Source: Candidatus Udaeobacter sp. (GTDB taxonomy: Bacteria > Verrucomicrobiota > Verrucomicrobiia > Chthoniobacterales > UBA10450). Taken from it: a DNA stretch of 64,000 bases. Made by a program: the position numbers and the translations under genes. Under the pieces are notes generated by a model, which saw nothing but the letters and a program-made list of their open reading frames with translations, was not told the DNA's origin and made no database searches. The stretch spans positions 3,235 through 67,234 of the forward strand of contig DASREQ010000069.1 in assembly GCA_035651975.1 (NCBI GenBank). The letters run 5' to 3'. This document shows, in pieces, positions 1 through 64,000 of the stretch; position 1 is the first letter of the stretch, and the number at the start of each line of letters is the position of its first letter.

Positions 1-501
1 CGGATTCCGCTGGTGATCGATCCGGTCGTTGTCGCGACGAGCGGTGATCCTCTCCTTGAACCGGCGGCCATCGAAACTTATGAGAAGGAACTGTTCCCGC
101 TCGCCCGCCTGATTACGCCAAATCTCGATGAAGCAGAGCAGTTGCTTGGAATGAAAATTAAAGATCGGCGATCGATGCGTGTCGCGGGGAAAGAGCTGGA
201 GAAGAAATTCAGAACTTCAATCCTTCTTAAAGGCGGTCACTTGACGGGGGAGCGCGCCGTCGATCTTCTGTTTGTCGATGGGAAAGTTACCGAGTTTTCA
301 GCCCGGAAAGTTTTCGGAGTCGCGACTCATGGCACGGGCTGCACATATTCGGCGGCGATCACAGCAGGTCTTGCCAAAGGCCTGTCTCTAGAAGAGGCGA
401 TCACAGAGGGCAAGAAATTCGTGACAGACTCAATCGCGCGACATTTGGATTGGACTTCGCACTCTGGCGAGACTTTGCAAGCGCTCAGGCATTTTCTGTA
501 G
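1..501 (+). CDS. thiD: hydroxymethylpyrimidine/phosphomethylpyrimidine kinase, C-terminal part (5' end outside window)
   Basis: Frame 1 is open from base 1 (RIPLVIDPVVVATSG...) to TAG 499-501. ThiD/ribokinase-fold motifs are present: LITPNLDEAE, LLKGGH and THGTGCTYSAAITAGLAKG. Confidence 0.85.
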   Translation, partial: RIPLVIDPVVVATSGDPLLEPAAIETYEKELFPLARLITPNLDEAEQLLGMKIKDRRSMRVAGKELEKKFRTSILLKGGHLTGERAVDLLFVDGKVTEFSARKVFGVATHGTGCTYSAAITAGLAKGLSLEEAITEGKKFVTDSIARHLDWTSHSGETLQALRHFL

Positions 502-540
502 CCGCTTGGCTGTTTAATACGCAGAGGTCGGCGGCTACAG
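496..540. repeat. GTAG-headed inverted repeat between convergent thiD and rnc (REP-like, probable bidirectional terminator)
   Basis: CTGTAGCCGC-N25-GCGGCTACAG, with perfect 10-bp arms. The TAG of the left GTAG is the thiD stop codon. Confidence 0.7.
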
Positions 541-545
541 CGATC

Positions 546-1247
546 TTACACGCCGGGGTTCTCTTTCTTCTCCCAGCGCTTTAACTGCATTGCTTCGATT
601 GCGGCCACAGTTTCCGCTTGTTTCTTGCTCCGGCCGCTGCCCTGACCAAGAACAATTCCCTCCCAAACAACCTGGGAAACAAATATCTTCTCATGCTCGG
701 GCCCGCTTTGGGAAATTAATTCGTAGATCGGACTGCGCGGCGAGATGCTTTGCAACAGCTCCTGAAGTTGGCCCTTGGGATTGATGTCCACGGGTGTCTC
801 CGCAAGTAGGTCGAGCTCACCGCGAGTCTGGGTCAAAATGAACTCTTTCGCTGCTCCGAGACCGCCATCGAGGTAAATGGCACCGATGAGCGCTTCAAAC
901 GCATCGGCCAATGTGGACGTGCGTCCCCGGCCACCGCTGCTTTCTTCGCCGCGTCCCATCAAAATGTAACGTCCCAGGTCCAGTGTAGCTGCATGCGCCC
1001 GCAACGCTTCGCGAGAAACCAGGCGCGAACGCAGTTTTGTTAGTTGTCCTTCGGCTTCGGCTCCAAAATGGCGAAACAGATACTCGGTAATAACAAGCTG
1101 GAGCACGGCGTCGCCGAGAAATTCCAAGCGCTGATAATCAAAATGATAGCGTTGCGCCTCATGGCCAAGGCTGGGATGCGTGAGCGCCTCTGCCAGTAAA
1201 AGTGAGTTCCGGAATTTGTAGCCGATGCGTTCTTCGAGCGGTGTCAC
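546..1247 (-). CDS. rnc: ribonuclease III
   Basis: 233-aa ORF with the RNase III signature QRLEFLGDAVLQL and a C-terminal dsRNA-binding domain (PKGQLQELLQ...GRSKKQAETVAA). Confidence 0.93.
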   Translation of the reverse strand: MTPLEERIGYKFRNSLLLAEALTHPSLGHEAQRYHFDYQRLEFLGDAVLQLVITEYLFRHFGAEAEGQLTKLRSRLVSREALRAHAATLDLGRYILMGRGEESSGGRGRTSTLADAFEALIGAIYLDGGLGAAKEFILTQTRGELDLLAETPVDINPKGQLQELLQSISPRSPIYELISQSGPEHEKIFVSQVVWEGIVLGQGSGRSKKQAETVAAIEAMQLKRWEKKENPGV

Positions 1248-1373
1248 TTCTTTGCCATTCTGAGCGAAATCGAAAAATCTCTCAACTCAGAACGACTACC
1301 GATTGCCTGGCGAGAACAAGGCTCGGCATTACTCGCAAACTAAAGGGCAACCACATCGTCGAAGACGCAGTGC

Positions 1374-2495
1374 CTATCGCTTTTGGTAAACCTCCAGCGA
1401 GGTAACTACATCCAGTGCGCGCTGCAATACCGGATCGTGTGCCGGCGGCTTTTCCGGCGCGCGGCCACGGCGCTGCTGCGCGGCCTCCGCTGCTTCAACC
1501 TCGGGATTAGTCCCAGCTAACAGCGCTGCCTCATTCAGGTGGGGGCGGCCGCCTTCGTAAACAAAGGGCCCCATTCCTTTTTCGCTGCTGAGTTGGAAAA
1601 TCTGACGCTTGTCTGCCATCGACATGTCGACAGGCAAATCTGGTTTTATCCCGTCCGGAAACAGTGGACGACCGTCGGGGGAAACCATTTCCGCCACGGC
1701 CACGCGTAGAATTTTGCCGCTCGGCAGTGACAGATCGGAGTATTCAGCTGCGCGACCAGCAGTCGTTTGCCCGATGACCAGGGCCTTGTTGTAAAATCGC
1801 AATGCGGCAGCGATCGCCTCTGCTGCACCAACTGTGTCACCATCGGTGAGTACCATGACCAGGTCCCGAAACGCCGGATCACGATCCGATTTAAAGACGC
1901 GGTCTTGACGACCCGAGGGCTTGCGCAGGGTAAAAAGCGTTTTGCCCCTGGGACAAAACCGCTTCGCAAATTCAGCGGCCAGCGGCAAATCAGTCGTCGC
2001 CTGACTGGCCCGAAGATCGACGATTACCGCGTTCACGTTTTTCGCGGCGAAATTGCTCAGGCTCCTGTCCAAGGCCTGAAGGTTAGCTGGGTTTAGCGAA
2101 CCGATGCGCAGGTACCCGATGTGCCCTCCGATAATCTCATTGTAAAAGAGGCTCCGCGCTTCCGCCGGCGCGTTCTCTTTGCCGGGCAAAAGCATTACCC
2201 CGCGCGGCAGCCGCATTGTAAGGCCCTCGACGGTCGCCCGATTCAACTCGATATCTGTGATTGCATCAGGGTTTGTAAAATTAGTCTTTAATAGCGTGAT
2301 GACGGCCTGCAGGTCAGCCGGGCCTAGCGAATTGACCAGGTCTTCTGTTGTCGGGCTGGACGAGGGCGAAGGCGCCGCGGCTGGTTTTGGCGCGGCAGCC
2401 GTGCCCGGAGCCATTACGGTCGGCGTCGGAAGTTGCCCCAGCGCAGTTATCGCCAGGAAGAAGCTAACGAAGGACAACGATGTGAATTGAGACAT
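1374..2495 (-). CDS. S41 (C-terminal processing/tail-specific) peptidase family protein, probably catalytically inactive
   Basis: 373-aa ORF with an N-terminal hydrophobic anchor or signal. The S41 core is recognisable (GHIGYLRIGSL, VIVDLRAS, VLTDGDTVGAAEAIAAAL...LVIGQTTAGRAAE). The Ser and Lys positions of the SASASE...FGKG dyad read G and R here. Confidence 0.65.
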   Translation of the reverse strand: MSQFTSLSFVSFFLAITALGQLPTPTVMAPGTAAAPKPAAAPSPSSSPTTEDLVNSLGPADLQAVITLLKTNFTNPDAITDIELNRATVEGLTMRLPRGVMLLPGKENAPAEARSLFYNEIIGGHIGYLRIGSLNPANLQALDRSLSNFAAKNVNAVIVDLRASQATTDLPLAAEFAKRFCPRGKTLFTLRKPSGRQDRVFKSDRDPAFRDLVMVLTDGDTVGAAEAIAAALRFYNKALVIGQTTAGRAAEYSDLSLPSGKILRVAVAEMVSPDGRPLFPDGIKPDLPVDMSMADKRQIFQLSSEKGMGPFVYEGGRPHLNEAALLAGTNPEVEAAEAAQQRRGRAPEKPPAHDPVLQRALDVVTSLEVYQKR

Positions 2496-2536
2496 TGGAA
2501 ACAGATGCCGACCTATAACGCATTTTTTAATTGCGC

Positions 2537-2571
2537 GAAATTCGAAATCTGAATATCGAATTTGAAGTTCT
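2537..2571. repeat. AT-rich heptamer-periodic tract
   Basis: GAAATTC GAAATCT GAATATC GAATTTG AAGTTCT. It also contains the 8-bp inverted repeat AAATTCGA...TCGAATTT. It lies between the purD stop and the S41 gene start. Confidence 0.6.
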
Positions 2572-2592
2572 TCAGTTGGCCATTTGAGAATT

Positions 2593-3858
2593 TCAGCAGC
2601 GTCCTAAACCAATGTCGCGCCGATAGTGGCAGTTCTCGAAATGAATGCGGACGACAGCTTCGTATGCGCGGGCGCGTGCGGCTTCGAGCGTTGATCCAAG
2701 CGCTGTGATCGCGAGAACGCGACCGCCAGCCGTCTTAAGTTCGCCGTTGGCGCGCTTGGTACCGGCGTGGAAAATCTGGACGTCTTCAAGCTTTGCCGCT
2801 TCGTCGAGACCCGAAATCGTTTTTCCGGTTTCGTATTTGCCAGGATAACCACCAGAGGCAAGCACGACCGTGACGGCAGCACGTGTATCCCACTCAATCG
2901 CACGCTTGCTGAGATTTCCATCAATTGTCGCTTCCAACAGCGGTGATAGATCGGATTTCATCCGGGGCAGGAGCACCTGTGTTTCGGGGTCCCCGAAACG
3001 GCAATTGAACTCCAGTACACGAGGGCCATCGTCCGTCATTATTAGCCCAGGATAAAGAAGTCCGCGAAATGTGATCCCCTCTTGCAAAAGACCGCGTAGG
3101 AGCGGTTGCATGATTTCCGCTTCGAATTGCGATTGCAGTTTCCTATTCCAATTGTCGGCAGGGCTGAGCGCGCCCATCCCGCCCGTGTTCGGCCCCTTAT
3201 CGCCGTCCAGCGCGCGCTTGTGATCGCGCGCCGATTCCAGCAGACGATAACTGCTTCCGTCCACCAGGGCGTGCAGCGAACATTCCGTCCCACGCAAGAA
3301 ATCCTCGATCACGATGCGCCGGCCTGCATCGCCAAAACGGGCCCGATTCATCATCTCATCGATTGCGGCTCTGGCCGCGGCAGTATCCGCGGCGATGACG
3401 ACTCCTTTTCCGAGAGCAAGGCCGTCCGCTTTGATCACGACCGGAAATTTCAATCGCTCGCAGTAACGCAGCGCTTCACTGCTGTTGGAAAACGTTCTCG
3501 CCTCGGCTGTAGGGATTTTCTGCGCGCGCATCAGTTCTTTTGCGAAAATTTTGGAGGCCTCGATGCGCGCCGCCGATTTCGTCGGCCCAAACGCACGCAA
3601 GTTTTCACCAGCAAAATAATCGATAATTCCTGCGGCAAGTGGGTCGTCCGGACCGATTACCGTCAGGTCGATACGGTTTTTTCTTGCGAAACGGGCGAGC
3701 GTCCCAAAATCACTGGCAGAAATCGCGACATTCTCGCCAACTTCGGCAGTGCCAGCGTTCCCCGGTGCGCAGAAGATACGCTCCACATCCGAAGATTGCT
3801 TCAGTTTCCACGCAAGCGCATGTTCGCGACCCCCGCTGCCAACGACCAGAATTTTCAT
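2593..3858 (-). CDS. purD: phosphoribosylamine--glycine ligase
   Basis: 421-aa ORF colinear with PurD: MKILVVGSGGREHALAWKL, an ATP-grasp core, GPNTGGMGA and EFNCRFGDPE. Confidence 0.95.
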   Translation of the reverse strand: MKILVVGSGGREHALAWKLKQSSDVERIFCAPGNAGTAEVGENVAISASDFGTLARFARKNRIDLTVIGPDDPLAAGIIDYFAGENLRAFGPTKSAARIEASKIFAKELMRAQKIPTAEARTFSNSSEALRYCERLKFPVVIKADGLALGKGVVIAADTAAARAAIDEMMNRARFGDAGRRIVIEDFLRGTECSLHALVDGSSYRLLESARDHKRALDGDKGPNTGGMGALSPADNWNRKLQSQFEAEIMQPLLRGLLQEGITFRGLLYPGLIMTDDGPRVLEFNCRFGDPETQVLLPRMKSDLSPLLEATIDGNLSKRAIEWDTRAAVTVVLASGGYPGKYETGKTISGLDEAAKLEDVQIFHAGTKRANGELKTAGGRVLAITALGSTLEAARARAYEAVVRIHFENCHYRRDIGLGRC

Positions 3859-4184
3859 GGCGAACTAGTTTGACTGTAGAGATAGCCGAGCCGGCTGCAA
3901 AGCCCTCAGCAACCCTTACGCCAACTCCCACTCCGCAGCGACAGCGAGTTCAACTCCAACCGTAACACCTGCGCCCAGACCTACGCCGACACCAAGGCCG
4001 CGCCCGTCCCCGCCGCCGCAGCCCACGCCGCCGCGCTGAGTCGGAGCGAGAAAGTGACAGTCATCGGCAAAGAACCGGCATTTAAAATCCTCGACAAAGG
4101 AGCAAAGTGGATGGCAGTGACAGTGCATTGCACCGTCACTGACTGTGTCTGCAGCCCAGATACTTTACGGCTTACGCTGCACCG

Positions 4185-5288
4185 TCACTTCGATGGCGAT
4201 TCGGCCGGTAAGATCGACAACTCTAATTTCTCGGTGTGCCGAATGACTGTGAGCCTGGCACTGACGCCAATTTGTTCGCCGACCAAAACTTTGTGCAAAT
4301 GATGAACACTCGCAATAGCCTCATCGTCGAAAGCAATAATCACATCTCCCTCGCGCAATCCAGCGCGCTCTGCGGGACTATTCTTGTCAACGGAAACAAC
4401 GAGGACAGCCGTCTCGAGAGGTAAACCATAAAATCGGACGATCCGCCGGTGAAGTGGAACGTTCTGCCCGGCCACGCCGATGTAACCGCGCCGGATGCGT
4501 CCGTCACGAATGAGCCATCCAGCAACCAATTTGGCCGTGTTGCTTGCGATTGCGAAACAGATGCCTTGCGCCGGTCGAATCATGGCCGTGTTTACGCCCA
4601 CCACTTCGCCGGCCGAATTAACCAATGGTCCGCCGGAGTTGCCCGGATTCAAGGCGGCGTCGGTTTGAATAATGTTGTCAATCAAGCGACCCGATTGGGC
4701 GTGCATTGAGCGACCGAGTGCGCTAATCACGCCGGCAGTGACGCTGGCTTGGAAACCGAGCGGATTTCCAATCGCGATTACGATTTGACCCACGCGCAAA
4801 TTTTCCGAGTCGGCCAGGCGCACATGAGTGAGTTGCGGCCCATCGATGCGAATCACGGCCAGATCGGTGTCTGGATCGTCGCCGGCCACTTGCGCCGGGT
4901 ATTCGCGCCCGTCGGGCAAATTTACGGTGATGGAATTCGCTGCATGGACGACGTGGCTATTAGTCAGAATGAATCCGTCGGGCGTGATGATGAAACCCGA
5001 CCCGTTGCCGCTCAACTCGCGTGTTCCGCGCTGGACGTTAATCCGTTGTTTAACGTCGATGTTCACAACGGCTGGCGAAACGCGCCTGACGGCACTCACG
5101 ACCGTACGCGAATATGCATCGAGCAAGCCGGCATCGTCCTGGTCTGCTGCAACTGTGTCGAGGTCCCTGTTCGCCTGTGATGGAGCAGAGTCCCTGTCGT
5201 TTAAGAGAAAATCCATCGGCACAGCGTTTCCCTTCGTAAGAGATGTAATTGTCATATCCAAATTTCGTACAGCCAAACCGTCAGTCAA
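4185..5288 (-). CDS. htrA: HtrA/DegP-family periplasmic serine endoprotease with one PDZ domain
   Basis: The trypsin-like triad context is present (TNSHVV, DLAVIRI, GNSGGPLV), followed by a PDZ-like C-terminus (GYIGVAGQ...GDVIIAFDD). The start could be a later Met. Confidence 0.9.
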   Translation of the reverse strand: MTDGLAVRNLDMTITSLTKGNAVPMDFLLNDRDSAPSQANRDLDTVAADQDDAGLLDAYSRTVVSAVRRVSPAVVNIDVKQRINVQRGTRELSGNGSGFIITPDGFILTNSHVVHAANSITVNLPDGREYPAQVAGDDPDTDLAVIRIDGPQLTHVRLADSENLRVGQIVIAIGNPLGFQASVTAGVISALGRSMHAQSGRLIDNIIQTDAALNPGNSGGPLVNSAGEVVGVNTAMIRPAQGICFAIASNTAKLVAGWLIRDGRIRRGYIGVAGQNVPLHRRIVRFYGLPLETAVLVVSVDKNSPAERAGLREGDVIIAFDDEAIASVHHLHKVLVGEQIGVSARLTVIRHTEKLELSILPAESPSK

Positions 5289-5371
5289 CTACATATGATT
5301 TCTATGCATACACATCTTCTGGAGTGTTACTCTCCACTTGCGCGTCAAGGAGAATTGTTTTACACAGGGAC

Positions 5372-5749
5372 GTGCGAAAAGTGTCCTCTGCCCCTTCCGT
5401 GCTGGATGCGCAGTGTCCTTCCCGGCTGGTGCTCGACCGAATTGCCGATAAATGGACGGCTCTCATTATCCAGATTCTGGCGCGCGGAACGATGCGTTAT
5501 GCCGCGCTGCAGCGCGAGATTGGCGGCATTTCGCAAAAGATGCTGACACAGACGCTGCGCAGCCTTGAGCGCGACGGCCTGGTGCAACGCACCGTTCATC
5601 CCGTTGTACCTCCCAAAGTGGAATACTCTCTCACGAGATTGGGCCGAACCTTGATCGAACCGTTGCACGCGCTTTGCCGCTGGTCTGAAAAACACCTCGC
5701 TGAGCTTCAGGCAAATCGCGCGCGGGCAAAGCAAGCAGCGATGGAGTAA
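5372..5749 (+). CDS. HxlR-family winged-helix transcriptional regulator
   Basis: HxlR core: CPSRLVLDRIADKWTALIIQIL..RYAALQREIGGISQKMLTQTLRSLERDGLVQR..PPKVEYSLT. The ORF is open from TTG 5249, but that start would overlap divergent htrA. GTG 5372 gives a typical 125-aa size, and the start remains uncertain. Confidence 0.8.
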   Translation: MRKVSSAPSVLDAQCPSRLVLDRIADKWTALIIQILARGTMRYAALQREIGGISQKMLTQTLRSLERDGLVQRTVHPVVPPKVEYSLTRLGRTLIEPLHALCRWSEKHLAELQANRARAKQAAME

Positions 5750-5833
5750 TGGAGTGTTGGAGTGGCGGAGTAGTGAAACAGCTTTGACGCATTACTCCGT
5801 TACCCTGCTGCTCCATCAGTCCCGCAGCTGATC

Positions 5834-7417
5834 ATGCATCAGGCGGAAATTATCGTTCTTCTGTTCACGGTCGTCGCGGCGTCAGTTCTGATCGCGCGCA
5901 AGATGGCGGTGCCGTACCCGGTCGTGCTGGTGCTTGTCGGTCTGGTCTTGAGTTTCGTTCCGCATCTGCCGGAGGTGAAACTGGATCCAAACATTGTTTT
6001 CTATTTCTTTCTGCCACCATTGCTTTACCCAGCTGCGTTGTTCACTTCGTGGCGCGATTTTCGGCGAAATCTGCGGCCAATCGTCCTGCTTGCCATTGGC
6101 TTGGTGCTTTTCACAATTATCGTGGTCGCCTGCGTGGCGCACTCGTTAATTCCGTCCCTGCCGTGGGCAGCGGCTTTTGCCTTGGGCGCAATTGTTTCTC
6201 CGCCTGATGCGGTCGCGGCTACGAGTGTGATTCGCCGTCTGGCAGTGCCACACCGGATCGTTAGCATTCTGGAAGGTGAAAGTCTGTTGAACGACGCCAC
6301 GGCGCTGGTCGCGCTGCAGTTTGCAGTCGCAGCGCTAATGACAGGCAAATTTTCACTGGGCCAGGCATCTTTGCGTTTCGTCTGGGCCGCGGCGGGCGGA
6401 ATAGGATTTGGCTTGCTCGTCGGCGGGGTGATTCGATGGGTGCATCGACATCTCGACGATCCACCAGTGCAAATAACCATTTCGTTGCTCACGCCGTTTC
6501 TTGCGTATTTACCGGCGGAGCGCTTGCACGTCTCAGGCGTCCTGGCTGTGGTTGCCGCCGGAATTTATCTTGGCTGGCACTCTCCACTGATTGTGACGGC
6601 GCGTTATCGTTTGCAGGCGTTCGCTTTCTGGGAAATCGTGGTGTTCCTTCTGAACGGTTTTGTTTTCACGGCCATCGGTTTGCAATTGCCGGGAATCCTG
6701 CGATCGCTCAGGGGCGAGTCTCTTCTTTCGCCCATTGAGAATGCGCTTGTGGTGAGCGCTGCAGTTGTGCTGGTACGGATCGCGTGGGTTTTTCCGGGCG
6801 CGTATCTGCCTTTTCTCCTGTACAGGGGAGTGCGTCGGCGCGAGCCTGTCCCGGAGTGGCAAAATGTGGCGGTCATGGCCTGGTCGGGAATGCGCGGGGT
6901 CGTCTCCCTGGCGGCCGCATTTGCGCTTCCCTACGTTTTACCGGACGGCCGCACGTTCCCGGGAAGGAACTACATTTTGTTTCTGACCTTCTGTGTGATT
7001 TTGGTAACCCTGTTGTTTCAAGGCCTGACGCTACCGATTGTGATCCAAAAACTTTGCATCAAAGCCGATAATTCAACTGATGAAGAAGAGCGAGTCGCAC
7101 GGTTGGAAGCAAACCAGGCGGCGATTGAATCAATCGAAAAGCTTCGCGCCAGCGGCGAGTTTTCGCCCGATACTGTGGATCGTTTGCGTGCCGAGTACGA
7201 CGAACGCGTGGAGCAATTGCAACTTTGCGCCGACAACCCCGACGATTGCCGCGGCGAAATCGCCACGCCGCAATATCAACGTTTGCAACGCAAAGCGCTG
7301 CGTGTGGAAAGGCAAACCATCATCCGCCTGCGAAACGATCGCGTGATCAACGACGATGCGTTGCGGCGGATTCAGCGCGACCTGGATCTTGCGGAAGCGC
7401 GTCTGACAGGAAGCTAA
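5834..7417 (+). CDS. Na+/H+ antiporter (CPA1/NhaP-like) with cytoplasmic C-terminal domain
   Basis: 527-aa polytopic membrane ORF (about 12 hydrophobic segments) with CPA1-like motifs: PPLLY.AAL, SPPDAVAA, EGESLLNDA and WSGMRGVVSLAAA. Confidence 0.85.
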   Translation: MHQAEIIVLLFTVVAASVLIARKMAVPYPVVLVLVGLVLSFVPHLPEVKLDPNIVFYFFLPPLLYPAALFTSWRDFRRNLRPIVLLAIGLVLFTIIVVACVAHSLIPSLPWAAAFALGAIVSPPDAVAATSVIRRLAVPHRIVSILEGESLLNDATALVALQFAVAALMTGKFSLGQASLRFVWAAAGGIGFGLLVGGVIRWVHRHLDDPPVQITISLLTPFLAYLPAERLHVSGVLAVVAAGIYLGWHSPLIVTARYRLQAFAFWEIVVFLLNGFVFTAIGLQLPGILRSLRGESLLSPIENALVVSAAVVLVRIAWVFPGAYLPFLLYRGVRRREPVPEWQNVAVMAWSGMRGVVSLAAAFALPYVLPDGRTFPGRNYILFLTFCVILVTLLFQGLTLPIVIQKLCIKADNSTDEEERVARLEANQAAIESIEKLRASGEFSPDTVDRLRAEYDERVEQLQLCADNPDDCRGEIATPQYQRLQRKALRVERQTIIRLRNDRVINDDALRRIQRDLDLAEARLTGS

Positions 7418-7546
7418 GAGTGTCAGTATTTAGTGATAAGTTTGTAAATGTCTGTTTAGCGCGAACGGCGCTGGTTGCCGCGGGCTTGTGCTGAATACTG
7501 CGCCTTGGACGCAAGGGACATACGGTTTTACAGAAACGTCTCTGAA

Positions 7547-8425
7547 CTAAAAACCATATCGTGCGGGCCAATCCCTGGCCGGCCCGCCGAGCCGCGCTGC
7601 GCAGTTCTTCAGTTCCTTCTTGAAGAACGTGGCCAGATGCGACCGTACCTTGTTTGTGAGCGGAAGCTTTTCCATCCTGGTCCAGCTGTTGTGATCCGCC
7701 GCCAATCGGCTGCCTGGCTTGTCTGGATCAGCACCCAGGAAACGAAGGATAGACTGCCGCAATTCAGCGGGATTGCTTTGCAGATCATCAAAGAAATAAA
7801 CACGAAACTGTTTCGCAGGGACATAGTGCTTCCATCGCGCAACCACGGCACTTGGGTACGAACGCAAAAGCATTCCCCGGCGGAGCAAATTCCGATTGAC
7901 TGCATCAATGTCGGTCACATCAAACGGCTCAATTTGGCGGTAACGCACTTCCATCGACAAGTGCGACCACACGCGCTCAACCGGATCGCGCGCCAGAAAG
8001 ATCACCTTTAGGTTTGGAAAGTATTCAACGATCTGGCGAATGATTTCATTACTTAGGGTCGAATAATTCGGGGAGATATCGCCTGAAAGAAGTGATGCCT
8101 TGGACTCGAACAACCGCCCGTAATTCTCGAGGTCGATACGCGGTTCAGCGCTGAGGCTCTTGAGCTTTTCCAGAAATCGAAGATCGCGCTCATCTCTGCA
8201 GCGCGGACGCGCTGCGCGCTGAACCCGGCTCAGTTGATCAAAGTAATGGAGCTCCTTCACAGGAGGCATCCAGAAATCGGGATGAGAATCGAGTTGCTGA
8301 TAAAGCCACGTGCTTCCGGCTTTGTGCGCTCCGATACACAAAAAATCCGGTCCTGCGCCGCGAGCAGGAAACGGCTTATGTCTGCTGGCACTACCGCGAG
8401 CGTTGAACGGGCAAGCCCATCTCAC
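7547..8425 (-). CDS. sulfotransferase family protein (paralog 1)
   Basis: PAPS 5'-phosphosulfate loop (PDFLCIGAHKAGSTWLYQQL), HPDFWMPPVKELHYFD and a 3'-PB-like FLARDPVERVWS motif. Confidence 0.75.
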   Translation of the reverse strand: MRWACPFNARGSASRHKPFPARGAGPDFLCIGAHKAGSTWLYQQLDSHPDFWMPPVKELHYFDQLSRVQRAARPRCRDERDLRFLEKLKSLSAEPRIDLENYGRLFESKASLLSGDISPNYSTLSNEIIRQIVEYFPNLKVIFLARDPVERVWSHLSMEVRYRQIEPFDVTDIDAVNRNLLRRGMLLRSYPSAVVARWKHYVPAKQFRVYFFDDLQSNPAELRQSILRFLGADPDKPGSRLAADHNSWTRMEKLPLTNKVRSHLATFFKKELKNCAARLGGPARDWPARYGF

Positions 8426-8488
8426 CTTTGGTTATCTCCTTGTTGGAGTTTATGGCAGGTACGGTGACCGCAGCGCACCGCCTCTACC

Positions 8489-9475
8489 TCAGGCGACCCA
8501 ATCGCACCAGCAAGAGATATCAAAATAGTCAGCCAGCTCCCAGAAAAAGATGAGTAATGAAAAACCATATCGCGCCGGCCATTCTCTCGCCGGCCCGCCC
8601 AGTTCTGCGGCGCACGCCTTGAGTTCTTTCTTAAAAAACTGCGCCAGCGCGGAACGTACCTTGGCAATTATCGGAAGTTTTTTCCAACCGGATTGGGTAT
8701 TATAGTCCGGGCTGAGGGGACCGCTCGGCTTGCGGGGATCGGCGCCCAGGAAACTTAGTATCGAACGTCGCAGTCCAGCGGGATCTCTTTCCAGGTCGTC
8801 AAAGAAATAGATGCGAAAGAGATCCGGGCAAACATGACGCCGCCAGCGCGCGACAATTTTGCTTGGATACGAGCGGAGGAACACTGCGGGGTTCAGCAGA
8901 TACCGAGTCACCTCATTCACGTCCGTGGTGTCACAAGGGGGGACGCCCCGGACGCGGGCATCCATCGATAATTGCGACCAGGCGCGCTCTACTGGATCGC
9001 GCGCCAGAAAAATCACCTTCAAATTTGGGAAATAACTGACGATTTGTTCAATAAGCTCATCATTCAGTAACGAATAGGCTGGCGTAATATCGCCGGCCAG
9101 CAGTCCGGTCTTGGGCTGGAATAAGCGTGAGTAACCATGCAGATCAATGTAAGATTGTGCACCGAGTTTAGTTATTCTCTCCAAAAACCACTGATCGCGC
9201 CCATCTTTGCAACGAGGCGCGTTGGGCCGTTTAACTTTGCTCAGCGCGTCGAAGTAATGCAGTTCCTTGACGGGAGGCATCCAGAAATCAGGATGCAAGC
9301 TGAGCTGGTGATAAAGCCATGATGTTCCCCCTTTCTGAGCCCCAACGCACAAGAAATCGGGGCAGGCGGCGTCTAAGTGATTATCCTCTTCGTTTCGATC
9401 GTCGTTTACGCGAGGTTTCAGTGGCCAGGCCAGACGCATGGCCGCATTATTTTCCATCGCGCAGTCAAAAAGCAA
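8489..9475 (-). CDS. sulfotransferase family protein (paralog 2, tandem duplicate)
   Basis: Colinear with 7547-8425 along its whole length (PDFLCVGAQKGGTSWLYHQL, FLARDPVERAWS, C-terminal ELGGPAREWPARYGF). The start may be a later Met (9457). Confidence 0.75.
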   Translation of the reverse strand: MLFDCAMENNAAMRLAWPLKPRVNDDRNEEDNHLDAACPDFLCVGAQKGGTSWLYHQLSLHPDFWMPPVKELHYFDALSKVKRPNAPRCKDGRDQWFLERITKLGAQSYIDLHGYSRLFQPKTGLLAGDITPAYSLLNDELIEQIVSYFPNLKVIFLARDPVERAWSQLSMDARVRGVPPCDTTDVNEVTRYLLNPAVFLRSYPSKIVARWRRHVCPDLFRIYFFDDLERDPAGLRRSILSFLGADPRKPSGPLSPDYNTQSGWKKLPIIAKVRSALAQFFKKELKACAAELGGPAREWPARYGFSLLIFFWELADYFDISCWCDWVA

Positions 9476-9545
9476 GATCGGAGCACGAGCAGGGTCACGC
9501 CCCTGAGCCGTAAAGCGTGAATTGACCTGCTTGCGCTGATCGGGG

Positions 9546-10208
9546 GTGAATTCGAAATTTCGACCAATGAATCAGACCGCGCCTTACCGCCTTTTTCTGC
9601 TCTCACCCGCCTACGCCGGTGGTGAACGAGCGCGGATGATTCTGAGCAATCGGGCGGAATTCGAACTCGCGCGAAAATTGCGCGACAAACGGGGCGCGCC
9701 AATCGCCGAGGTGTTCACTTTTCTTAGTGGCCTCTACTTCCGCGGCAAGATCGCCTATGCGACTGCATTTGCCCGGCCCGCGCCTGGAATGCCCGGAATT
9801 TTGGTGATCACGCCTACCCATGGCCTTGTCGATGCCAGAGCGCTCATCCGTCTCGATCAGCTGCGTGAATTTGCCACAGTCGATATCCACAAGGACGATC
9901 CGCGGTATCGGGAGCCGATTGAGCGAGACGCCCGTGTTCTTGCAAGAAAACTGCCGCGTCAGAGCGAGATCATTCTTCTGGGCAGTATTGCCACTGGAAA
10001 ATATGTGAACGTTCTGCTGGCGAGTTTTGGCGACCGGCTCCTATTTCCCGTTGACTTCGTTGGTCGCGGCGACATGAGCCGTGGCGGGTTGATGTTACGC
10101 TGTGCCATGGATCGGCAGGAGCTTCCCTACATCACAATGGCGGGCGCGATTGTTAATGGGAAACGCCCGCCCAGGCTCACTCCGCGCAGATATCATTCCG
10201 CATCATGA
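9546..10208 (+). CDS. conserved hypothetical protein
   Basis: 220-aa ORF divergent from the sulfotransferase pair, with coding-like composition. I do not recognise a family (LLSPAYAGGERA..., FVGRGDMSRGGLMLR). Confidence 0.5.
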   Translation: MNSKFRPMNQTAPYRLFLLSPAYAGGERARMILSNRAEFELARKLRDKRGAPIAEVFTFLSGLYFRGKIAYATAFARPAPGMPGILVITPTHGLVDARALIRLDQLREFATVDIHKDDPRYREPIERDARVLARKLPRQSEIILLGSIATGKYVNVLLASFGDRLLFPVDFVGRGDMSRGGLMLRCAMDRQELPYITMAGAIVNGKRPPRLTPRRYHSAS

Positions 10209-10296
10209 TTCCTGGTTTATTTGTTTTGCGTCGCAGGCCGGTGTTGCCTTATGTTAAAGTTCCTGCTGTTTCGGCAGCAAAGATTTTCTGGATGCC

Positions 10297-10749
10297 ATGG
10301 ATGTTAGCGGTACGATCGGCGCGATTCTGAGTCAGAAAAGCAAAGATATTTTTTCCATTCGATCCGACGCATTGGTTTTTGAAGCGATTGAAATGATGGA
10401 TGAAAAAAATGTCGGTGCGTTGTTGGTGATGGATGGAGATCGATTGAATGGGATCATTTCCGAGCGCGATTACACCCGCAAGGTTTTCCTCCGCGGCAAA
10501 CGTTCGCGGGAAACCAAGGTTTCCGAGATCATGTCAACCAATGTGACTGTTACGCATCCGCGCGAACCAGTAGAGAAATGTCTGCGGCTGATGACGGACA
10601 AGCACATTCGGCATCTGCCCGTGGTCGAAGGCGATCGGGTGGTGGGGGTGATCTCGATCGGTGACCTCGTTAAACACGTCATTTCCTGTCAGCAGGCCGC
10701 CATTGCACACCTGGAAAATTACATCCACGGCGGATACGTTGCGGGGTAG
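10297..10749 (+). CDS. CBS domain-containing protein (tandem CBS pair)
   Basis: 150 aa with two CBS repeats (VGALLVMDGDRLNGIISERD and IRHLPVVEGDRVVGVISIGDL). Confidence 0.85.
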   Translation: MDVSGTIGAILSQKSKDIFSIRSDALVFEAIEMMDEKNVGALLVMDGDRLNGIISERDYTRKVFLRGKRSRETKVSEIMSTNVTVTHPREPVEKCLRLMTDKHIRHLPVVEGDRVVGVISIGDLVKHVISCQQAAIAHLENYIHGGYVAG

Positions 10750-10753
10750 ATTT

Positions 10754-10812
10754 GCAGGCGTCTGTGTCAGACGCCCACCCAGTTAGATCGGCGTTTCGCA
10801 GAAACGCCCTAC
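10754..10812. repeat. REPIN-type double hairpin (copy A)
   Basis: GCAGGCGTCTG-tgt-CAGACGCC, then 14 nt, then GGCGTTTC-gca-GAAACGCCCTAC. It is nearly identical to the reverse complement of 45832-45890. Confidence 0.85.
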
Positions 10813-12125
10813 AGCTTCCAAACCGTCTTGCCGCCGACGATTGTTCGGACCGCTCGACCTTTCAGCTTCCAATCGTCGAAAGGCGAATTGCGAGAGGCCG
10901 ATTGAAATCGATCGATGTTAACAGTCCACTTCAGGCCCGGATCGATTAGCGTGACGTCGGCGCGGGTGCCAGGTGACAAAGTGCCCGCATCGAGCTTTAA
11001 CAAGCGCGCCGGCTCGATGGTGTACATCTCAATCAAACGCCCGATGTCGATGCTGGCGTGTTTATGCACGAGCAGATCGATAAAAAGACCGAGCTCGGTC
11101 TCCAATCCAATGATACCAAATGGCGCGACGTCGAACTCGACTTCCTTTTCGAAATCCGCGTGCGGCGCGTGATCGGAACACAAGATCGATACGGTCCCAT
11201 CGCTGATGCCCTCCAGCAATGCCTCGACATCTGTTTGCGAGCGCAGCGGCGGATTCATTTTGTAGTTCGTGTCGAAATTCTGGATCGCCTCGTCAGTTAA
11301 CGCGATGTGATGCGGACAAACCTCCCCGCTTATTTTTACACCGCGCTTTCGAGCTTCCCGAAGTAGCCGGACGCTGCCGGCTGCAGTGAGGTGTTGGCAA
11401 TGGATCGGGTGGTCGCAAAGTTCCGCGAGCAGAATATTGCGCATCACCATCGTTTCTTCGCCTGCAGCAGGCCAGCCGGGTAAACCCAGCAGCGTGCTCC
11501 AGTAGCCCTCGTGAATAACCCCATTGCCGACCAGATTGTAATCCTGACAATGATCGAGCACCGGCAAATCAACCATGCGAGCATACTCGACCGCGCGTCG
11601 CATCACCTCGTGGTTTTGAATGCAATGACCATCATCGGTGATCGCCACAACGCCTGCCTTCGCGAGAGATCCGATGGAGGCGAGCTCCTCACCCGCGAGG
11701 TCTTTTGAAATTGCGCCGGCTGGCAAAACATTCACACATGCCACTTCCGCCGCGCGATCTTTGATCCACGCAATCGTGCTGGGATTGTCCGAAGCTGGCG
11801 AAGTATTCGGCATGCAGACAACCGTGGTGAATCCACCCGCTGCTGCCGCGCGTGCGCCCGACTCAATTGTTTCCTTGTGACTGAATCCGGGCTCGCGCAG
11901 GTGGACATGCATGTCGATCAAACCCGGTGCAACGATCAAACCTTTCGCGTCAATCTCTTCGATTTCAGGTCGCCCGCGGCGGGTAAACTGCTCGCGGATT
12001 CCGGATTGAGCGGCAATCCTTCCCTCAACGATCAAAAGGTCGGCGATTTCGTCTCGCTTGTTTGCAGGATCGATCACGCGGCCGTGTCGAATGATGGTCG
12101 TGCTCACGCCGAGATCCCTCCGCAT
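10809..12125 (-). CDS. pyrC: dihydroorotase
   Basis: Motifs [10 protein letters not shown], ...DHAPH... and a TIM-barrel amidohydrolase layout. The ORF is open to 12257, but that part overlaps pyrB. Likely starts are ATG 12125 or GTG 12107, the latter in a GTGA overlap with the pyrB stop. Confidence 0.9.
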
Positions 12126-13033
12126 AGATAGAGGACAGCCATGCGAACAGCGAGGCCGTTGGTGACTTGATCGAGAATGACGCTGTGCAATCCATCGGCG
12201 ACCTCGCTGTCGATCTCGACTCCGCGGTTGATGGGACCGGGATGCATGATGAGACAATCTGGTTTTAGCAGTTTGGCGCGCTCTTTGGTGAGACCGAAGA
12301 ACCGAATGTATTCGCCGATTCCGGGAAAATATTCTCTACGCTGGCGTTCGTGCTGAATGCGCAAAAGATTTACCACATCGGCTTTGGGCAGTACCTCGTC
12401 GATCTTGTGGGAAATTTCGACCCCAAGTTTCGCAAATTCGCGGGGAACCAATGTGCTTGGGCCGACCAGCGTGACGCGTGCGCCGAGCTTGAGCAGACCA
12501 AAAATGTTCGAGCGCGCAACGCGACTAAACAAGATATCGCCGACGATCGCCACGTGCAGCCCGGCGATCTGCCCTCGCTTTTCGCGGATTGTGTAGAGGT
12601 CGAGCAATGCCTGAGTGGGATGCTCGTGCGCCCCGTCGCCGGCGTTGATCACGCTCGCTTTCAGCCGATTCGCCAGGAATTGTGGTGCGCCAGCCGAGCT
12701 GTGACGAAGCACGAGAATATCGGCATGCAATGCCTGCAGATTGCGCGCGGTGTCTTTGAGTGTTTCGCCTTTGGTCAGACTGGAAGTAATTGCTGAGAGA
12801 TTGATTACGTCTGCGCTCAGCCGAAGCGCGGCCAGCTCAAAAGAGGTGCGTGTCCGCGTGCTCGGCTCGACGAAAAAATTCACCAATGTTTTTCCGCGCA
12901 GCGACGGGACCTTCTTGATCTCGCGGGTACCGACCTGCTTGAATGCGTCGGCGGTTTCCAGAATAAAATTGATTTCGCCTGCCGAAAGTTCGCGCAGGCC
13001 TAACAGATCTTTTCGTATCCAGTGTGCGGTCAT
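12104..13033 (-). CDS. pyrB: aspartate carbamoyltransferase catalytic subunit
   Basis: Motifs [17 protein letters not shown] and HPGP. ATG 13033 ([13 protein letters not shown]) fits family N-termini and clears the pyrR stop at 13065. Confidence 0.93.
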
Positions 13034-13064
13034 CTTTGGGGCACGAATTTGCGTCGAGGCATGA

Positions 13065-13628
13065 TCATCCTTTTCCCAACCAGACGGCGTCTGGTTTGTT
13101 ATCCGTTTCTTGAAGTTGAACCTGCACCTTTTCGCCACCCGACGTAGGTAGATTCTTGCCAACGTAATCCGGGCGAATCGGCAGCTCGCGATGGCCGCGG
13201 TCGATCAGGACCGCGAGCTGAATTCTCGCGGGCCGTCCGAATGAATTGATGGCGTCCATGGCGGCGCGAACAGTGCGGCCCGTGAAAAGGACATCGTCGA
13301 CGATGATGACGGTGCGCTCTTCCAGCGGGAGCGGAAGTTTTGATTCACGCACCATGGGCAATTCGGAGCGCGTACCCACGTCATCGCGATGCATGGCCAC
13401 GTCGATAACACCCGTCTCGACGTTGATCTCTTCGATGTCGTGAACAAAACCCGCGACGCGACGGGCGATTTCCACTCCGCGCGACGGAATTCCCGCCAGC
13501 ACGACGTGTGTCAGTTGCGGATTTCGCTCGATGATTTCGTGCGCAATTCGTCGAAGCGCTCGACTAATTGCCTCCGCGTCCATGATTGGGACGGCGGCAC
13601 CAGATTTCTTTTGTTTTGCTTGTTTCAT
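13065..13628 (-). CDS. pyrR: bifunctional pyrimidine operon regulator / uracil phosphoribosyltransferase
   Basis: Motifs [17 protein letters not shown] and the PRPP loop [20 protein letters not shown] 13628 is preceded by AAGGAAAC. Alternatives are GTG 13649 and ATG 13583. Confidence 0.9.
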
Positions 13629-13639
13629 TGGTTTCCTTG

Positions 13640-13657
13640 GCGACCTCACAGGACCGC
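13640..13657 (-). promoter_or_regulatory. possible PyrR-binding RNA hairpin in the pyrR leader
   Basis: The minus-strand RNA GCGGUCCUGUGAGGUCGC folds as a hairpin. Its core UCCUGUGAGGU resembles my recalled PyrR binding-loop consensus UCCAGAGAGGY. It lies 12 nt upstream of ATG 13628. Confidence 0.35.
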
Positions 13658-13674
13658 ATTAAAGGAATAAAAAT

Positions 13675-13920
13675 TCAGGAGGCGGACTTTTCGGTGCGCG
13701 CCTCCTTTCTTCGTCGCTCTCGCCAGTTGGAGCGATGTTTCACGATCCAATCGAGCAAGGCCTTTTCGAAGCCGATGTCTTTTCCGGCTTTTTCGCTCTC
13801 GATCCATTTGTGTTTCAGGATCTCGGCACGTTCCGCGAGAAACTCCTTGTACAGGACCGAATTCTTAACGAATTGAGATTGATCCTCCTCAGAAAATGGC
13901 ATCTCAGGACTCTCTTTCAT
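13675..13920 (-). CDS. small conserved hypothetical protein
   Basis: 81-aa ORF immediately upstream of pyrR on the same strand. It has a charged helical sequence (HKWIESEKAGKDIGFEKALLDWIVKH). Family not recognised. Confidence 0.5.
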   Translation of the reverse strand: MKESPEMPFSEEDQSQFVKNSVLYKEFLAERAEILKHKWIESEKAGKDIGFEKALLDWIVKHRSNWRERRRKEARTEKSAS

Positions 13921-14021
13921 AAAATCTGGGACGAGTCAACAAAATCGACGCAATCGAATTCGACGTGGTCATCGCCTTATTTATTTAACTCTCGACTCCA
14001 ATCGCAGTTGTGGACTCGTTA

Positions 14022-15062
14022 CTAGACCAGCGTCTTACGAAGAGTTTCGGCAATTCTTTTGAACTCGACTGCTACCGGGGACTTTGGATCTTCGCCTACA
14101 ATTGGGATGCCACGATCGCCCGACTCGCGCGTGGCGATGTCGATGGGAATTTGACCAAGCAGCGGGACACGGAGTCGCTTTGCCTCGCGTTCGCCACCGC
14201 CACTTCCAAAGATATGGTAGCGTTTGCCGTCAGACGGAGAGATGAAGTAACTCATATTTTCAATCAGCCCGAGCACGGGAACGTTGACCTTCTCGAACAT
14301 CGTCGCGGCTTTGCGCGCATCGATGAGCGCAACTTCCTGAGGCGTGGTTACCACAATTGCGCCGGAAAGCGCCACGGTCTGGACGATGGTGAGCTGAATG
14401 TCGCCAGTGCCCGGAGGCAAGTCCAGCACGAGATAATCCAGTTCGCCCCATTCCACCTGCCTCAGAAATTGCTGGGTGTAACGCGTTACCATTGGTCCAC
14501 GCAAGATCGCTGGTGAGGTGTCGTCGAGCAGAAATCCCATCGACATGAGCCGTAATCCGTATTGCTCGATCGGGACGATTTTGTTTTCTTCCGTCGCCAT
14601 TGGTCGCTCGCGTGTGCCGAACATTAGTGACATGCTCGGGCCATAGATGTCGCAATCGCACAAGCCAACGCGTGCCCCGGTTTGCTCCAAGGCAACCGCC
14701 AGATTTGCTGCAATCGTCGATTTGCCTACGCCGCCCTTGCCGCTTGCTACCGCGATGACATGCCCGATCCCCGGGATCCGGGTCGCCCCCATGCCGGCGC
14801 CGGCGCCTGTGGGCGGCGCATGAATGTCGATCAGCACCTTTGCGCGCTGAACGCCTTCAATGGCTCGCAGCGCTTGTTCGGCATCGTTCTTAATGGTCGC
14901 TGGAACGTTTGGATCGTTCGTCGCCAGCGCGATCTGTACCTTGACCTCGCCGCTCTCGATTTGGACCGATTTCACAAGGCCGAACGAAACAATGTCGCGC
15001 GTAAAGCCGGGATATTTCACCGACTTCAAAGCGTTCTTCACCTGTTCTTCAGAAATCGACAT
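14022..15062 (-). CDS. apbC: Mrp/NBP35-family iron-sulfur cluster carrier ATPase with N-terminal DUF59-like domain
   Basis: Deviant Walker A (VASGKGGVGKSTIAANLA), a Mrp signature region and an N-terminal MIP18/DUF59-like segment (VKNALKSVKYPGFTRDIVSFGLV). Confidence 0.92.
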   Translation of the reverse strand: MSISEEQVKNALKSVKYPGFTRDIVSFGLVKSVQIESGEVKVQIALATNDPNVPATIKNDAEQALRAIEGVQRAKVLIDIHAPPTGAGAGMGATRIPGIGHVIAVASGKGGVGKSTIAANLAVALEQTGARVGLCDCDIYGPSMSLMFGTRERPMATEENKIVPIEQYGLRLMSMGFLLDDTSPAILRGPMVTRYTQQFLRQVEWGELDYLVLDLPPGTGDIQLTIVQTVALSGAIVVTTPQEVALIDARKAATMFEKVNVPVLGLIENMSYFISPSDGKRYHIFGSGGGEREAKRLRVPLLGQIPIDIATRESGDRGIPIVGEDPKSPVAVEFKRIAETLRKTLV

Positions 15063-15212
15063 ATCAGAACCTTACGCGCGCCGCGCTGGAGGTAAACCAT
15101 GCGGTCGTAGAAGTCAGGGTGGATCGGCTTCTCCTGAAGACGATGGCAGAAGGATAGCCGAAGCCGCCACTTTCTTGCCAACGCGTTTAGGGAAACGCGT
15201 TCCGCCTGGGAG

Positions 15213-15956
15213 TTATCGGTCTTGATAATCCATTTTATAGCGAATCTGATACTCGCTTCTGCCAGTCGGGCGGGAAGGTTGCTGGCCCGCTTTCGCTACA
15301 AAGTCCGGGTTTTGCCAGTCAGACCAGGTGCGATATTTGGCCCTCATTGGATTGGCGGGCAACTTGAGACGAAAAATTTTATCTTCCTGGCCGGGAAATT
15401 TTAGGACGAGCAGGCGCTGCGAGGTTCGGAAATAAAGTTCGACGTAACCTGCGCGGACGCTCGAGTCTTGAGGCGCGTCCGTGTGCCAGTACCCTGGCAT
15501 CGCGTTTCGGTCTGTATTGAGCTCCGGTTCAACCTCAGCCAGACCTTGGACGGACTGACCACCGGGTGGTCTCACCTCAAATTCCAGCAGCGGCGTCGGA
15601 CCATTGATATTCAGAACGTGCGGTTGACCGCTGTACCAGATTCCGAAACCGGACGCCGCAATAACAACGAGCGATATACAAACGGCGACCAACCCGACAA
15701 AAAGATAAAGCCCTCGTGTGCCGCGCCAGTAAAGCGTGAGAAGAATCAGCCCTGGAGCCACGATGCACGTCACCAGCAGCGCGATCGCAGCGGCAAAATA
15801 GCCGGCCCCACCTTCAAATGTAGAGACGTGAAACGTGGCTGCGAGAGCCGCTCCCAAAGCGAAACCGAGAAATAGTCCGGCCGCGATGCCGATAATTCCC
15901 GCGAGAATTCCGAAAAGAATTGTGCTGACGGAAAGTTTTTTCGTCGCTGATTGCAC
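15213..15956 (-). CDS. hypothetical integral membrane protein
   Basis: This is the downstream part of the 420-codon ORF. It has four hydrophobic segments (ILFGILAGIIGIAAGLFLGFALGAALA...) and then a soluble C-terminal domain. I chose GTG 15956 just after the upstream gene's stop. ATG 16055 is an alternative. Confidence 0.5.
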   Translation of the reverse strand: MQSATKKLSVSTILFGILAGIIGIAAGLFLGFALGAALAATFHVSTFEGGAGYFAAAIALLVTCIVAPGLILLTLYWRGTRGLYLFVGLVAVCISLVVIAASGFGIWYSGQPHVLNINGPTPLLEFEVRPPGGQSVQGLAEVEPELNTDRNAMPGYWHTDAPQDSSVRAGYVELYFRTSQRLLVLKFPGQEDKIFRLKLPANPMRAKYRTWSDWQNPDFVAKAGQQPSRPTGRSEYQIRYKMDYQDR

Positions 15957-15964
15957 CGGAGTGT

Positions 15965-16420
15965 TCAGGGCGAGGTCGCCGGTATCGGAGCCTGAAGCAA
16001 GTCGATCCGCCGATGCGTTTTCGCGATCTCTACGACGAGACCCGAATAGTTCCATCGGCCAAGCGATTTGTTTGCTGCCACGTAAATCGTCCCTTTCCCA
16101 TTTGGGCCAGAAATTGGAATCGACAGGTTCGCTTCCCCGGACGCTCCGTTCACGTTCGTGTTCCCCGAGACGAGAAATCCTTCCCTGATCGGGGTGCCGA
16201 GGGCCTCGATTACAGAAGGGTGCGCCTGTGCGCGGGCCAAAGCCTCTTTGTAAACGTCCGTTGACTTTACCGCGCTGAAAACGATCAAGACAACCGAGAC
16301 AACAAAAGCGACGAGCAATGTTAAAGTGCCGAGACAGCCGACCGGCACGAACCATTTCCAATTTCGTTTCCACCAGTTGGGTCTCGGCGTTAGCGAAACT
16401 GCGGGTGGGCTCTGCTGCAT
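15965..16420 (-). CDS. membrane-anchored protein, Coa1-like (cytochrome oxidase assembly protein 1-like) fold suspected
   Basis: 151-aa ORF in a different frame from the long 15213-16475 ORF. It has an N-terminal TM anchor (WFVPVGCLGTLTLLVAFVVSVVLIVF) followed by ...ALGTPI..G..VSG....NG.SG.A.L...ISG..G.G.....A.K..G.W, a pattern I recall from bacterial Coa1/DUF1783-like proteins. Confidence 0.5.
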   Translation of the reverse strand: MQQSPPAVSLTPRPNWWKRNWKWFVPVGCLGTLTLLVAFVVSVVLIVFSAVKSTDVYKEALARAQAHPSVIEALGTPIREGFLVSGNTNVNGASGEANLSIPISGPNGKGTIYVAANKSLGRWNYSGLVVEIAKTHRRIDLLQAPIPATSP

Positions 16421-16578
16421 GAAGTCTTTCTACTTCACCCGCGAAGCTTTTTGCAATCATCTCTTCAAGGAGCAACGGCTTCCAAATTGTCGAAGGCGCA
16501 TGACGGCCTGGGAAACCGTCACTCCTTGGGGTCTCCGCTTCGCTTCAGGCTTGACGGGTCTAACTAGTACCTGGCAAA

Positions 16579-16974
16579 ATGGCCGCCATGAAAAAACTAT
16601 CCTTTCTCCAGCTTCTTTTCGCAGGCGCGGCGGTTGCGCTCGTCGGTGCTTGTGCAACTACTTCACGCTCCGGCCCGGCTGCGCTGGCGGGCACATGGAC
16701 CAACTCACTCGGCACCATCTGGACGATGAAGGCCGACGGAACGTTTGAAGTCGACAGGAATCACGACGGCAAACGCGATATCTGGGGCACCTACACGGTC
16801 GCTGGAGACACCGTGACAATTCAAGGCACCGGAGCCAAAACCCCGAAAGGCTGCACAGGCCCCGGCGTTTACAAATTTAGTCGACCCAACGAAAACAGCC
16901 TGACCTTTACGTTGGTCAGTGACACCTGCAGGGACCGGAAGAAAAACGTATTGCTCGCCTGGCATCAGAAATAA
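16579..16974 (+). CDS. putative lipoprotein (lipocalin-like small beta-protein)
   Basis: Signal peptide with a lipobox-like LVGAC, followed by a 110-aa Gly/Thr-rich beta-type sequence (GTWTNSLGTIWTMKADGTFEVD...). Confidence 0.55.
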   Translation: MAAMKKLSFLQLLFAGAAVALVGACATTSRSGPAALAGTWTNSLGTIWTMKADGTFEVDRNHDGKRDIWGTYTVAGDTVTIQGTGAKTPKGCTGPGVYKFSRPNENSLTFTLVSDTCRDRKKNVLLAWHQK

Positions 16975-17122
16975 CCGCCCGGGAGCCATGGCTGGCTATC
17001 TTGTTGTAGCCGCCATCATTGATGCCTGTCTCCGAAATGCAGGCACTGCCGTAGAGATTACCAATTCCGGCCCCAGATGAGGCGGTCGAATTCGATCGCC
17101 GCTGGCCGGACGCCTGCACTGC

Positions 17123-17356
17123 TCAGACGCGGTCTTTTAATTGCGTTTTGCCCGCGGTGCGCGCGCAATGGACGCAGCAATAGATTTCCCCATCGGCTTC
17201 CACCCCGTGCCCGACGATCCGGCAGTTGCAGTGTGGGCAGACCGGTGCCAGCGCGTGGATTGCGCATTCGAAGCTATCGAACGTGTGATGCTTCCCGGCA
17301 ACGACCACTTCAAACGCCTTGTCATATTCGTTCTCGCAAACTTCGCATGTAGCCAT
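17123..17356 (-). CDS. small cysteine/histidine-rich (putative metal-binding) protein
   Basis: 77 aa from ATG 17356: MATCEVCENEYDKAFEV...FDSFECAIHALAPVCPHCNCRIVGHG...YCCVHCA, with 9 Cys and 6 His in CxxC-type spacing. Confidence 0.6.
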   Translation of the reverse strand: MATCEVCENEYDKAFEVVVAGKHHTFDSFECAIHALAPVCPHCNCRIVGHGVEADGEIYCCVHCARTAGKTQLKDRV

Positions 17357-17459
17357 ACAGAATTGTTTCGCGCCTCGGAAGCTTTGCGGCGGTGTGTCCA
17401 CCTGGCTTTGAGAAATTAGAGATCACACGGGAAAGTGATACTTTGCTTCGGAGGCGGTC

Positions 17460-17945
17460 ATGGAAATACCGAAGCAGCTGATCAAGTGTTTAGACGAAAA
17501 CAAAGTCACCTATGAGGTTCTGCGTCATCCGGAGGCAGTGACAGCGCAACGAATCGCCCAAGCGGAGCATGTGAAAGGTCGGCATCATGCCAAGGTGGTC
17601 ATGGTCAAGTCGGGCGACCAGCATTTGATGATGGTGCTGCCAGCGGACCACCATATTGATCTGGTGAAGGTGGAGAAAGCTGTCGGCAAAGCTGTCTCGC
17701 TGGATAAGGAGCAGGATTTCAAGTCGATCTTCCCTGACTGCGCCATTGGAGGGATGCCCCCCTTTGGCAATCTTTATGGTGTGCCGACGTATGTGGACCA
17801 GAGTCTGGCGGAGCAAGACTACATTGTGTTCGAAGCGGGCACACACACGGACGCGATTAAAGTGAGTTATCGCGATTACGAGAAGATGGTGAAGCCAAAG
17901 GTGCACGACCTGGCGATCAAGCTGCAGCCGATGAAAGGAGCATAA
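17460..17945 (+). CDS. YbaK/EbsC-type aminoacyl-tRNA deacylase domain protein
   Basis: 161 aa with a YbaK-like pattern (VTYEVLRHPEAVTAQRIA...KVVMVK...GGMPPFGNLYG...). Confidence 0.7.
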   Translation: MEIPKQLIKCLDENKVTYEVLRHPEAVTAQRIAQAEHVKGRHHAKVVMVKSGDQHLMMVLPADHHIDLVKVEKAVGKAVSLDKEQDFKSIFPDCAIGGMPPFGNLYGVPTYVDQSLAEQDYIVFEAGTHTDAIKVSYRDYEKMVKPKVHDLAIKLQPMKGA

Positions 17946-17983
17946 CTTTGCGCATCGCCGCGCAGCGCGTGGGGAAAGGCGGC

Positions 17984-19279
17984 ATGACGAATGCCTTCAT
18001 GGGTCTTATTCTCTGGCTCGCTTGGGCAATTACTCCCACAGCTTTCGCGGCGGAGAAGGTTTCCCTCATTAATATCGACGGAGCCATTGGGCCGGCGACG
18101 GCCAGTTACATTGCGCGTAGTATTGAGGAGGCCCGGTCGCAGAATGCTCAATGTCTGATCATTCAACTTAATACCCCGGGAGGTTTGCTCGATTCGACGC
18201 AGAAGATTGTGCAGAGCTTTCTCGGCTCCCCGGTGCCCGTTGTTGTTTATGTCGCTCCGACTGGCGCGACAGCAACCAGCGCAGGTTGTTTCATCACAAT
18301 CGCGGCCAGTGTCGCGGCAATGGCTCCAGCCACCACAATTGGCGCGGCGCATCCGGTCTCCATAGGCGGTGCTCCCGGTGGCGGCGAGGAAAAGATGGAC
18401 GAAACGATGAAGCAAAAAATCGAGAATTTTTCCATAAGCTACATCGAGACAATCGCTGGCAAACGCCAGCGTAACGTGGAATGGGCCAAATCGGCGGTGA
18501 AGGAAAGCGCATCGATCACCGCTGAAAAAGCGTTGCAATTAAAAGTCATTGACCTGATTGCCTCCGATATTCCTGATCTGTTACAAAAATTGAACGGCCG
18601 CGTGGTGGATGGGAAGACGCTCAAGACGGCGGGCGCACAGGTTTCGGAGATCAAGATGTCGGCCTCGGAACACGTCTTTCAAAAACTGTGGCGACCAGAA
18701 GTGATGTTCATTCTTATGCTGATCGCCATTTATGGAATCATCGGCGAGCTGACCACGCCCGGCGCGATTCTTCCCGGAGTGGTTGGAGCGATCGCGTTGG
18801 TCCTCGCGCTTTATCTCGCCGCCGTTTTGCCAGTCAACGTCACCGGACTCGTTTTGATCGCGCTCGCGTTGATGCTTTTTATCTTTGACGTTTACGCCAC
18901 CACACACGGTGTCCTGACCGTCGGCGGCATTATTGCGTTCCTGATCGGTTCGCTGATGCTCTTCAATCGCGCCGATCCGCTCTTTCGGTTATCGCTCAAT
19001 TATATCATTCCGGCGACATTGGTCACCGCAGCGTTCTTCATTTTCGTCATTGGAAAGGGCCTGCGCGCGCAACAGTTGCCGGTGAAGGTGGGGGCGGAAA
19101 CGCTCATTGGAAAAACGGTGACTGCGCTGACTCCGATTGATTCGCGCAACGGCAGGATTTTCGTCGAAGGCGAATACTGGAACGCGGTCAGCGATTCGCC
19201 TATCGAAAAGGACGAACAGGCTGAGATTGCGGGCGTGCAAGGGTTAACTGTAAAACTGCAACCTATAAGGAAAACATAG
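17984..19279 (+). CDS. NfeD-family membrane-bound ClpP-class serine protease
   Basis: N-terminal ClpP-like domain ([15 protein letters not shown]...[11 protein letters not shown]...[14 protein letters not shown]), four TM segments and a C-terminal NfeD OB domain ([27 protein letters not shown]). The ORF is open from TTG 17948. Confidence 0.85.
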
Positions 19280-19281
19280 CC

Positions 19282-20067
19282 ATGGAATTAATTGAAACAT
19301 TGCCGCGACTGATCAGTTGGGCCATCCCGATCGTCATTCTCATCATCATTGTTTTACCGCAGGCTGTTCGTATCCTGCGTGAATACGAGCGCGGTGTTAT
19401 CTTTCGCCTCGGAAAACTGCTCGGTGAGAAAGGGCCGGGGCTGATCTTTCTCATCCCGATCGTCGATCGCATGGTGCGAATGGATTTGCGCGTCGTGACC
19501 ATCAACGTTGAGCGGCAGGAGGTGATGACGCGTGACAATGTGCCGGTGACGGTCGACGCGGTTGTTTATTTCCGCGTGGTCGATCCGCAAGCCGCGGTGG
19601 TGAAAGTGGAGAACTTTCTCAAAGCCACCTCGCTCATCGCCCAAACCACGTTGCGCAGTGTGCTCGGTCAGGCCCCCTTGGACGACCTGCTTTCGCAGCG
19701 CGAGTCGATCAACCAGAAGTTGCAGGAGATCATCGACCGGCAAACCGAACCGTGGGGAGTCAAAGTCACGGCGGTCGAGGTGAAAGACGTTGCGCTGCCC
19801 GACACGATGAAGCGCGCGATGGCGAAGCAGGCCGAAGCCGAGCGGGAGCGTCGCGCGAAGATCGTCAATGCCGAGGGCGAATTTCAAGCCGCGGAAAAAA
19901 TGGTGCAGGCCGCGGCGATGATGAGCAAGGAGCCGATTGCTCTGCAACTGCGTTTCCTGCAAACGATGCGCGAGATTTCCAGCGAGCACAATACAACCAC
20001 ATTTCTTCCGGTCCCGATCGATCTGTTCGGCCCATTTCTGAACAAGGGCGAACCTCCGAAACCGTAG
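19282..20067 (+). CDS. SPFH/band-7 (stomatin-like) protein
   Basis: Stomatin core: [18 protein letters not shown]...[18 protein letters not shown]...[10 protein letters not shown]. It starts 3 nt after the nfeD stop, as in the classic nfeD-stomatin operon. Confidence 0.92.
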
Positions 20068-20093
20068 GCCCCTTCGGCTGAAGATCGACATCT

Positions 20094-21746
20094 GTGAACG
20101 ATCGAGTGGGGGCTCGCGAGCGGCTGATTTCGTTCCTTGAATCGCCTGCCTCGTATCTACACCAGCCGGCGGAAGTTCACGCCATTCAAACCCACATCTC
20201 GTGGGTCTTCATGGCGTCGCCGTTTGTCTTCAAGGTGAAAAAGCCGGTGAATCTCGGCTTCCTCGATTTCAGCACGCTGGAAAAACGCCGCTACTTTTGC
20301 CAGCGCGAGATTGAATTGAACCGGCGACTCTGTCCGGGGATTTATCTCGACACGGTTCCCATTTACGAGACTGATTCCGGTTTTTCGTTCAAACCACCGG
20401 GCGACATCGTCGAGTATGCCGTCAAAATGAAAGAACTGCCGGACGGCTGGTTCTTAAGCGAGTTGCTCGAGAAAAGTTTGGTCGGTGAAAAGGAGATCAA
20501 CCGCGTGATCTCCACCCTGCATCGATTTTATCAGGAGGAAACTCCGACGTTCGAAATCGAACAATGGGGCACACCCGAAAAGTTAAAGATCAGCACCAAC
20601 GAAAACTTCGCGCAGGTAGAGCCATTCGTTGGCAAGACAATCTCGCGCCCCGCCTTCGAAGCCATTCGTCATTTCACAAACCGGTTCTACACCGTGAAGG
20701 AAAACCTTTTCTGTGAACGAATTCAGCAGCACCGGATTCTCGATTGCCATGGCGATTTGCATCTCGATCATGTCCATCTCGCTCCGGACGCGACCACCAT
20801 CTTTGATTGCATCGAATTCAACGATCGATTCCGTTTCATCGATATCGCCAACGACCTCGCATTTCTGGCGATGGATTTCGATTTCAAAGGGCGAAGCGAT
20901 CTGGGAAACCTGCTTCTGCGAAATGCCGCGCGCGAATCAGGCGACGCAGGAATGCTGAAAGTCGCGAATTTCTATAAGTGCTATCGCGCGTTCGTTCGCG
21001 GAAAGGTCGAAAGCATCCAGGCGACAGAGAAAGAAACGACCAACCCGCAGGAGCACGAAAGACAAGCGGCTCGCTATTTTCGTCTCGCGCTTCGGTATGC
21101 CATCGCCGGCTCCGAGCCATTGATTCTTGTCGTAATGGGCCGGATCGGCACGGGCAAGAGCACTATGGCGAAACGACTTGCCAGCGAGTTGGATTGGCCG
21201 GTCTTCTCCTCCGACGAAATTCGCAAGACACTGGCCGGCCTTCCGCTTACGAGACGAACGCCGCCAGAATTGCGCGACAAAATCTATTCGGCGCAAATGA
21301 CGCGACGAACCTACAGGAACCTTTTTAAAGAGGGTTTCACCGCGATCGGTTGCTGTAGCCGAGGGCGCCGATCTCGGCTGGTTCCACCTCACAACGGCGT
21401 CATTCTCGATGCCAAATTTTCGACGCGCGCCCTCCGCAAATTTCTTTGCGACGAATGCAAGAAAGCGAACGTGCCAATTCAGTTCATAGAACTCGAGGTC
21501 GGTCCCAATGAAATCAAAAAACGGCTTAAGCTCCGCAATGAAAAAACGGCCGAAGCATCCGATGCTCGCCTCGAAGACTTCGAGAAGTTGAGCGCGGCTT
21601 ACGAGCCACCATCTGAAGTCGGGCCTGACTTAATCAGAATTTCAACGAAGACATCGGTTTCCGACACTGTGAAAGCCATCTTGCTGTGCCTGGCCGAAAA
21701 GCAATCACTTGCGACCAACAACGCCCGCTTTGTTGGATCTCGCTAG
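20094..21746 (+). CDS. bifunctional aminoglycoside-phosphotransferase-like kinase / P-loop (AAA/zeta-like) kinase domain protein
   Basis: The N-terminal half is protein-kinase/APH-like (ILDCHGDLHLDHVHL...FDCIEFNDRFRFIDIANDLAFL). The C-terminal half has a P-loop (VVMGRIGTGKSTMAKRLA). It starts with GTG. Confidence 0.72.
   Translation: MNDRVGARERLISFLESPASYLHQPAEVHAIQTHISWVFMASPFVFKVKKPVNLGFLDFSTLEKRRYFCQREIELNRRLCPGIYLDTVPIYETDSGFSFKPPGDIVEYAVKMKELPDGWFLSELLEKSLVGEKEINRVISTLHRFYQEETPTFEIEQWGTPEKLKISTNENFAQVEPFVGKTISRPAFEAIRHFTNRFYTVKENLFCERIQQHRILDCHGDLHLDHVHLAPDATTIFDCIEFNDRFRFIDIANDLAFLAMDFDFKGRSDLGNLLLRNAARESGDAGMLKVANFYKCYRAFVRGKVESIQATEKETTNPQEHERQAARYFRLALRYAIAGSEPLILVVMGRIGTGKSTMAKRLASELDWPVFSSDEIRKTLAGLPLTRRTPPELRDKIYSAQMTRRTYRNLFKEGFTAIGCCSRGRRSRLVPPHNGVILDAKFSTRALRKFLCDECKKANVPIQFIELEVGPNEIKKRLKLRNEKTAEASDARLEDFEKLSAAYEPPSEVGPDLIRISTKTSVSDTVKAILLCLAEKQSLATNNARFVGSR
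21353..21379 (+). repeat. REP-like unit (CTGTAG + hairpin) inside the kinase CDS
   Basis: CTGT-AGCCGAG-ggcgccgat-CTCGGCT. The GTAG overlaps a 7-bp stem. Confidence 0.5.
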
Positions 21747-22436
21747 CCGCCTTCGGTTCACGAACTTTCCAATTTGCTGGCGAAAGAGTTTCGCTCCGCC
21801 GGAAGCGGGATGACGAACACGATGGGCTTCAATATTCAGTTCCTGGAGCTGCGAGGCAGCGATATTGCCGAGGGCGACAATTTCGTCGCACGGAAAAAGA
21901 TCGAGGAAGGCTTTGAGCCCCGACAAGCCGGAGGATCGTTCTTTTTGTGTGGGCATCCGGTTGCTCAACATTCCCCGACGCGGATCAAATGAATGCCACG
22001 GGAACGCATTCCAGAGCACGAATTGCTCCGGCTTTACGCCAAACCTGAGCAGCGAACCCCAGACGATAGTCGCTGTCGGCTCAGAAAAACCATGCGGGCA
22101 TTGTTGACGCTTGCTTGTTCGTTTTGGCTTAATGCCGGAAAACACGTGTTCCGGCTCGATCCCAGTATCTTTCTTTTTTCCCAGCAGGATTCGCTCGGAG
22201 GTCATGGGGATTCCGCTGAAATGGCCGCCGCGATAACCGAGCGCTTCGCCGATTATCACCAGTTTCGCTTTGTCGAGCCGTTTGCGAAGATAAGCGGCTA
22301 ACTGTCTTCTTCGGATCGCAGGAGCGTTGCGAGCAATGTCATTTCGTTTGTCGACTTCCCACCACGGATTAAAGACGGCGCCGCGCGGCGATTTCTTTAA
22401 GAGTTTAATAAATCTCTCGATGGAATCGGTCGGCAT
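21705..22436 (-). CDS. uracil-DNA glycosylase superfamily protein (unassigned family)
   Basis: Motif-A-like LVIIGEALGYRGGHFSGIPMTSE and a C-terminal motif-B-like VRHPASGG. Its 3' end overlaps the convergent kinase gene by 42 nt. Confidence 0.62.
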   Translation of the reverse strand: MPTDSIERFIKLLKKSPRGAVFNPWWEVDKRNDIARNAPAIRRRQLAAYLRKRLDKAKLVIIGEALGYRGGHFSGIPMTSERILLGKKKDTGIEPEHVFSGIKPKRTSKRQQCPHGFSEPTATIVWGSLLRFGVKPEQFVLWNAFPWHSFDPRRGMLSNRMPTQKERSSGLSGLKAFLDLFPCDEIVALGNIAASQLQELNIEAHRVRHPASGGAKLFRQQIGKFVNRRRLARSNKAGVVGRK

Positions 22437-22546
22437 GATCTATTAAGCCCAAGTTTCACACTCCACGATCCAGAGAAAATTCAAATCTGAAGCCGCGTCC
22501 CATACCGCCGGACAACCGAGCGACCTTTACGCTGCGATAGCTGAGC

Positions 22547-22900
22547 ATGGGCTTTCGGCTCAAGCGTGTTTATGAGAATCCGGCCAAAGCCGATGGCCGA
22601 CGCGTGCTTGTGGATCGTATCTGGCCGCGCGGCCTAACGAAAAACGAAGCACACATCGATGATTGGCTGAAGGAAATCGCGCCCAGCGCGCGGCTGCGAA
22701 AGTGGTTCGGGCACGATCCGGCACGATGGACTGAATTCAAAAAGCGATACACCGCCGAATTGAAAGTCCGGCGCGAGCGAATCCAACAACTCGTACAGCA
22801 CGGTAGAAAGCAAACAGTCACACTGCTCTTTGGCGCCAAAGACTTTGAACATAACAACGCAGTGGCGTTGAAGGAATACATCGAGAAACGAATGAAGTGA
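22547..22900 (+). CDS. DUF488 (YeaO-like) family protein
   Basis: 117 aa with LKRVYE.P...DG.RVLVDRIWPRGL.K......DWLKEIAPS..LRKWFGHDP.RW.EF, the DUF488 signature as I recall it. Confidence 0.8.
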   Translation: MGFRLKRVYENPAKADGRRVLVDRIWPRGLTKNEAHIDDWLKEIAPSARLRKWFGHDPARWTEFKKRYTAELKVRRERIQQLVQHGRKQTVTLLFGAKDFEHNNAVALKEYIEKRMK

Positions 22901-22990
22901 CGCGGACAATCCTGTCTGTAAGAACTACCTTGGCGGGCAAGATTGCGTGCTGCATGTTCGCAGGCAGGATTGCCTGCGTCACGTCTCCAA

Positions 22991-23782
22991 ATGCCAGAGT
23001 TGCCTGAGGTTGAAATGTTCAAGCGATATCTTGATGCCACGTCGCTGCATCAGCGGATCGCCGATGTCGACGTGCGGAACGCATATATTTTGAAAGACGT
23101 CACGGCGCGAGAGCTTGCACGAGGATTGAAAGGCCGCCGCTTCGAATCGAGTCGCCGTCATGGCAAACATCTGTTTGTACGCGCTGATGATAAGCTCTGG
23201 TTGCGACTGCACTTCGGTATGACGGGGTCGCTCGAGTATTTTAAAGCTAACGGACAGACGCCGCGGCATACGCGAGTGCTCTTTATTTTCACCAATCACC
23301 ATCGTCTGGCGTTCGATGATCAGCGCCAGTTCGGTCAGCTCGAATTGCTAAAAGATGTCGATGAATTTCTGAAAAAGCGCGCGCTCGGACCGGACGCACT
23401 TAATCTCGAACTCGGAGGGTTCAGAAAAATGCTGAGGAAACATCGCGGTGCAGTGAAATCGATCCTGATGAACCAACAGCTAATCGCGGGCATTGGGAAC
23501 ATTTACGCAGACGAAATTCTTTTCCGCGCGCGCATGCATCCCGCGACGGAAATCTCTCGTTTGGGCGACAAAGCCCTGACCAAACTGTTCCGCGCCACGC
23601 GCTACATTCTGAAAAAAGCCATCGTGGCGAAGGCTGACGTGAACCAACTGCCAAAATCACGGCTTCTTCCGCATAGGCGAAAAGGTGGTAAATGCCCACG
23701 TTGCGGGCGCAAGCTTAGCACAGCGAAAATCGGCGGGCGCACCGCGTGGTTCTGCGCGCAGTGTCAAAAGCAGCGCAGCTAG
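22991..23782 (+). CDS. mutM: formamidopyrimidine-DNA glycosylase / endonuclease VIII family (Fpg/Nei)
   Basis: N-terminal MPELPEVE, an H2TH region (LMNQQLIAGIGNIYADEILFRARMHP) and a C-terminal zinc finger (CPRCGRKL...GRTAWFCAQCQ). Confidence 0.88.
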   Translation: MPELPEVEMFKRYLDATSLHQRIADVDVRNAYILKDVTARELARGLKGRRFESSRRHGKHLFVRADDKLWLRLHFGMTGSLEYFKANGQTPRHTRVLFIFTNHHRLAFDDQRQFGQLELLKDVDEFLKKRALGPDALNLELGGFRKMLRKHRGAVKSILMNQQLIAGIGNIYADEILFRARMHPATEISRLGDKALTKLFRATRYILKKAIVAKADVNQLPKSRLLPHRRKGGKCPRCGRKLSTAKIGGRTAWFCAQCQKQRS

Positions 23783-23945
23783 AACAACTATTCTGCCCGC
23801 GACAACACGTGAATTGACGCGAAAATTACAGAGAGAAGTATTGCTTCGTATCTTTTCTATGTTTCACGGGGTAAACCTTTATGCCTAGTCTATGCTGCAG
23901 CCGTGAGACGTTTGGCTTCGCCGCACACTTCTTTCACGGGATCGC

Positions 23946-24476
23946 TTGAAATTTGGTTATGTGACCAAGAAAATTTTTCTTACCGGACGTCCCGGATGTG
24001 GAAAAACCACGCTAATCAAGCGTGTTATGAAGGATCTGGCGGTGCCGGCTGGCGGTTTTTACACTCAGGAAATCCGCGAGCGTGGTCAGCGCGCCGGATT
24101 CAAAATTGTCACACTCGATCGCAGGGAGGCTATGTTTGCCCATGTGAATTTCAAAACCTCCGAGCGAATGGGAAAATACGGGCTTGATCTTTCGGCGGTT
24201 GAGAGGATCGGCGTTGCGGCAGTTCGCGAGGCGGTGCATTCGCGAAAGCTTGTGGTTATGGATGAAATCGGGCCGATGGAAATCCGATCGGCGACTTTTC
24301 GTGATGCGGTGGATGAAGCGTTCGACAGCGGCGTGTCGATCCTTGCTACCATCACCGCGCGATCATTGCCGTTTACCGATGCGATCAAAAAGCGCTCCGA
24401 AATCACTTTAATCGAGGTGCGCGCAGACAATCGCGAACAACTCGTTCCTGAACTCACAGACCAGTTCACTGCCTGA
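23946..24476 (+). CDS. THEP1-type nucleoside-triphosphatase
   Basis: KIFLTGRPGCGKTTLIKRV, GFYTQEIRE.GQRAGFKIVTLD and Walker B VVMDEIGPMEI, colinear with the Aquifex THEP1 family. The start is TTG 23946 or GTG 23961. Confidence 0.78.
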   Translation: MKFGYVTKKIFLTGRPGCGKTTLIKRVMKDLAVPAGGFYTQEIRERGQRAGFKIVTLDRREAMFAHVNFKTSERMGKYGLDLSAVERIGVAAVREAVHSRKLVVMDEIGPMEIRSATFRDAVDEAFDSGVSILATITARSLPFTDAIKKRSEITLIEVRADNREQLVPELTDQFTA

Positions 24477-25205
24477 TCACCCCAACATTTTCAACAGGGT
24501 GAGCGCATTCTGGGGAGCGGCGCCTTCGGCGTCATTGTCGAAATAGACGTGGACCGCGCGATTCTCTTCTAACCAACTACGGATCCGACTTGCCCATTTT
24601 CTGAGGGCAGGCTTGCTGTAGCTGGAAGCGTATTTTCGCGTGTGTCCATGCAACCGGATGTAAACCAGGTCAGTGGTCACTTCCTCCCACATCGGCCAAT
24701 CGGGCGCATCGGACATGCAGATTGCGACTGCGCTGCGCTCGAGGGATTTGGCGATTTCATCTTGGAACCACGATTTGTGACGAAACTCGATTACGTGGCG
24801 CGCGCTTTTCCAGTGCCGCAAGGTCAAAAGAAATTTCTCAAGCCTCTGAGCATCCTTTTTCAGGAAAGCTGGAAGTTGCCACACCACGGCTGCGAGCCGT
24901 GTTCCAAGAGGCGACGCCGATTCGCGACAACGAATCACCGATTCTTTTACATCGACCAGCTTTTTGTTGTGCGTGACGTAACGATGACCCTTTATGGCAA
25001 ACGCGAACCCTTCGGGTGTGCCGTCACGCCACTTTTTGAATGTGCTCTTCTCCTGTAATCTGTAGAACGTGCCGTTCACCTCGATTCCGGTAAAACGTTC
25101 AGCACAGAATCGGAGCCATTGTTTCTGCGGCGTATCGCCGTAGAAGCCCTCGCGCCAGCTCTTATAATTCCAGCCGCTGGTGCCGATGTATGCCTGGCCG
25201 AGCAT
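24477..25205 (-). CDS. DUF72 (YecE-like) family protein
   Basis: YIGTSGWNYKSWREGFY, ...FAIKGHRYVTH... and YIRLHG...YSY pattern. I chose ATG 25205. The ORF is open to 25280. Confidence 0.85.
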   Translation of the reverse strand: MLGQAYIGTSGWNYKSWREGFYGDTPQKQWLRFCAERFTGIEVNGTFYRLQEKSTFKKWRDGTPEGFAFAIKGHRYVTHNKKLVDVKESVIRCRESASPLGTRLAAVVWQLPAFLKKDAQRLEKFLLTLRHWKSARHVIEFRHKSWFQDEIAKSLERSAVAICMSDAPDWPMWEEVTTDLVYIRLHGHTRKYASSYSKPALRKWASRIRSWLEENRAVHVYFDNDAEGAAPQNALTLLKMLG

Positions 25206-25315
25206 TTTGTCTTCCTGAAGATTTCGAATCCGGCCTCCGCCGCACGCTTGTACAAAAAAAATGTGCGTGAAGCGTTTCAATAAGGGTTGGTTGAGTCATC
25301 GCGCTGCGACAACCC

Positions 25316-25339
25316 GACGCCGCGGCCCGGCGTCACTAC
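25316..25339 (-). repeat. REP unit directly after the icmF catalytic-part stop
   Basis: The minus strand reads GTG TAG GTAG-T-GACGCCG-ggccg-CGGCGTC. GTAG is followed by a 7-bp stem with a 5-nt loop. Confidence 0.65.
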
Positions 25340-27190
25340 CTACACCATCGGGCGAAACCGCCCGACCACTTCCTGCAGGCGACCAGTGATCTGGCCTAAC
25401 GAACAGACTTCCGCCGCTTCGAGCAACATCGGGAAACAATTCTCGCCGCGTTCGACGACGTCGGCGAGTTTATCCAGCGTGCGTTTCGCTTTGTCGGCGT
25501 TTTTCTTTTTGAACTTCGCCAGGCGATCAACCTGCAACTGCTGTTTCTTTCGCGGGGTGCGCGCCAGTTTCACTTCCGGTATATCCTCGGCGCCGTCACG
25601 ATAGCGGTTGAGTCCGATAATCGGGCGAGTCCCATTGTAAATTTGCTGCTCGTACCGATGCGCGGCGTTTTGAATCTGGCTGCGCTGATAACGGTCTTCG
25701 ACCGCAGCAAGCACGCCACCCAGTCGTTGGATCTCCCGGAACTCCTCGAGAATTGCCGCTTCTACCGAGCGTTCGACGGCTTTCATCCCGGGCGAACCGC
25801 TCAACATGTTCATGGTGTGTTTGAAAATGCCGGACTCCTCCAGCAGAATCGCCTGGCTGTGCGCGGCAAGCCGAATCCATTCTTCACTCGGCGTTGTGAA
25901 TGGTTCGTCCGCGCTGTTGGAATGACACGAATTCGTCGCGTTCATGTAAGCGAGAACCAGTTCGGCCGCGGTGCGGGTGAGATTATTTTTGAATTCCGCT
26001 GCGATCAGCGAGCGACCACTGGTTTGGGTGTGCAATTTGAAAAGCTGCGCTCTCGGGCCGGCACCAAACACGTCGCGCATTCCGATCGCCCAGATGCGCC
26101 GCGAGACGCGCGCGAGCGCGATATATTCGGCATCGAGACCGCAATCGAGGAAGAATGAGAGGCGCGGGCCGAATTGATCGACTGGAATTCCACGTCCCGC
26201 GAACATTTCCGCATACGCGAATCCATTCGAGAGCGTATAAGCGGCTTGTTGCACTGGTGTCGAACCAGCTTCCCCGATGTGGTAACCGCTGATTGAAATC
26301 GGATACCAGCGCGGCATTTCACGCGTAGTGAATTCAACCATGTCGGTGAGAAAACGCAGCGAGGCTTCGATGGGGAAAATCGTTTCGTTCTGTGCCTGGA
26401 CTTCTTTGAAGATGTCCGCCTGAATTGTGCCGCGCAGCCTGGGGAAAACCTTCGGACCGAACCTGCGTTTCGCCGCGGCGATGTACATCGCCATGATGAT
26501 CGGCGCCGGGCCGCTGATGGTCATCGACGCGGAGAAATTTGGCGAGCCGAGATCAAAACCGTCGTAAAGCCGCACCATGTCTTCGACGGTATCGATCGCG
26601 ACGCCGCCCTCGCCGATTTTTCCGAAGACCCCATCCGCATCGCTATCGATGCCATAGAGCGTCGGTCCATCGAACGCGGTGCTGAGCCGGTGCGTGCGCT
26701 GATGCCGGGTCAGATAATGAAAACGCCCGTTAGTATCCTCGGCCAGCATCAAGCCAGAGAACAAACGCGTCGGCTCTTCGGCTTGAGGTAATGGCGGACG
26801 CACTTTCGAGCTCTTTGCAGGTGACACGGTTCGAGCCGGACTGGCATTTGCCGCTGCTGGTTCACCGTTTTTTTGGAAGCTTTCGAGCTCCCGGATTGGC
26901 TCCAAATACATCTCGCGGTAGGCGCCATTGAGAAATGGGAACTCGCCTGGCAATCCTTCGCCGAAGAGAAAACGCGCGATCTCGCCCGGTTCGTCGATCT
27001 CGGGCAAAGCCAGGCGCGGCAAAAGCAGTCCGGTCGGGGTCCGCGTGACTGGAATTTTCGCTTTGATATCGTTCCAGCGGCCCAACAGTTCACGGCCGAA
27101 TTCTTCATCGTCGCGCGCGCGCTTTACCTGATCGAGAACGAACTTGTTGTACTTCTCGATCGACTCAACAACTTGTCCAAGCTTGCTCAT
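25340..27190 (-). CDS. icmF: IcmF-type acyl-CoA mutase, substrate-binding (TIM-barrel) part
   Basis: 616-aa methylmalonyl/isobutyryl-CoA-mutase-family catalytic domain (FPFLNGAYREMY, TMTISGPAPIIMAMYIAAA, IQADIFKE.QAQNE.IFP). Its ATG overlaps the stop of the upstream B12/GTPase gene (ATGA). Confidence 0.85.
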   Translation of the reverse strand: MSKLGQVVESIEKYNKFVLDQVKRARDDEEFGRELLGRWNDIKAKIPVTRTPTGLLLPRLALPEIDEPGEIARFLFGEGLPGEFPFLNGAYREMYLEPIRELESFQKNGEPAAANASPARTVSPAKSSKVRPPLPQAEEPTRLFSGLMLAEDTNGRFHYLTRHQRTHRLSTAFDGPTLYGIDSDADGVFGKIGEGGVAIDTVEDMVRLYDGFDLGSPNFSASMTISGPAPIIMAMYIAAAKRRFGPKVFPRLRGTIQADIFKEVQAQNETIFPIEASLRFLTDMVEFTTREMPRWYPISISGYHIGEAGSTPVQQAAYTLSNGFAYAEMFAGRGIPVDQFGPRLSFFLDCGLDAEYIALARVSRRIWAIGMRDVFGAGPRAQLFKLHTQTSGRSLIAAEFKNNLTRTAAELVLAYMNATNSCHSNSADEPFTTPSEEWIRLAAHSQAILLEESGIFKHTMNMLSGSPGMKAVERSVEAAILEEFREIQRLGGVLAAVEDRYQRSQIQNAAHRYEQQIYNGTRPIIGLNRYRDGAEDIPEVKLARTPRKKQQLQVDRLAKFKKKNADKAKRTLDKLADVVERGENCFPMLLEAAEVCSLGQITGRLQEVVGRFRPMV

Positions 27191-28341
27191 TTTGATCCTC
27201 TCGAAATTAGCTCGAATAATTCGTCCACGCCAGGATCGCGATGTCGTTTTGCAACGGTATCGATCAGGCGCTGATTACGCCGGTTTTGTTCCAGACGTTG
27301 TTCGATTTCGGTGTGCGCGGTGCGGGCGCGCTGAAGATCGCTTTTGTTCACCACCACGATTTCCGCGAGATCGAGCATGACGATTTTTTGCAGTTGCAAC
27401 CGGCTTCCGTAATCGGGATTCATCACCAGGATAGTCGAATCGACAATGCCATTTTTCTGAAACGGCATCGCTTCCTGGCCGGTGCCAACAGTTTCAATGA
27501 TCACGTAATCAAACCCCGATCGGGCGAGCAGGGCCAGGCAATCGTGTGTAGCGGGCGAAAGTCCACCAGCCTGGCCACGTGTGGCCATGCTGCGCATGAA
27601 CACGCGATCATTTTGCGAATTGATCATCGTGGCCCGATCACCCAATAACGCTCCTTCGCCAATGACGCTCGGATCGTGCGACAAAATCGCGATCCTTCCC
27701 TTTGGCTTTTGATTCAGAAAACGCAGTACCAGCTCGTCAATCAACGTCGTTTTGCCCGCACCGCCGGGACCAGTAAAGCCAATCACGCGCGTTTTGCTCG
27801 AATTTCGAATCTTCTTGTTGAGCGTTGGACGTTGGACGTTGGATGTTGGACGTTTGCCTCTGGCCCAGGCGTCCTCGATCGCCGTCAGCCTGTGAGCAAG
27901 GTCCTGGTCCGGCGATTTCGGGCGCGACCGCTTTCCGCGCTGCTTTCCGTAACGCTTCCGGACGTAATCCGTCATTTCTGCCAGTGAAGTTCCGGCAAAG
28001 AAAATATTGTCCACGCCTTTGCGCTTCATTGCCACGGCGTCGTCATGCGTGATCGTTCCGCCGCCGCCGCCAAAGACTTTGATGTTGTTCGCGCCGTATT
28101 TGCGCAAAAGACCAATGACTTCTGCGAAGAATTCGATATGCCCGCCGTTGTAACTCGAGATGCCAATGGCGCGGACATCTTCTTGAACGGCAGCGCGCAC
28201 AATGTCGCCGACCGAACGATGATAGCCAAGATATACAACCTCGATTCCGTGCCGGATGAATTCCAGATTGATCGTGTTAATGGCACTGTCGTGCCCGTCG
28301 CAAATCGGGACCGCGGTTAAAATTCGAATCGGCAAAGCCAT
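27187..28341 (-). CDS. icmF: IcmF-type acyl-CoA mutase, B12-binding domain fused to MeaB/MeaI-like G-protein chaperone
   Basis: N-terminal cobalamin domain (RILTAVPICDGHDSAINT...VYLGYH...IGISSYNGGH), followed by the P-loop GTPase GFTGPGGAGKTTLIDEL and ...VVNKSD. Confidence 0.85.
   Translation of the reverse strand: MALPIRILTAVPICDGHDSAINTINLEFIRHGIEVVYLGYHRSVGDIVRAAVQEDVRAIGISSYNGGHIEFFAEVIGLLRKYGANNIKVFGGGGGTITHDDAVAMKRKGVDNIFFAGTSLAEMTDYVRKRYGKQRGKRSRPKSPDQDLAHRLTAIEDAWARGKRPTSNVQRPTLNKKIRNSSKTRVIGFTGPGGAGKTTLIDELVLRFLNQKPKGRIAILSHDPSVIGEGALLGDRATMINSQNDRVFMRSMATRGQAGGLSPATHDCLALLARSGFDYVIIETVGTGQEAMPFQKNGIVDSTILVMNPDYGSRLQLQKIVMLDLAEIVVVNKSDLQRARTAHTEIEQRLEQNRRNQRLIDTVAKRHRDPGVDELFELISRGSK
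27817..27858. repeat. heptanucleotide tandem array (GTTGRRC)x6 inside the icmF N-terminal gene
   Basis: GTTGAGC GTTGGAC GTTGGAC GTTGGAT GTTGGAC GTTTGCC. On the coding strand it is translated as GKRPTSNVQRPTLN. Confidence 0.9.
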
Positions 28342-28354
28342 CGGAAAAATCTAG

Positions 28355-28394
28355 CGTTGAACCGTTAAATCGTTAAATCGTTTAAACGTCAAAT
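28355..28394. repeat. octanucleotide-periodic array (CGTTnAAn)x5 filling a divergent intergenic region
   Basis: CGTTGAAC CGTTAAAT CGTTAAAT CGTTTAAA CGTCAAAT. The last unit runs into the ATG at 28393. Confidence 0.9.
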
Positions 28395-29148
28395 GCCTGA
28401 TGCACTAGATTTCACCGGCAAAGTCGTGCTCGTCACCGGTAGCTCACGCGGGATTGGCGCGGAGATGATCAAGACGTTCGACCAACGCGGCTCGCAATGC
28501 GTTGTCAATTATGTGGCCGATGCGCAGGGACAAAATCAGGCCGATGCGACCAATGTGGCCAGTGAACTCAATGAGCCGCTGGTGATTGAATGCGACGTGA
28601 CGCAACCGTCGCAGGTCGAGGAGATGATGAAGCAGATACAAGCTCAGTATGGCGGACTGGACATTCTCGTGAACAATTCCGGTATCATCAGCGATCGCAC
28701 CATCAAGAAAATGTCGATGGAGACGTTTGAGAGCGTCGTGCGCGTTAATCTCATCGGCACGTTTACCGTCACGCAAAAGGCCGGCGCGATTCTGCGAAAC
28801 GGCGGGAGAATCATTAACATGTCGTCCGTCAGCGGCCAGCTCGGATTGTTTGGCCAGGCAAATTATTCGTCGAGCAAAGCGGCCATCATTGCGCTCACCA
28901 AAGTTTCGGCGCGGGAACTCGCGCGTCAGAACATCACTGTGAACGCCATCGCACCGGGATTCATCGATGTGGGCATGAGCAAAGGCATGCCTGACGAAGT
29001 GACGCAAAATTTCATCAAGCAAATCCCGCTCGGCCGCCTTGGGGACGTCAGCGAAATTGTAAACGCCGCTCTTTTTCTAGCCTCTCCGATGGCTTCATAC
29101 ATCACCGGACACGTCTTGAACGTAAACGGTGGTTTTTATATGGGCTAA
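28393..29148 (+). CDS. SDR-family oxidoreductase (3-oxoacyl-ACP reductase FabG-like)
   Basis: TGSSRGIGAEM, NNSGI and catalytic YSSSKAA. 251 aa. Confidence 0.85.
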   Translation: MPDALDFTGKVVLVTGSSRGIGAEMIKTFDQRGSQCVVNYVADAQGQNQADATNVASELNEPLVIECDVTQPSQVEEMMKQIQAQYGGLDILVNNSGIISDRTIKKMSMETFESVVRVNLIGTFTVTQKAGAILRNGGRIINMSSVSGQLGLFGQANYSSSKAAIIALTKVSARELARQNITVNAIAPGFIDVGMSKGMPDEVTQNFIKQIPLGRLGDVSEIVNAALFLASPMASYITGHVLNVNGGFYMG

Positions 29149-29170
29149 TTTGCTGCATCCGCCGGAGACC

Positions 29171-29386
29171 CTAGTCCAGCTTCTGCACCAGCAACCAAAC
29201 CAACGCCGAAAGCATCGCGGCGAATGTCGACAACACGAATGTCGCGCGCTTCGTCTGACGTATTTTGAAGGCAGGCTTGGGGATGTCGTCGTGAATATGG
29301 CTCGCCTCGAACAGCTTCATCAGCGTAAACGCAACGATGAAACCGACGGCGGCCCATTTAAGGCATCCCAGAAAGGTATCCAGCAT
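29171..29386 (-). CDS. small two-TM membrane protein (hypothetical)
   Basis: 71-aa ORF with two clear hydrophobic helices (WAAVGFIVAFTLMKLF and FVLSTFAAMLSALVWLLV). No family recognised. Confidence 0.4.
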   Translation of the reverse strand: MLDTFLGCLKWAAVGFIVAFTLMKLFEASHIHDDIPKPAFKIRQTKRATFVLSTFAAMLSALVWLLVQKLD

Positions 29387-29649
29387 CCCGGCCCGAGTTT
29401 AGCGCAGCCCGTCGCCGCGCTCAACTCGCGAAAGTCCGCCATTCGGGCGAACTCGTTCTGTGGCGAGCTTTCGGAGTTAAGCGCACGCGCGTCGGCAGCT
29501 TCCAAATTTCCGGCCTGGCCAGGGCGCCGCTGTTCCCGGCGTTGCAGGATGCAAGCAGTAGTGATTCGCCTGTTTTTCTGCGCAGAAAATGGGTTGTTCG
29601 TTTGGAAATGCATTGACTCCGATCCTGCGGCTTGTTTACGCTCGGCTCC

Positions 29650-30246
29650 ATGACTAAAAGATTCCTTACTCTCTTCCTTGCAATCGGTTTCGCCAGCATT
29701 TGTGCTTTACAGGCGCAGTCACCTACTCCGGGCGAATCGCCCGCGGGGGCACCCAAGCCAGCGAAACATCGCACTTCAAAGAAAGCTCAAACTACGGCAT
29801 CACCCGGCGAAGCTGCTGCATCTGCTTCGCCTGCCAAGCGTGGTCGCAAAAAAGCTGAGACTGGCACAGCAGCGAGTACGGCTACGTCACCTTCACCTGC
29901 TGCTTCGCCCGCAGCCGGGCCCAAAGCAAAACGTACTCGCAAAAAAGCAGCGGCAGCAACGAGTCCTTCCGCGTCGCCTGCCAAATTCTCGCTTGGCGAT
30001 CTGTTTAAGCCGAAAAGTTCTGCGGCTGCCAGTCCCGCAGCTGCGACCGCTCCTGTAAGAAGCACGGAGTCAGCGTCCAATCCGCCTGCACCCGGCGGCG
30101 GTCACGGTCTGGTGTGGGTGAACACGGAATCGCATGTGTATCACAGGGAAGGATCGCGTTTTTACGGCACGACTAAGAAGGGCAAATACATGACTGAAGC
30201 CGACGCGATCAAAGAAGGAGACAGGGCAGCGGGCAAGGCTCAATAA
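29650..30246 (+). CDS. secreted protein with long Ala/Ser/Pro/Lys-rich disordered region and a conserved ~45-aa C-terminal module
   Basis: Signal peptide MTKRFLTLFLAIGFASICALQA, then low-complexity sequence, then GLVWVNTESHVYHREGSRFYGTTKKGKYMTEADAIKEGDRAAG. The ORF is open from TTG 29632. Confidence 0.55.
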   Translation: MTKRFLTLFLAIGFASICALQAQSPTPGESPAGAPKPAKHRTSKKAQTTASPGEAAASASPAKRGRKKAETGTAASTATSPSPAASPAAGPKAKRTRKKAAAATSPSASPAKFSLGDLFKPKSSAAASPAAATAPVRSTESASNPPAPGGGHGLVWVNTESHVYHREGSRFYGTTKKGKYMTEADAIKEGDRAAGKAQ

Positions 30247-30287
30247 ATCCGGGAAATCAGCCGAATCCGGTTCAATTCAGAGTTAGA

Positions 30288-30320
30288 CCGGGCGTAGTGA
30301 CTGAGAGCCGCTACGCCCGG
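30288..30320. terminator. strong hairpin between convergent genes (probable bidirectional terminator)
   Basis: CCGGGCGTAG-N13-CTACGCCCGG, a perfect 10-bp GC-rich stem. Only a weak U tract follows (CUGCUUUCG). Confidence 0.55.
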
Positions 30321-30333
30321 CTGCTTTCGACGA

Positions 30334-30702
30334 TCATTCCTTTGTCAGACTTTGCAGCGCGTCGGCCAACGATTCAAAAGTAGCGATTTGGATTTCGGGA
30401 CCGTAATGGAATTGCGATAGAATGTTAAGACCAATGTCCTTATGGGGATCGGGTATCACTCGCGTCACGGACGCTACCCCTTTTTCCGCAAGCGTATCCA
30501 TGATCTCGGCAACGTGACGCGCTGCGGCCGGATCCATTGACTCCAACCACCGGAAATCAGCGAGAACGCGGAAACCAGGCGCAACATCGCGCAAAAGCTC
30601 GCGGACCTTTTTAGCGGCCACCCGGGCTTGATCCGCCGTGACCCGCTGGAGAACGCTTATGACCAGGAGACGTTTCGATCTATCGATCTCCACTGCATAC
30701 AT
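30334..30702 (-). CDS. hypothetical protein, STAS/SpoIIAA-like fold suspected
   Basis: 122-aa ORF with an alternating beta/alpha pattern (LLVISVLQRVTADQARVAAKKVRELL..GFRVLADFR). Weak assignment. Confidence 0.4.
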   Translation of the reverse strand: MYAVEIDRSKRLLVISVLQRVTADQARVAAKKVRELLRDVAPGFRVLADFRWLESMDPAAARHVAEIMDTLAEKGVASVTRVIPDPHKDIGLNILSQFHYGPEIQIATFESLADALQSLTKE

Positions 30703-30816
30703 TCTTTGTGATCACACGATGCGGTCGGTCCCGCAAGTGTCTCTAGCCCGGGTAGCAACCGGTCGCACAGCAGCTGGTGAGTTGTCGCTAACACGTTTTG
30801 CTTCTTTATTCCTCTC

Positions 30817-31032
30817 GTGAGTGCGACAGATATCACCGTTTGGATCATTGCCGCGCTTCTCGCAATGGGCATCGGCTGGAGCAAGTATGCCAAGTGGAAA
30901 ACGCGCGACAAATTCGTGCGCGACCTGGCGGCGATGGATCGGGAACGCCGTGAAAAAGTCCTCAGCCGCATGAACCCAGAGCTTGCGATGGAAGCCCGGC
31001 AAGAATTAATGCGGCGATTTCATATCAGCTGA
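30817..31032 (+). CDS. small membrane-anchored hypothetical protein
   Basis: 71-aa ORF (GTG start) with one N-terminal TM helix (ITVWIIAALLAMGIGW) and a charged helical tail. Confidence 0.35.
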   Translation: MSATDITVWIIAALLAMGIGWSKYAKWKTRDKFVRDLAAMDRERREKVLSRMNPELAMEARQELMRRFHIS

Positions 31033-31086
31033 TTTGCCGTGCTGTCTGTTGCGAAGTTGTACTGCTAACTTCTCCCGGATTCTCCA

Positions 31087-31485
31087 ATGTCTTCCGCGCG
31101 TTTCGAAATGATCGTCCCGGTGCTTGCGGAGGACATCGACGAGCAAAATCACGTAAACAACACTGTTTACCTGCGGTGGGTCCAGGATGTTGCGACCGCG
31201 CATTGGCGAGCTATTGCCAGCGCTGAAGCGCAAGAGACCATTGGCTGGGTGGTCTTGCGACACGAGATCGATTACAAAGCGCCCGCCGCGCTTGGCGACG
31301 AAGTGCTGCTGCGCACCTGGGTTGGCAAAGCCACGCGGCTAACTTTTGAGCGGTTCACTGAAATCCGGCGCAATCGCGACAGCCGACTCTTATCCGAGGC
31401 TCGGACGCTCTGGTGCCCAATTGATGCGCAAACCAGCCGACCGATGCGTGTATCGGCGGAAGTGCGCGCGCAGTTCTCAACCTGA
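31087..31485 (+). CDS. acyl-CoA thioesterase (4HBT/YbgC-like hotdog fold)
   Basis: Motifs VPVLAEDIDEQNHVNNTVYLRWVQDVA and a hotdog-fold length of 132 aa. Confidence 0.8.
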   Translation: MSSARFEMIVPVLAEDIDEQNHVNNTVYLRWVQDVATAHWRAIASAEAQETIGWVVLRHEIDYKAPAALGDEVLLRTWVGKATRLTFERFTEIRRNRDSRLLSEARTLWCPIDAQTSRPMRVSAEVRAQFST

Positions 31486-31494
31486 ATTGATGGA

Positions 31495-31536
31495 GTTGAT
31501 CATTGAGCGTTGAGCGTTGAGCGTTGAGCGTTGGAA
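31495..31536. repeat. heptanucleotide tandem array (GTTGAGC family) abutting the GT4 start codon
   Basis: GTTGATC ATTGAGC GTTGAGC GTTGAGC GTTGAGC GTTGGAA. The TTG at 31531 in the last unit is the only available start codon for the glycosyltransferase. Confidence 0.9.
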
Positions 31537-32706
31537 GTTCCATCTCCTGATTCACGCCCGGTCATCGCTTGTTATTGCGCGACATTTCTGAAGCCAGAGA
31601 TGTTGCATATCTACCGGCAAATCACAGCCCTGGAGCGATGCATTCCTGTGGTAATTGCGCAGAAACGCGAACAAGCCGGCAACTATCCATTTGAGTCAAT
31701 TCATATCGTTCCCAAGCCGGCGACGCATTTCCTGCGACGTTTTTGGTTCAGGCAATTGCGTGACGCCCCATGGCAGATTTCGAGCACGGAGCTGCGGGCA
31801 TTGCAGCGAATTTTAAGAAGGACCAAGGCTCGCCTGTTGCACATTTACTTTGGCCAGATCGCCGTGCATCTCCTGCCGCTGATTCGCACATGGGGAGGAC
31901 CGTCCATCGTTTCCTTTCACGGCGCCGATGCGTTAGTGGACATGAACAAGCCGGCGTATCGCGAAGCCACAAACCAAATGCTTAACGCAGTAAAGCTGGT
32001 TTTGGTTCGTTCCGAATCGCTGCGGCGCGCAGTCATTCATCTTGGCTGCGACGAGAAAAAGATCCAAATCCAGCGAACGGGGATTCCGCTGGATGAATTT
32101 CCTTTTCGTGACCGGAACTTCGTCGCCGCGGCGATCGAATGGCGATTCGTGCAGGCTGGTCGCTTGATCGAAAAGAAAGGCCTGCCGGTTACGCTGCGCG
32201 CCGTTGCAGCTTTTCTCCGTAAACATCCCAATTCGAAGCTAACAATTGCAGGAGAAGGACCGCTCCTTGGTGAACTTCAGAAGTTGGCGCGTGATTTGAA
32301 CATCGATAGCCGTGTTACGTTCACAGGTTTCATTTCACAGGAGCAACTGCGCGGAATCTATTACGCGTCGCATATTTTTTTACATCCGAGCCAGACGGGC
32401 CATGACGGAAATCAGGAAGGGATTCCAAATTCGATGTTGGAAGCAATGGCCAGCGGTCTGCCGGTGTTCGCCACCGAGCATGGAGGCATTCCGGAAGCAA
32501 TCCAGAACGGCGTATCTGGCGTGCTAGTGTCTGAACGGGATCATGAAAAATTGGCGGCCGCTCTTCTCGACGCAGCGAAAGATCCCGGCTTTCTTTCGCG
32601 AATAGCGCGGAGCGGTGCCGAGATTGTTCGAAAAAATTTCGATCTGCGCGCTCAAGCGCAGCGGCTCGAAGATACATATCTGAAGATAATGGGGAGCGGC
32701 GATTGA
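31531..32706 (+). CDS. glycosyltransferase family 4 (GT-B, WcaL-like)
   Basis: C-terminal EX7E region (EGIPNSMLEAMASGLPVFATEHGGIPEAI) and an N-terminal ...FLKPEMLHIYRQI... as in WcaL-type enzymes. The only in-frame start upstream of that motif is TTG 31531, which lies inside a heptamer repeat. Confidence 0.82.
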   Translation: MEVPSPDSRPVIACYCATFLKPEMLHIYRQITALERCIPVVIAQKREQAGNYPFESIHIVPKPATHFLRRFWFRQLRDAPWQISSTELRALQRILRRTKARLLHIYFGQIAVHLLPLIRTWGGPSIVSFHGADALVDMNKPAYREATNQMLNAVKLVLVRSESLRRAVIHLGCDEKKIQIQRTGIPLDEFPFRDRNFVAAAIEWRFVQAGRLIEKKGLPVTLRAVAAFLRKHPNSKLTIAGEGPLLGELQKLARDLNIDSRVTFTGFISQEQLRGIYYASHIFLHPSQTGHDGNQEGIPNSMLEAMASGLPVFATEHGGIPEAIQNGVSGVLVSERDHEKLAAALLDAAKDPGFLSRIARSGAEIVRKNFDLRAQAQRLEDTYLKIMGSGD

Positions 32707-32816
32707 CCTCAATCGCCCAGGCGGTTCAGGTGAACCGGCCCCCGAATGCGAACTTGCGATTTCTCGGAGAATGATGCGGCTGGACTTACCGGGCCTTGCG
32801 AAATAGAGGTGCTACT

Positions 32817-33365
32817 ATGAATTCCTTCGCTTCATTCATTGCGCTGGCTCTCTTGGTGATCAGCGGCGTGGCGGCGCAGGCCCAAACGCCGGAACAAAAA
32901 TCGTCCGCGGCCTTGAAGGCTGTTGCGGTGCTTCATCCCACCGCAGGCAACAAAGTGAGCGGCACTGTTACGTTCACCGAGCAGGCCGATGGGGTAAAAG
33001 TTCGGGCGGAAATCACCGGCCTGACGCCCGGTAATCATGGTTTTCATGTCCATGAGTTCGGTGATTGCAGCGCAGCGGATGCGAGTTCGGCTGGTGGGCA
33101 TTTTAATCCAACCCACAAACCGCATGCGGGACCCGACGCACCCGAGCGGCATGTAGGCGACATGGGAAACGTGCAAGCAGACGCCTCGGGCAAGGCGACG
33201 CTGGAATATGTAGACCACCAAATCTCGCTCTCGAATGACGAGCAGTCTGCGATCGGGCGTTCGGTTGTGGTACACGCAAAGGCGGACGATCTCAAATCCC
33301 AACCGGCCGGCGACTCTGGCGCGCGTGTTGCCTGCGGCGTGATCGGGCGGGCCAAAAGTCAGTGA
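32817..33365 (+). CDS. sodC: Cu/Zn superoxide dismutase (periplasmic)
   Basis: Signal peptide, then GFHVHEFGDCS, GGHFNP and GDMGN. ATG 32817 is preceded by GAGGT. Confidence 0.93.
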   Translation: MNSFASFIALALLVISGVAAQAQTPEQKSSAALKAVAVLHPTAGNKVSGTVTFTEQADGVKVRAEITGLTPGNHGFHVHEFGDCSAADASSAGGHFNPTHKPHAGPDAPERHVGDMGNVQADASGKATLEYVDHQISLSNDEQSAIGRSVVVHAKADDLKSQPAGDSGARVACGVIGRAKSQ

Positions 33366-33507
33366 CCGCGAGTCTGAGCTGAGCCTGAACGTCCTCGTTG
33401 CCGGAACAAAGCTTTCAGCATCGGTTTGTTATAAGGTCTATAAGGTCTTGCTCGACAGAGCAGAGTTCATCTGATCAAATTACCGAAAACCATCGCCCTG
33501 CACGCTT

Positions 33508-33906
33508 ATGCCACGAATACCTAAAACTGAATTGTCGCCGGATAACGGCTGCGTCATTGACATGAAATGGCACATTGGTCCGCTGAGTTATCACGCTTCT
33601 GCGGCTGGGAAAGAGCCCGTACCGCTTGTGACGCAGTCAACTCGCCTGCCGGAAATTGTGCTTTACGATCACGTGGGATTCAAAGGCGCTTACGCTCGCA
33701 CCAACTTGAGTTTCCATTATGTCGGCGATTTTTGGAATGATCGCATCAGTTGCCTGATTGTGGTCAGCGGCGTCTGGCGATTTTACCGGGACGATTATTA
33801 CAAGGGACCTTACTGGGACCTCGGTCCGGGGTATTACGAAAGTTTCTTTGCCGAAAGAGGCCCGGACGACGTCGTCAGTTCCTTTCAGTGCATCGCACTG
33901 ACATAG
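33508..33906 (+). CDS. beta/gamma-crystallin-like domain protein
   Basis: Greek-key-like pattern: IVLYDHVGFKGAYARTN...NDRISCLIVVSGVWRFYRDDYYKGPYWDLGPGYY. Confidence 0.5.
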   Translation: MPRIPKTELSPDNGCVIDMKWHIGPLSYHASAAGKEPVPLVTQSTRLPEIVLYDHVGFKGAYARTNLSFHYVGDFWNDRISCLIVVSGVWRFYRDDYYKGPYWDLGPGYYESFFAERGPDDVVSSFQCIALT

Positions 33907-34050
33907 GGCGCGCACCCGTCCCACGTTTTGGTCTCGGCGTCGCAGGGAAACCGTTTTTCTGCGGACAGAGTTTGCATTTACGGTAAGCTCGCCAGGAACA
34001 AACGAGAATATCAGAGAACTGCGCAAATCCGAGACGGGTTTGCCAGCACC

Positions 34051-35091
34051 TCAGGCGCCCGCACTATCCAGCACTGTCGTTGCAAGTCGGAAGACCTCTG
34101 CTGCGCAGCCCCAGGAGAGCGTGAACCCTGCGCCGCCGTGGCCGTAGTTGTGGATCACCGTGCGGCCGTCGCTCAGACCGGCACGTTCAACGCGAACGCC
34201 TGCTTTGCGAAAGGGCCGCAACCCGACGCGCTCGACGAGAACATTCGGTTTCTCAATCCCCAATGTACGAGCGCATTCGGCGACGATTCGCGTAGTTGTT
34301 GCGTCGTCAACGGCAAGATTATCGCTGAGCTCATTTGTTCCTCCGAAAACGCAATCGTTCGTACGTGGGATCGCGTACATGAGCGGCGTGTCATCACAGA
34401 CAACGGCGTATGGAAGATCTTCGATCCTTGGAACAATCGCGACCTGGCCCCGGTGCGGCTCAAGATCGGCGTCCTGGACGAGTTCGCGGGCGCCGATTCC
34501 CGCGCAGTTAATCACAAGATCGAACTTTGGATTGACGTGTTCGAGCTTCTCGAAGCGCACGTTTTCGGTGATTTGGCCATCGGCTTTCAAGAACCGGTTC
34601 ACCAGATGGTCGAGATAAATGGTCGTGTCCATCAGCGGAACTCGCAGTGAGAAACCACTCTTGAAATGCTGTCGTCGCCTCGCTGTCTCGAGGCGCTTCC
34701 CCCGCGATCCATCAGCACGGCGACGCAGCGCCGTGGCTACAGCCGAAAGCCTGCGCGCGCCGAGCGAAGTTGCCCAGTCTGGAATCGCAATTTTCCCAGT
34801 GCGAGAAAATTGTCGGAGCTCGATCAAGGAAACGCCGCTGTCGGGACCGCGAGCCAGATCGATCAGCGTCCGGCAGGTCTCGAGCGCCCACGGGATGACT
34901 TTATCCGCAGGCTCCACGTCATAGGGAAACCAGAGCGCCGCAGCGGCTCCGGACGTTGTCTGCTGCCCGATTTTCTTTGCGAAGATCGTTGTGCGATGTC
35001 CACGCTCGGCGAAAGCGATGCCGCAGGTGAGACCGGAGACGCCTGCGCCTACGATTGCTACTTGATGCTGCATCCGAACATCTACGTGCAA
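34051..35091 (-). CDS. FAD-dependent D-amino-acid oxidase
   Basis: N-terminal dinucleotide fold (VAIVGAGVSGLTCG) and the C-terminal DAAO hallmark HNYGHGGAGFTLSWGCA. It contains an Arg-rich insertion encoded by a double hairpin (see findings). Confidence 0.8.
   Translation of the reverse strand: MHVDVRMQHQVAIVGAGVSGLTCGIAFAERGHRTTIFAKKIGQQTTSGAAAALWFPYDVEPADKVIPWALETCRTLIDLARGPDSGVSLIELRQFSRTGKIAIPDWATSLGARRLSAVATALRRRADGSRGKRLETARRRQHFKSGFSLRVPLMDTTIYLDHLVNRFLKADGQITENVRFEKLEHVNPKFDLVINCAGIGARELVQDADLEPHRGQVAIVPRIEDLPYAVVCDDTPLMYAIPRTNDCVFGGTNELSDNLAVDDATTTRIVAECARTLGIEKPNVLVERVGLRPFRKAGVRVERAGLSDGRTVIHNYGHGGAGFTLSWGCAAEVFRLATTVLDSAGA
34669..34744. repeat. REPIN-like double hairpin inside the D-amino-acid oxidase CDS
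   Basis: CTGTCGT-CGCCTCG-ctgtct-CGAGGCG, then 20 nt, then CACGGCG-acgcag-CGCCGTG-GCTACAGCC. The right end matches the CTACAG tail of other copies. Confidence 0.6.
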
Positions 35092-35122
35092 TAGACCGCG
35101 GCGTCATATAAAGTGGCGCGTA

Positions 35123-36214
35123 ATGGTCTCCTTAAATCGAGATGGACTAGCGGACAAGGTGCTTGCAGGCGAACGAATTTCGGCGGACCAGGCGCTCGAA
35201 TTATATCGCTGGCCGCTGGAGGAACTGGGCGCGCTGGGTAATGTGAGGCGCGATTTGGCAAAGGCGAAAAGTTACGCTGGACGTGGACGTGAGATCGTCA
35301 CCTACATCGTCGATCGAAACATCAATTACACGAACGTTTGCAACGTTTACTGCAAGTTCTGCGCGTTTTATCGAACGGAGAAGGATGAGGATCATTACGT
35401 GCTCTCGTTCGAGCAGATCGATCAGAAACTGGACGAACTTTCCGCCGTTGGGGGTGTTCAAATCCTGATGCAAGGGGGGCATCATCCGAAATTGCCGTTC
35501 CAATGGTACATCGATCTGCTGCGTCACATCCGGGAGAAATATCCGCACATCAATATCCACGGATTTAGTCCGCCGGAGTTTCAGCATTTCGCGGAGACTT
35601 TCCGGATGCCGCTACGCGAAGTGATTTTGGAATTTAAACGCGCCGGACTTGGATCAATTCCTGGTGGTGGCGGCGAAATTCTGGTGGACCGGGTACGGAA
35701 AAAAATTTCGCCGTTGAAAATCGACAGCGATCAATGGTTGCAGGTGATGCAAACGGCACACGAGCTCGGATTGAAGTCGAGTGCGACGATGATGTTTGGA
35801 CACGTTGAAACCATTGAAGACCGGATCGAACATCTGGAGCGCATCCGCAATCAGCAGGACCACAGCGGCGGATTTACGGCGTTCATCTGCTGGACGTTTC
35901 AACCTCAGCACACGGTCTTAAAGGTGAAGCACCCGACCGGCGTGGCCGAGTATTTGCGGATGCAGGCACTCGCCCGGATTTTTTTGGACAACATCGACAA
36001 TATCCAAAGCTCCTGGGTAACGCAGGGTCCGGAGATTGGCCAGATCGCACTCCGATACGGCGCGAACGATTTCGGATCGGTGATGATGGAAGAAAACGTC
36101 GTCAGCAGCGCAGGGACAACATTTCGATTGGATGCCGGACAAATTGAATCGCTTATTCGCGACGCGGGCTACGAACCCCGCCGGCGAAATAACTGGTATG
36201 AACTTTTGAATTGA
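35123..36214 (+). CDS. radical SAM menaquinone (futalosine pathway) enzyme, MqnC/MqnE family
   Basis: Radical SAM motif NINYTNVCNVYCKFCAFYR (CxxxCxxC), with CofH/MqnC/MqnE-like length and C-terminal pattern. I cannot separate MqnC from MqnE by eye. Confidence 0.8.
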   Translation: MVSLNRDGLADKVLAGERISADQALELYRWPLEELGALGNVRRDLAKAKSYAGRGREIVTYIVDRNINYTNVCNVYCKFCAFYRTEKDEDHYVLSFEQIDQKLDELSAVGGVQILMQGGHHPKLPFQWYIDLLRHIREKYPHINIHGFSPPEFQHFAETFRMPLREVILEFKRAGLGSIPGGGGEILVDRVRKKISPLKIDSDQWLQVMQTAHELGLKSSATMMFGHVETIEDRIEHLERIRNQQDHSGGFTAFICWTFQPQHTVLKVKHPTGVAEYLRMQALARIFLDNIDNIQSSWVTQGPEIGQIALRYGANDFGSVMMEENVVSSAGTTFRLDAGQIESLIRDAGYEPRRRNNWYELLN

Positions 36215-36337
36215 ACGAGCGGACCGCCTATGGCCAAATCGTCTGCCTAAATCTCGCCTTGACGACTGACCTCTTCTTTCCGATATAGCCGCCTGTCCTG
36301 CGTGGGCTCGCTTGCGCGGGGCCGCGCTTCTTAACCT

Positions 36338-38674
36338 ATGAAATATATTTCTAGATGGATGCGCCCCCCGCCATTTGCAATCTGGGCCGCGTCCATTTGC
36401 GCCCTACTTGGCGCCACAGTGGCGCGGGCGCAGACACCGCAGGCGCCGGCGCAGGGGCCTCCCATCGTCCGCTCAATTGACGTGGAATACACAGGCCCCG
36501 GCACTGTCAGCAAGGAACGAATTCTCGCACAAATCCGGACCAGGGTGGGGCAGCCGTATTCCAACGAGGTGGTCGAGCAGGATATCGCGGCTCTCTACAA
36601 GACCGGCGCGATTGAAAACGTTCGCATTTTTGCTCAACCGCAAGGCGATGGATTGAAGGTGATTGTTGCCGTGCAAACGCGCTCGATCCTGCGCGAGATC
36701 GTCATCGACGGCGCCGAGCGCGTGAAAGCGCAAAGACTGCGCAAAGAAATCAAATTGAAACTGAACCAGCCGGTTAACGAGCAGCAATTGGAAGAAGCCC
36801 GCCAGAAAATCATCGAAGTCTACCAGGGCCGCGGGTTCACGGACGTCAGCGTTCAATTTCGAGTGGATCCAATTGACCAGAAACGCGGGACGGCGCGCGT
36901 CGTTTACACGGTCACCGAGGGAACAAGAGGCGCGGTGCGCCGGATTAATTTCGAAGGGAACACGCATTTTAGCGAACGGGTGCTGCGCAAACAGATGAAA
37001 ACGCGTGGAAAAACTCCCATTTCTTTCCTGGATAAATCTGGCCGCCTCGATGAAGTGCAGTTGCAACAAGACCTCGATAAGGTCCGCGAGTTTTACCAGG
37101 ACCACGGATACATCGACGTCGAAATCAAAAACGTGCGCAGGGAACGCATGGAGAAGGGCCCCATGATTCTCACCATCGTGATTGCTGAGGGCCCGCAATA
37201 TCATGTGCACAAGCTGACCATTACAGGTTATGAGAATACCACCGAGCAAAGGATTCGGGTCCTGCTGAAAATGAAGGAAGGCAGTGTCTATTCGCCCAAG
37301 CAATTGCGCGATGATGCCAAGGCGTTGGCTGATGCGTACGGCAGTGGCGGCTATGTCGATACCGTGATCCAGCCCGAGGGCATGCCGGCCGGTCCGGCCT
37401 TGATCGATGTACACTATAACATTGAGGAAGGTGTTCGCTCGTTCGTAAATCGGGTCAACATCGAGGGGAACACGCGTACTAAGGACAAAGTCGTCCGGCG
37501 CGAAGTCCTCGTTGCGCCGGGGGACGTCTTTAACACCGTACGGGTGGACATCACTAAGAAACGTCTCGAGAACCTGGGATATTTTGCAAAGGTCGAGACT
37601 TATCCGGAAGAGACTGACATTCCCGGGCGCAAGGATCTCACCATTCTGGTGCAAGAAAAACGGACCGGCTCCCTGACCTTCGGCGGCGGATACAGTACTG
37701 TCGATCAGGTGGTTGGATTCGCGGAACTGACACAGGGCAATTTCGATCTCTTCAACTGGCCTTCATTTACAGGAGGAGGCCAAAAATTCAGGCTACGCGT
37801 CCAGTACGGCACAGAACGAAAGGACTTCATTCTCTCCATAACCGAACCGTACTTATTCGATCGGCGATTGTCGTTGAATGGCCAGGTGTTTTATACAGAG
37901 GCCAACTATCTGAGTGCCGAGTATGACCAGCGCAACTACGGATTTGCCTTCGAATTGCGCAAGCCGATCAATGCCTACACATCCGCAACGTTGGGTTATC
38001 AATTGCAGGACATCGATATTTTCAATGTGGCCAATAGTGCATCTGACTTCATCCAATCGCAAAAGGGTTCATCTACCGAGAGCAAGATTTTCAGCGGTGT
38101 CGTGTACGACTCGCGCGATAATCCCTTGCTCTCACGCCGGGGACAACGCTTTACCTTTTCTCCCTATATCGCCGGTGGTTTTCTTGGAGGCGACACCCAG
38201 ATCTACGGATTGGACTTCGAAGGGTCGCAATATTTTCATCTTCCCTGGGACACCATCCTCCTGATTAACGGCGAAATCGCTACCGTGAGCCAGTGGGGAA
38301 ATGGGAATGACGTACCAATCTTCGAGCGGCTTTACCTAGGCGGTTCAAATAATCTGCGCGGATTTCCGTATCGCGAAGTTGGTCCGCAAGATCACACTGG
38401 CGAACCGATCGGTGGAAAGTCGATGTGGCGCACGACCATTGAATGGACTTTTCCGATCATTCAAAAAGCGCGCGGAGCGGTCTTTTACGACACCGGCTTT
38501 GTGAACAGCGACCAATGGTCTTTCGGCTTTAACCATATCGCCTCGGATATCGGTATCGGGCTTCGCCTTGATTTGCCGATCGGCCCGTTGCGCCTCGATT
38601 ATGGATATCCGCTGCAGCGCGATGGATATCACGGCGGCGGTCGTTTCAACTTCAACGTGGGCTATCAATTTTGA
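36338..38674 (+). CDS. bamA: outer membrane protein assembly factor BamA
   Basis: Signal peptide, five POTRA-like repeats (I..I...G........I), a C-terminal 16-strand barrel with RGF/RGY motifs (LRGFPYREVGP) and a terminal ...NVGYQF. Confidence 0.92.
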   Translation: MKYISRWMRPPPFAIWAASICALLGATVARAQTPQAPAQGPPIVRSIDVEYTGPGTVSKERILAQIRTRVGQPYSNEVVEQDIAALYKTGAIENVRIFAQPQGDGLKVIVAVQTRSILREIVIDGAERVKAQRLRKEIKLKLNQPVNEQQLEEARQKIIEVYQGRGFTDVSVQFRVDPIDQKRGTARVVYTVTEGTRGAVRRINFEGNTHFSERVLRKQMKTRGKTPISFLDKSGRLDEVQLQQDLDKVREFYQDHGYIDVEIKNVRRERMEKGPMILTIVIAEGPQYHVHKLTITGYENTTEQRIRVLLKMKEGSVYSPKQLRDDAKALADAYGSGGYVDTVIQPEGMPAGPALIDVHYNIEEGVRSFVNRVNIEGNTRTKDKVVRREVLVAPGDVFNTVRVDITKKRLENLGYFAKVETYPEETDIPGRKDLTILVQEKRTGSLTFGGGYSTVDQVVGFAELTQGNFDLFNWPSFTGGGQKFRLRVQYGTERKDFILSITEPYLFDRRLSLNGQVFYTEANYLSAEYDQRNYGFAFELRKPINAYTSATLGYQLQDIDIFNVANSASDFIQSQKGSSTESKIFSGVVYDSRDNPLLSRRGQRFTFSPYIAGGFLGGDTQIYGLDFEGSQYFHLPWDTILLINGEIATVSQWGNGNDVPIFERLYLGGSNNLRGFPYREVGPQDHTGEPIGGKSMWRTTIEWTFPIIQKARGAVFYDTGFVNSDQWSFGFNHIASDIGIGLRLDLPIGPLRLDYGYPLQRDGYHGGGRFNFNVGYQF

Positions 38675-38729
38675 ACGAATATATGTGGTTGCAGTCTAAC
38701 GCGATTCCGAGCACTGTATCCTCCATTTT

Positions 38730-39362
38730 ATGAAAAAGTCTCTGTCTACAATGCTTGCATTGACGCTGGCGTTTCCGATTGCGGCCCTTGCGCAAGGCAC
38801 ACTAAAAATCGGAACGGTTGATATGCAGCGCGCGTTTAAGGAATACAACAAGACCAAGGAAGCCGAAGTAAAAATCAATGATGCCAAAAATGCCGCCAAG
38901 AAAGAATACGACGATCGAGCGGAGGCTTACAAAAAGGCCCTGGACGAAATCAACAATCTGAACAAGCAGCTGGAGTCGCCAGCCCTGAGCGCAGATAAAA
39001 AGACCCAAACGGCAAAGGAAAGGGACGACAAGATCGCCAACATCAAAAACATGGAGCGTGAGATCAGCGATTTTCGTCAAACTCGCGAGCGACAATTACA
39101 GGAACAGTTGATGCGCGTGCGAGAGGGAATCGTTAAGGAAATCACCGACGTCGTGATGGAGAAGGTGAAGGCCAATCATTTCGACCTAGTGTTCGATAAA
39201 TCGGGGATGAGCATCAACGGTGTCCCGGTCATATTGTATGCGCCGGACAATGTCGATTTCACCAACGACATTATCACCGTGCTCAACAAGCCGGGACGCG
39301 CTGCCAGCTCAACTGCAAAAGCAAGTGCATCCGCCACTCCGGCAAGAGCTGCAAAGCCTTAA
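38730..39362 (+). CDS. skp: OmpH/Skp-family periplasmic chaperone
   Basis: Signal peptide, KIGTVDMQRAF and a long coiled-coil. It lies directly downstream of bamA. Confidence 0.85.
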   Translation: MKKSLSTMLALTLAFPIAALAQGTLKIGTVDMQRAFKEYNKTKEAEVKINDAKNAAKKEYDDRAEAYKKALDEINNLNKQLESPALSADKKTQTAKERDDKIANIKNMEREISDFRQTRERQLQEQLMRVREGIVKEITDVVMEKVKANHFDLVFDKSGMSINGVPVILYAPDNVDFTNDIITVLNKPGRAASSTAKASASATPARAAKP

Positions 39363-39385
39363 CATTTAAATTCGACAATTTGGAA

Positions 39386-39418
39386 ATACACGCGAGCTAG
39401 ACTCGCGTGTATTTTTTT
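39386..39418 (+). terminator. rho-independent terminator after skp
   Basis: ATACACGCGAG-ctaga-CTCGCGTGTAT (11-bp perfect stem) followed by a T7 run. Confidence 0.85.
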
Positions 39419-39425
39419 CGTACGA

Positions 39426-40298
39426 ATGAAAAGCAGAGACCCAGATGAAAGGGAAACGATTGGCGAGCGGGTGGGGCCTGCGAAAATATCGATTCTAACC
39501 CGACCTTGGACCCTGGCGACGATCTTTGCGTTTCTTGCGCTCTGCTCCAGTTCGCTCGCGGAGAACTGGGAGGCGACGGTCAGCAAGGATCCGCCTGGAA
39601 ATTTTCCTGAGCTCCGCCCCTTGCGCGCGTCGTATCGCTTCGGGTGGTCTGGTTTTACGGCGGCTACCGGAGATGTCCACTTTACCAGGCCATCTGAAGA
39701 CAAATTTCAACTCGACGGAACCGGTCGAACCATTGGCCTGGTTCGGGCGTTGTGGAAACTGGATGTGAATTACCAGGCAGTCGCCAGCGCCGGGACGCTG
39801 CGGCCGATCAAAACCAAGCAAATCGAGAGTTATCGATCGAAGAAAATCGTCACTCATCTCACTTTCACAAATAACGGAGTGACTCGTCTGAGAACAGAGG
39901 GGAAGGGCGCAGCGGAACCGAAGATTCGTCATTTTAATTTTCCAAACCTCTTCGATCTGTTTTCAGCCATGCTTTATCTGCGCAGTCAGCCGCTTAAAGA
40001 CCGCAGCGTTTACCGTGTTGTGGCCTATCCGGCGACCAACGCTTACCTTGCTATCGTTACAGTAATTGGCCGGGAAAAAATCTCAGTGCACGCTGGGAAT
40101 TACAGCGCAATTAAACTCGATTTGCAGCTCAAGCGGATTGGCAAGCAACGCCAATTAGAACAGCACCGGAAGTTTCGTCGCGGCACGATCTGGGTGTCGG
40201 ATGATGCCGAACGACTTCTGCTTCGTATTGAAGCGCAGGTGTTTGTCGGCACGGTTTTTGCCGAACTGCAATCGGTACGCTTCGACAATCCTCAATAA
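39426..40298 (+). CDS. DUF3108-like protein
   Basis: 290 aa with an N-terminal hydrophobic segment, then YRFGWSGFTAATGDVHF..., ...DLFSAMLYLRSQPL... and ...GTIWVSDDAERLLLRIEA..., a pattern I recall from DUF3108. Confidence 0.55.
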   Translation: MKSRDPDERETIGERVGPAKISILTRPWTLATIFAFLALCSSSLAENWEATVSKDPPGNFPELRPLRASYRFGWSGFTAATGDVHFTRPSEDKFQLDGTGRTIGLVRALWKLDVNYQAVASAGTLRPIKTKQIESYRSKKIVTHLTFTNNGVTRLRTEGKGAAEPKIRHFNFPNLFDLFSAMLYLRSQPLKDRSVYRVVAYPATNAYLAIVTVIGREKISVHAGNYSAIKLDLQLKRIGKQRQLEQHRKFRRGTIWVSDDAERLLLRIEAQVFVGTVFAELQSVRFDNPQ

Positions 40299-40343
40299 CG
40301 GGAGCGCCTCGTCCGCGGCAGGCGGCCACACGCTCACGGAACG

Positions 40344-41078
40344 TCACTCGGGAACCCATTCGCCGCGGAGCGGAGCGGGCGGGGGACGCCAACGTCTGCG
40401 CAAGGGATCGTAAAACGGTCCGCGCGGCTGCGGTAACAAACGAAGCGCCGCGAGCGTTTGCAGATCAAGCCGCCCTGTTATCGGAAGTTTGGCCCGGGCC
40501 TGGTACGCTCGCAGTGAAAACTCCATTGCCGGCCCGTAAATTCCATTGACCTTGTCATGATAAAGGCCGCGTCGCGCCAGCGCGATTTGAGCAGAAACGA
40601 TCACGTTGCGTTGCACCTGGGGCGGTGCAGTTTCGAAAGGCGTCCGCGCGAGTACTCCTCCGGCTGACGCGGCCGGGGCGACGGGGTTGGATGGATACAC
40701 TTGTCGATCTTGGGGCGCATTCGTAAACGGCTGAACGGCTGGTGGCGTTACATTCGCTTCCTCGATTGGCGATTGATCACCAGGGTTGGATAAAGCGGGG
40801 CTGGGTGAGGCAAGCTTTGCGGCTGGTCTCCCGGAAGAAGAAGAGTTAATTCCCAGCGATTGGAGCGTCTCACCATTGAGCTGACCATTGACCTGCAGGC
40901 CACTGCGAATTTGATAACGACGAATGGCCGCAGTTAAATCCGAACTCATCTGACCGGTGATCTCACCGTAATAAAAGCCCTGATCTTTCAAGGCTTCCTG
41001 CACGCTTTCAATCATCTGGTCCGCGCGCGTCGGGATAAGCAATCCGAAAAAGATCAGCGCAGCGATCCTGGCCTTCAT
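40344..41078 (-). CDS. peptidoglycan-binding (PG_binding_1) domain protein
   Basis: Signal peptide and two PGB repeats (LKDQGFYYGEITGQMSSDLTAAIRRYQIRSGLQVNGQL and LARRGLYHDKVNGIYGPAMEFSLRAYQARAKLPITGRL) joined by a Pro/Ser-rich linker. Confidence 0.7.
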   Translation of the reverse strand: MKARIAALIFFGLLIPTRADQMIESVQEALKDQGFYYGEITGQMSSDLTAAIRRYQIRSGLQVNGQLNGETLQSLGINSSSSGRPAAKLASPSPALSNPGDQSPIEEANVTPPAVQPFTNAPQDRQVYPSNPVAPAASAGGVLARTPFETAPPQVQRNVIVSAQIALARRGLYHDKVNGIYGPAMEFSLRAYQARAKLPITGRLDLQTLAALRLLPQPRGPFYDPLRRRWRPPPAPLRGEWVPE

Positions 41079-41115
41079 TGTGATCTTATTTTTGACGCCG
41101 TTGTTTCCCGGCTAT

Positions 41116-41913
41116 TCAGCGCTTTCCCGAATCTGTTACCGCCAACGTTGGCTTCCGTTGGCTCACCGCATTGCGATAGTGCAAAATACCGTCAGCCACG
41201 GCTGCGGCGATCTGATCGCGGTAATCTTCGCTCACAAGTTTGGAAATATCCTCCTTATTGGTGAGAAATCCTCCTTCGATCAAGGCGGCAGGAGAAGTGA
41301 CGTTTGCGATCACAAAAAATTGTCCGGGTTGTGTGCCGCGATCGATGGCTCGCGTGCGGGCGACCAGCGCTTCTTGAATGAGTCCCGCGAGCCTCTGGCT
41401 TTCAGGGTTCGGCGACCCGGAAAGTGGTCGCCATAAAAAAGGCAACCATGAAGCCAGAGAGGATACTGTGGTGATTTGATGCGAGGCGTAGTAAGTCTCC
41501 ACACCACTGGCGACCGGCTTGTTATCTTCGTTGAAATGAATGCTGACGAAAATGCAATTTCTGATTCGATTAGCGAACGCCGCGCGATCTGCCAGCGAGA
41601 CGTAAGAATCTCCCAGGCGAGTCATCTGTGTCGCGATTCCTTCCGAGTCGAGCAAACGATCGATTCGTCGCGCCACGTCGAGCGTGAGATCTTTTTCCAG
41701 TAACCCTCCGCACATTGCACCGGAATCCTGTCCCCCATGGCCGGGATCAAGGATGACTACTGTGAAAGGACCAGGGGCAGCCGAAGGCTGCGCCGTTCTG
41801 GGCTCTGTGGCCGCCGACCTAGCTCTTTCCGTCTGGCGAAACTGCATCCAGACGAAAGACGCCAGCATCACCAACAAGCCAGAGAGAGCCAGGATATTCC
41901 GAAGTGGTTTCAC
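41116..41913 (-). CDS. N-acetylmuramoyl-L-alanine amidase (Amidase_3, AmiC-like)
   Basis: Motifs VVILDPGHGGQDSGA, ...FVSIHFN... and ...ALIEGGFLTN. Confidence 0.88.
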   Translation of the reverse strand: MKPLRNILALSGLLVMLASFVWMQFRQTERARSAATEPRTAQPSAAPGPFTVVILDPGHGGQDSGAMCGGLLEKDLTLDVARRIDRLLDSEGIATQMTRLGDSYVSLADRAAFANRIRNCIFVSIHFNEDNKPVASGVETYYASHQITTVSSLASWLPFLWRPLSGSPNPESQRLAGLIQEALVARTRAIDRGTQPGQFFVIANVTSPAALIEGGFLTNKEDISKLVSEDYRDQIAAAVADGILHYRNAVSQRKPTLAVTDSGKR

Positions 41914-41947
41914 TTATTATCTCCGGACGATGATTTTTTCCCATATC

Positions 41948-42727
41948 TTAGTCGCGAATCAAAGGACGTAATTCATTGTCTGACAACAAACGATAACGAA
42001 TTGCCCTGCCCGCGTCACGCTCAAGCAATGCCGCCTCGATTGCAGCGCCTGCGAGTTGTTCCTGTCGATGTTTCCTTACTGCAGCGCGCTCTGGTGGTTC
42101 CTTTGTGTCGCTGGTTTGTAAAGTCATATGCCCGATGCTCCATGCATCGAGCGCGGAATTGAGTGCCGTCTCAAGGTTGGCATCCGCTGAGTGCTGAGTC
42201 GCGAGAAATACTTCCATCAGCTCTCTTGATTGCTCTGTCCCACTGAGCGCGGCGAAGTCCCGCCGCGCCTGCGCGTACGTGGCGCCGTTGCTGGCGATCT
42301 CACCATCGTATTCTACTCGTAAAAACAAATCCTCTTCGGGTTGTTCTCCGACCTCCGCGAAGAGCATCCGTGCCAGGTATGGTGGCCCATAAATCTGTTC
42401 AAATGCGGTCTTCATTGCCGGACTAAGCGAGTAATGCGCCAGGCGTCGCAACGAAACATCCGCCGCCGAACGGGTGAAGCCTTCCGTGCTGGCCAGCTCG
42501 ATCGCCGCCATTCGCAATCTTTCGATGTCCCCGGGATGACCGATCGCACCCATCGCAATCCGGTCGTAGATCTCAAAAATCTTCTGACGCGTCTGGCCCA
42601 GGGTGACAAACAAAATGCCGTCGCCATAACCGAGCGCTGCGATCGGGCTGCCCGGAGCGAGCTGCGCTTCGATGTACTCGCGCCGGTTAGCGATCGCTTC
42701 GACCCAACGATACGGCTCTTCAATCAT
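41948..42727 (-). CDS. prcA: 20S proteasome alpha subunit (PrcA-like)
   Basis: Colinear by eye with my recollection of actinobacterial PrcA (...EAIANRREYIEAQLA.GSPIAALGYGDGILFVT...KIFEIYDRIAMGAIG...LRVEYDGEI...), including the C-terminal tail. Its ATG overlaps the prcB stop (ATGA 42724-42727). Confidence 0.85.
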   Translation of the reverse strand: MIEEPYRWVEAIANRREYIEAQLAPGSPIAALGYGDGILFVTLGQTRQKIFEIYDRIAMGAIGHPGDIERLRMAAIELASTEGFTRSAADVSLRRLAHYSLSPAMKTAFEQIYGPPYLARMLFAEVGEQPEEDLFLRVEYDGEIASNGATYAQARRDFAALSGTEQSRELMEVFLATQHSADANLETALNSALDAWSIGHMTLQTSDTKEPPERAAVRKHRQEQLAGAAIEAALLERDAGRAIRYRLLSDNELRPLIRD

Positions 42728-43548
42728 GCAACCGTTTCCTTAAACACCGCCGCAATTTTGCTCTCCGGCAACGTGGTGATTCCTTCGCGCGATACAATCT
42801 TGATAAGCGGATAAATCTTCCCGCTGCGATCTACGCCGCCTGTCGATGTGTCCGATTCCGCAGCGGTATCCAATGCACGCAACGCGATTGATACTGCTTC
42901 GTCTTCGCCTAATTCCTGCAGCGGCTTGGCTCCCCAATTGTTTTCGTAATAAAGAATGCCCCGCACCGCCGGCGATCCGGACCCCGTCGCTGCGTAATCA
43001 GCCACTTCAAATTGTGCACCCATTGCGTCGTAAAAATAAAGCCGCGCCTCGGGCTTCGGATGAGAATCGTAGGTCGCGAAGATCGGCACCACGACTCCGA
43101 TGCCCTGCATGACGGACCCGAAGTTGTCGCGCAACAGCTTCGACAGAGCGCGCACTTTGCCGTCAACACTCATTTCCTGCAGTTGCGTTCGGCGAAAGTA
43201 TTGAAATGAGTGTTCGAGCACGCGCGCCATTTCCCACGCCGTTGCCGGCACACCGGCAATGGCCATGATCGAGTGTCGATCGATTTCCAAAACTTTGTCG
43301 GCGCGATCATACACAACTGTATTACCAGCGGTTGCGCGGCGGTCGCCTGCCACCAACACGCCGCCTGAAAATTTGAAAGCGAGAATGGTGGTTGCTTCCG
43401 TCGGTTGCCACGTCTTTTGAGGCGCTCCGCCTTGCGGCACGGGATTCGCAGTTGCCGGGGTCAGCAAGCCTTTGCGACGCAACAGCGCAGAGAAATCGCC
43501 CGCTGCGCCAGAGAAATTCTGGTCAAACGCAACCGGGAAGCGGTCCAT
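42724..43548 (-). CDS. prcB: 20S proteasome beta subunit (PrcB-like) with ~52-aa propeptide
   Basis: ...TEA|TTILAFKFSGGVLVAGDRRATAGN.V......KV.EID carries the Thr-1 nucleophile context. I chose ATG 43548, which overlaps the TAA of the upstream small ORF by 1 nt. The ORF is open to 43686. Confidence 0.88.
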   Translation of the reverse strand: MDRFPVAFDQNFSGAAGDFSALLRRKGLLTPATANPVPQGGAPQKTWQPTEATTILAFKFSGGVLVAGDRRATAGNTVVYDRADKVLEIDRHSIMAIAGVPATAWEMARVLEHSFQYFRRTQLQEMSVDGKVRALSKLLRDNFGSVMQGIGVVVPIFATYDSHPKPEARLYFYDAMGAQFEVADYAATGSGSPAVRGILYYENNWGAKPLQELGEDEAVSIALRALDTAAESDTSTGGVDRSGKIYPLIKIVSREGITTLPESKIAAVFKETVA

Positions 43549-43724
43549 TATTCGCCGGTGCGCTGGCGATAGCGCTTGGATTGATTGGGATCCACCCTGC
43601 GCATTTTTTTTAAGAGATCCTTCGTGTCCGGCCGCGAAATGTCGGGTGAACGTGGACCTCCACCATCGCCTTGTTTTGGATCCCATGGAGCCGGTTCTGC
43701 GGGCTTCTGAATGCGCTCAGGCAT
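43548..43724 (-). CDS. ubact: UBact, Pup-like prokaryotic ubiquitin-like modifier
   Basis: 58-aa disordered peptide MPERIQKPAEPAPWDPKQGDGGGPRSPDISRPDTKDLLKKMRRVDPNQSKRYRQRTGE. The C-terminal ...RYRQRTGE and its position directly upstream of prcBA match the UBact description as I recall it. An alternative ATG lies at 43757. Confidence 0.7.
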   Translation of the reverse strand: MPERIQKPAEPAPWDPKQGDGGGPRSPDISRPDTKDLLKKMRRVDPNQSKRYRQRTGE

Positions 43725-43803
43725 AAAAAAATCTAAGAGCAAATACTGGAAAGGCAAGCTGCCGCGTTGTGTCGTGACTCATTAACTCGTCACACCGCCA
43801 CGT

Positions 43804-43851
43804 CGGTTTTTCGTTTTATCGTTTCAACGCTTTAACGATTCAACGTGGCGA
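43804..43851. repeat. octanucleotide-periodic array (CGnTTnAA-like)x6 in the UBact/LysM divergent region
   Basis: CGGTTTTT CGTTTTAT CGTTTCAA CGCTTTAA CGATTCAA CGTGGCGA. The CG dinucleotide recurs at an exact 8-nt period. Confidence 0.8.
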
Positions 43852-43895
43852 AGCCGCTTGCCAGACAAATCCGCTGATGGCAAACTTTTGCCCCG

Positions 43896-44375
43896 ATGAA
43901 GCTCGCATTGATTTTTTGTGTGACACTGCTTTTCGGGTCGCTTTGCACTGCGTCTGCGCAGACGGATGCGCCAAAGTCTCGCAAATCAGATGATGCTACT
44001 CAACTTGAAGCGCTGGCCAAAAAGATAGACGAACAGAATGCCAAGATTGACGCGCTTTCGCAGGAGATCCTCAAGCTGGAACAACAAATCGCACACATGC
44101 GACCGGGCGTAATGATTGGAGAAAGCACGCCCTCGGCAGCCAGTCCGGCCGCAGCCGCCGGGGCCGCGTCTTCACCACGTCCGGCTGGCGCAAATACGCA
44201 CATCGTCGCACGCGGTGAGACGCTCACTTCCATCGCCAAAATGTACAAGGTTACCGTGGACGAATTGCAAAATGCCAATCATATCGAAGATGGCCGCAAG
44301 CTGCAGGCCGGACAGACCATCATTATTCCGGCCGCGTCGCCGGCGGCTTCCAGTTCGCCATCCCCAACAGAATAG
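43896..44375 (+). CDS. LysM domain-containing protein
   Basis: Signal peptide, a coiled-coil, an Ala/Ser/Pro linker and LysM (HIVARGETLTSIAKMYKVTVDELQNANHIEDGRKLQAGQTIIIP). Confidence 0.8.
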   Translation: MKLALIFCVTLLFGSLCTASAQTDAPKSRKSDDATQLEALAKKIDEQNAKIDALSQEILKLEQQIAHMRPGVMIGESTPSAASPAAAAGAASSPRPAGANTHIVARGETLTSIAKMYKVTVDELQNANHIEDGRKLQAGQTIIIPAASPAASSSPSPTE

Positions 44376-44380
44376 GGCTC

Positions 44381-44929
44381 GTGAATCAAAGTTGGTTTCT
44401 GCGCAAACACGAAGATGGAAGCACCTTTGGCCCGGTGCGTTTTGATCAAATCGCGCGCTGGGCAGCAGCGGCGCAAATCGCCCCGCACGATATGCTTTCC
44501 AACGACCGGCAGACCTGGGTGAAAGCGCCGATGCTGCCCCAGCTCGGTATGGACTGGTTGGTGGAGCTCACCAGCGAGCATTATTACGGACCAACAACTT
44601 TGGGCGCCCTCCAGGAATTTATTCGGCTGGGCGAAATCGACGGTGAAACTCTTGTTATCAACACCCGCAACGGCGCGCGTTCCAAGATTCAGGAAATGCC
44701 ACAGTTGTGGGAGACGGGACAAGCGGACGCCGCAGATGCCCAGACCGAAATTCAACTGGGCGATCCTGTTGGACCGACAGTGGCGAGAATGTCGATTCGT
44801 CTCCAAGAGCAGATTCGTGATCTCGAGCAGAGCTTGGAAGAAGAGCGCCGCGCCCTGATGGAAGCCGAGCGACGATACGCTGAGCTAAAACAACAATACG
44901 AAGCGGCCATTCAGCGGGCTGGAATGTAA
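44381..44929 (+). CDS. GYF_2 (DUF4339)-like repeat protein with C-terminal coiled-coil
   Basis: Two W...(D/E)G...GP......(L/I)......G.I copies (WFLRKHEDGSTFGPVRFDQIARW and HYYGPTTLGALQEFIRLGEIDGETLV). GTG start. Confidence 0.55.
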   Translation: MNQSWFLRKHEDGSTFGPVRFDQIARWAAAAQIAPHDMLSNDRQTWVKAPMLPQLGMDWLVELTSEHYYGPTTLGALQEFIRLGEIDGETLVINTRNGARSKIQEMPQLWETGQADAADAQTEIQLGDPVGPTVARMSIRLQEQIRDLEQSLEEERRALMEAERRYAELKQQYEAAIQRAGM

Positions 44930-44991
44930 GCGGATTGCACACCGCTGCTTTTCCCGTTGCTGCCCGGATTGAACCCGCAGAAGCTCCTATC

Positions 44992-46887
44992 TCAGCAGAT
45001 TGGCAATTGTTCCTCTGCTTCGGGCGTCTGGGCGGCGGGAAGCTGTGCGGGCGACTCTGTTTCCCGTGGCGGCGAAGTTTCGAGCAAACTTTGCCGGCAT
45101 AGCCGCGCATATTTTCCGTCGAGCGCCAGCAATTCGTCGTGTGTGCCGCGCTCGATAATCCGGCCATGATCGAGTACCAGAATTTGGGTCGCATGCACAA
45201 TCGTGGAAAGCCGGTGCGCGATGACAATCGATGTGCGGTTTGCCATCAGGCGCTCCAGCGCTTCCTGGATCAAACGCTCGGTCGCAGTATCGACACTTGC
45301 TGTTGCTTCATCGAGAATCAAAACTGGTGGATCTTTCAACAGCGCTCGGGCAATAGAGAGGCGTTGTTTTTCGCCTACGCTCAATTTCACTCCTCGCTCG
45401 CCCACCACGCTTTCCAACCCGTCTGGTAAGCGTTGGATAAAATGCTGCGCGTTTGCTGCGACCACCGCGCGCCATAATTCGGCGTCGGCCGCTCGCGGTT
45501 TTCCCATAAGAAGGTTTTCGCGGATCGATCCGTTGAACAAAAAACTTTCCTGCGTCACCACACCGATCGCCTCGCGCAATGCGCGCAGGTCATATTCGCG
45601 AATCGGTTTCCCGTCGATGTAGATTTGTCCACTGGTGAATTCATAGAAACGCACGAGCAGATTCACCAGTGTCGACTTACCCGCGCCGGTTGCGCCCACC
45701 AGCGCCACGGTCGCGCCTGGCGGTGCGTGAAAGCAAACATTCCTTAGCGCGGGCAATCCGTCCACGTAGCTGAAGCTGACGTCCTGATAGCGAATATCTC
45801 CCACGATGTGTGTGCTTTGGGCGGAAACCTTGTAGGGCGTTTCTGTGAAACGCCGAACCACAGCCCTGGCGTCTGACACAGACGCCCTACAATTGTCGTC
45901 CGACAGATATTTCTGTTGATCGCGACAACCCGGCTCGACGGGTTCATCGAGAATTTCAAATACGCGCTCGCCTGCCGCGCGCCCGGCCTGCACGAGTTGA
46001 TTGAGCTGATGTAACCGGCTCAGGGGATCGTAGAGAAACGCGATTAGCATTAAAAACGCGACCAGATCGCCGATCTGCATCGAACCGCTCAGGACCGCGC
46101 GACTGCCAAACCCCAGTACCAGTAGAGCGCCAATCGATTCAACCAGCGACATCGACGGGCTGTAAATCGCCCATACGCGCATCACCACGAGTGTGGCTCG
46201 TCTTAATTGGTCGCTTACCCTGTCAAACCGCGTGTGCTCTTCGTTCTCACGTGCAAAACTTTTGATCTGCCGGACGCCGGCCAGATTGTCGTGTAGCAGC
46301 GCGTTCATGTCTGAGGAGGCCCGGCGCTGCAAACGATACCGCCGATGGGCAGTCAGCGTGTACGTGAGCGTGCCGGCGACAAGTAACGGGAAGGGCACGA
46401 GCGCGAGCAACGCCAGCTTCGCGTCCAGATAAAACATCATGCCTATGACGATGAGTACCTGCAGAATGGCGACGACGCCCTGCTCGATTCCGTCAATCAA
46501 TACACGCTCGACCGAGTTGACGTCCTCAATCACGCGCGTCATCAGGTCGCCGGTGGCGCGGTTATCGAACCACCGCAGCGGCAGCAACTGGATGTGCGAA
46601 TACAAATCGCTGCGCAAATCGAAAATCACTTTTTGCTCAAACGTGTTGTTCAACACAATGCGCAGCGCATTGAACCCGTGCTGGAGAAGAAATGCGATCG
46701 CGGCAAGCGCGATTAGCGGCAGCAATTTGTCCGGACGATGTGCGCGTACGACGTCGTTGATGATCCATTTCGTGGTCGCGGGGAAAACAATCACCATCAG
46801 CGTGCTCAGGATGGCACACGTCAATGTCCCGGCGGCCATCCAAGGATACCGCTTCAAGTAAGCAAAAACGCGCCAAACGGTTTTCAT
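44992..46887 (-). CDS. ABC transporter, fused permease/ATP-binding protein (MsbA-like type I exporter)
   Basis: Six-TM domain, Walker A GATGAGKST, signature LSVGEKQR, Walker B ILILDEATS and H-loop IAHRL. It carries a REPIN-derived in-frame insertion between the TMD and NBD. Confidence 0.92.
   Translation of the reverse strand: MKTVWRVFAYLKRYPWMAAGTLTCAILSTLMVIVFPATTKWIINDVVRAHRPDKLLPLIALAAIAFLLQHGFNALRIVLNNTFEQKVIFDLRSDLYSHIQLLPLRWFDNRATGDLMTRVIEDVNSVERVLIDGIEQGVVAILQVLIVIGMMFYLDAKLALLALVPFPLLVAGTLTYTLTAHRRYRLQRRASSDMNALLHDNLAGVRQIKSFARENEEHTRFDRVSDQLRRATLVVMRVWAIYSPSMSLVESIGALLVLGFGSRAVLSGSMQIGDLVAFLMLIAFLYDPLSRLHQLNQLVQAGRAAGERVFEILDEPVEPGCRDQQKYLSDDNCRASVSDARAVVRRFTETPYKVSAQSTHIVGDIRYQDVSFSYVDGLPALRNVCFHAPPGATVALVGATGAGKSTLVNLLVRFYEFTSGQIYIDGKPIREYDLRALREAIGVVTQESFLFNGSIRENLLMGKPRAADAELWRAVVAANAQHFIQRLPDGLESVVGERGVKLSVGEKQRLSIARALLKDPPVLILDEATASVDTATERLIQEALERLMANRTSIVIAHRLSTIVHATQILVLDHGRIIERGTHDELLALDGKYARLCRQSLLETSPPRETESPAQLPAAQTPEAEEQLPIC
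45832..45890. repeat. REPIN-type double hairpin (copy B) inside the ABC exporter CDS
   Basis: GTAGGGCGTTTC-tgt-GAAACGCC, then 13 nt, then GGCGTCTG-aca-CAGACGCCCTAC. GTAG heads occur on both strands. Confidence 0.88.
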
Positions 46888-47033
46888 TGCGCACTCAACC
46901 TCAATGCGCGTGTTATTACGTCAAGGCAAGCACGGGTGATCGCTTCCAATTTCCTTAGGCTCAATTAGTGCTGGGCCGCCCCTTAACTTTATGCTTGCCA
47001 ATCAAGACGCGGGGAGTCAAACCAGCAGGTGCT

Positions 47034-47453
47034 ATGAAAACCCGATCTGGAACATTCGTATTCAAACTCGGAATTCTGTTAGCAACCGTCACCGTTTCGA
47101 TCGTGCTCATTTGCGCGTGTGAACTCTCACCGGTCCAAGCGACGGAGAAAACACCCCTTCTGATCATTATGGCCGAACCGGGCGTGGCAGTCAGAGCCCC
47201 TTCACAGGCTGTTGAAACGGCTTTCAAGAAGCTAATCGGAAAACACGGCGAAAACGTGTGTAACGTGGATTATTACGACAAGGACCAGCACAAGCTTTGG
47301 CACCAGGGCAATCGGAGCCTGACCATGACACATGCAGTGCGTTCCAAGGCCGCTGAGAGCTCCACACCTGCAGATCCAACTAATCTTATGCAGAGGGTGG
47401 CTTTTGACACCCTTGATGAGAGCCAAACGTTCTTCTCCACAATAAATCAATAA
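47034..47453 (+). CDS. hypothetical secreted/lipid-anchored protein
   Basis: ATG 47034 is preceded by AGGTG. An N-terminal hydrophobic segment (FVFKLGILLATVTVSIVLICAC) is followed by 110 aa with no recognised family. The ORF is open from GTG 46968. Confidence 0.4.
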   Translation: MKTRSGTFVFKLGILLATVTVSIVLICACELSPVQATEKTPLLIIMAEPGVAVRAPSQAVETAFKKLIGKHGENVCNVDYYDKDQHKLWHQGNRSLTMTHAVRSKAAESSTPADPTNLMQRVAFDTLDESQTFFSTINQ

Positions 47454-47509
47454 CAGTTTTTTCTTCCGCACAGCCCGATTTGAAACTGCGGCTCGGACGG
47501 TGGAACAGG

Positions 47510-48127
47510 ATGAGCTTAGGCAAAAAGCGCGCTTACCTAGCAGGCCTTGCCCTTCAGCTATTTCTGATCTTCAGCGTTTCAACGCGTGACACTTTCTGGC
47601 TCCTTTCAAACAGCCGAACTGTTGTCCCGGAGCCGTCCAAGAACTTTTGGAGAAAAGCCGAGCAGACCGCATCGACACCGTTAGCACAACGGTTGCCGCG
47701 TTCGAACCCGGTCCGCCAGATTTTGAATGGGTATCTGAATCTTTCTGGAATCGAGGTCGGATACGGTTTCTTCGCGCCAAACGTAGCAAATAGTTACAAA
47801 CTGGTATTCGAACTTCGCTTTCCAGACGGGCGCGTTGAATACGAACTACCGCGCGTCGCCAACGCGGCATCCGTCCTGCGGGTGGCCGGTTTGTTGGACC
47901 AGATTGGGCGCACGCGTTCCGAGGCGTTTCGTCAAACGATGGTCAGGATGCTGGCTGACGCGGTGTGGCGAGAGCACGGGGAGGCAACAATGATTCGCGC
48001 GATCTTTGGATCGGTAATCTTGCCAAGCGCGTCAGAATTCGCCCAGGGAAAAAGGGAATCATACCAATTCCTTTATGCCTACGACTTCAGCGTTAGCCAG
48101 AACCCAACTGAGCAAAGCGCTCCGTGA
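47510..48127 (+). CDS. hypothetical membrane-anchored protein, possible SdpA-like partner of the HTTM protein
   Basis: N-terminal TM helix (AYLAGLALQLFLIFSV) and GYGFFAPNV, reminiscent of the W/G-FFAP motif I recall in SdpA/DUF5819-type HTTM partners. Its stop overlaps the next start (GTGA 48124-48127). Confidence 0.4.
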   Translation: MSLGKKRAYLAGLALQLFLIFSVSTRDTFWLLSNSRTVVPEPSKNFWRKAEQTASTPLAQRLPRSNPVRQILNGYLNLSGIEVGYGFFAPNVANSYKLVFELRFPDGRVEYELPRVANAASVLRVAGLLDQIGRTRSEAFRQTMVRMLADAVWREHGEATMIRAIFGSVILPSASEFAQGKRESYQFLYAYDFSVSQNPTEQSAP

Positions 48128-49071
48128 AGAAATTGTCGACATGGCAAGAACGACTGATCGATTTCTGTTTTCCGGGCGAGTCTGATTGGTGGCTGACGGT
48201 CTTAAGAACCGGTCTTGGTCTTGGGGTCGTCCTTTATGCCGTGTCCCTGCGAGACGATTGGAATTATCTCCTGGCAGGAACAGGCCATGGGCTGATTAGC
48301 CGAAATCTCGGGGAAGCAATTCTCACTCTGGAAAGCCATTTGGTTCCCACACTGGGATGGTTCGTTACTCTTGGGACGCGCTTTGGCTTGCACGAAGAGA
48401 CAGTCCTTGCCGTTGCGTGGGTTTGTTTACTCACTTCCGGATGCGGTCTTCTTATAGGGCTTGCCTCTCGAGTCTCGGCGATTGGGGCGTGGTTTCTTCA
48501 CCTGTGCGCAGCCAAGAGCGGTGGGTTCGTGTCGTATGGGGTGGATAACTTCATGACCATCGGCCTCTTCTACTTGATGTTATCGCCGCTTCCGGATCGA
48601 TATTCTCTCGACTGGCGGATACGAAAACTGCGATCAAGGGATCCACAGCTTGTGGGTTTTTGGCGTAGGGTTCTTCAACTTCATTTGTGTGCCATCTACT
48701 TTTTCAGTGGCCTCGCGAAGTGTCTCGGCAGCGGATGGTGGGATGGTTCCAATATGTGGCGCGCTCTCATTCGTCCGCCTTTCAACATCATCGATCCCGA
48801 GATACTTGTAAGATGGAGATACCTGTTCCCAATCGCCGGGATCTTGATTTGTTTGTTGGAAATTGGATATCCATTTTTTATTTGGAACGGGAAGATGAGA
48901 GCGATTTGGCTGACTGGTATCTGCGCAATGCACGTCGGGATTGGCCTCACCATGGGGATGTATATTTTCGCGTTCATCATGATCATTCTTAATCTGGCAG
49001 CATTCGGCCCGGGTCTTGTCTCAACAGAGCTGCGAACGTATCAAGCTGCGGCTGCAGGAAGGGGCTCGTAA
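48124..49071 (+). CDS. HTTM-domain (vitamin K-dependent gamma-carboxylase-related, SdpB-like) integral membrane protein
   Basis: 315-aa polytopic protein. It starts with ...LTVLRTGLGLGVVLYAVSL and later has ...YGVDNFMTIGLFYLMLSP... and ...YFFSGLAKC...WWDGS.MW, consistent with my memory of HTTM/SdpB proteins. Not verified by search. Confidence 0.55.
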   Translation: MKKLSTWQERLIDFCFPGESDWWLTVLRTGLGLGVVLYAVSLRDDWNYLLAGTGHGLISRNLGEAILTLESHLVPTLGWFVTLGTRFGLHEETVLAVAWVCLLTSGCGLLIGLASRVSAIGAWFLHLCAAKSGGFVSYGVDNFMTIGLFYLMLSPLPDRYSLDWRIRKLRSRDPQLVGFWRRVLQLHLCAIYFFSGLAKCLGSGWWDGSNMWRALIRPPFNIIDPEILVRWRYLFPIAGILICLLEIGYPFFIWNGKMRAIWLTGICAMHVGIGLTMGMYIFAFIMIILNLAAFGPGLVSTELRTYQAAAAGRGS

Positions 49072-49178
49072 ATTAGCGGGAAACGAGCATTCATTTGGGT
49101 GCAGGCTCTCGTCCGGGCAAATGCCCATTTCCTATCGACTACCGCGACCACCGCTGTTAGAATCCGTAGTACTAAAGG

Positions 49179-51635
49179 GTGAACCCGCAAGACACGCCCG
49201 CGGAACCGACGCCCGATCTTCATCTCGAGATTGCACATCTGCTGTTAATCGACGTGGTCGGTTATTCAAGACTGCTCGTGAACGAGCAGGTTGAATTACT
49301 GCAAGAGCTAAAGCAGATGGTGAGGAGTACCGAATGCTTTCGCGCTGCGGAAGCAAGAGGCGAACTCATCCGGGTGCCTACCGGCGATGGAATGGCGCTC
49401 GTTTTCTTCCACAGTCCGGAAGAACCGGCCCGGTGTGCGCTCGAGATTAGCAGAGCGTTGCAAGATCATCCGAGGATACAGCTGCGGATGGGAGTTCACA
49501 GCGGCCCGATCAACCGAGTCACGGACGTTAATGAGAAAGCGAACATAGCCGGTCCCGGAATCAATGTGGCGCAGCGAGTGATGGATTGCGGTGATGCCGG
49601 GCATATTCTGTTGTCCGCCCACGTGGCGGAGGATCTGTGTCAATACCGGCATTGGCAACCGTGCTTGCATGATCTCGGTGAATGCGAAGTCAAATACGGG
49701 ATGCGGCTCCACTTGTTCAACCTCTACAAAGATGGCTTGGGCAATCCGCAAGTCCCTGAGAAACTCCGGCGCGGAAGAAGAAGACCCGCGTCCGCTGTTA
49801 GCGTTCGTCCGGTCATTACGCCCCGTTGGCCCAAGTATGTGCTTACTGCTGTTTTGCTCCTTTCAGCGGTGGCTTTGGCGATCAGCTTCTCATTCTTTTA
49901 CCGACGAGGCTCACCGGCGGTTGCACGCTCCTCCTCGGTGAAAGCCACCGTTGTAGGACTTCCTATTCCGGAAAAAAGCATCGCGGTTCTTCCCTTCGAA
50001 AACCGGAGCGAAGACAAAGCGAACGCTTACTTCGCAGAGGGTATCCAGGACGAGATTCTGACGCGCTTATCCAAGATTGCCGATCTAAAGGTGATCTCGC
50101 GCACATCCACGCAGCATTACAAAAGCGCGCCGGGAAACCTCCCTGAGATTGCAAAACAGCTTGGCGTCGCCCACATCCTGGAAGGCAGCGTGCAGAAGAG
50201 CAGCGGCGCCGTGCGCGTAAACGTGCAGCTGATTAAAGCTGCCAATGATTCCCATCTTTGGGCTGATACCTTTGATCGCAAGCTGACCGATATCTTTTCC
50301 GTCGAGACTGAGGTGGCCAAGGCGATCGCCGACCAGTTGCGAGCGCACATCACCGGTCAGGAAGAGCAAGAGATCGCTGCTAAACCGACGGACAATCCCG
50401 AAGCCTACGATGCCTACTTGCGTGGGTTGGCTTATACACTGAAAACGACAACTTCACCCGCCAACGCCCTTGCCGCACAGAAATATCTGAGAGAAGCGGT
50501 GCGGTTGGACCCGAAGTTCGCCCTGAGTTGGGCTCTGTTGTCATACGCGGATGCGGTTGGTTACATCGTACAGAGTCTTCAACCAACAGTCGCCCTCCGT
50601 GAAGAGGCACGGCAGGCAGCCGAAACCGCGCTCACTCTTCAGCCCCATCTCGGCGAGGCCGTGTTGGCAAAGGGCTATTACCACTACGCCTGCCTCAAGG
50701 ATTACGACACCGCGGTGCGTTACTTTGAGCAAGCGCGTCCGCTTCTGCCCAATAGCAGCCGGATTCCTGAATCGCTGGCCTATCTCACGCGGAGGCGAGG
50801 CCAGTGGGACCGGAGCGAGTCGTACTTCAACGAAGCCGAGCGCCTCGACCCGCGCAACGTCAACCTCCTCGGCGAGCATGCGGGATCCTACATCATGCTT
50901 CGTCATTCCGCCGAAGCGCTACGGAAGCTTGATCAGGTTCTCGATATCACACCGGACGACGTCGATACCCTCGCGATTAAGGCGGCTCTCGCACAAGCCG
51001 AGGGCGACCTGCCGCGGGCTGCTGCACTACTAGCTCCGCTCCATCCGAACGCCGACGACTCCTATGCGTTGGAAACACAAGTTTACCAAGAGATCTTGGA
51101 GCGCCGCCCTGCACAATTCACCTCTCGGCTAAAGGAATTACTTACCAAGCCTGATCCAGCGCTGGGTTATTTGAATGGCGAACTGCGCTTTTGGCTAGGC
51201 TGGGCACAAGAAGTCGCTGGCGACCATGCCGCAGCCCAGGCAAGTTGGAGCCAGGCGCGCAGCGAGCTGGAATCTCTTCTCAAAGAACAACCGGAAAATT
51301 GTCAGCTGATTGGCGATCTCGCGCTTACCAATATGGCCTCGGGCGACAAAGCCGCCGCGTTGGCTCTGTCGGAACGGGCCATGGCCGCGCTGCCGATCGA
51401 AAAAGATGCGGTGACCGGTCCCATTCCGATAGAGATCCTGGCCCGGGTCGCGGCGCAGCTGGGAGAGCCCGACCGCGCCATCGCCGCTTTACAGAAACTA
51501 TTCTCGATACCATCCGCTGGCGCTTTCCCTGCGGGTCCGCTCACCCCAGCGCTGCTCCGGTTGGATCCGATGTTCGATCCGCTTCGGAATGATCCGCGTT
51601 TCCAAAAGCTCGCATCGAACGCGCAAAGGCATTAG
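49179..51635 (+). CDS. class III adenylate/guanylate cyclase domain - TM - TolB-N-like - TPR repeat protein
   Basis: N-terminal cyclase homology domain (LLIDVVGYSRL...PTGDGMALVFF...RMGVHSGP), one TM segment, IAVLPFENRSEDKANAYFAEGIQDEILTRLSKI and then about 400 aa of TPR-like repeats. GTG start. Confidence 0.85.
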   Translation: MNPQDTPAEPTPDLHLEIAHLLLIDVVGYSRLLVNEQVELLQELKQMVRSTECFRAAEARGELIRVPTGDGMALVFFHSPEEPARCALEISRALQDHPRIQLRMGVHSGPINRVTDVNEKANIAGPGINVAQRVMDCGDAGHILLSAHVAEDLCQYRHWQPCLHDLGECEVKYGMRLHLFNLYKDGLGNPQVPEKLRRGRRRPASAVSVRPVITPRWPKYVLTAVLLLSAVALAISFSFFYRRGSPAVARSSSVKATVVGLPIPEKSIAVLPFENRSEDKANAYFAEGIQDEILTRLSKIADLKVISRTSTQHYKSAPGNLPEIAKQLGVAHILEGSVQKSSGAVRVNVQLIKAANDSHLWADTFDRKLTDIFSVETEVAKAIADQLRAHITGQEEQEIAAKPTDNPEAYDAYLRGLAYTLKTTTSPANALAAQKYLREAVRLDPKFALSWALLSYADAVGYIVQSLQPTVALREEARQAAETALTLQPHLGEAVLAKGYYHYACLKDYDTAVRYFEQARPLLPNSSRIPESLAYLTRRRGQWDRSESYFNEAERLDPRNVNLLGEHAGSYIMLRHSAEALRKLDQVLDITPDDVDTLAIKAALAQAEGDLPRAAALLAPLHPNADDSYALETQVYQEILERRPAQFTSRLKELLTKPDPALGYLNGELRFWLGWAQEVAGDHAAAQASWSQARSELESLLKEQPENCQLIGDLALTNMASGDKAAALALSERAMAALPIEKDAVTGPIPIEILARVAAQLGEPDRAIAALQKLFSIPSAGAFPAGPLTPALLRLDPMFDPLRNDPRFQKLASNAQRH

Positions 51636-51684
51636 TAGGGTGGCAAAAGGGTGAACGCTTAAGATACGTCCGCTGAGCCGGAGC

Positions 51685-51925
51685 CAGATTAATCAGGGCG
51701 GCCAATGATTTCCAGCTTTGGGCCGATACCTTTGATCGCAAAGTAACCGACACCTTTTCCGTTGAGAGTGAGGTGGCCAAAGCCATCGCCGATCAATTGC
51801 GCGCGAAGCTCACCGGTCAGGAAGAAGAGGACATCGCCGCCAAACCGACGGACAATCCTGAAGCGTATGATGCCTACAGTGCGGTTGGACCCGAAGTTCG
51901 CCTTAGTTGGGCGCTCCTGTCATCG
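51685..51925 (+). pseudogene. decayed internal fragment of a cyclase-TPR paralog
   Basis: DNA is alignable to 50226-50548 of the upstream gene (peptides VAKAIADQLRAKLTGQEEEDIAAKPTDNPEAYDAY and LSWALLS recur). It has an internal deletion of about 80 nt and a 1-nt indel, and it lacks any N- or C-terminal gene parts. Confidence 0.75.
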
Positions 51926-52007
51926 ATCACGCCAAAAGAACGAAGTAGGAGACAGCTCCCCGACGAAACGAGTGTTGCTCTCAGCGCCAGCGCTGCAATC
52001 TTGCCCT

Positions 52008-52388
52008 ATGCCCAACGAACCAAATCCACTCTCGGATCGGATTCATATTGAGCAGCTTGAGATTTCTACGCGCATCGGAGTTCCGGAAAAAGAACGTTCC
52101 AGCCCGCAGCGACTGACTGTCAGCATTTCTTTCTGGCCATATTACGAACAACGCGATATGGCGGACAAGATCGACAACACGGTCAATTATTCAATCGTTG
52201 CCGAGGAAACAAAGAATTTTGTGCGAGATCAATCGACAAATCTGATCGAGACACTCACCGATCGGTTGGCAACACACTTGCTGAAGACCTTCCGGATTCA
52301 AAAGGTCATTGTCGAGCTACGAAAATTTCCTCTGAAAGATGCCAAGCACGTGTCGGTAACCGTAACGCGGACCGCATCCGTTGGGTAA
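52008..52388 (+). CDS. folB: dihydroneopterin aldolase
   Basis: 126 aa with DRIHIEQLEISTRIGVPEKERS.PQRL.V.I and ...D.I.NTVNYS.V..E. The ORF is open upstream to 51762 only because it reads through the pseudogene remnant. Confidence 0.82.
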   Translation: MPNEPNPLSDRIHIEQLEISTRIGVPEKERSSPQRLTVSISFWPYYEQRDMADKIDNTVNYSIVAEETKNFVRDQSTNLIETLTDRLATHLLKTFRIQKVIVELRKFPLKDAKHVSVTVTRTASVG

Positions 52389-52522
52389 AGGCCGCAATGA
52401 CGAAGCACGAATGACCAAGAACTAAACTGCAGCCGTCGCGCCTGTTGAGTTTCGACATTCGTCATTCGGATTTCTTCATTCTACTTTATTCGTGTTTATT
52501 GTCGATTCGTGGTTGAAAAACA

Positions 52523-53887
52523 ATGCGAAAAGGACGATTCGACAAACCCGCGGCGGAAATGGCACAGCGCTACAGTGAATCTGTTTCCTTCGACTGGCGA
52601 CTTTATCCCTACGACATCGCGGGGTCGATTGCTCACGCCGCGGCGCTGGCTCGGGCTGGAATCATAACAACGGCCGAATGCCGGAAAATTGAGCGTGGAT
52701 TGCGCGCAGTCCAAAAGCAGATCGAATCGGGCAGATTCAAATGGGATCGATCACTCGAAGACGTGCACATGAACATCGAAGCGGCGGTGACGAAGCGAAT
52801 CGGAGCCGCGGGCGCGAAACTACATACGGCGCGTAGCCGAAACGATCAGATCGCGCTCGATCTGCGACTCTATGTAAAAGCCGGGATCGCGGAAGTGTCG
52901 CGCCGTTTGCGAAGTTTGCAGGCCGCTCTCCTCGACGTCGCGGAGCGGGACATGGACGTCGTAATGCCCGGCTACTCGCATTTGCAGCGAGCACAACCAA
53001 TCACTTTTTCGCATTATTTGCTTGGGCAGATAGAGGCCTTCGATCACGACACGAAACGGCTCCATGATTGCCTGACACGGACAGACGTTCTTCCACTCGG
53101 ATCCGGAGCGCTCGCCGGGTCGACTGTTGTTCTCGATCGCGAACGCGTCGCGCGCGATCTCGGTTTTTCGAGCGTCAGCCAAAATAGCGTCGATGCTGTC
53201 GGCGATCGTGATTTTGTCTGCGAGTTTCTTTTTTGTCTTGCCATGATCGGCATGCATCTCTCCCGTCTGAGTGAGGACTTGATCATTTGGAGCACCTCCG
53301 AGTTCGGCTTTCTGGAGTTCAGCGATTCTTTTTCCACGCACTCCAGTCTGATGCCGCAAAAAAAGAATCCGGACATGGCTGAATTAACGCGGGGCAAGAC
53401 TGGCCGGCTTTACGGAAATTTGGTATCGATCCTAACCACGATGAAAGCGCTTCCGTCTTCTTACAATCGCGACCTCCAGGAAGATAAGAAAGCACTGTTC
53501 GATTCTGTCGATACAATCAAAAGCGCGCTGGAAGTTTTTGCCGCGATGTTGCCTGAATTGAAAGTCAACCGCGAACGCATGGAGAACGCCGCCGGCGACC
53601 CAAATCTTCTGGCGACCGATTTGGCTGAGTATCTCGTGAAAAAGGGAACGCCTTTCCGTGAGGCGCACCGAATCGTTGGGGAGCTCGTTGCGCACTCCAT
53701 AACGAAAAGCATTCCACTGGATCAAATCGACGTCGCGGAAATGAAAAAGTTTTCACCACAGTTCAATGATGACGTGGCGAAGATTTTCGATGTTCGCGGT
53801 TCGCTTGCGCAACGGCGCGCAATCGGGGCTCCGTCACCTGGGAATGTCGCGGCACAGATTGAGCGCTGGCGCCAATTACTCGCCTGA
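52523..53887 (+). CDS. argH: argininosuccinate lyase
   Basis: Fumarate-lyase signature SSLMPQKKNPD plus TARSRNDQ and GYSHLQRAQP. Confidence 0.95.
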   Translation: MRKGRFDKPAAEMAQRYSESVSFDWRLYPYDIAGSIAHAAALARAGIITTAECRKIERGLRAVQKQIESGRFKWDRSLEDVHMNIEAAVTKRIGAAGAKLHTARSRNDQIALDLRLYVKAGIAEVSRRLRSLQAALLDVAERDMDVVMPGYSHLQRAQPITFSHYLLGQIEAFDHDTKRLHDCLTRTDVLPLGSGALAGSTVVLDRERVARDLGFSSVSQNSVDAVGDRDFVCEFLFCLAMIGMHLSRLSEDLIIWSTSEFGFLEFSDSFSTHSSLMPQKKNPDMAELTRGKTGRLYGNLVSILTTMKALPSSYNRDLQEDKKALFDSVDTIKSALEVFAAMLPELKVNRERMENAAGDPNLLATDLAEYLVKKGTPFREAHRIVGELVAHSITKSIPLDQIDVAEMKKFSPQFNDDVAKIFDVRGSLAQRRAIGAPSPGNVAAQIERWRQLLA

Positions 53888-54001
53888 ACTGTGGTGGCAG
53901 GCGTGTCGCCTGCAACATTCGAAAGGCCTGGTCCTCTACAGTTTTGATTGGAGAATCCAGGAATTGCCGCTGATGACAGCGGCCACTACACTGCACGCGT
54001 T

Positions 54002-54580
54002 ATGCAAGACAGATGGGAAACCGTTTCTAGCGAGCGGCATTTTGCCAATGCGCACGTGGAAGTTGTGACCGACCATGTGCGAACTCCCTCGCGTTCGCTG
54101 CCACGGTCCTGGACAGTTGTGCACCGGAAAGCGGCGGCGATCGTTGCGCCGATGACGCGGGACGGCAAAATCGTTCTTATTCAACAGGAACGCATTCCGA
54201 TTCGCACAGCAATTTGGGAAACGCCATCCGGCCAGATCGATGGCCCCCCTGAGGAAACAGCCCAACAGGTGGCGCTGCGCGAACTTCGCGAGGAAGCAGG
54301 TTATGAGCTTGCCAAGGGTGGCGAACTCATCGCGCTCGGCCACTACTTCACTTCACCGGGTTTCACGGATGAACGCGGTTATTTCTTCCTGGCGCGCCCC
54401 GTGCAGAAGTGCAAAGAGGCATCGGTACGAGACGAAGGAGAATCGATTCTCGATTGCCACGAATTTAGCGTTGCGGAGATTCGGCGAATGATTGCCGAGA
54501 ACAAGATTCGCGACGCCAACACGCTAAGCGTTTGGGCGCGGCTCTCGGCACGCGGCCTTCTGCCGGATCGAACCGCTTAG
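54002..54580 (+). CDS. NUDIX hydrolase (ADP-ribose pyrophosphatase-like)
   Basis: Nudix box GQIDGPPEETAQQVALRELREEAGY. I chose ATG 54002. The ORF is open from TTG 53948. Confidence 0.85.
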   Translation: MQDRWETVSSERHFANAHVEVVTDHVRTPSRSLPRSWTVVHRKAAAIVAPMTRDGKIVLIQQERIPIRTAIWETPSGQIDGPPEETAQQVALRELREEAGYELAKGGELIALGHYFTSPGFTDERGYFFLARPVQKCKEASVRDEGESILDCHEFSVAEIRRMIAENKIRDANTLSVWARLSARGLLPDRTA

Positions 54581-54682
54581 TTTTCTGAAGACCGATGCTA
54601 AGACGCGTTTTTCTGAATATTCGCCTGCCACGCCGTAGCCTCGCGAAGTCGGGGTTCGAATTCGGATTTCTAATCTGATCCA

Positions 54683-55465
54683 ATGGCGCTGAAAGACATT
54701 TTCAAATTTCGCGAACTGCCGGAGAGCGAAACTTCCAAGCCGTTTCTGGAACATTTGGAAGACTTGCGATGGACCATTGTGAAGATGGCAATCGCGCTCG
54801 GGGCAGCAATGATCGTTTGCTTTGCATTTCGCTCGACACTTGTGCGGATACTCCAGGCGCCGTTACGCGACGTCGGATCACAAATCGGAACACTCAAGGC
54901 GCTCGGCATCACCGATTCCATCGTGATTTCATTTCATCTGGCTTTTTACGCCGGCATCGTTCTCTCCTTTCCGCTGCTGCTTTATTTCGTGGCGGAGTTT
55001 GTGCTGCCGGCGCTCACCGCCGTGGAAAAGCGCTTTTTGCTTCCTGCTATTTTAGTTAGTTTCGCGCTCTTCCTTCTCGGTGTGACTGTTTGTTATTTTT
55101 GGTTGCTGCCGAAAACGATTCTTTTTTTCTTTCGCGACACCGAGTCACTTGGCTGGGCGCCCACCTGGACGGTGCAACAATATTATTCTTTTGTGACGCG
55201 GTTTACGATCGGCTTCGGGCTGGCTTTCGAATTGCCAGTAGTCGTGCTGGCGCTGGTCCGATTTGGATTGATTACTTACAGGTTCATGGCGCGCACACGG
55301 CCCTACGCCGTGGTGCTGATCTTTGTCCTGGCGACGATCATCACGCCGACACCCGACATTCTGACCTTGATAGCGATGGCGCTCCCCATGTGCCTGCTTT
55401 ACGAAAGCTGCATCTGGATTGCCTGGCTAATGGAGCGCCGTAGATCCAGGTCAATCACCCAATAA
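54683..55465 (+). CDS. tatC: twin-arginine translocase subunit TatC
   Basis: Motifs FLEHLEDLRWTIVK, ...FVLPAL...E... and six TM segments. 260 aa. Confidence 0.92.
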   Translation: MALKDIFKFRELPESETSKPFLEHLEDLRWTIVKMAIALGAAMIVCFAFRSTLVRILQAPLRDVGSQIGTLKALGITDSIVISFHLAFYAGIVLSFPLLLYFVAEFVLPALTAVEKRFLLPAILVSFALFLLGVTVCYFWLLPKTILFFFRDTESLGWAPTWTVQQYYSFVTRFTIGFGLAFELPVVVLALVRFGLITYRFMARTRPYAVVLIFVLATIITPTPDILTLIAMALPMCLLYESCIWIAWLMERRRSRSITQ

Positions 55466-55471
55466 CCGCGC

Positions 55472-56560
55472 GTGGAGCATTCTCAGTTTCTCTTCCGTGC
55501 ATTTGCCTTTGTTCTCGGCGCAGCAGTCGGGTCGTTTTTGAACGTCTGCATCTATCGCTGGCCTTCCGATCTTTCCATTAACAAGCCGCGTCGCTCTTTT
55601 TGTCCGGTATGCAAACAACCGATTCCCTGGCATCAAAATCTGCCATTGGTTAGCTGGATTTTTCTCCGTGGGCGTTGCGCAAATTGCGGCGCGAAAATCG
55701 CCTTTCGCTATTTTGCGGTGGAATTGATCACCGCCCTGTTGTTCCTGGCCATCTGGCAGAACTTTCCGTGGCAAATAGCGATTGCGTACTGGGTTTGTGT
55801 TTCGCTTCTGATTGTTGGGACATTTATCGACCTTGAACATTTCATTATTCCAGACCGCGTAACAATCGGCGGAATCGTTGCCGGCGTTGTGTGCAGTGTG
55901 GCCGCACCAGCTTTGATGCGAACGGATTCACGGCTGGCGGCATGCGTTCGTGCGCTACTGGCCGCCGCTCTGGGCTATGTAATCCTGTGGATTGTTCTCG
56001 AAGCCGGCAAAATTGCGTTTGGACGAAAGCGGATTGAGTTCGACGCGCCGACCCCGTTCACCTGGACGAAACGCGGGGAGGACGCCGATCTTGTAGTAGG
56101 CGCCGAAGAAAGTTTGTGGAGTGAGTATTTTGCCCGGGAAAAAGACCGGTTATTGCTTGAATGCGACCAGGCCAGGATCGACCACCAGATGTATGGGAAT
56201 GTGACATTGGATTTTCACTACGATCGCGTCACGGCTCAAGGGCAGGTGATGATGCTCGATGACGTAGCGCAGATTTCCGGCGTCGCGCGCGAACTCGTGA
56301 TTCCCCGCGAGGCAATGGGCCGCGGGGACTTGAAATTTCTCGCTGCGATTGGCGCATTTCTCGGCTGGCGCGCAGTGCTTTTTAGTCTTTTTGCGGGATC
56401 GCTTCTCGGTTCGATCATCGGTCTGATTACGCTGGTCGTTGGGAAACGGGTTTGGTCAGCCAAGCTGCCATTTGGACCTTATCTGGCCTTTGGTGCGCTA
56501 AGCTGGATGTTTTTTGGCGATACGTTTCTGCGTTGGTATGCGGGCCTGCTGAACCCATAG
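55472..56560 (+). CDS. pilD: prepilin peptidase (A24 family) carrying a ~95-aa insertion
   Basis: N-terminal Cys motif (CPVCKQPIPWHQNLPLVSWIFLRGRCANCG), first Asp motif FIDLEHFIIPD and second Asp motif MGRGDLKFLAAIGAFLGW. GTG start. Confidence 0.85.
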   Translation: MEHSQFLFRAFAFVLGAAVGSFLNVCIYRWPSDLSINKPRRSFCPVCKQPIPWHQNLPLVSWIFLRGRCANCGAKIAFRYFAVELITALLFLAIWQNFPWQIAIAYWVCVSLLIVGTFIDLEHFIIPDRVTIGGIVAGVVCSVAAPALMRTDSRLAACVRALLAAALGYVILWIVLEAGKIAFGRKRIEFDAPTPFTWTKRGEDADLVVGAEESLWSEYFAREKDRLLLECDQARIDHQMYGNVTLDFHYDRVTAQGQVMMLDDVAQISGVARELVIPREAMGRGDLKFLAAIGAFLGWRAVLFSLFAGSLLGSIIGLITLVVGKRVWSAKLPFGPYLAFGALSWMFFGDTFLRWYAGLLNP

Positions 56561-56578
56561 CTTGTGCGTCGGGGCGAA

Positions 56579-57769
56579 ATGATTCTTACCAATGCGCGTT
56601 TGATTTTTCCTGATGGCATTCGTGACGGCCTTGAGCTCGTTGTTGAAAAAGGAACAATCACCGCCATCGGCGAGCATAACCATGCGCGCGCGAACGAGAT
56701 TTTTGATCTTCACGGAAATTATCTTGCGCCTGGCTTCGTTGATCTTCATGTGCACGGTGCGCGGGGCCGTGACACCATGGAGGCGTCAACCGAAGCGTTT
56801 CGAGCCATTTGCGATTATCATGCCAGCGGCGGGACGACTTCACTTTTGCTGACCACGGCGACCGCGCCGATGGACAAGTTAGTTGAAGTCCTGGATGCGA
56901 TTCGAACCGTGGTAGGAACACCGCGCCGCGGCGTCCGGACAGCGCGGCGCGCTGTCGCTGCCATTCGACAGATCGCTGGCGTTCATGTAGAAGGCCCGTT
57001 TATTTCGAAGGCCAAATGCGGCGCGCAACGCGCAGACTTCATTCAAAGCCCGTCGCGAGTTTCAGTCCGGCAAATGCTCGACTACTCGGACGTGATCAAA
57101 CGAATCACGATTGCGCCCGAGCTTCCGGGAGCGCTTGAGGCGATCGAGAGTTTTTACGCACACGGGATTAGTGTCAGCGGGGGCCACAGCAATGCGTGGG
57201 ACGAGGAGGCGCGGGAAGGTTTCGCACGTGGCATGCGTAGCGTCACCCACACTTTTAACTGTATGTCGAGCGCGCGTCGCCGCGGTATTTATCGTGTTGG
57301 CGGTTTAATGGAGTTTGCGTTAAGCGAACCACAGATCAGTTGCGAACTGATCGCCGATGGTCACCACGTTTCGGAAACTTTGATAAAGATGCTATATCGC
57401 GCGAAAGGCTCCCCCGGGATTTGTCTGGTATCGGATGCGACCGCCGGCGCTGGATTGCCGGATCAATCACAGTTTTCGCTTTTTGGAAGGGACTGCATGG
57501 TTGAAGACGGCGTCTGTTTACTTGCTGACCGCTCCGCGCTTGCTGGTAGCGCTTCGCAGATGATCGACCTTGTGCGCACCATGGTTACGAAAATAAACGT
57601 CCCGCTGCATGAGGCAGTCAGGATGGCCACGGAAAATCCCGCGTGCGCCGTTGGCCTTAGAGCCAAAGGCAGACTGGAGGTAGGAGCAGACGCAGACTTG
57701 ATTGTCCTCTCGCCGGAATTGGAAGTGGTGCAAACATTTAGCGGCGGTGAGGATGTTTTCTCACACTAA
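56579..57769 (+). CDS. nagA: N-acetylglucosamine-6-phosphate deacetylase
   Basis: Motifs GFVDLHVHG, GVHVEGPFIS and ...HTFN.M.... I chose ATG 56579 (MILTNARLIFPDG). GTG 56564 is also possible. Confidence 0.88.
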   Translation: MILTNARLIFPDGIRDGLELVVEKGTITAIGEHNHARANEIFDLHGNYLAPGFVDLHVHGARGRDTMEASTEAFRAICDYHASGGTTSLLLTTATAPMDKLVEVLDAIRTVVGTPRRGVRTARRAVAAIRQIAGVHVEGPFISKAKCGAQRADFIQSPSRVSVRQMLDYSDVIKRITIAPELPGALEAIESFYAHGISVSGGHSNAWDEEAREGFARGMRSVTHTFNCMSSARRRGIYRVGGLMEFALSEPQISCELIADGHHVSETLIKMLYRAKGSPGICLVSDATAGAGLPDQSQFSLFGRDCMVEDGVCLLADRSALAGSASQMIDLVRTMVTKINVPLHEAVRMATENPACAVGLRAKGRLEVGADADLIVLSPELEVVQTFSGGEDVFSH

Positions 57770-57829
57770 CCGGAGGTTTCAGCGGACCAATTATTCGTGT
57801 CGATCGGTGCTCCTTCGCGGTTACGAGGA

Positions 57830-58930
57830 CTACAGCGACAGCAAAAAGTCGGCGATATCGAATGCGGCGCGCGGTCGGCTGAGCTTGCTGATATTCGCGG
57901 ACCATTCGTGCCATTGTTTCGCGTCCTCAGCAAAGGCGCGCTGCACCTGCGCGGTGGCTTCTCGTGGCGATTTTGCGATTACGCCGGAATTCGTCTCGAC
58001 GATTAACCGGGCATTGCCTTCCTCCTGCCCGGCGACGACGTAATTAATGATCATCGGACAACCAGCGGCGATCGTTTCCTGTACTGTCGCACCTCCGGCT
58101 TTCCCGATAAGCAAATGGCTCTGGTGAAGCATGCGCGGAAGGTCGTCAGTCCAGCCAATGACTCTCGCCTTATCTCCCACCGCGGCTTCGATTTCAGGCA
58201 TCAGACTATCGGCACGGCCAATGGTTACGGTGAGATCCACTCCCAGGTCGGCGAGGCGCTGCGCGAGTTCCGGCGCGCCGCGCGTGGCGTGATGGATCAT
58301 ATACAAAACACGGCGCTCAGAGTTGAGTGGCGGCAGTACGCCATTCGATCTGGGGGAATCGGCAAATTTTGGACTGACGGGAAAACCAAGAACCTTGATT
58401 TTTTCCGCGGCGACTCCGGCCACTCGCAGGACGCAGGCACTCTGCTCGTTTGCGACAAGAAAATAATCGGCCGCGCAGCGATACCAGGCTGCGTTGATGG
58501 TTATTGAATCGGTAATCACAACCACGATCTTACAAGGCCGAGAGCATTCAGGGTTTCGTGCCTGAATTCGCCTGAGTACATTCGGATAAGCCGGAAACGT
58601 GCAGGTCATCACGTCCGGCTGAAAACGCTCGAGTAATCCGGCGAAATGATCCTCCAGCCGCGAGAAGCGCGCGAATTCTGCATCGAAATCCTTCTTGCGT
58701 TCGAGCCAGCGATAAACCGCCCCCCATGCCCGGGGGGCGCGATTAACCAGCGCCAGGTAGCTTTTTCGCACGAACTCGTTCACTGGCCCGTAGGCTTCGG
58801 CAAACAAATCGCGCAATTCTACCTCCGTCCCTTCCGGGGCAACGCGAGCAAGACCATCGCGAATTCCGCGCGCCGCGCTGTTGTGACCTTCCCCAAAACT
58901 CGCCGTGAGGATTAAAATTCGTTTTTTCAT
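57830..58930 (-). CDS. MGDG-synthase-like (GT28) glycosyltransferase
   Basis: N-terminal ILILTASFGEGHNSAARGI (MGDG_synth domain) and a C-terminal GT-B half (LIGKAGGATVQETIAAGCPMI). Confidence 0.8.
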   Translation of the reverse strand: MKKRILILTASFGEGHNSAARGIRDGLARVAPEGTEVELRDLFAEAYGPVNEFVRKSYLALVNRAPRAWGAVYRWLERKKDFDAEFARFSRLEDHFAGLLERFQPDVMTCTFPAYPNVLRRIQARNPECSRPCKIVVVITDSITINAAWYRCAADYFLVANEQSACVLRVAGVAAEKIKVLGFPVSPKFADSPRSNGVLPPLNSERRVLYMIHHATRGAPELAQRLADLGVDLTVTIGRADSLMPEIEAAVGDKARVIGWTDDLPRMLHQSHLLIGKAGGATVQETIAAGCPMIINYVVAGQEEGNARLIVETNSGVIAKSPREATAQVQRAFAEDAKQWHEWSANISKLSRPRAAFDIADFLLSL

Positions 58931-59093
58931 GGATCGGATCAGCGGGACGAAGCCGCGATGGAATCGTTCTCATCCCCGTCGTCGTGCTCGTACTCGAAAA
59001 TTCCAGGGAGTCGAGGTCGAGGACGAGAACGAAACCTGGACCAGCGGGAGTTTAATGGATATTTACATCGGGCAAAGTAAACTCTCCCTGCAG

Positions 59094-59984
59094 ATGAAAT
59101 ATATAGGGTTTCTCTGGCGCGTTTTGCGGCAGCTGGTTTGGGAAACGGCAACCGACACCACGACCGGGTTGGCCGCACAGATGGCGTATCTGCTTCTTTT
59201 TGCGCTGGCCCCCGGCTCGCTCTTTCTCTGGCATGTGCTGGGTTTGTTCGGCACCGATCCGACCAAATTGCATCGGATGTTTCTTCTTTTAAAAAGCTTC
59301 ATGCCGCCGGACCAAAAAGTGCAGGAAATCCTGGATTCTACGATGGCGAATGTGGTGGTGACAGGTTCGAGCGGCCTGCTTGCGAACGCGGGCATCATTC
59401 TGGGAATTTATTTCGGGACTGTCTTCATTGCCACGACCTCACGCGCCCTCAGCCACACGTACGGAATACGGGAAGATCCACATTGGTGGTCAAAATATAT
59501 CATCTCATTCTTCATGCTTTTCTGGTTCGGGATCATCATCGTGTTTTGTTTCAACGCAATCGTCTTTGGCGAACGGCTGGCCGGTCTTGCAGAAGTTAAT
59601 TTTCAGCTGGCCTTTCCACTGCAGGCGTGGATCACGACGCTCAACATGCCCTTTACCTTTGTGGCGTTGGTCATTCTCGCGCTCGCACTTTATCTCCTGA
59701 CGCCGGAAAATTATTTGACCGTCCGCCAGGCATTGCCCGGTGCGATTTTCTTTTCGGTTGGTTGGATCATCGCGACGAAGCTCTTCCAGCTCTATGTGGC
59801 GCGATATGATCGCTACAATCCAACGTATCTCGCGCTGGCGTCCATCATTGTATTGCTTACGTGGATGTATCTGACATGTCTGTTCCTATTACTGGGCGGT
59901 AAGTTAAACGCAATTCTTCGGCGGGAAGGCGAAAGAATGCGCGCGGCTGCCCCTGCGGCTCCCGAGACTGCGGCCGCGAGTTAA
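59094..59984 (+). CDS. YihY/BrkB (virulence factor BrkB) family membrane protein
   Basis: GLAAQMAYLLLFALAP..., six TM segments and a C-terminal ...YLTCLFLLLGGKLNA. ATG 59094 avoids overlap with the divergent GT gene. Confidence 0.8.
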   Translation: MKYIGFLWRVLRQLVWETATDTTTGLAAQMAYLLLFALAPGSLFLWHVLGLFGTDPTKLHRMFLLLKSFMPPDQKVQEILDSTMANVVVTGSSGLLANAGIILGIYFGTVFIATTSRALSHTYGIREDPHWWSKYIISFFMLFWFGIIIVFCFNAIVFGERLAGLAEVNFQLAFPLQAWITTLNMPFTFVALVILALALYLLTPENYLTVRQALPGAIFFSVGWIIATKLFQLYVARYDRYNPTYLALASIIVLLTWMYLTCLFLLLGGKLNAILRREGERMRAAAPAAPETAAAS

Positions 59985-60058
59985 AAGTTAAATGGTAAAA
60001 AGGAAGGCGTGATTGCCGTTTTAACCTTGTAACTCTTTTAACTTTTTTAACGATCTGG

Positions 60059-61465
60059 TTGATCGCGTCCCGCGCTCTGTTACGCTCCGTCGCAGTGGTG
60101 CGCTTTTGCATTTGGCTCACAACTGCGCTCGTTTCAGGCGTAATCGTTGGAACTCTCCTCCGCGCCCAGACCGGGGACGAAGAAAAAAGCCGGCGCGACA
60201 AGTCCGAGCAGACCGAGAGGCATTCCACGTCGTCTCCAAAACCAAAAAAATCTCCCAGCCCGGCAGCGAAAGGATCGAGGGACAAATCGGGAAAAAAACA
60301 CCCGGCTCGGGCAACCGCGGAAAAAGCCCCAACTACAATTCCCCACGCAAAACTGGCACACGAAGAGTCGCAAAAAAAAACACACTCTTCTTCGAAAGAA
60401 AAAAAATCGCCGACACCGATCGCAAAGGCAAAGTCCGCGAAAGAAGAGTCGACCCGCGATGATAACGCGGGCGCACAAGAATCCTCGCGCCCTCGCAAAG
60501 CAAAGCCGAAGTCTGACGACGAAGAAGAGGCGACGCCAAAACCGACGCCGCGCGAAACGCCCAAGGCCAGCGCTTCACGAAAATCAAGACGGCACCACAC
60601 GCCCACGCCCAAACCGAAATCAAAGAAATCCAGGCAGGTTTCGCATAAAACAAAAAAGGCGGAGAAATCCAAATCGGCGCGAAAAGAAGAGGAAACATCG
60701 AAACCGGAAAAAACGCCGCCGGCCCCTGCGGAAGAGCGCGCTGCTGCATCAGAGCGGCCAACTGCCACGTCCAGGACAAGCGGGATTGCGTCTCCGACGC
60801 CAGTCACGTCGCCCGAACAAAAAGTTCCGCGTGCGCCAGGCGGCGAGCGTGCTCAGGTTGTGATCGAAAAGTCGGGTCTCGAAGAGGAGCAGGGTCTCGA
60901 GCCTCCGCCATCGCCTCCGCCGCGTAGATTTAGTTTCTGGCCCTGGTCCCGCAGTTCGGCTAAGTACCGTTATCTAACAAGATCTGTTATCGAAGCCATC
61001 CGGCGCGCGCCAGTAAAACGGCGTCGCTGGCAATTCATTGTGGTGCACAACAGCGGTACGCGGCAGGGAAACGCGCGAGTGTTCGATTATTACCACCGGC
61101 ATGTGCGCCGTATGCAGAATGGTCTCGCCTATCATTTCGTGATCGGGAATGGAACATCCACTGGAAACGGCCAGATCGAAGTGGGCGATCGCTGGCGCCG
61201 CCAGATTAATGGCGGGCATGTGCACAGCGATTATTTAAACAACATTTCGCTCGGCATTTGTTTGGTGGGCGATTTTAATCGCGACCGGCCAACGCGCGCC
61301 CAACTCGAATCATGCGAGGAACTCATCCGCTATCTGCGGCAACGCTGCGGCGGGACCGGGAGAGGTGCAATTCCTGTGCGGCCACACCGCGAGATGAATC
61401 CCCCGCGTTGGCCGACCGACTGCCCGGGAGACGATTTTCCTTACTCGTGGTTTCGCAGGTTTTAG
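60059..61465 (+). CDS. N-acetylmuramoyl-L-alanine amidase (Amidase_2/PGRP-like) with TM anchor and ~240-aa Lys/Ser/Pro-rich linker
   Basis: C-terminal domain WQFIVVHNSGT...LAYHFVIGNG...IEVGDRW......GGHV...N..SLGICLVGDF. The N-terminal hydrophobic anchor follows a TTG start. Confidence 0.75.
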   Translation: MIASRALLRSVAVVRFCIWLTTALVSGVIVGTLLRAQTGDEEKSRRDKSEQTERHSTSSPKPKKSPSPAAKGSRDKSGKKHPARATAEKAPTTIPHAKLAHEESQKKTHSSSKEKKSPTPIAKAKSAKEESTRDDNAGAQESSRPRKAKPKSDDEEEATPKPTPRETPKASASRKSRRHHTPTPKPKSKKSRQVSHKTKKAEKSKSARKEEETSKPEKTPPAPAEERAAASERPTATSRTSGIASPTPVTSPEQKVPRAPGGERAQVVIEKSGLEEEQGLEPPPSPPPRRFSFWPWSRSSAKYRYLTRSVIEAIRRAPVKRRRWQFIVVHNSGTRQGNARVFDYYHRHVRRMQNGLAYHFVIGNGTSTGNGQIEVGDRWRRQINGGHVHSDYLNNISLGICLVGDFNRDRPTRAQLESCEELIRYLRQRCGGTGRGAIPVRPHREMNPPRWPTDCPGDDFPYSWFRRF

Positions 61466-61482
61466 CAGGCACCTCATAGATG

Positions 61483-61510
61483 GTAGGGACGGACCCCTGG
61501 GCCGTCCGTT
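61483..61510 (+). repeat. REP unit (GTAGGG + hairpin) between convergent genes
   Basis: GTAG-GGACGG-acccctggg-CCGTCC. A second hairpin, TGGCAGT-cgcgc-ACTGCCA, follows 17 nt downstream at 61527-61545. Confidence 0.6.
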
Positions 61511-61569
61511 AAATTTCCGCCCGCCTGGCAGTCGCGCACTGCCAAAATTGCATTTTTAACGAGAAGGCA

Positions 61570-62739
61570 TCACTTCCGTTCGGCCACGATTAGATTGGCT
61601 TCCTTGTAGTTCCAGCGATAACCGAATCCGAAGTCGAGCGGCGGCGGATTGCCTTGCCTGAAGAGTTCCTGAAGCCTGGGCTGATAATGTTGCTTGAAGA
61701 TATCGAGGGGGCCGACGTAAACGCCAAAAAGACGCAGGCTCCATTTGTTTGGATCGAAATACGCCAGGGGAATTCCAGAGTCGTCCTGCACGATGCGGGT
61801 ACTATGTTCGAGGATGAAATTGCGGATCGTGGCGAAACCCTGCTCAAACATCAGATACGAGGAAGACTTCAGGAAACTCGATCCCATCCCAAGTCGTTGA
61901 CAAAATTTCAAGAAACCGGGCGCGGACTTGATGCCGCCATCGGAAATATCCGTGGTGAAATAATACAAGGTTTGTGCATTGCCCGATTGATTGTCGGTAT
62001 AACGAATTCGCACTCCGGGAGTGCTGCCGCCTTTCTTTCCCGGCGCGGACTCTTCAAATGCGCCGTTGCTGTTGAGCGAGCCAAACGTCACATTTGTTAT
62101 CGACTTGTCGGCGCGTGCGATAAAGACGTAAAGAATCGGCAACACGCCGTTGAGGTTCTGTTGTTGCAGATCGACCTTCATGTCCTTCGTAATGAAGTAG
62201 GTGGTGTTCAGCGACGACCTCATTGCGTTTTCCAGATTTCCCAGCGCACCCGGGAGATTTGCGATGCGCAATGGATCGGGCGGCGGTCCCATCGACTCCT
62301 TCCCGCAAAGCACGTACACCGAGGCGTTGGGGAAAAATTGATCGACGTACAAGAAATCCGGGCCGCTGAACATATAAAATGCAACAGGCGTCGGCTGCAT
62401 TACCTCCGGAAGATTTGTGGCTTCCCACGCATGCAACTTTTGGAGCTGACGCTGGTAAAGCTTGGTGAACTCGCCCTCGAAAAAAGCGGCATGGGCTTGC
62501 CACGCCGGATCGCGTGTGAGTGGCGCGAGCGGAGAATTCTCCGGAACCGGCATCCCGGCAAGGAACCGCGCGATGTCATTAGGGCCTGCCGCGGCCGGGG
62601 CTGCTGGCGTGACGGGAATCGCGCGAGGCACAACCTCCGGATTTTGCTGCGCGTGAGCGCTCACGATGGCTTCGACCGCAAACGCGATGCTAACCAATAA
62701 CATCCGGTGTGCCAGATGGCGGTGCGAAACTCGGAACAT
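61570..62739 (-). CDS. conserved hypothetical secreted protein
   Basis: ATG 62739 gives a clean signal peptide (MFRVSHRHLAHRMLLVSIAFAVEAIVSAHA). The remaining 389 aa have coding-like composition (YMFSGPDFLY, SSSYLMFEQGF, QDDSGIP). Family not recognised. Confidence 0.55.
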   Translation of the reverse strand: MFRVSHRHLAHRMLLVSIAFAVEAIVSAHAQQNPEVVPRAIPVTPAAPAAAGPNDIARFLAGMPVPENSPLAPLTRDPAWQAHAAFFEGEFTKLYQRQLQKLHAWEATNLPEVMQPTPVAFYMFSGPDFLYVDQFFPNASVYVLCGKESMGPPPDPLRIANLPGALGNLENAMRSSLNTTYFITKDMKVDLQQQNLNGVLPILYVFIARADKSITNVTFGSLNSNGAFEESAPGKKGGSTPGVRIRYTDNQSGNAQTLYYFTTDISDGGIKSAPGFLKFCQRLGMGSSFLKSSSYLMFEQGFATIRNFILEHSTRIVQDDSGIPLAYFDPNKWSLRLFGVYVGPLDIFKQHYQPRLQELFRQGNPPPLDFGFGYRWNYKEANLIVAERK

Positions 62740-62846
62740 AGGCATTTTGCCTGTGCGCCCAGCGGGGTTCAAGCCTGCTGCTCCATCTGGAGCGGGCAAC
62801 ATGCCTGCTGGGCGCACGGGCCGCAGGCTGATGTTCCGATCCTTTT

Positions 62847-64000
62847 TCATGCAGAACGTAGCGGCCGCTTTCGCGCGCAGTAGTAAAGCAGCAGGCCAAC
62901 GAAAGCAGTGGCGAGCCCCGCGAGCGATTCAATAGTCTTGGAAAGCAATAGATAACACATCATCCAAAGTGTGAGGACAGCGAAGATAATCGGGGGCAGC
63001 GGATAGGCCCAGACCCGGTAAGGGCGCGCGAGTTTCGGGCGCGTCGCGCGAAGAACCATCACACCCACTACGGTGAACAGCGAACAGAGCAACAAGCTAA
63101 ATTGAGTGTATTGCACCACGCTTTCAAAGCTGCGTGTGAGCAAAAGTACATTCACGATAAGTAATTGCAGCACGATGGCGTTTGTGGGAACGCCGTGAGG
63201 ATTCTTGCGACCAAGCATTCGCAGCAGCCAATGATCTTCGCCCATCGACATGCTGACACGCGGCCCGATCCATGTCATTGAACTAATTGCGGAAACCAGG
63301 CCCAGACAAATGACCGCGCCTGCGACCCGTCCACCGTCCGTTCCAAAAATATGTTTACCAGCAATCAACGCCACCTCCAGTTGACCTTTCAATTCCTGGA
63401 CCGGTGTCGTCGCAAGAAAAACAGCATTGAGAAGCACATAAATCACGATCACAAGCCCGGTCCCCGCCAGCAATGAGCGAGGCACATTTTTTTCCGGCTT
63501 CTTAATTTCTCCTATGATGTAGGCCGCAGCGTTCCAACCCGAGTAGGAGTACATCACGTAAACCAGCGCTACGGCAAACGGCGCGCCGAGGATCGTGGTC
63601 CCATCACCGGGCCCGGGTAAAAAACTGATTGGCTGCCTTGTCTTCACAAACAATCCGGCGGCAATCAGCGCCGCGATCAGAAGCAGTTTCACCAACGTAG
63701 AAAGATTTTGAAACGCACTGCCAACCTGGAGGTTTCCGAGATGAAAAGCTGTTACCACCCAAACAACGACAAATGATACAAGCACCGGCGAACCAGCGCC
63801 GAACACTCCGACAAAATATTTCCCGAACGCCATCGCCGCGAGCGCGATCGGCGCGGCGAATCCAACGGTAGCAGAAACAAATCCCGCCATGAATCCGAGC
63901 GCGGGATGATAGATCTGCGATAGAAAATGGTATTCACCTCCGGAGCGCGGCAGCGCGGCGCTGAGTTCGCCGTAACAAAGTGCGCCGCAAAGCGCCGTGA
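62847..64000 (-). CDS. APC-superfamily amino acid permease (N-terminus outside window)
   Basis: The frame stays open to base 64000 (...CYGELSAALPRSGGEYHFLSQIYHPALGFMAGF...), which is the typical APC N-terminal motif. At least 10 TM segments are visible. Confidence 0.85.
   Translation of the reverse strand, partial: TALCGALCYGELSAALPRSGGEYHFLSQIYHPALGFMAGFVSATVGFAAPIALAAMAFGKYFVGVFGAGSPVLVSFVVVWVVTAFHLGNLQVGSAFQNLSTLVKLLLIAALIAAGLFVKTRQPISFLPGPGDGTTILGAPFAVALVYVMYSYSGWNAAAYIIGEIKKPEKNVPRSLLAGTGLVIVIYVLLNAVFLATTPVQELKGQLEVALIAGKHIFGTDGGRVAGAVICLGLVSAISSMTWIGPRVSMSMGEDHWLLRMLGRKNPHGVPTNAIVLQLLIVNVLLLTRSFESVVQYTQFSLLLCSLFTVVGVMVLRATRPKLARPYRVWAYPLPPIIFAVLTLWMMCYLLLSKTIESLAGLATAFVGLLLYYCARKRPLRSA

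Follow-up and report, generated by a model that had tools for sequence, protein, structure and literature searches.

The window analyzed here is a 64,000-nt stretch of Candidatus Udaeobacter sp. DNA (C69:3235-67234) from a 2.97-Mb, 71-contig MAG with a G+C content of 54.7%, an estimated completeness of 91% and an estimated contamination of 3.6%. Two nearly identical pairs of hairpins lie in it, which we call copy A and copy B. A first-pass annotation of the window had placed both in a GTAG-headed REP/REPIN family, and we re-read them from the sequence. Copy A (10754-10812, plus strand) reads GCAGGCGTCTGTGTCAGACGCC, followed by the 14-nt spacer cacccagttagatc and by GGCGTTTCGCAGAAACGCCCTAC, and copy B, in the reverse complement of 45832-45890, reads GTAGGGCGTCTGTGTCAGACGCC, followed by the 13-nt spacer agggctgtggttc and by GGCGTTTCACAGAAACGCCCTAC, in both cases as had been claimed. 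Once the TT/AA flanks are counted, each copy is 63 nt long (10752-10814 and 45830-45892). Copy A, on the plus strand, consists of a left head reading TTGCAG, hairpin 1 (10757-10775; GGCGTCTG-TGT-CAGACGCC, an 8-bp stem with a 3-nt loop), the spacer, hairpin 2 (10790-10808; GGCGTTTC-GCA-GAAACGCC), and a right head, CTACAG, whose GTAG is read on the minus strand at 10809-10812. Copy B, on the minus strand, runs from TTGTAG to CTACAA and contains hairpin 1 at 45868-45886 (GGCGTCTG-TGT-CAGACGCC) and hairpin 2 at 45836-45854 (GGCGTTTC-ACA-GAAACGCC). Hairpin 1 is the same in the two copies (19/19), hairpin 2 differs by a single loop base (G/A), and the spacers are unrelated, all in agreement with the earlier description. 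The layout given there for each half, GTAG plus GG plus an 8-bp stem with a 3-nt loop, needs amendment in two respects. The GTAG and the hairpin with its 3-nt loop are present, but the GG does not precede the 8-bp stem, which takes it in; and an intact GTAG is found at three of the four heads, the left head of copy A being a degenerate GCAG with one G missing.

Folded as ssDNA, copies A and B have energies of -17.1 and -20.2 kcal/mol (z-scores of -5.1 and -5.9, respectively), which none of 200 shuffles equaled. The minimum-energy fold of copy B is one long hairpin and that of copy A is two separate hairpins; the stems of the two halves differ. No T-run follows the hairpins of either copy, and an Rfam search over the whole window returned no family at threshold.

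Sites occupied by REP doublets in the window

Copy A occupies the entire gap between two convergent genes, a CBS-domain gene (10297-10749, plus strand) and pyrC, which encodes a dihydroorotase-like amidohydrolase (10809-12257, minus strand; start uncertain). The last codon and stop of pyrC (CTG TAG) lie inside the right REP head, with the TAG at 10809-10811, and the stop codon of pyrC is therefore provided by copy A. We read the sequence of the same gap by eye in relatives and observed a GTAG/CTAC-tagged hairpin unit in 28 of 29, with the pyrC genes of these relatives ending in (T/C)TGTAG. The occupant belongs to copy A's subfamily in 12 relatives, and in the remainder it belongs to at least six other stem types, which are also genome-wide families. 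Other stem types are found even in the closest relatives, the flanks of which are 80-85% identical. Judged from these sequences, copy A appears to have resided for long in an intergenic slot that is conserved, and its head has probably been co-opted as the pyrC stop. On the other side of the gap, the TAG stop of the CBS-domain gene (10747-10749) sits in a GTAG (10746-10749) that ends 2 nt ahead of copy A's TTGCAG and that may be left over from an older head.

Copy B lies within an intact ABC exporter gene (44992-46887, minus strand; 631 aa), in the linker between the ABC_membrane domain (residues 22-288) and the ABC_tran domain (residues 381-530). Both Pfam domains were found in the translation, and the Walker A, signature, Walker B and H-loop motifs are legible. 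The 63 nt of copy B amount to 21 codons and are translated in frame (…NCRASVSDARAVVRRFTETPYK…). The stretch from AAGERVFEILD to VSFSY is 40 residues long in outgroup orthologues and 40-100 residues long in Udaeobacter orthologues, the linkers of which are built of varied REP types or other small elements, all of them in frame. The linkers of two orthologues, L007 and L010, hold a clean unit of copy B's subfamily, 63 nt long, in which hairpin 2 shows a compensatory C/G swap. The linker of L016 holds a CCGCGATC/CGGGATC doublet instead, though its flanks are 96% identical to those of L007. The comparison of orthologues suggests that the exporter linker is tolerant of inserts and that copy B rides in it as an in-frame passenger. 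A longer in-frame element at the same linker in L014, L023 and L047 belongs to a different repeat family; it encodes ...SPLREGERIEVRGFS...PSPYPLPL.RRGE... and contributes approximately 50-60 extra residues.

The first-pass annotation had also listed several more diverged GTAG units in the window, and these fared unevenly. The unit at 34669-34744 (minus strand) is clearly a doublet, with other stems but of the same superfamily (CACGGCG / CGCCTCG), and it lies in frame in a D-amino-acid-oxidase-like gene (...VATALRRRADGSRGKRLETARRRQ...). Likewise, GTAG hairpins are present at 25316-25339 (minus strand; a single superfamily hairpin, GACGCCG-ggccg-CGGCGTC) and at 61483-61510 (plus strand; of the GGTAGGGACG... 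type), and all three units differ in type from copies A and B. The unit at 496-540, to which no strand was assigned, is a decayed doublet that has kept both of its heads while its hairpins have decayed (CTGTAGCCGC ... GCGGCTACAG), and the proposed units at 21353-21379, 53887-53941 and 16999-17060 are weak or degenerate. We compared the oxidase slot in 24 relatives, where it is 18-126 nt long and holds at least four element types; with a single exception, its length is divisible by three. The 27-nt form found in five relatives is likely the empty site. Thus, the occupant turns over at three orthologous slots, those between the CBS-domain gene and pyrC, in the ABC exporter linker and in the oxidase gene.

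The doublet family in this genome and across the genus

Across the whole genome, the 19-mer of hairpin 1 occurs four times exactly and 13 times at up to two mismatches, in an assembly of a kind from which repeats and their neighbors are often absent. Almost every GGCGTCTG hairpin is partnered by an inverted GGCGTTTC-type hairpin 9-14 nt away, and several of these pairs have compensatory stem changes. The enrichment of GTAG-headed palindromes on which the REP reading depends is also observed. Counting hairpins that follow a GTAG within 3 nt (stems of 6 bp or more, one mismatch allowed), we found them at 199-200 of approximately 9,900 GTAGs, which is 20 per 1000; six control heads gave 2.5-5.4 per 1000, and the excess is 4- to 8-fold. 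GTAG is the most frequent 4-mer beside perfect hairpins of at least 7 bp. The head extends to yTGTAG, a T preceding the GTAG in 125 of 199 units. Approximately 200 units of this superfamily are dispersed over many contigs, and the most frequent 16-mers of the genome are fragments of them. Their stems are highly diverse (CGCCTCG, CACGGCG, CGCTTCGC, CGGCGGTC, AGGCGCTTG, GGCAAGCG and others); what recurs across stem types is the head and a TGT-containing loop. Since a MAFFT alignment of 103 units ignored differences in stem and loop geometry, we relied on our own hairpin scan and on pattern searches.

The doublet of copies A and B is laid out as two unlike hairpins, each with an 8-bp stem, a 3-nt loop and a yTGTAG on its outer side, so that the heads point outward. 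Of the 21 pairs of adjacent superfamily units within 150 nt of one another, 19 have this head-outward arrangement and two are arranged otherwise, and the spacer is mostly 13-24 nt. Three unlinked doublets, on contigs C29, C54 and C58, have a common insert of approximately 68 nt inside hairpin 2, indicating that the whole doublet was copied. The repeated unit behaves as a doublet and not as a single hairpin. Open frames of at least 60 codons on both sides surround 26% of the GTAG hairpins and 65% of random positions, and the hairpins are thus depleted from long frames. Those lying clearly within recognizable proteins, copy B included, are a minority, as called from open frames and recognizable proteins.

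The insert in hairpin 2 is itself a repeated element of approximately 68-72 nt (GAATGGAGC...GCGACATGGACGG...GAGCGA...GAGCGAATCA), found in the doublets at C29:~4000, C54:~77400 and C58:~65800. It is also present in frame in the oxidase genes of six relatives (L247, L250, L251, L257, L260 and L264), at the slot that holds the doublet in the window, and it seems to insert into hairpin loops.

We next compared genomes across the genus using the 23-mer GTAGGGCGTCTGTGTCAGACGCC at up to two mismatches. It was found in all 61 of the genus genomes sampled, at 1-62 copies per genome with a median of 13, and this genome, with eight, lies below the median. A reversed control pattern gave no match in any of the 61. 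The family is accordingly not confined to the two loci of the window, with 8-13 copies in this genome and 1-62 in each genome sampled. A second member of the genus, for which a 400-kb sample was scanned, has 19.4 GTAG hairpins per 1000, a rate equal to that observed here. Of two genomes from outside this family in the order, G024 has a weaker excess and a family of its own (GTAG-CCCAGCAA-ttca-TTGCTGGG), and G025 has no GTAG-hairpin excess.

RayT genes and the proposed mobilization of the doublets

No RAYT gene had been noticed in the window, and we found no Y1 or RAYT gene on the whole of its contig. In relatives, matches to the NCBIfam model NF047646 above its curated cut-off are present in 52 of 61 genus genomes, at up to 18 per genome. 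The RayT cognate to the doublets was traced by comparing the positions of REPs and RayTs in three copy-rich genomes. It is a 147-aa protein encoded at G056:C2:786417-786857, with the motifs PDHIHLL, RWQP and NYIRENPV, and a GGCGTTTC/GGCGTCTG doublet lies immediately upstream of its gene. Orthologues with at least 70% identity are intact in G018, G014 and G071 and broken by a stop, frameshift or truncation in G062, G041, G006 and G067. All eight of these RayTs are flanked by GTAG-GGCGTTTC-tgt-GAAACGCC and GTAG-GGCGTCTG-tgt-CAGACGCC, and in seven cases asd lies just upstream of the RayT. This asd-linked RayT is the only one that we found flanked by the exact hairpin pair, and it provides the REP-flanked Y1 transposase for which the first-pass annotation had proposed a search.

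For two orthologues of the cognate RayT, the sole NCBIfam match is REP_Tyr_transpos (NF047646), at 69.9 and 71.3 bits over the full length (10-145 of 146). These scores lie below the 80-bit cut-off of NF047646, which makes the cognate lineage RayT-like rather than a certified equivalog; a sister lineage scores 87.3 bits, and many other RayTs of the genus score 80-123 bits. In the PDB, the cognate RayT is matched best by E. coli TnpA-REP (4ER8), at approximately 19 bits by sequence. When the two are aligned, PDHIHLL, RWQP and NYIRENPV stand opposite PEHMHCI, WQP and DYIYINPV, and the HUH and Y...NP motifs are intact. The sister lineage, which is approximately 48% identical to the cognate one, is flanked by GGCAAGCG/GGCAGGCG doublets, nine further RayT loci are flanked by TTGTAGCCGGGATCGGTGATCCCGG, and many RayTs of the genus are flanked by inverted yTGTAG REPs with a stem type particular to each lineage. 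The median number of 23-mer copies is 29.5 in genomes with an orthologue of the cognate RayT and 11 in those without, a descriptive comparison that is uncorrected for relatedness. Three genomes with long contigs and 33-43 copies (G042, G046 and G050) are without a close orthologue, so that RayT and copy number are only loosely linked. When the assembly containing the window was searched by tblastn with the G056 RayT, only distant domains of 25-34% identity were found; the asd locus itself is unassembled.

RayT-like domains are encoded in this genome on contigs C16, C17, C15 and C58, and C58 also carries an intact IS200-like Y1 gene (C58:95236-95826; L001:1100-2000, minus strand), which passes the NCBIfam model transpos_IS200 at 76.6 bits. 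Its Y...Q..HH signature is that of subclass 1.2 of Quentin et al. (PMC6006769), and its flanks are inverted TAG-headed TAGCCCAGCGTTTCAACGCTGGG hairpins found at that locus only. We ruled out this gene as the partner of the doublets, given that its flanking hairpins (CCCAGCG-tttcaa) are unique to the locus and unrelated to the doublets in stem and loop. Likewise, in a test for an IS200/IS605-derived PATE/MITE, the ends of the doublets did not match its hairpins. A hairpin family related to these flanks is the GTAG-CCCAGCAA-ttca-TTGCTGGG family repeated in the outgroup genome G024. The RayT-like gene on C16 (approximately 42570-43470; L004:1300-2200, minus strand; motifs LPHW... and NHVH) was also ruled out, as its inverted flanking hairpins, GTGATGCAGRCAATCCTGYCTGC, are of another type. 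This gene is apparently frameshifted, its Y...NP motif (RNYISANPNKA) lying in another frame.

Two RayT domains are embedded in host genes. In the recG gene on C17 (L226:424-3207, minus strand; 927 aa), the DEAD domain is interrupted in frame by a RayT-type domain that is complete. The PDHVHLL and HYITRNP motifs of this RayT-type domain are intact, it scores 78.7 bits to NF047646, and translated inverted REPs of the GGGTAGCGCACGCGTCTCGCGTGCTGG family (GTAG-headed, GCACGCG-tct) lie on both sides of it. Elsewhere in the genus, RayT domains are repeatedly enclosed in open frames of approximately 900-1100 aa. The RecG proteins of G022 and G025, which belong to other families of the order, match along the insert, which is absent in G021, G023 and G024. 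A search of the available literature for a RayT inside recG returned no report. On C58 (approximately 34434-35651; L228:868-2085, minus strand), a partial RayT domain (model positions 56-145, YIRANPV) is fused in frame on the N-terminal side of a cytochrome c protein and is flanked by translated GTAGGGCGCGACCGCCGGGCGCGCC-type REPs.

The REP/REPIN reading of the doublets is supported by their dispersal throughout the genus, by the enrichment of GTAG heads and by the RayT that is flanked by the exact hairpins in relatives. The additional inference of the first-pass annotation, an active or recently active population in this genome, is at most a possibility, given that the cognate RayT was not found in the assembly, that the asd locus is missing from it and that the copy number lies below the genus median. 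The hairpin pair is associated with one RayT lineage, is dispersed as a doublet and is replaced by others at orthologous sites. Copies A and B are very probably REP doublets, non-autonomous elements copied by a RayT-type HUH/Y1 transposase, with copy A a slot resident and copy B an in-frame passenger. Bertels and Rainey would term such a doublet a REPIN, and in the vocabulary of Di Nocera et al. it is a GTAG-REP dimer arranged tail to tail. If RayT acts as E. coli TnpA-REP does (PMC3479197), a RayT dimer would bind the folded hairpin and its GTAG on ssDNA and would cut and rejoin the DNA beside the hairpin through a 5'-phosphotyrosine intermediate, and it would be the doublet as a unit that undergoes excision or copying and then reinsertion. 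We infer that RayT mobilizes the doublets, and by the same reasoning the reaction chemistry and the cleavage site.

The doublets could instead be host-function hairpins, such as bidirectional terminators or protectors of mRNA 3' ends, that are kept by selection and spread or homogenized by recombination or gene conversion without a transposase. We consider this improbable. The position of copy A exactly between convergent genes, the presence of a hairpin doublet in the CBS-pyrC slot of 28 of 29 relatives, the rarity of GTAG hairpins in long open frames (26%, compared with 65% for random positions) and the report that REPs lie mostly downstream of genes (PMC3733652) would all be expected of such hairpins. 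Against these stand the in-frame copies inside genes, where a terminator would harm, the lack of a following T-run, a copy number that ranges 60-fold among species and the fact that each stem type flanks its own RayT lineage. A co-opted role for single copies is compatible with mobilization by RayT and is no true alternative to it.

We attach a slightly lower probability still to movement of the doublets by an enzyme other than the asd-linked RayT, whether the IS200-like Y1 of the subclass 1.2 type on C58 or a RayT embedded in a host gene. Both kinds of gene are present in this genome, the former intact with inverted TAG-headed hairpins and the latter as the complete domain in RecG with GTAG REP flanks, and some copy-rich relatives are without an asd-linked RayT. 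Their flanking stems and loops, the locus-unique CCCAGCG-tttcaa and GCACGCG-tct, differ from those of the doublets, however, and the exact hairpin pair is found only around the asd-linked RayT. Chance similarity or an assembly artefact might be suspected in a MAG of 71 contigs with 3.6% estimated contamination, but this has a negligible probability: the sequence is present in 61 independent assemblies, in which the reversed control has no match, and independent MAGs have the same element at both the CBS-pyrC and ABC linker loci.

As regards the putative mobilization by RayT, the doublets have used the same sites repeatedly, and resident REPs or hairpins could therefore be preferred targets. 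We tentatively propose that new doublets might insert into or next to resident REPs rather than at random, such that a site would stay filled for as long as the genus exists, by one occupant after another, and the host would fix parts of the element, such as the head that supplies the pyrC stop or the in-frame linkers. We regard this as possible, though doubtful. If true, it would answer how REPINs choose their targets and would explain how a compact genome tolerates them, including the in-frame RayT cassettes in recG.

Comparison with known REP systems

Candidatus Udaeobacter, one of the most abundant bacteria in soil, is a cited case of genome reduction. Despite this reduction, every genome of the genus that we sampled has several co-resident REP families, with up to 18 RayT-type matches, and some of the elements are translated inside intact housekeeping genes. 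Since dozens of related genomes share the same RayT-REP pairs, with varied copy numbers and with both intact and broken RayTs, they constitute a natural data set, and the genus could be used to test REPIN-RAYT co-evolution, the decay of REPINs after loss of the RAYT and the choice of targets. For annotation, REPs explain odd Cys/Arg/Ala-rich protein inserts and hypervariable linkers, which are not new domains. Our literature search found no report of this REP family for Candidatus Udaeobacter.

The closest known elements are the GTAG-tagged REP families and REPtrons described by Di Nocera, De Gregorio and Rocco in 2013, several families of which are from the verrucomicrobium Opitutus terrae (PMC3733652). 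That work reported multiple REP families per genome, dimers with variable spacers, and intragenic REPs that encode 20-30 residues and are most numerous in O. terrae (PMC3733652). The Udaeobacter units resemble these REPs in having a hairpin tagged with GTAG at one end, in the co-residence of several stem families, in the predominance of dimers arranged tail to tail with variable spacers, and in lying mostly after genes with a sizeable in-frame set that encodes approximately 20-30 residues. As in REPtrons, RAYT genes are flanked by the same REPs. The Udaeobacter doublets differ from the O. terrae families in occurring in Chthoniobacterales, apparently in their stems and in their yTGTAG head.

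In the REPIN-RAYT systems of Pseudomonas fluorescens and Escherichia coli (PMC3116915; 4ER8, PMC3479197), as in Udaeobacter, an inverted doublet replicates, GTAG adjoins the hairpin, the cognate HUH/Y1 gene sits at a fixed, vertically inherited place amid its own REPs, and copy number varies among relatives. Unlike the REPINs of those species, the two halves of a Udaeobacter doublet have different stems, and copy A consequently folds as two hairpins, with only copy B able to form one long hairpin. The REPIN populations of Udaeobacter are small (eight copies here and up to 62 elsewhere) compared with the hundreds in P. fluorescens and E. coli, whereas matches to RayT number up to 18 per genome compared with one to three RayTs in those systems. 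A further likeness is to the Rickettsia palindromic elements (cited in PMC3733652), in which a palindromic repeat is translated at the surface or in a linker of a protein that is otherwise intact. The Rickettsia elements are longer or of the CGTC type and have no dedicated RAYT, whereas in Udaeobacter only a minority of the copies is intragenic, and their GTAG family has RayT partners. The Udaeobacter doublets fit the description of GTAG REPs (PMC3733652) in every respect that we tested, and they are an element of a kind already known, including from Verrucomicrobia.

Follow-up and report, generated by a model that had tools for sequence, protein, structure and literature searches.

The actinobacterial Pup-proteasome system comprises Pup, PafA, Dop, Mpa/ARC, and PrcBA. 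The C-terminal half of Pup is the part bound by PafA/Dop and Mpa, and the terminal residue of actinobacterial Pups is polymorphic between Gln and Glu. UBact-proteasome loci of Gram-negative phyla were reportedly described by Lehmann and co-workers in 2017. We reached canonical loci of this kind through a library of 50%-identity representatives and a metagenome scan, and four metagenomic loci (L151, L102, L161, and L128) represent them here. In these loci, Mpa-Dop-UBact-PrcB-PrcA-PafA form one block. The modifier is short and rich in Pro and Gly, ends in RYRQRTG[EQ], and lies directly upstream of prcB-prcA, and the beta subunit is of the bacterial type, with a propeptide and Thr1. Iyer et al. 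(2008, PMC2588565) reported that Pup "invariably" has a PafA-family gene next to it. Some Planctomycetes have single PafA/Dop homologues, and few substitutions separate the two activities (Hecht et al., PMC7947786).

Few soil bacteria are as abundant as Udaeobacter, whose reduced genome is rich in functions for peptide uptake and degradation. A statement by Brewer et al. on "Ca. Udaeobacter" leaves the components meant unspecified, and we found no paper that ties Udaeobacter to PafA, Dop, Mpa, or UBact. We analyzed a 64,000-nucleotide stretch, here called the window, of a 72-kb contig from Candidatus Udaeobacter (Verrucomicrobiota, Chthoniobacterales). We found that it carries a minus-strand operon, UBact-prcB-prcA, in the same gene order as the canonical loci, and that the identities of all three genes are supported. 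The features of the locus are as follows.

43548-43724, minus strand: UBact gene (PF20513 and NF033388 matches, conservation in the genus, NCBI HZR06878.1)
43393-43548, minus strand: PrcB propeptide, residues 1 to 52 (reading of the sequence and alignment to M. tuberculosis and Rhodococcus PrcB)
42724-43392, minus strand: mature PrcB (20S beta subunit, Ntn-hydrolase) from Thr1, with the stop codon (PF00227, TIGR03690, and PDB matches)
41948-42727, minus strand: PrcA (20S alpha subunit, divergent, 259 aa; PF00227, TIGR03691, phmmer, profile against PDB)
43725-43770, minus strand: upstream block conserved in the genus, with a putative sigma-70-like pair (alignment of 77 upstream regions)
43896-44375, plus strand: divergent LysM gene (PF01476; Pfam and synteny)
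44381-44929, plus strand: GYF_2-domain gene (Pfam and synteny)
44992-46887, minus strand: ABC exporter gene (Pfam ABC_membrane and ABC_tran; synteny comparison)
41116-41913, minus strand: Amidase_3 gene, amiC (PF01520; Pfam and synteny)
40344-41078, minus strand: PG_binding_1 gene (Pfam and synteny)

An initial annotation made from the DNA letters had named the three genes, and every detail of its coordinates and sequences was correct. Profile searches, residue-level alignment, and comparative genomics agree with its identification of UBact, PrcB, and PrcA, and Pfam places PF01476 and PF01520 matches in the divergent LysM gene and the amiC gene that it had set as the bounds of the operon. The UBact TAA (43548-43550) and the prcB ATG (43546-43548) share base 43548 (TAATG), an overlap that is kept across the genus, and the prcB TGA overlaps the prcA ATG within ATGA (42724-42727). 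UBact-prcB-prcA is predicted to be a translationally coupled operon.

The UBact small open reading frame (sORF) encodes 58 aa (MPERIQ...RYRQRTGE). It matched Pfam PF20513 with 81.9 bits (cutoff, 27.8) and the NCBIfam equivalog NF033388 with 83 bits (cutoff, 35), so that the proposal of a modifier gene held at two to three times the cutoffs of the UBact profiles. The Pup profile (PF05639) was not matched; a Pfam search at E≤1 gave PF20513 alone. Like the canonical modifiers, the peptide is short and rich in Pro and Gly. The motif RYRQR[ST]G[EQ] ends at the stop codon, and the gene lies directly upstream of prcB-prcA, an arrangement found throughout the genus. Conservation bore out the same proposal. 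In 78 of 80 loci from related Udaeobacter genomes, the sORF is intact, with a constant length of 177 nt; in the other two, it is cut at a contig end in one and only its 3' part is present in the other. Variable alignment columns number 15, 10, and 54 at codon positions 1, 2, and 3. At the level of sequence, the sORF was shown to be under purifying selection and to evolve as a coding sequence. The C-terminal 30 residues of Udaeobacter UBact are almost invariant and are near-identical in lineages that carry a ligase. Like actinobacterial Pup, the modifier has a C-terminal G-[EQ] tag with Gln/Glu polymorphism; unlike Pup, it fits the UBact profile, ends in TG[EQ] rather than GG[EQ], and has no adjoining PafA-family gene of the kind reported for Pup (PMC2588565). 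The window modifier is best read as a Pup analogue or distant relative and not as a strict Pup. The gene had been called easily missed, and this is true of the ENA gene caller, which skipped it, and of many gene models in which prcB is overextended across the sORF, but NCBI already names it: HZR06878.1 is the exact window peptide, annotated as "ubiquitin-like protein UBact [Candidatus Udaeobacter sp.]." Other pipelines overlook UBact or extend prcB over it.

PrcB has 274 aa, with a propeptide of residues 1 to 52 followed at codon 53 (43390-43392) by the Thr of TTILAFKF. In alignments, T53 falls on Thr1 of PrcB from M. tuberculosis and Rhodococcus. Thr1, Asp17, Lys33, and the GSG loop are all present, the catalytic columns are invariant across nine divergent homologues, and the assignment as an active-site subunit thus lost none of the Thr-1 and Asp/Lys residues that it called for. 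PrcB scored 104.9 bits against PF00227 (cutoff, 22.4). TIGR03690, a model built from actinobacterial sequences, fitted best by a wide margin, with a score of 172.3 bits that falls short of its equivalog cutoff of 191.9. Its best PDB matches are actinobacterial PrcB proteins (E of about 1e-30). PrcA is more divergent, scoring 23.2 bits against PF00227, just over the cutoff of 22.4, and 86.6 bits against TIGR03691, under the cutoff of 139. Against PDB, phmmer gave an E value of 1.5e-14 and a 10-sequence profile gave 2e-19, over ~190 residues and solely to bacterial PrcA structures, in agreement with the reading of this gene as an alpha-type subunit colinear with bacterial PrcA. The M. tuberculosis and Rhodococcus PrcB and PrcA are the closest solved structures. 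The NCBI labels for these two proteins are "alpha" for the window PrcB and "hypothetical" for the window PrcA.

We compared the locus with its relatives. The 120 matches listed by a PrcB homology search were all from Udaeobacter, and the operon and its neighbors are conserved in 80 Udaeobacter species. Compared with the canonical loci, the window PrcB is ~55% identical and PrcA 35 to 40% identical (aligned full-length proteins). In contrast to those loci, the window lacks Mpa, Dop, and PafA beside UBact, and the contig lacks them over at least 72 kb; this is a difference of locus architecture and not of protein family. Sister loci in Chthoniobacterales (L096, L167, L168, and L185; e.g., "Verrucomicrobiota bacterium sgz303538," GCA_054456655.1) share GYF_2, LysM, UBact, PrcB, PrcA, Amidase_3, PG_binding_1, and DUF3108 with the window and likewise have no Mpa or Dop in 10 kb. 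PrcB is 69 to 74% and UBact 74 to 78% identical between the window and L096, L167, and L168. Unlike the window, the sister loci have a Pup-ligase-family gene (464 to 466 aa) 2 to 3 kb upstream on the same strand. Thus, the order is ligase-GYF-LysM-UBact-PrcB-PrcA-Amidase3 in L096, L167, L168, and L185 and ABC-GYF-LysM-UBact-PrcB-PrcA-Amidase3 in L089, L112, and the window, and the ABC exporter gene fills the position and strand of the ligase gene. The LysM and GYF_2 pair stands beside UBact throughout Chthoniobacterales and is missing from the canonical loci.

The initial annotation had reported no Dop/PafA-type ligase or AAA unfoldase in the 64 kb, and we obtained the same result by two routes. 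Pfam scans of all 16 window ORFs of at least 380 aa gave no match to PF03136 or PF00004, and tblastn in all six frames, with validated probes for Mpa, Dop, and PafA, gave none in the window at E<0.01. The same tblastn found none in the ~4 kb beyond the window at each contig end, where partner genes would have spoken against an orphan operon. No Pup-ligase-family or Mpa-type gene lies within ±10 kb of the operon in 80 species. We also found no Mpa-type ATPase within ±10 kb of any prcBA or ligase seen in Chthoniobacterales, and neither Mpa nor Dop is linked to the operon among the loci recovered from this order. The missing partners would then reflect a lineage-wide dispersal across Chthoniobacterales and not a peculiarity of the window locus. 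Given that neither the 72-kb contig nor the ±10-kb flanks of the operon in 80 species hold a partner, the earlier wording that the machinery is unlinked, different, or absent was a fair one.

Ligase genes in Chthoniobacterales are adjacent to the operon in some lineages and stand alone in others, the stand-alone Pup_ligase genes belonging to clades A and B. None of the ~240 ligase matches listed carries a Udaeobacter label. Cluster members and the housekeeping genes next to the ligase bore generic organism names ("Chthoniobacterales bacterium"). A regression on lineages with both genes predicted that a Udaeobacter ligase would be ~70% identical to the best query, and the floor of the lists was 72 to 73%. 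The missing label is therefore weak evidence, and we rejected absence from these lists as proof of loss. Clade A (P0409, P0416, and P0406; 207 to 265 members with 82 to 93% mutual identity) is the only abundant ligase clade with a Udaeobacter-like GC content (0.54 to 0.55). We rejected it as a relocated Udaeobacter ligase, since its tetranucleotide correlation with the window, controlled with a nonhomologous 30-kb reference, was 0.83 to 0.89, against 0.974 ± 0.005 for 41 true Udaeobacter loci. In tetranucleotide signature, clade A comes closest to the L113 lineage, which also has a compact UBact-prcBA operon. One clade A member sits on a 5.04-Mb contig, which is too large for a reduced genome and is a further ground for excluding Udaeobacter as its source. 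Clades B and C, represented by P0408 (L184) and P0418 (L185), were rejected with correlations of 0.71 and 0.82. Large ORFs in relatives that lack a window homologue, including a recurrent ligase-sized one of 461 aa, proved to encode an MFS transporter, PPK2, halogenases, MutS, and others, and no ligase.

The terminal residue of UBact bears on the conjugation chemistry. Among 79 Udaeobacter sequences, the terminus is Gln in 74 and Glu in 5, the window belonging to this minority; the terminal codons are CAA (36), CAG (38), and GAA (5), with no residue besides Gln or Glu, and Gln/Glu switches occurred in at least five lineages. Because the terminus is always one of these two residues, we argue that the conjugation chemistry persists. 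The strict Gln/Glu terminus lends indirect support to a predicted covalent attachment of UBact to substrate lysines via a C-terminal Glu. The earlier remark that a terminal Glu needs no Dop is correct chemistry for the window strain but misleading for the organism, and with Gln at the end of most Udaeobacter UBacts, a deamidase is still implied for the genus.

We propose that the window carries a UBact-20S operon whose partners are encoded elsewhere, having been displaced during the evolution of Chthoniobacterales; we give this explanation as a whole a probability of about 0.72. PrcB and PrcA would assemble into a proteasome as in actinobacteria. A Pup-ligase-family enzyme encoded elsewhere would join the gamma-carboxylate of the UBact C-terminal Glu to substrate lysines, and the Gln-ended UBact of most congeners would be deamidated first. 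An unfoldase, which we infer for Chthoniobacterales and which would be likewise unlinked, would feed tagged proteins to the 20S core. The partner genes would have separated from the operon within the order, such that the ligase still lies just past the GYF-LysM pair in sister lineages and an ABC transporter has come to occupy the slot in the Udaeobacter lineage. In this oligotroph, whose genome is reduced, the operon likely serves regulated proteolysis and the recycling of amino acids.

We weighed this explanation against three others. That the sORF is a chance ORF or a decaying remnant, leaving an operon of prcBA only, would fit its omission by the gene caller of the source assembly and the lack of a detected Shine-Dalgarno sequence or strong promoter. 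The conservation analysis refutes it: all 79 sequences have the same length, and their substitutions fall preferentially at third codon positions. The profile scores at two to three times the curated cutoffs, the conserved stop/start overlap with prcB, and the homologous gene of L167 and L168, which has been called there and carries a Pfam annotation, also oppose it, and we consider its probability negligible. A true loss of the PafA/Dop-type enzymes and Mpa in genome reduction, with UBact acting as a noncovalent adaptor or 20S regulator or being attached by an unrelated enzyme, deserves more attention. Genome reduction is known for this organism, an ABC transporter stands in place of the ligase, and no ligase or ATPase was found in the 72 kb or within ±10 kb in the 80 species. 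Moreover, Udaeobacter is hugely represented (two UBact clusters with 960 and 106 members and one PrcB cluster with 732), and no ligase with its label or signature is among the matches listed. However, those searches stopped above the predicted ~70% identity, and stand-alone ligase genes are present in related lineages. The terminus is strictly Gln or Glu in 79 species while the third codon position drifts, which fits gamma-carboxylate ligation and deamidation, and the near-invariant C-terminal half matches that of ligase-carrying lineages. We regard true loss as unlikely.

The system could also be complete but minimal, with one enzyme intermediate between PafA and Dop, encoded elsewhere, that both deamidates and ligates, and with another 20S activator in place of a dedicated Mpa. 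Consistently with this, every recovered Chthoniobacterales locus has at most one Pup-ligase-family gene, with neither Mpa nor a Dop-type paralogue in the surrounding 10 kb. These ligases score about 329 bits on the PafA and about 314 bits on the Dop equivalog model, both far under the cutoff, and the UBacts of the lineages that bear them end in Gln. The single PafA/Dop homologues of Hecht et al. (PMC7947786) offer a precedent. Against this, the view around each gene spans ±10 kb, so a second paralogue and Mpa may lie elsewhere, and the bifunctional enzyme is hypothetical, with nothing of the kind observed in Udaeobacter. This version, too, seems improbable to us, and we favor displaced partners.

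The UBact-proteasome is a known, catalogued system, and its gene organization here is dispersed. The series from a canonical six-gene cluster through an adjacent ligase to a displaced ligase indicates that a genome can carry the UBact system in dispersed form. This contradicts the generalization that the modifier is always beside its ligase (PMC2588565), and annotation based on gene neighborhoods will misjudge genomes with such a system. In Udaeobacter, the conserved operon would suit the recycling of amino acids. If the partners were truly absent, which is unlikely on current evidence, the locus would offer a tractable case of noncanonical proteasome targeting, a new mode in bacteria.

Upstream of UBact, the conserved block of about 45 nt contains a weak sigma-70-like candidate promoter, TTGCCT (43752-43757) and TAGATT (43730-43735), separated by 16 nt and ending 5 nt before the UBact ATG. 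A consensus scanner found no promoter there at its threshold. We detected no Shine-Dalgarno sequence upstream of UBact, and the mRNA may for this reason be leaderless, a suggestion that we make with low confidence. There is no convincing terminator 3' of prcA. The Amidase_3 and PG_binding_1 genes that follow prcA may be cotranscribed with it. Their synteny is found in 63 of the 80 loci and in L168, and it is conserved in the order.

We found that the minus strand of 41800-44000 and its ORF listing reproduced the arrangement reported in the initial annotation, including the sORF, both gene overlaps and the TTILAFKF motif. The modifier gene is as follows:

43548-43724, minus strand: UBact sORF, translation MPERIQKPAEPAPWDPKQGDGGGPRSPDISRPDTKDLLKKMRRVDPNQSKRYRQRTGE (strand reading and ORF listing of 41800-44000)

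Its TAA has one base in common with the ATG of a 274-aa ORF (PrcB; TAATG), which reads TTILAFKF from residue 53 onward, and the TGA of this ORF overlaps the ATG of a 259-aa ORF (PrcA; ATGA). A 69-aa, TTG-start version of the sORF found no support; the residues before the Met vary in relatives (LDFF, VRFF, LNFF), and conservation across relatives begins at MPERIQ. In profile searches, the peptide scored 81.9 bits against Pfam UBact PF20513 (cut-off, 27.8) and 83 bits against the NCBIfam equivalog NF033388 (cut-off, 35) and matched no Pup model at an E value of ≤1. This agrees with the earlier call of a Pup-like modifier, and the modifier is a bona fide UBact.

To compare relatives, we scanned GTDB species representatives and obtained 80 loci with PrcB 83 to 96% identical to that of the window, nearly all labelled Candidatus Udaeobacter or generic Verrucomicrobiota. 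UBact is full-length in 78 of these (one copy is cut at a contig end and one has the 3' part only), and the gene length is constant, at 177 nt in all. Of the variable alignment columns, 15 fall at codon position 1, 10 at position 2, and 54 at position 3. This pattern marks the proposed sORF as a gene that is translated and held under purifying selection. The last 30 residues show next to no variation among the Udaeobacter loci, and the N-terminal half is Pro-rich. Three contigs with Udaeobacter-type operons (L014, L067, and L072; PrcB, 84 to 93%) belong to MAGs that carry the labels Dormiibacterota, Nitrospirota, and Alphaproteobacteria, and one identical UBact has the label "Candidatus Baltobacteraceae"; the contigs are most likely mis-binned.

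Upstream of UBact, ~45 nt before the ATG (window 43725-43770) are almost invariant in 77 Udaeobacter loci. This block has no Shine-Dalgarno sequence and contains a weak −35/−10 pair (TTGCCT-16 nt-TAGATT) that ends 5 nt before the ATG, so the transcript may possibly be leaderless.

PrcB scored 104.9 bits against PF00227. Its best NCBIfam model was the bacterial 20S beta subunit TIGR03690, at 172 bits, slightly below the cut-off of 191.9 of this actinobacteria-trained model. The closest solved structures were PrcB of M. tuberculosis and Rhodococcus (E, ~1e-30), and archaeal and eukaryotic beta subunits matched far more weakly. T53 aligns with Thr1 of these two actinobacterial subunits, and, numbered from Thr1, Asp17 and Lys33 are present. 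These three residues and the GSG loop do not vary between PrcB and eight homologues with identity down to 37%, as expected from the earlier proteasome call. PrcA scored 23.2 against PF00227 (cut-off, 22.4) and 86.6 against TIGR03691 (cut-off, 139); this subunit is divergent. Bacterial PrcA structures were its sole phmmer matches (E = 1.5e-14), and a profile of ten homologues gave an E value of 2e-19 over ~190 residues, consistently with the likeness to actinobacterial PrcA noted earlier. Both subunits are thus of the bacterial PrcB and PrcA type.

The initial annotation also reported no ligase or AAA unfoldase in the 64 kb. We found neither Pup_ligase (PF03136) nor classical AAA (PF00004) among window ORFs of at least 380 aa by Pfam; a 550-aa ORF (20094-21746) encodes a kinase-like protein of the AAA_33 type. 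We then used Mpa, Dop, and PafA probes from canonical loci, obtained via a 50%-identity representative library and a metagenome scan. In one such locus, L151, Pfam and NCBIfam confirmed the identity of all three genes flanking UBact-PrcB-PrcA: Mpa, with AAA and proteasomal OB domains, scored 437 bits against TIGR03689, the Dop-type enzyme scored 459 bits against TIGR03688, and the third enzyme was of the PafA type. Six-frame tblastn gave no match at an E value of <0.01 in the window, the contig remainder, or the 80 Udaeobacter loci; canonical loci scored E = 0 with the same probes. The window corresponds to ~3875-67874 of a 71,991-bp ENA metagenome contig (ERZ27279688:k141_74927), and the ~4 kb beyond each side contained no ligase or ATPase genes, as predicted for an orphan operon. 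The large ORFs of relatives without a window homologue encode unrelated enzymes and transporters. From the Pfam scans, the tblastn searches, and these unrelated ORFs, we concluded that the absence of partner genes is real and genus-wide within ±10 kb.

Using the ligase of a related locus (L096; PrcB, 71%) as a lead, we reached L167, a long contig of 1.57 Mb, and L168, a complete chromosome of 7.8 Mb. Both match the window gene for gene, with divergent GYF_2 and LysM genes followed by UBact, PrcB, and PrcA; after PrcA come Amidase_3 and PG_binding_1 in L168 and DUF3108 in L167. A Pup_ligase gene lies directly past GYF_2 on the UBact strand in both, and L185 is similar. In the window and in two intermediate lineages (L089 and L112; PrcB, 75 to 78%), an ABC exporter holds this position. 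Because these Chthoniobacterales loci have no Mpa or Dop-type paralogue within 10 kb, the six-gene system appears to have been dispersed already in the order. In the Udaeobacter lineage, the ligase would have been lost from the operon neighbourhood in one further step.

The divergent LysM and GYF_2 pair (43896-44929) lies directly upstream of UBact throughout Chthoniobacterales (also at L088, L089, L112, L096, L167, L168, and L185), and canonical Mpa-Dop loci lack it. GYF domains bind proline-rich peptides; a functional link between the GYF_2 protein and the Pro-rich half of UBact is pure speculation. At L185 (13689-14753), UBact and prcB appear frameshifted: the gene calls are split into pieces of 82 and 112 aa, and the tblastn matches are spread over two frames. 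Possible causes are misassembly and pseudogene formation, the latter in a genome that still has its ligase.

The operon belongs to a known kind of system, for which curated UBact models exist, and the dispersed gene organisation marks the whole lineage, not the window locus alone. According to Iyer et al., the modifier invariably adjoins a PafA-family gene (PMC2588565). The Udaeobacter operon differs in genomic organisation from described Pup and UBact loci, and our literature search found no published account of the dispersed arrangement or of Udaeobacter with pupylation-type enzymes. Public annotation of 41948-43724 is inconsistent. The exact peptide is named "ubiquitin-like protein UBact [Candidatus Udaeobacter sp.]" at NCBI (HZR06878.1). 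PrcB is named "proteasome subunit alpha" (HZR06877.1) and PrcA "hypothetical protein VFA61_13700" (HZR06876.1), ENA gene calls omit UBact, and many deposited PrcB models (319 to 321 aa) begin within UBact, in a different reading frame.

Is a Udaeobacter ligase encoded elsewhere? Pup is ligated via a gamma-carboxylate after deamidation. Udaeobacter UBact ends in Gln in 74 of 79 sequences (36 CAA and 38 CAG) and in Glu in 5 (all GAA), so the Glu end of the window UBact is the minority state in the genus. By prcBA nucleotide distances, the Glu-ending UBacts are spread over no fewer than five separate lineages, each with Gln-ending nearest neighbours. The third position of the terminal codon drifts freely in the 79 sequences, yet solely Gln or Glu is encoded, which fits gamma-carboxylate ligation with prior deamidation. 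The earlier suggestion that a terminal Glu needs no Dop is chemically sound for the window strain. It does not hold for the genus, where the prevalence of Gln implies that a deamidase is needed.

Searching with P0381, the ligase from the lineage nearest Udaeobacter, we found an abundant clade of stand-alone ligases (clusters of 207 to 265 members) whose genes adjoin gltX/aroE and an NAPRTase gene. Their GC content is Udaeobacter-like. Against a non-homologous part of the window, their tetranucleotide correlation was 0.83 to 0.89, versus 0.974 ± 0.005 for true Udaeobacter loci. Their best tetranucleotide match was L113/L117, a sister lineage (PrcB 65% identical to that of the window) with an equally compact UBact-prcBA operon, and one member lies on a 5.04-Mb contig. 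From these three observations, the clade is not the Udaeobacter gene; it shows by precedent that a related lineage can have its ligase unlinked. Two further ligase clades failed the same test. In lineages with both genes, the identities of ligase and PrcB rise together (r = 0.95), and a Udaeobacter orthologue would accordingly be expected at ~70%. Since the matches listed are all at least 72 to 73% identical, the lack of a Udaeobacter ligase among them is evidence neither way. We consider it likely that Udaeobacter has a ligase that is unlinked (probability, about 0.7), given the selection acting on the terminus and the C-terminal half of UBact, the precedents elsewhere in the order, and what Brewer et al. 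state. That Udaeobacter lacks Pup-ligase-family and Mpa-type genes altogether is improbable. Chthoniobacterales ligases score ~329 bits as PafA versus ~314 bits as Dop, both far under the cut-off, and so look ambiguous between the two; these near-equal scores leave room for one bifunctional enzyme, which is speculation.

In part of the stand-alone clade, a 560- to 599-aa ORF lies directly upstream of Pup_ligase on the same strand (L175, 8130-9929; L176, 4159-5958; L180, 8070-9752; L181, 8236-9930). It has no Pfam match (DUF6600 in L180), and the subclade of the ligase P0409 lacks it. Another stand-alone Pup_ligase (L184, 11414-12928) converges with a gene for a MoxR-type AAA protein that has an FHA domain (bpMoxR/AAA_3/AAA_5). 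This protein is no unfoldase of the Mpa type, and the two genes may be neighbours by chance. Elsewhere, the window carries the following genes:

7547-9475, minus strand: two adjacent paralogous sulfotransferase genes (Sulfotransfer_1/3; 292 and ~322 aa)
25340-28341: methylmalonyl-CoA-mutase-family large subunit (616 aa), preceded by a 384-aa fusion of B12-binding and MeaB-type GTPase domains

Follow-up and report, generated by a model that had tools for sequence, protein, structure and literature searches.

A 63-nt palindromic element lies in frame within an ABC exporter gene of Candidatus Udaeobacter, and we consider it very probable that this is a GTAG-type REP doublet of a dispersed Chthoniobacterales/Udaeobacter family, presumably RAYT-mobilised, that inserted long ago into the linker between the two domains of an exporter that has remained functional. 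The case rests on the structure of the element, the state of the gene around it, orthologues that lack it and the copies of its arms elsewhere.

The element and its host gene

The original prediction had placed a complete double hairpin at 45832–45890 inside a 631-codon open reading frame (ORF), and this holds: the span is the exact GTAG-to-CTAC stretch of a REPIN, assigned here to family (a), that covers 45830–45892 on the minus strand of the window (that is, the whole 64-kb stretch of DNA that was analysed) and reads TTGTAGGGCG...CGCCCTACAA. It consists of two 25-nt arms that are 84% complementary with 13 nt between them, each arm forming its own 8-bp hairpin with a 3-nt loop (GGCGTCTG-TGT-CAGACGCC and GGCGTTTC-ACA-GAAACGCC). 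In mRNA sense (all on the minus strand), the 5' arm (TTGTAGGGCGTCTGTGTCAGACGCC; 45868–45892) has the GTAG tag and then its hairpin, with 98% of cells paired in the eight carriers discussed below; the 13-nt spacer (AGGGCUGUGGUUC; 45855–45867) is poorly conserved among those carriers; and the 3' arm (GGCGTTTCACAGAAACGCCCTACAA; 45830–45854) has its hairpin and then CTAC. The GTAG tags lie at 45832–45835 (plus strand) and 45887–45890 (minus strand). Folded as the mRNA-sense strand, the element reaches -44 kcal/mol (z = -5.3), a stability attained by none of 200 shuffles. It thus has the short (20–40 nt) imperfect palindrome with a stem-loop and the terminal GTAG of GTAG-type REPs; these are otherwise defined as extragenic, whereas the exporter copy is inside an ORF.

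The host gene (44992–46887, minus strand) is an intact ORF of 631 amino acids, and its product has a 100% identical counterpart in a Candidatus Udaeobacter MAG at NCBI. An N-terminal six-helix transmembrane domain (TMD; residues 22–288, 46024–46824, minus strand; Pfam ABC_membrane PF00664, E = 5.7e-46) is followed by a C-terminal nucleotide-binding domain (NBD) with its core at residues 381–530 (45298–45747, minus strand; Pfam ABC_tran PF00005, E = 3.8e-33), which is the architecture of an ABCB-type (type IV fold) half-transporter. As predicted, the frame stays open and the ABC motifs are all present (Walker A at residue 398, Q-loop at 444, signature LSVGEKQ at 502, Walker B at 524 and H-loop at 556). 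Judged from a dN/dS of 0.05–0.08 against orthologues, alike for carriers and non-carriers of the element, the gene is functional and under strong purifying selection. The earlier labels 'MsbA-like' and 'essential-type' are not supported: scores against the MsbA equivalog models fall well short of the cut-offs (TIGR02203, 448.9 bits where 602 are required; PRK11176, 358.3 where 867 are), and the closest PDB matches are ABCB1/ABCB19, Sav1866 and TM288. A scan for promoters and terminators at the element found none, nor any terminator-like site, and a permissive Rfam scan of 45500–46200 returned a chance miRNA-like match (E = 0.43) as its sole hit.

The TMD–NBD linker comprises 47 codons (residues 316–362; 45802–45942, minus strand) between FEILDE (310–315) and GDIRY (from 363) and is the only indel-rich segment of the gene. 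Its length, close to the roughly 46 residues counted originally, exceeds the 16–19 of short-linker orthologues. Alignments of the NBD with PDB chains start at residues 358–362, and residues 314–360 have no secondary structure in an AlphaFold2 model (56-sequence orthologue alignment) whose confidence is too poor for use (mean pLDDT 40.8, pTM 0.23). We suggest that the doublet landed in DNA for an unstructured linker that would run from transmembrane helix 6 to the first β-strand of the NBD. Given an insert length that is a multiple of three and a reading frame that is one of the two avoiding TAG within GTAG, about 21 extra residues would be translated, in a linker some 30 residues above canonical length; these residues (333–353, read as CRASVSDARAVVRRFTETPYK) are probably exposed on the protein surface.

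Orthologous linkers and the dispersed repeat family

Among orthologues the linker spans 16 to 69 codons; outside it, 85 of 88 have no internal indel across about 530 aligned codons. Short-linker orthologues with synteny kept (ABC, GYF, LysM, UBact, proteasome) have 16–19 codons and lack the element, a short-linker orthologue aligns unbroken through the linker with the solved structures of MsbA (8gk7) and ABCB19 (8wp0), and adding exactly 21 REPIN codons to the 19-codon form gives the linker of locus L201. Across the wider family the median linker has about 19 residues, the measure used there including one residue more.

In different Udaeobacter lineages the linker holds GTAG families a, b, c or d, or palindromes e or f, always in frame, and some palindrome is present in most lineages. 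Families a–d are each GTAG-tagged with copies elsewhere in the genomes, giving at least four dispersed families at this linker. The element is, as a correction to the original prediction, one of several palindrome families occupying the exporter linker; that different repeat families appear in one linker across lineages goes beyond that prediction, as does the arm conservation described below. The alleles are scattered over the gene tree and discordant with it, such that a single insertion passed on vertically must have been lost or replaced many times, unless short-tract recombination went unseen. We infer that the linker is a hot spot because few sites within genes allow such insertions to survive selection, and possibly also because an existing GTAG/CTAC hairpin attracts further REP insertion.

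A second copy of the family lies at 10752–10814 of the window (identified by arm match), in the intergenic space between a CBS-domain gene (10297–10749, plus strand) and an amidohydrolase gene (10809–12257, minus strand) that converge; the 23-mer arm recurs there at 10790–10812, where none is expected. Beyond these two copies, a degenerate 23-mer arm pattern has at least 120 hits across the genome collection, nearly all of them in MAGs of Verrucomicrobiota and against fewer than 1 match expected by chance (our estimate from information content), which is the many-copy dispersal of GTAG-type REPs. The loci examined contain 82 doublets with conserved arms and spacers of 0–32 nt, and GTAG is kept in most of the 82 listed. 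At most 25 stop-free spanning frames were found for 128 elements (two elements having one per strand), which places most copies outside long ORFs; the window family also occurs within other genes with Pfam domains on either side (L154, L164 and L132).

Family (a) in Candidatus Udaeobacter is presumably mobilised by a RAYT (IS200-like Y1) transposase. Among related MAGs, a Y1-transposase-like ORF at L120 lies directly between two window-type REPINs, although it appears frameshifted and scores 17.3 bits in Pfam against a cut-off of 23; at L088 an intact Y1_Tnp ORF (30.8 bits, cut-off 23) has REPINs on both sides that are b-type, a family other than that of the window. A tblastn search for which E. 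coli YafM served purely as the probe gave no RAYT in the 64-kb window or the orthologous loci L001–L080, and none was found in the examined DNA of carrier lineages; the same probe gave candidates in REP-centred loci, which were then checked by Pfam. The Rickettsia palindromic elements (RPEs) are not known to have a RAYT link.

Age of the allele and conservation of its arms

Eight carriers in three clades have homologous flanks and a homologous 13-nt spacer, these being 37–42% diverged, and dS between carrier clades is about 1.1–1.3, which shows the family (a) allele to be ancient and not strain-specific. Separate family (a) insertions in the three clades were considered and rejected, given that every carrier has the homologous upstream segment as well as a 13-nt spacer that is homologous throughout the ABC-gene copies and has no match among those elsewhere in the genomes. 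In comparisons of carriers from different clades, similarity over the 300 nt flanking the linker on each side does not exceed that of the distal parts of the gene; a long recombination tract is thus absent, although short tracts may have occurred.

Mean pairwise divergence among carriers is 5.7% in the 5' arm and 9.3% in the 3' arm, as compared with 41.7% in the spacer, 37–38% in the adjoining linker and 35% at the gene's third codon positions. Relative to synonymous sites, conservation of the arms is about sixfold higher, and the contrast with the spacer (6–9% against 42%) is that of a REPIN with conserved inverted arms. Within the arms there is no codon periodicity (6.0% at third positions, 7.6% at first and second). 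Stem pairing is kept in 97% of cells among carriers, with one compensatory pair (C-G to G-C, in the 3' arm of L201/L203); covariation as proof of structure was rejected, as 16 of 22 pairs are invariant and there is a single compensatory event. As a purely neutral insert should decay and the arms have instead been kept, the picture of a passive passenger leaves their conservation unexplained. Carriers were recognised by their arms, which introduces ascertainment bias into this conservation; in 119 clusters of close homologues, every (a)-type allele observed had arms that could still be recognised.

One explanation for the kept arms is co-option of the hairpin, in which selection maintains a strong DNA or mRNA structure exactly at the TMD/NBD boundary (for example, as a putative ribosome pause during insertion of the membrane domain or a putative binding site for a RAYT, gyrase or similar protein). 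The low divergence of the arms relative to spacer, linker and third positions, their missing codon periodicity, the paired stems with their compensatory change, the palindromes of some kind in most lineages and the 119 clusters free of eroded alleles would all fit. We nevertheless regard co-option as quite improbable. The hairpin is dispensable, because 13 of the 88 orthologues have 16–17-codon linkers without structure (z about -0.2) and the linkers of 19 and 28 codons resemble palindromes that have decayed; an in-frame 15-nt deletion has removed half of one arm in L003; covariation is minimal; and the bias of finding carriers through their arms applies. Intergenic copies across species, moreover, have arms just as uniform, suggesting that it may be the family as a whole that is conserved in this way. 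A second explanation is concerted evolution in place of site-specific selection, with gene-conversion patches from genomic REPs, or RAYT excision and re-insertion at GTAG/CTAC, renewing the arms while spacer and flanks drift. We hold this to be conceivable but doubtful: a big genomic pool of near-identical arms exists, the in-gene arm variants TTTC..GAAA and TTTG..CAAA are both common family-wide, the linker alleles are dispersed across the gene tree, and the spacers of L202 and L201 differ at 1 of 13 positions despite a difference of 0.46 at four-fold sites, yet the gene-specific homologous spacer, unlike that of any other copy, excludes whole-element replacement, so that only patches of about 25 nt fit, and neither a recombination tract in the 300-nt flanks nor a RAYT in the examined DNA of carrier lineages came to light.

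A palindrome that is not mobile at all (whether an inverted repeat that evolved locally or by chance, a product of misassembly or the mark of a pseudogene) deserves next to no credence. All that speaks for it is that the 64-kb window has just two copies, against which stand the taxonomic coherence of the 23-mer matches and their excess over our estimate of chance, the same allele in independent metagenome assemblies (L001, L003, L201–L204 and L208), and an open frame with intact motifs and a dN/dS of about 0.07. What was proposed originally, an RPE-like insertion of a selfish palindrome in frame into a linker that tolerates it, is instead supported by the dispersed family, the element-free orthologues and the purifying selection on the gene.

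On the preferred reading of an old in-frame REP doublet, an orthologous and datable intragenic REPIN shows the fate of such an element inside a gene that must work, with the frame maintained and some deletions that are themselves in frame, and the linker between transmembrane helix 6 and the NBD of ABCB exporters can take 30–50 extra residues. Arm conservation far past that of synonymous sites offers a natural experiment on site-specific selection versus family-level REPIN maintenance. For annotation, peptide motifs such as CRASVSDA/FTETPYK, ITDRGYS and SFPYR in Verrucomicrobial proteins would be translated REPs and not domains. Candidatus Udaeobacter ranks with the most abundant bacteria of soils and has been characterised as genome-streamlined, a picture on which active REP families within its genes would bear. 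A further-reaching proposal, which we think unlikely, is that the linker is a long-lived landing pad in which GTAG-REP families succeed one another in frame, the arms of the resident being held by nucleotide-level selection over dS > 1. If true, an intragenic REPIN would act at a domain boundary as a functional element of the DNA or mRNA and not as a tolerated passenger, with a translational pause or a putative RAYT/topoisomerase binding site as example roles.

Relation to known repeat systems

The papers searched contain nothing joining Udaeobacter with palindromic repeats; translated intragenic GTAG REPs are nevertheless already known in Verrucomicrobia, and the Udaeobacter element is a further case. 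Rickettsia had been named originally as the best-known precedent, and the in-frame likeness stands. According to the review PMC10969869 (citing Ogata et al. 2000), RPEs are mobile palindromes found in frame in unrelated genes without destroying them, at positions thought to be compatible with the fold, and the element shares the in-frame insertion into a gene that keeps working. RPEs, however, are about 100–150 bp long, belong to Alphaproteobacteria (Rickettsia) and are presumably unrelated in sequence, whereas the Verrucomicrobiota element has 63 nt and GTAG tags, placing it outside the RPE families. With REPIN–RAYT systems (Bertels and Rainey 2011, PLoS Genet 7:e1002132, PMC3116915; bioRxiv 10.1101/2021.07.10.451892) it has in common two inverted REPs, a short, less conserved spacer and long-term vertical persistence; a cognate RAYT flanked by REPINs may be a further likeness, judged from the frameshifted, below-cut-off ORF of L120 and the b-type case of L088. 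REPINs in that literature are typically roughly 100 bp and are described as confined nearly entirely to extragenic DNA, unlike the 63-nt exporter copy, which is intragenic and presumably translated.

The closest precedent is Opitutus terrae, in which intragenic GTAG REP dimers encoding 20–30 residues are most numerous (Di Nocera, De Gregorio and Rocco 2013, BMC Genomics 14:522; PMC3733652). The Udaeobacter element resembles these in its GTAG followed by a hairpin (6–9-bp stem there), its inverted in-frame dimer and its phylum, Verrucomicrobia, and differs in genus and stem sequence; among the encoded peptides, those of GTAG-17 in O. terrae (VAGVGDPG...) are similar to those of b-type linkers in Udaeobacter (..VVAGIGDRG..). 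The same survey reports different REPs at about the same recB site in two Xanthomonas species. Relative to it, the exporter linker provides a single site followed across about 90 orthologues and occupied by at least four REP families, together with measurements, absent there, of allele age and of arm and spacer divergence.

An in-frame palindrome in an exporter linker

The minus-strand open reading frame at 44992–46887 encodes a 631-aa ABCB-type exporter (Pfam ABC_membrane at residues 22–288 and ABC_tran at residues 381–530), and its interdomain linker contains a GTAG-type REP doublet (REPIN) at 45830–45892 that reads, in the sense of the gene, TTGTAGGGCGTCTGTGTCAGACGCC-AGGGCTGTGGTTC-GGCGTTTCACAGAAACGCCCTACAA. 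A repeat finder delimits two arms of 25 nt with 84% complementarity and a 13-nt gap between them, each of which is a separate hairpin (8-bp stem and 3-nt loop), and the RNA fold of the whole element is −44 kcal/mol (z = −5.3), with none of 200 shuffles as stable. In silico translation yields the peptide CRASVSDARAVVRRFTETPYK (residues 333–353) between FEILDE (310–315) and GDIRY (363), and Walker A, the Q-loop, signature, Walker B and the H-loop are all kept downstream. The original prediction had given the element as 45832–45890 (that is, exactly from GTAG to CTAC), in frame in a 631-codon gene with intact downstream ABC motifs, and every one of these details is borne out. Its interpretation as an in-frame palindromic insertion is also supported, except that the label ‘MsbA-like, essential-type’ finds no support (448.9 bits with the MsbA equivalog model versus a cut-off of 602); among solved structures, the best matches are ABCB1/ABCB19, Sav1866 and TM288.

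To judge from its sequence, the exporter gene is a working one: against 12 orthologs it has a dN/dS of 0.053–0.080 (Nei–Gojobori), with no difference between carriers and non-carriers of this REPIN. A scan found no terminator-like site at the REPIN. The neighbouring genes encode a proteasome subunit (42724–43686, minus), a LysM protein (43896–44375, plus) and a GYF-like protein (44381–44929, plus); given that a UBact gene lies beside the proteasome genes in orthologous contigs, the exporter adjoins a UBact–proteasome cluster.

The ortholog alignment proposed in the original prediction confines the extra codons to the linker and reveals short forms of 16–17 codons that have no palindrome (for example, PIEPDWIEGKISARIA; z about −0.2). 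The 119 nearest homolog clusters (83–92% identity) span 602–653 aa, with the length differences in the linker, and in our DNA sample (80 loci from metagenomes plus eight other contigs) the linker is 16 to 69 codons long; outside it, 85 of the 88 orthologs have no internal indel over about 530 aligned codons. The order ABC, GYF-like, LysM, UBact, proteasome is conserved in the contigs with listed gene calls. The 16–17-codon linkers match the family-wide norm (median 19, 5–95% range 17–41 among 50%-identity representatives, by a count that is one residue too high), and a short-linker ortholog aligns unbroken across the linker with solved MsbA (8gk7) and ABCB19 (8wp0). In one ortholog (L201), the linker PVEPGFVTDVD|CRASVSDANLQVRRLTQTPYK|SAHAVRIL equals a 19-codon form to which precisely 21 REPIN codons have been added.

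A dispersed family and candidate transposases

The linker element belongs to a dispersed family, hereafter family (a). A second copy of the same architecture at 10752–10814 (chance expectation in the window, 0) exactly occupies the gap between a CBS-domain gene (10297–10749, plus) and a convergent amidohydrolase gene (10809–12257, minus); the stop codon of the latter is the TAG within the GTAG of the REPIN. A search of one genome per GTDB species for the degenerate arm pattern GTAGGGCGTYTSTGYSARACGCC matched at least 120 stretches (chance estimate from information content, <1), and among the matches listed nearly all were MAGs of Candidatus Udaeobacter (to which a 100% identical NCBI protein also assigns the window organism), Chthoniobacterales, ‘Spartobacteria’ and other Verrucomicrobiota. 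The loci examined contained 82 doublets with near-identical arms (typically TCTG..CAGA + TTTC..GAAA) separated by unrelated spacers of 0 to 32 nt.

Candidates for the REP-associated Y1 transposase (RAYT) were sought by tblastn with E. coli YafM, a probe that served for candidate-finding only and gave no match in the 64-kb window or the orthologous loci and did match REP-centred loci. One of these, in a Chthoniobacterales MAG (L088; JBJMXD010000008.1, 6987–7668), encodes an intact 153-aa Y1_Tnp protein (Pfam, 30.8 bits versus a cut-off of 23) with REPINs GTAGCCGGGATC...GATCCCGGCTAC of roughly 100 nt on both sides, and most Udaeobacter lineages have a member of this GTAGCCGGGATC family in frame in the linker of the exporter. 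In the Spartobacteria MAG palsa_1414 (L120; PLCM01000008.1, 6357–6957), a RAYT-like frame with the HUH motif MPDHLHLL lies directly between two window-type REPINs, the upstream one with arms identical to those of the window; it scores under the Pfam cut-off and appears frameshifted near 6690–6720, with its C-terminal part KWEYLRQNPVRAGLV in a different frame. A REP-like sequence, TGCAGGCCGTCGGTGCCAGACGGC, sits at the frameshift point; the RAYT may have been interrupted by a REP of its own type, or the assembly may be in error there. A third RAYT (L130; 22.8 bits, just below the 23-bit cut-off) is bracketed by another GTAG-REP family. On the basis of these three flanked genes, REPIN–RAYT systems are probably present in the lineage.

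The REP-centred loci contain 128 family (a) elements, of which no more than 25 lie in a frame free of stops for 60 codons or more in each direction. Three are in frame in real genes with Pfam domains flanking the element on both sides, namely a FAD-oxidase/Fer4/CCG protein (L154, 6926–6948), a Ser/Thr kinase that also has an FGE-sulfatase domain (L164, 6033–6089; ‘CRASVPDA...’ follows the kinase domain) and a PMT_2 glycosyltransferase (L132, 6650–6672); a further element extends HolA at its C terminus (L121, 2681–2703). Two other REP families are represented in the window by one GTAG-tagged hairpin each, at 61482–61507 and 53964–53992, one GGTAGGGACGGACCCCTGGGCCGTCC and the other GTAGTGGCCGCTGTCATCAGCGGCAA (minus strand), the GTAGTGGCCGCTGTCATCAGCGGCAA family having 12 copies in orthologous loci. 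The window also has an imperfect 109-nt inverted repeat at 62731–62839 (49-nt arms, 71% complementary, 11 nt apart).

Several palindromes at one site, and the history of family (a)

Longer exporter linkers carry palindromic elements at the DNA level, in frame without exception. Family (a) occupies the linker in the window gene, L001, L003, L201–L204 and L208 (9 of the 119 protein clusters). Family b (GTAGCCGSGATC..GATCSCGGCTAC; ‘..ITDRGYS’ or ‘..INDPGYS’) occurs as singlets in 20-codon and doublets in 27-codon forms, c (GTAGGGGAAGCTGACAGCTTCCCCTAC; ‘SFPYR’) as singlets and doublets, and d (GTAGCGCAG...CTGCGCTAC) as a large palindrome in L030; e is a palindrome of −96.6 kcal/mol in L205 and f a further inverted repeat in L207. 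Families a–d also occur outside the exporter gene (b 16, c 4 and d 1 copies among the loci examined), and e and f had no convincing extra copy elsewhere in these loci. By our reading of their sequences, the 19- and 28-codon linkers look like decayed b elements. The 67-codon linker of L205 (gene at 3001–4956) has a large non-GTAG palindrome with the conceptual translation ..EERIEVRGFS..PSPYPLPLKRRGE.., and the protein P0039 appears to carry this palindrome with its right arm deleted in frame.

On a codon neighbour-joining tree with bootstrap, the (a) carriers are divided among three separate clades, in which b, c, e, f and short alleles occur as well. Common to every (a) allele are a homologous upstream segment, GW[RH]..K[YH][LF]S..D, and a homologous 13-nt spacer with no match among the other genomic copies, and one insertion is therefore ancestral to them all. 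Ancient polymorphism, exchange of short tracts, or loss and replacement on several occasions could account for the scatter. Within 300 nt on each side of the linker, between-clade similarity is no higher than in distal parts of the gene, and a recent long recombination tract is absent. The spacers of L202 and L201, which belong to different clades, differ at only 1 of 13 positions and the four-fold sites of the two genes at 46%, which hints at short-tract exchange or constraint.

Among eight carriers, which were identified via the arms themselves (a caveat on these figures), mean pairwise divergence is 5.7% in arm 1 and 9.3% in arm 2, 41.7% in the spacer, 37–38% in the rest of the linker and 35.4% at third codon positions of the rest of the gene; dS between carrier clades is 1.1–1.3. 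Within the arms, third positions diverge by 6.0% and first plus second positions by 7.6%, and this lack of codon periodicity places the constraint on nucleotides rather than on the peptide. Stem pairs are intact in 97% of cells, and with 16 of 22 pairs invariant and a single compensatory event, structure is inseparable from sequence conservation. A further reading, that nucleotide-level selection maintains the arms for some function of the hairpin at the boundary between the domains, we consider unlikely. Among the 119 protein clusters there is no allele with (a) flanks and lost arms; a 15-nt in-frame deletion in L003 takes out half of one arm, and several protein variants contain arm substitutions.

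Relation to known elements

REPINs are described as almost exclusively extragenic, and RAYTs as bracketed by their own REPINs (Bertels and Rainey 2011, PMC3116915). In their survey of REPs tagged with GTAG or CGTC, Di Nocera et al. (2013, PMC3733652) found intragenic copies in several species, the GTAG cases being most numerous in the verrucomicrobium Opitutus terrae. More than half of the inserts were dimers encoding 20–30 residues, and in two Xanthomonas species recB had unlike REPs at nearly the same position; peptides in that survey such as VAGVGDPG resemble the b-type linker peptides here. The classical analogue for in-frame insertion is the Rickettsia palindromic element (reviewed in PMC10969869), although those elements are unrelated to this REPIN. 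Given these reports, the exporter REPIN belongs to a known kind, that of intragenic in-frame REP dimers, to which it adds an example; what is new is that arm conservation has been quantified at a locus both orthologous and datable, and that a single intragenic site is documented as a hot spot for several REP families.
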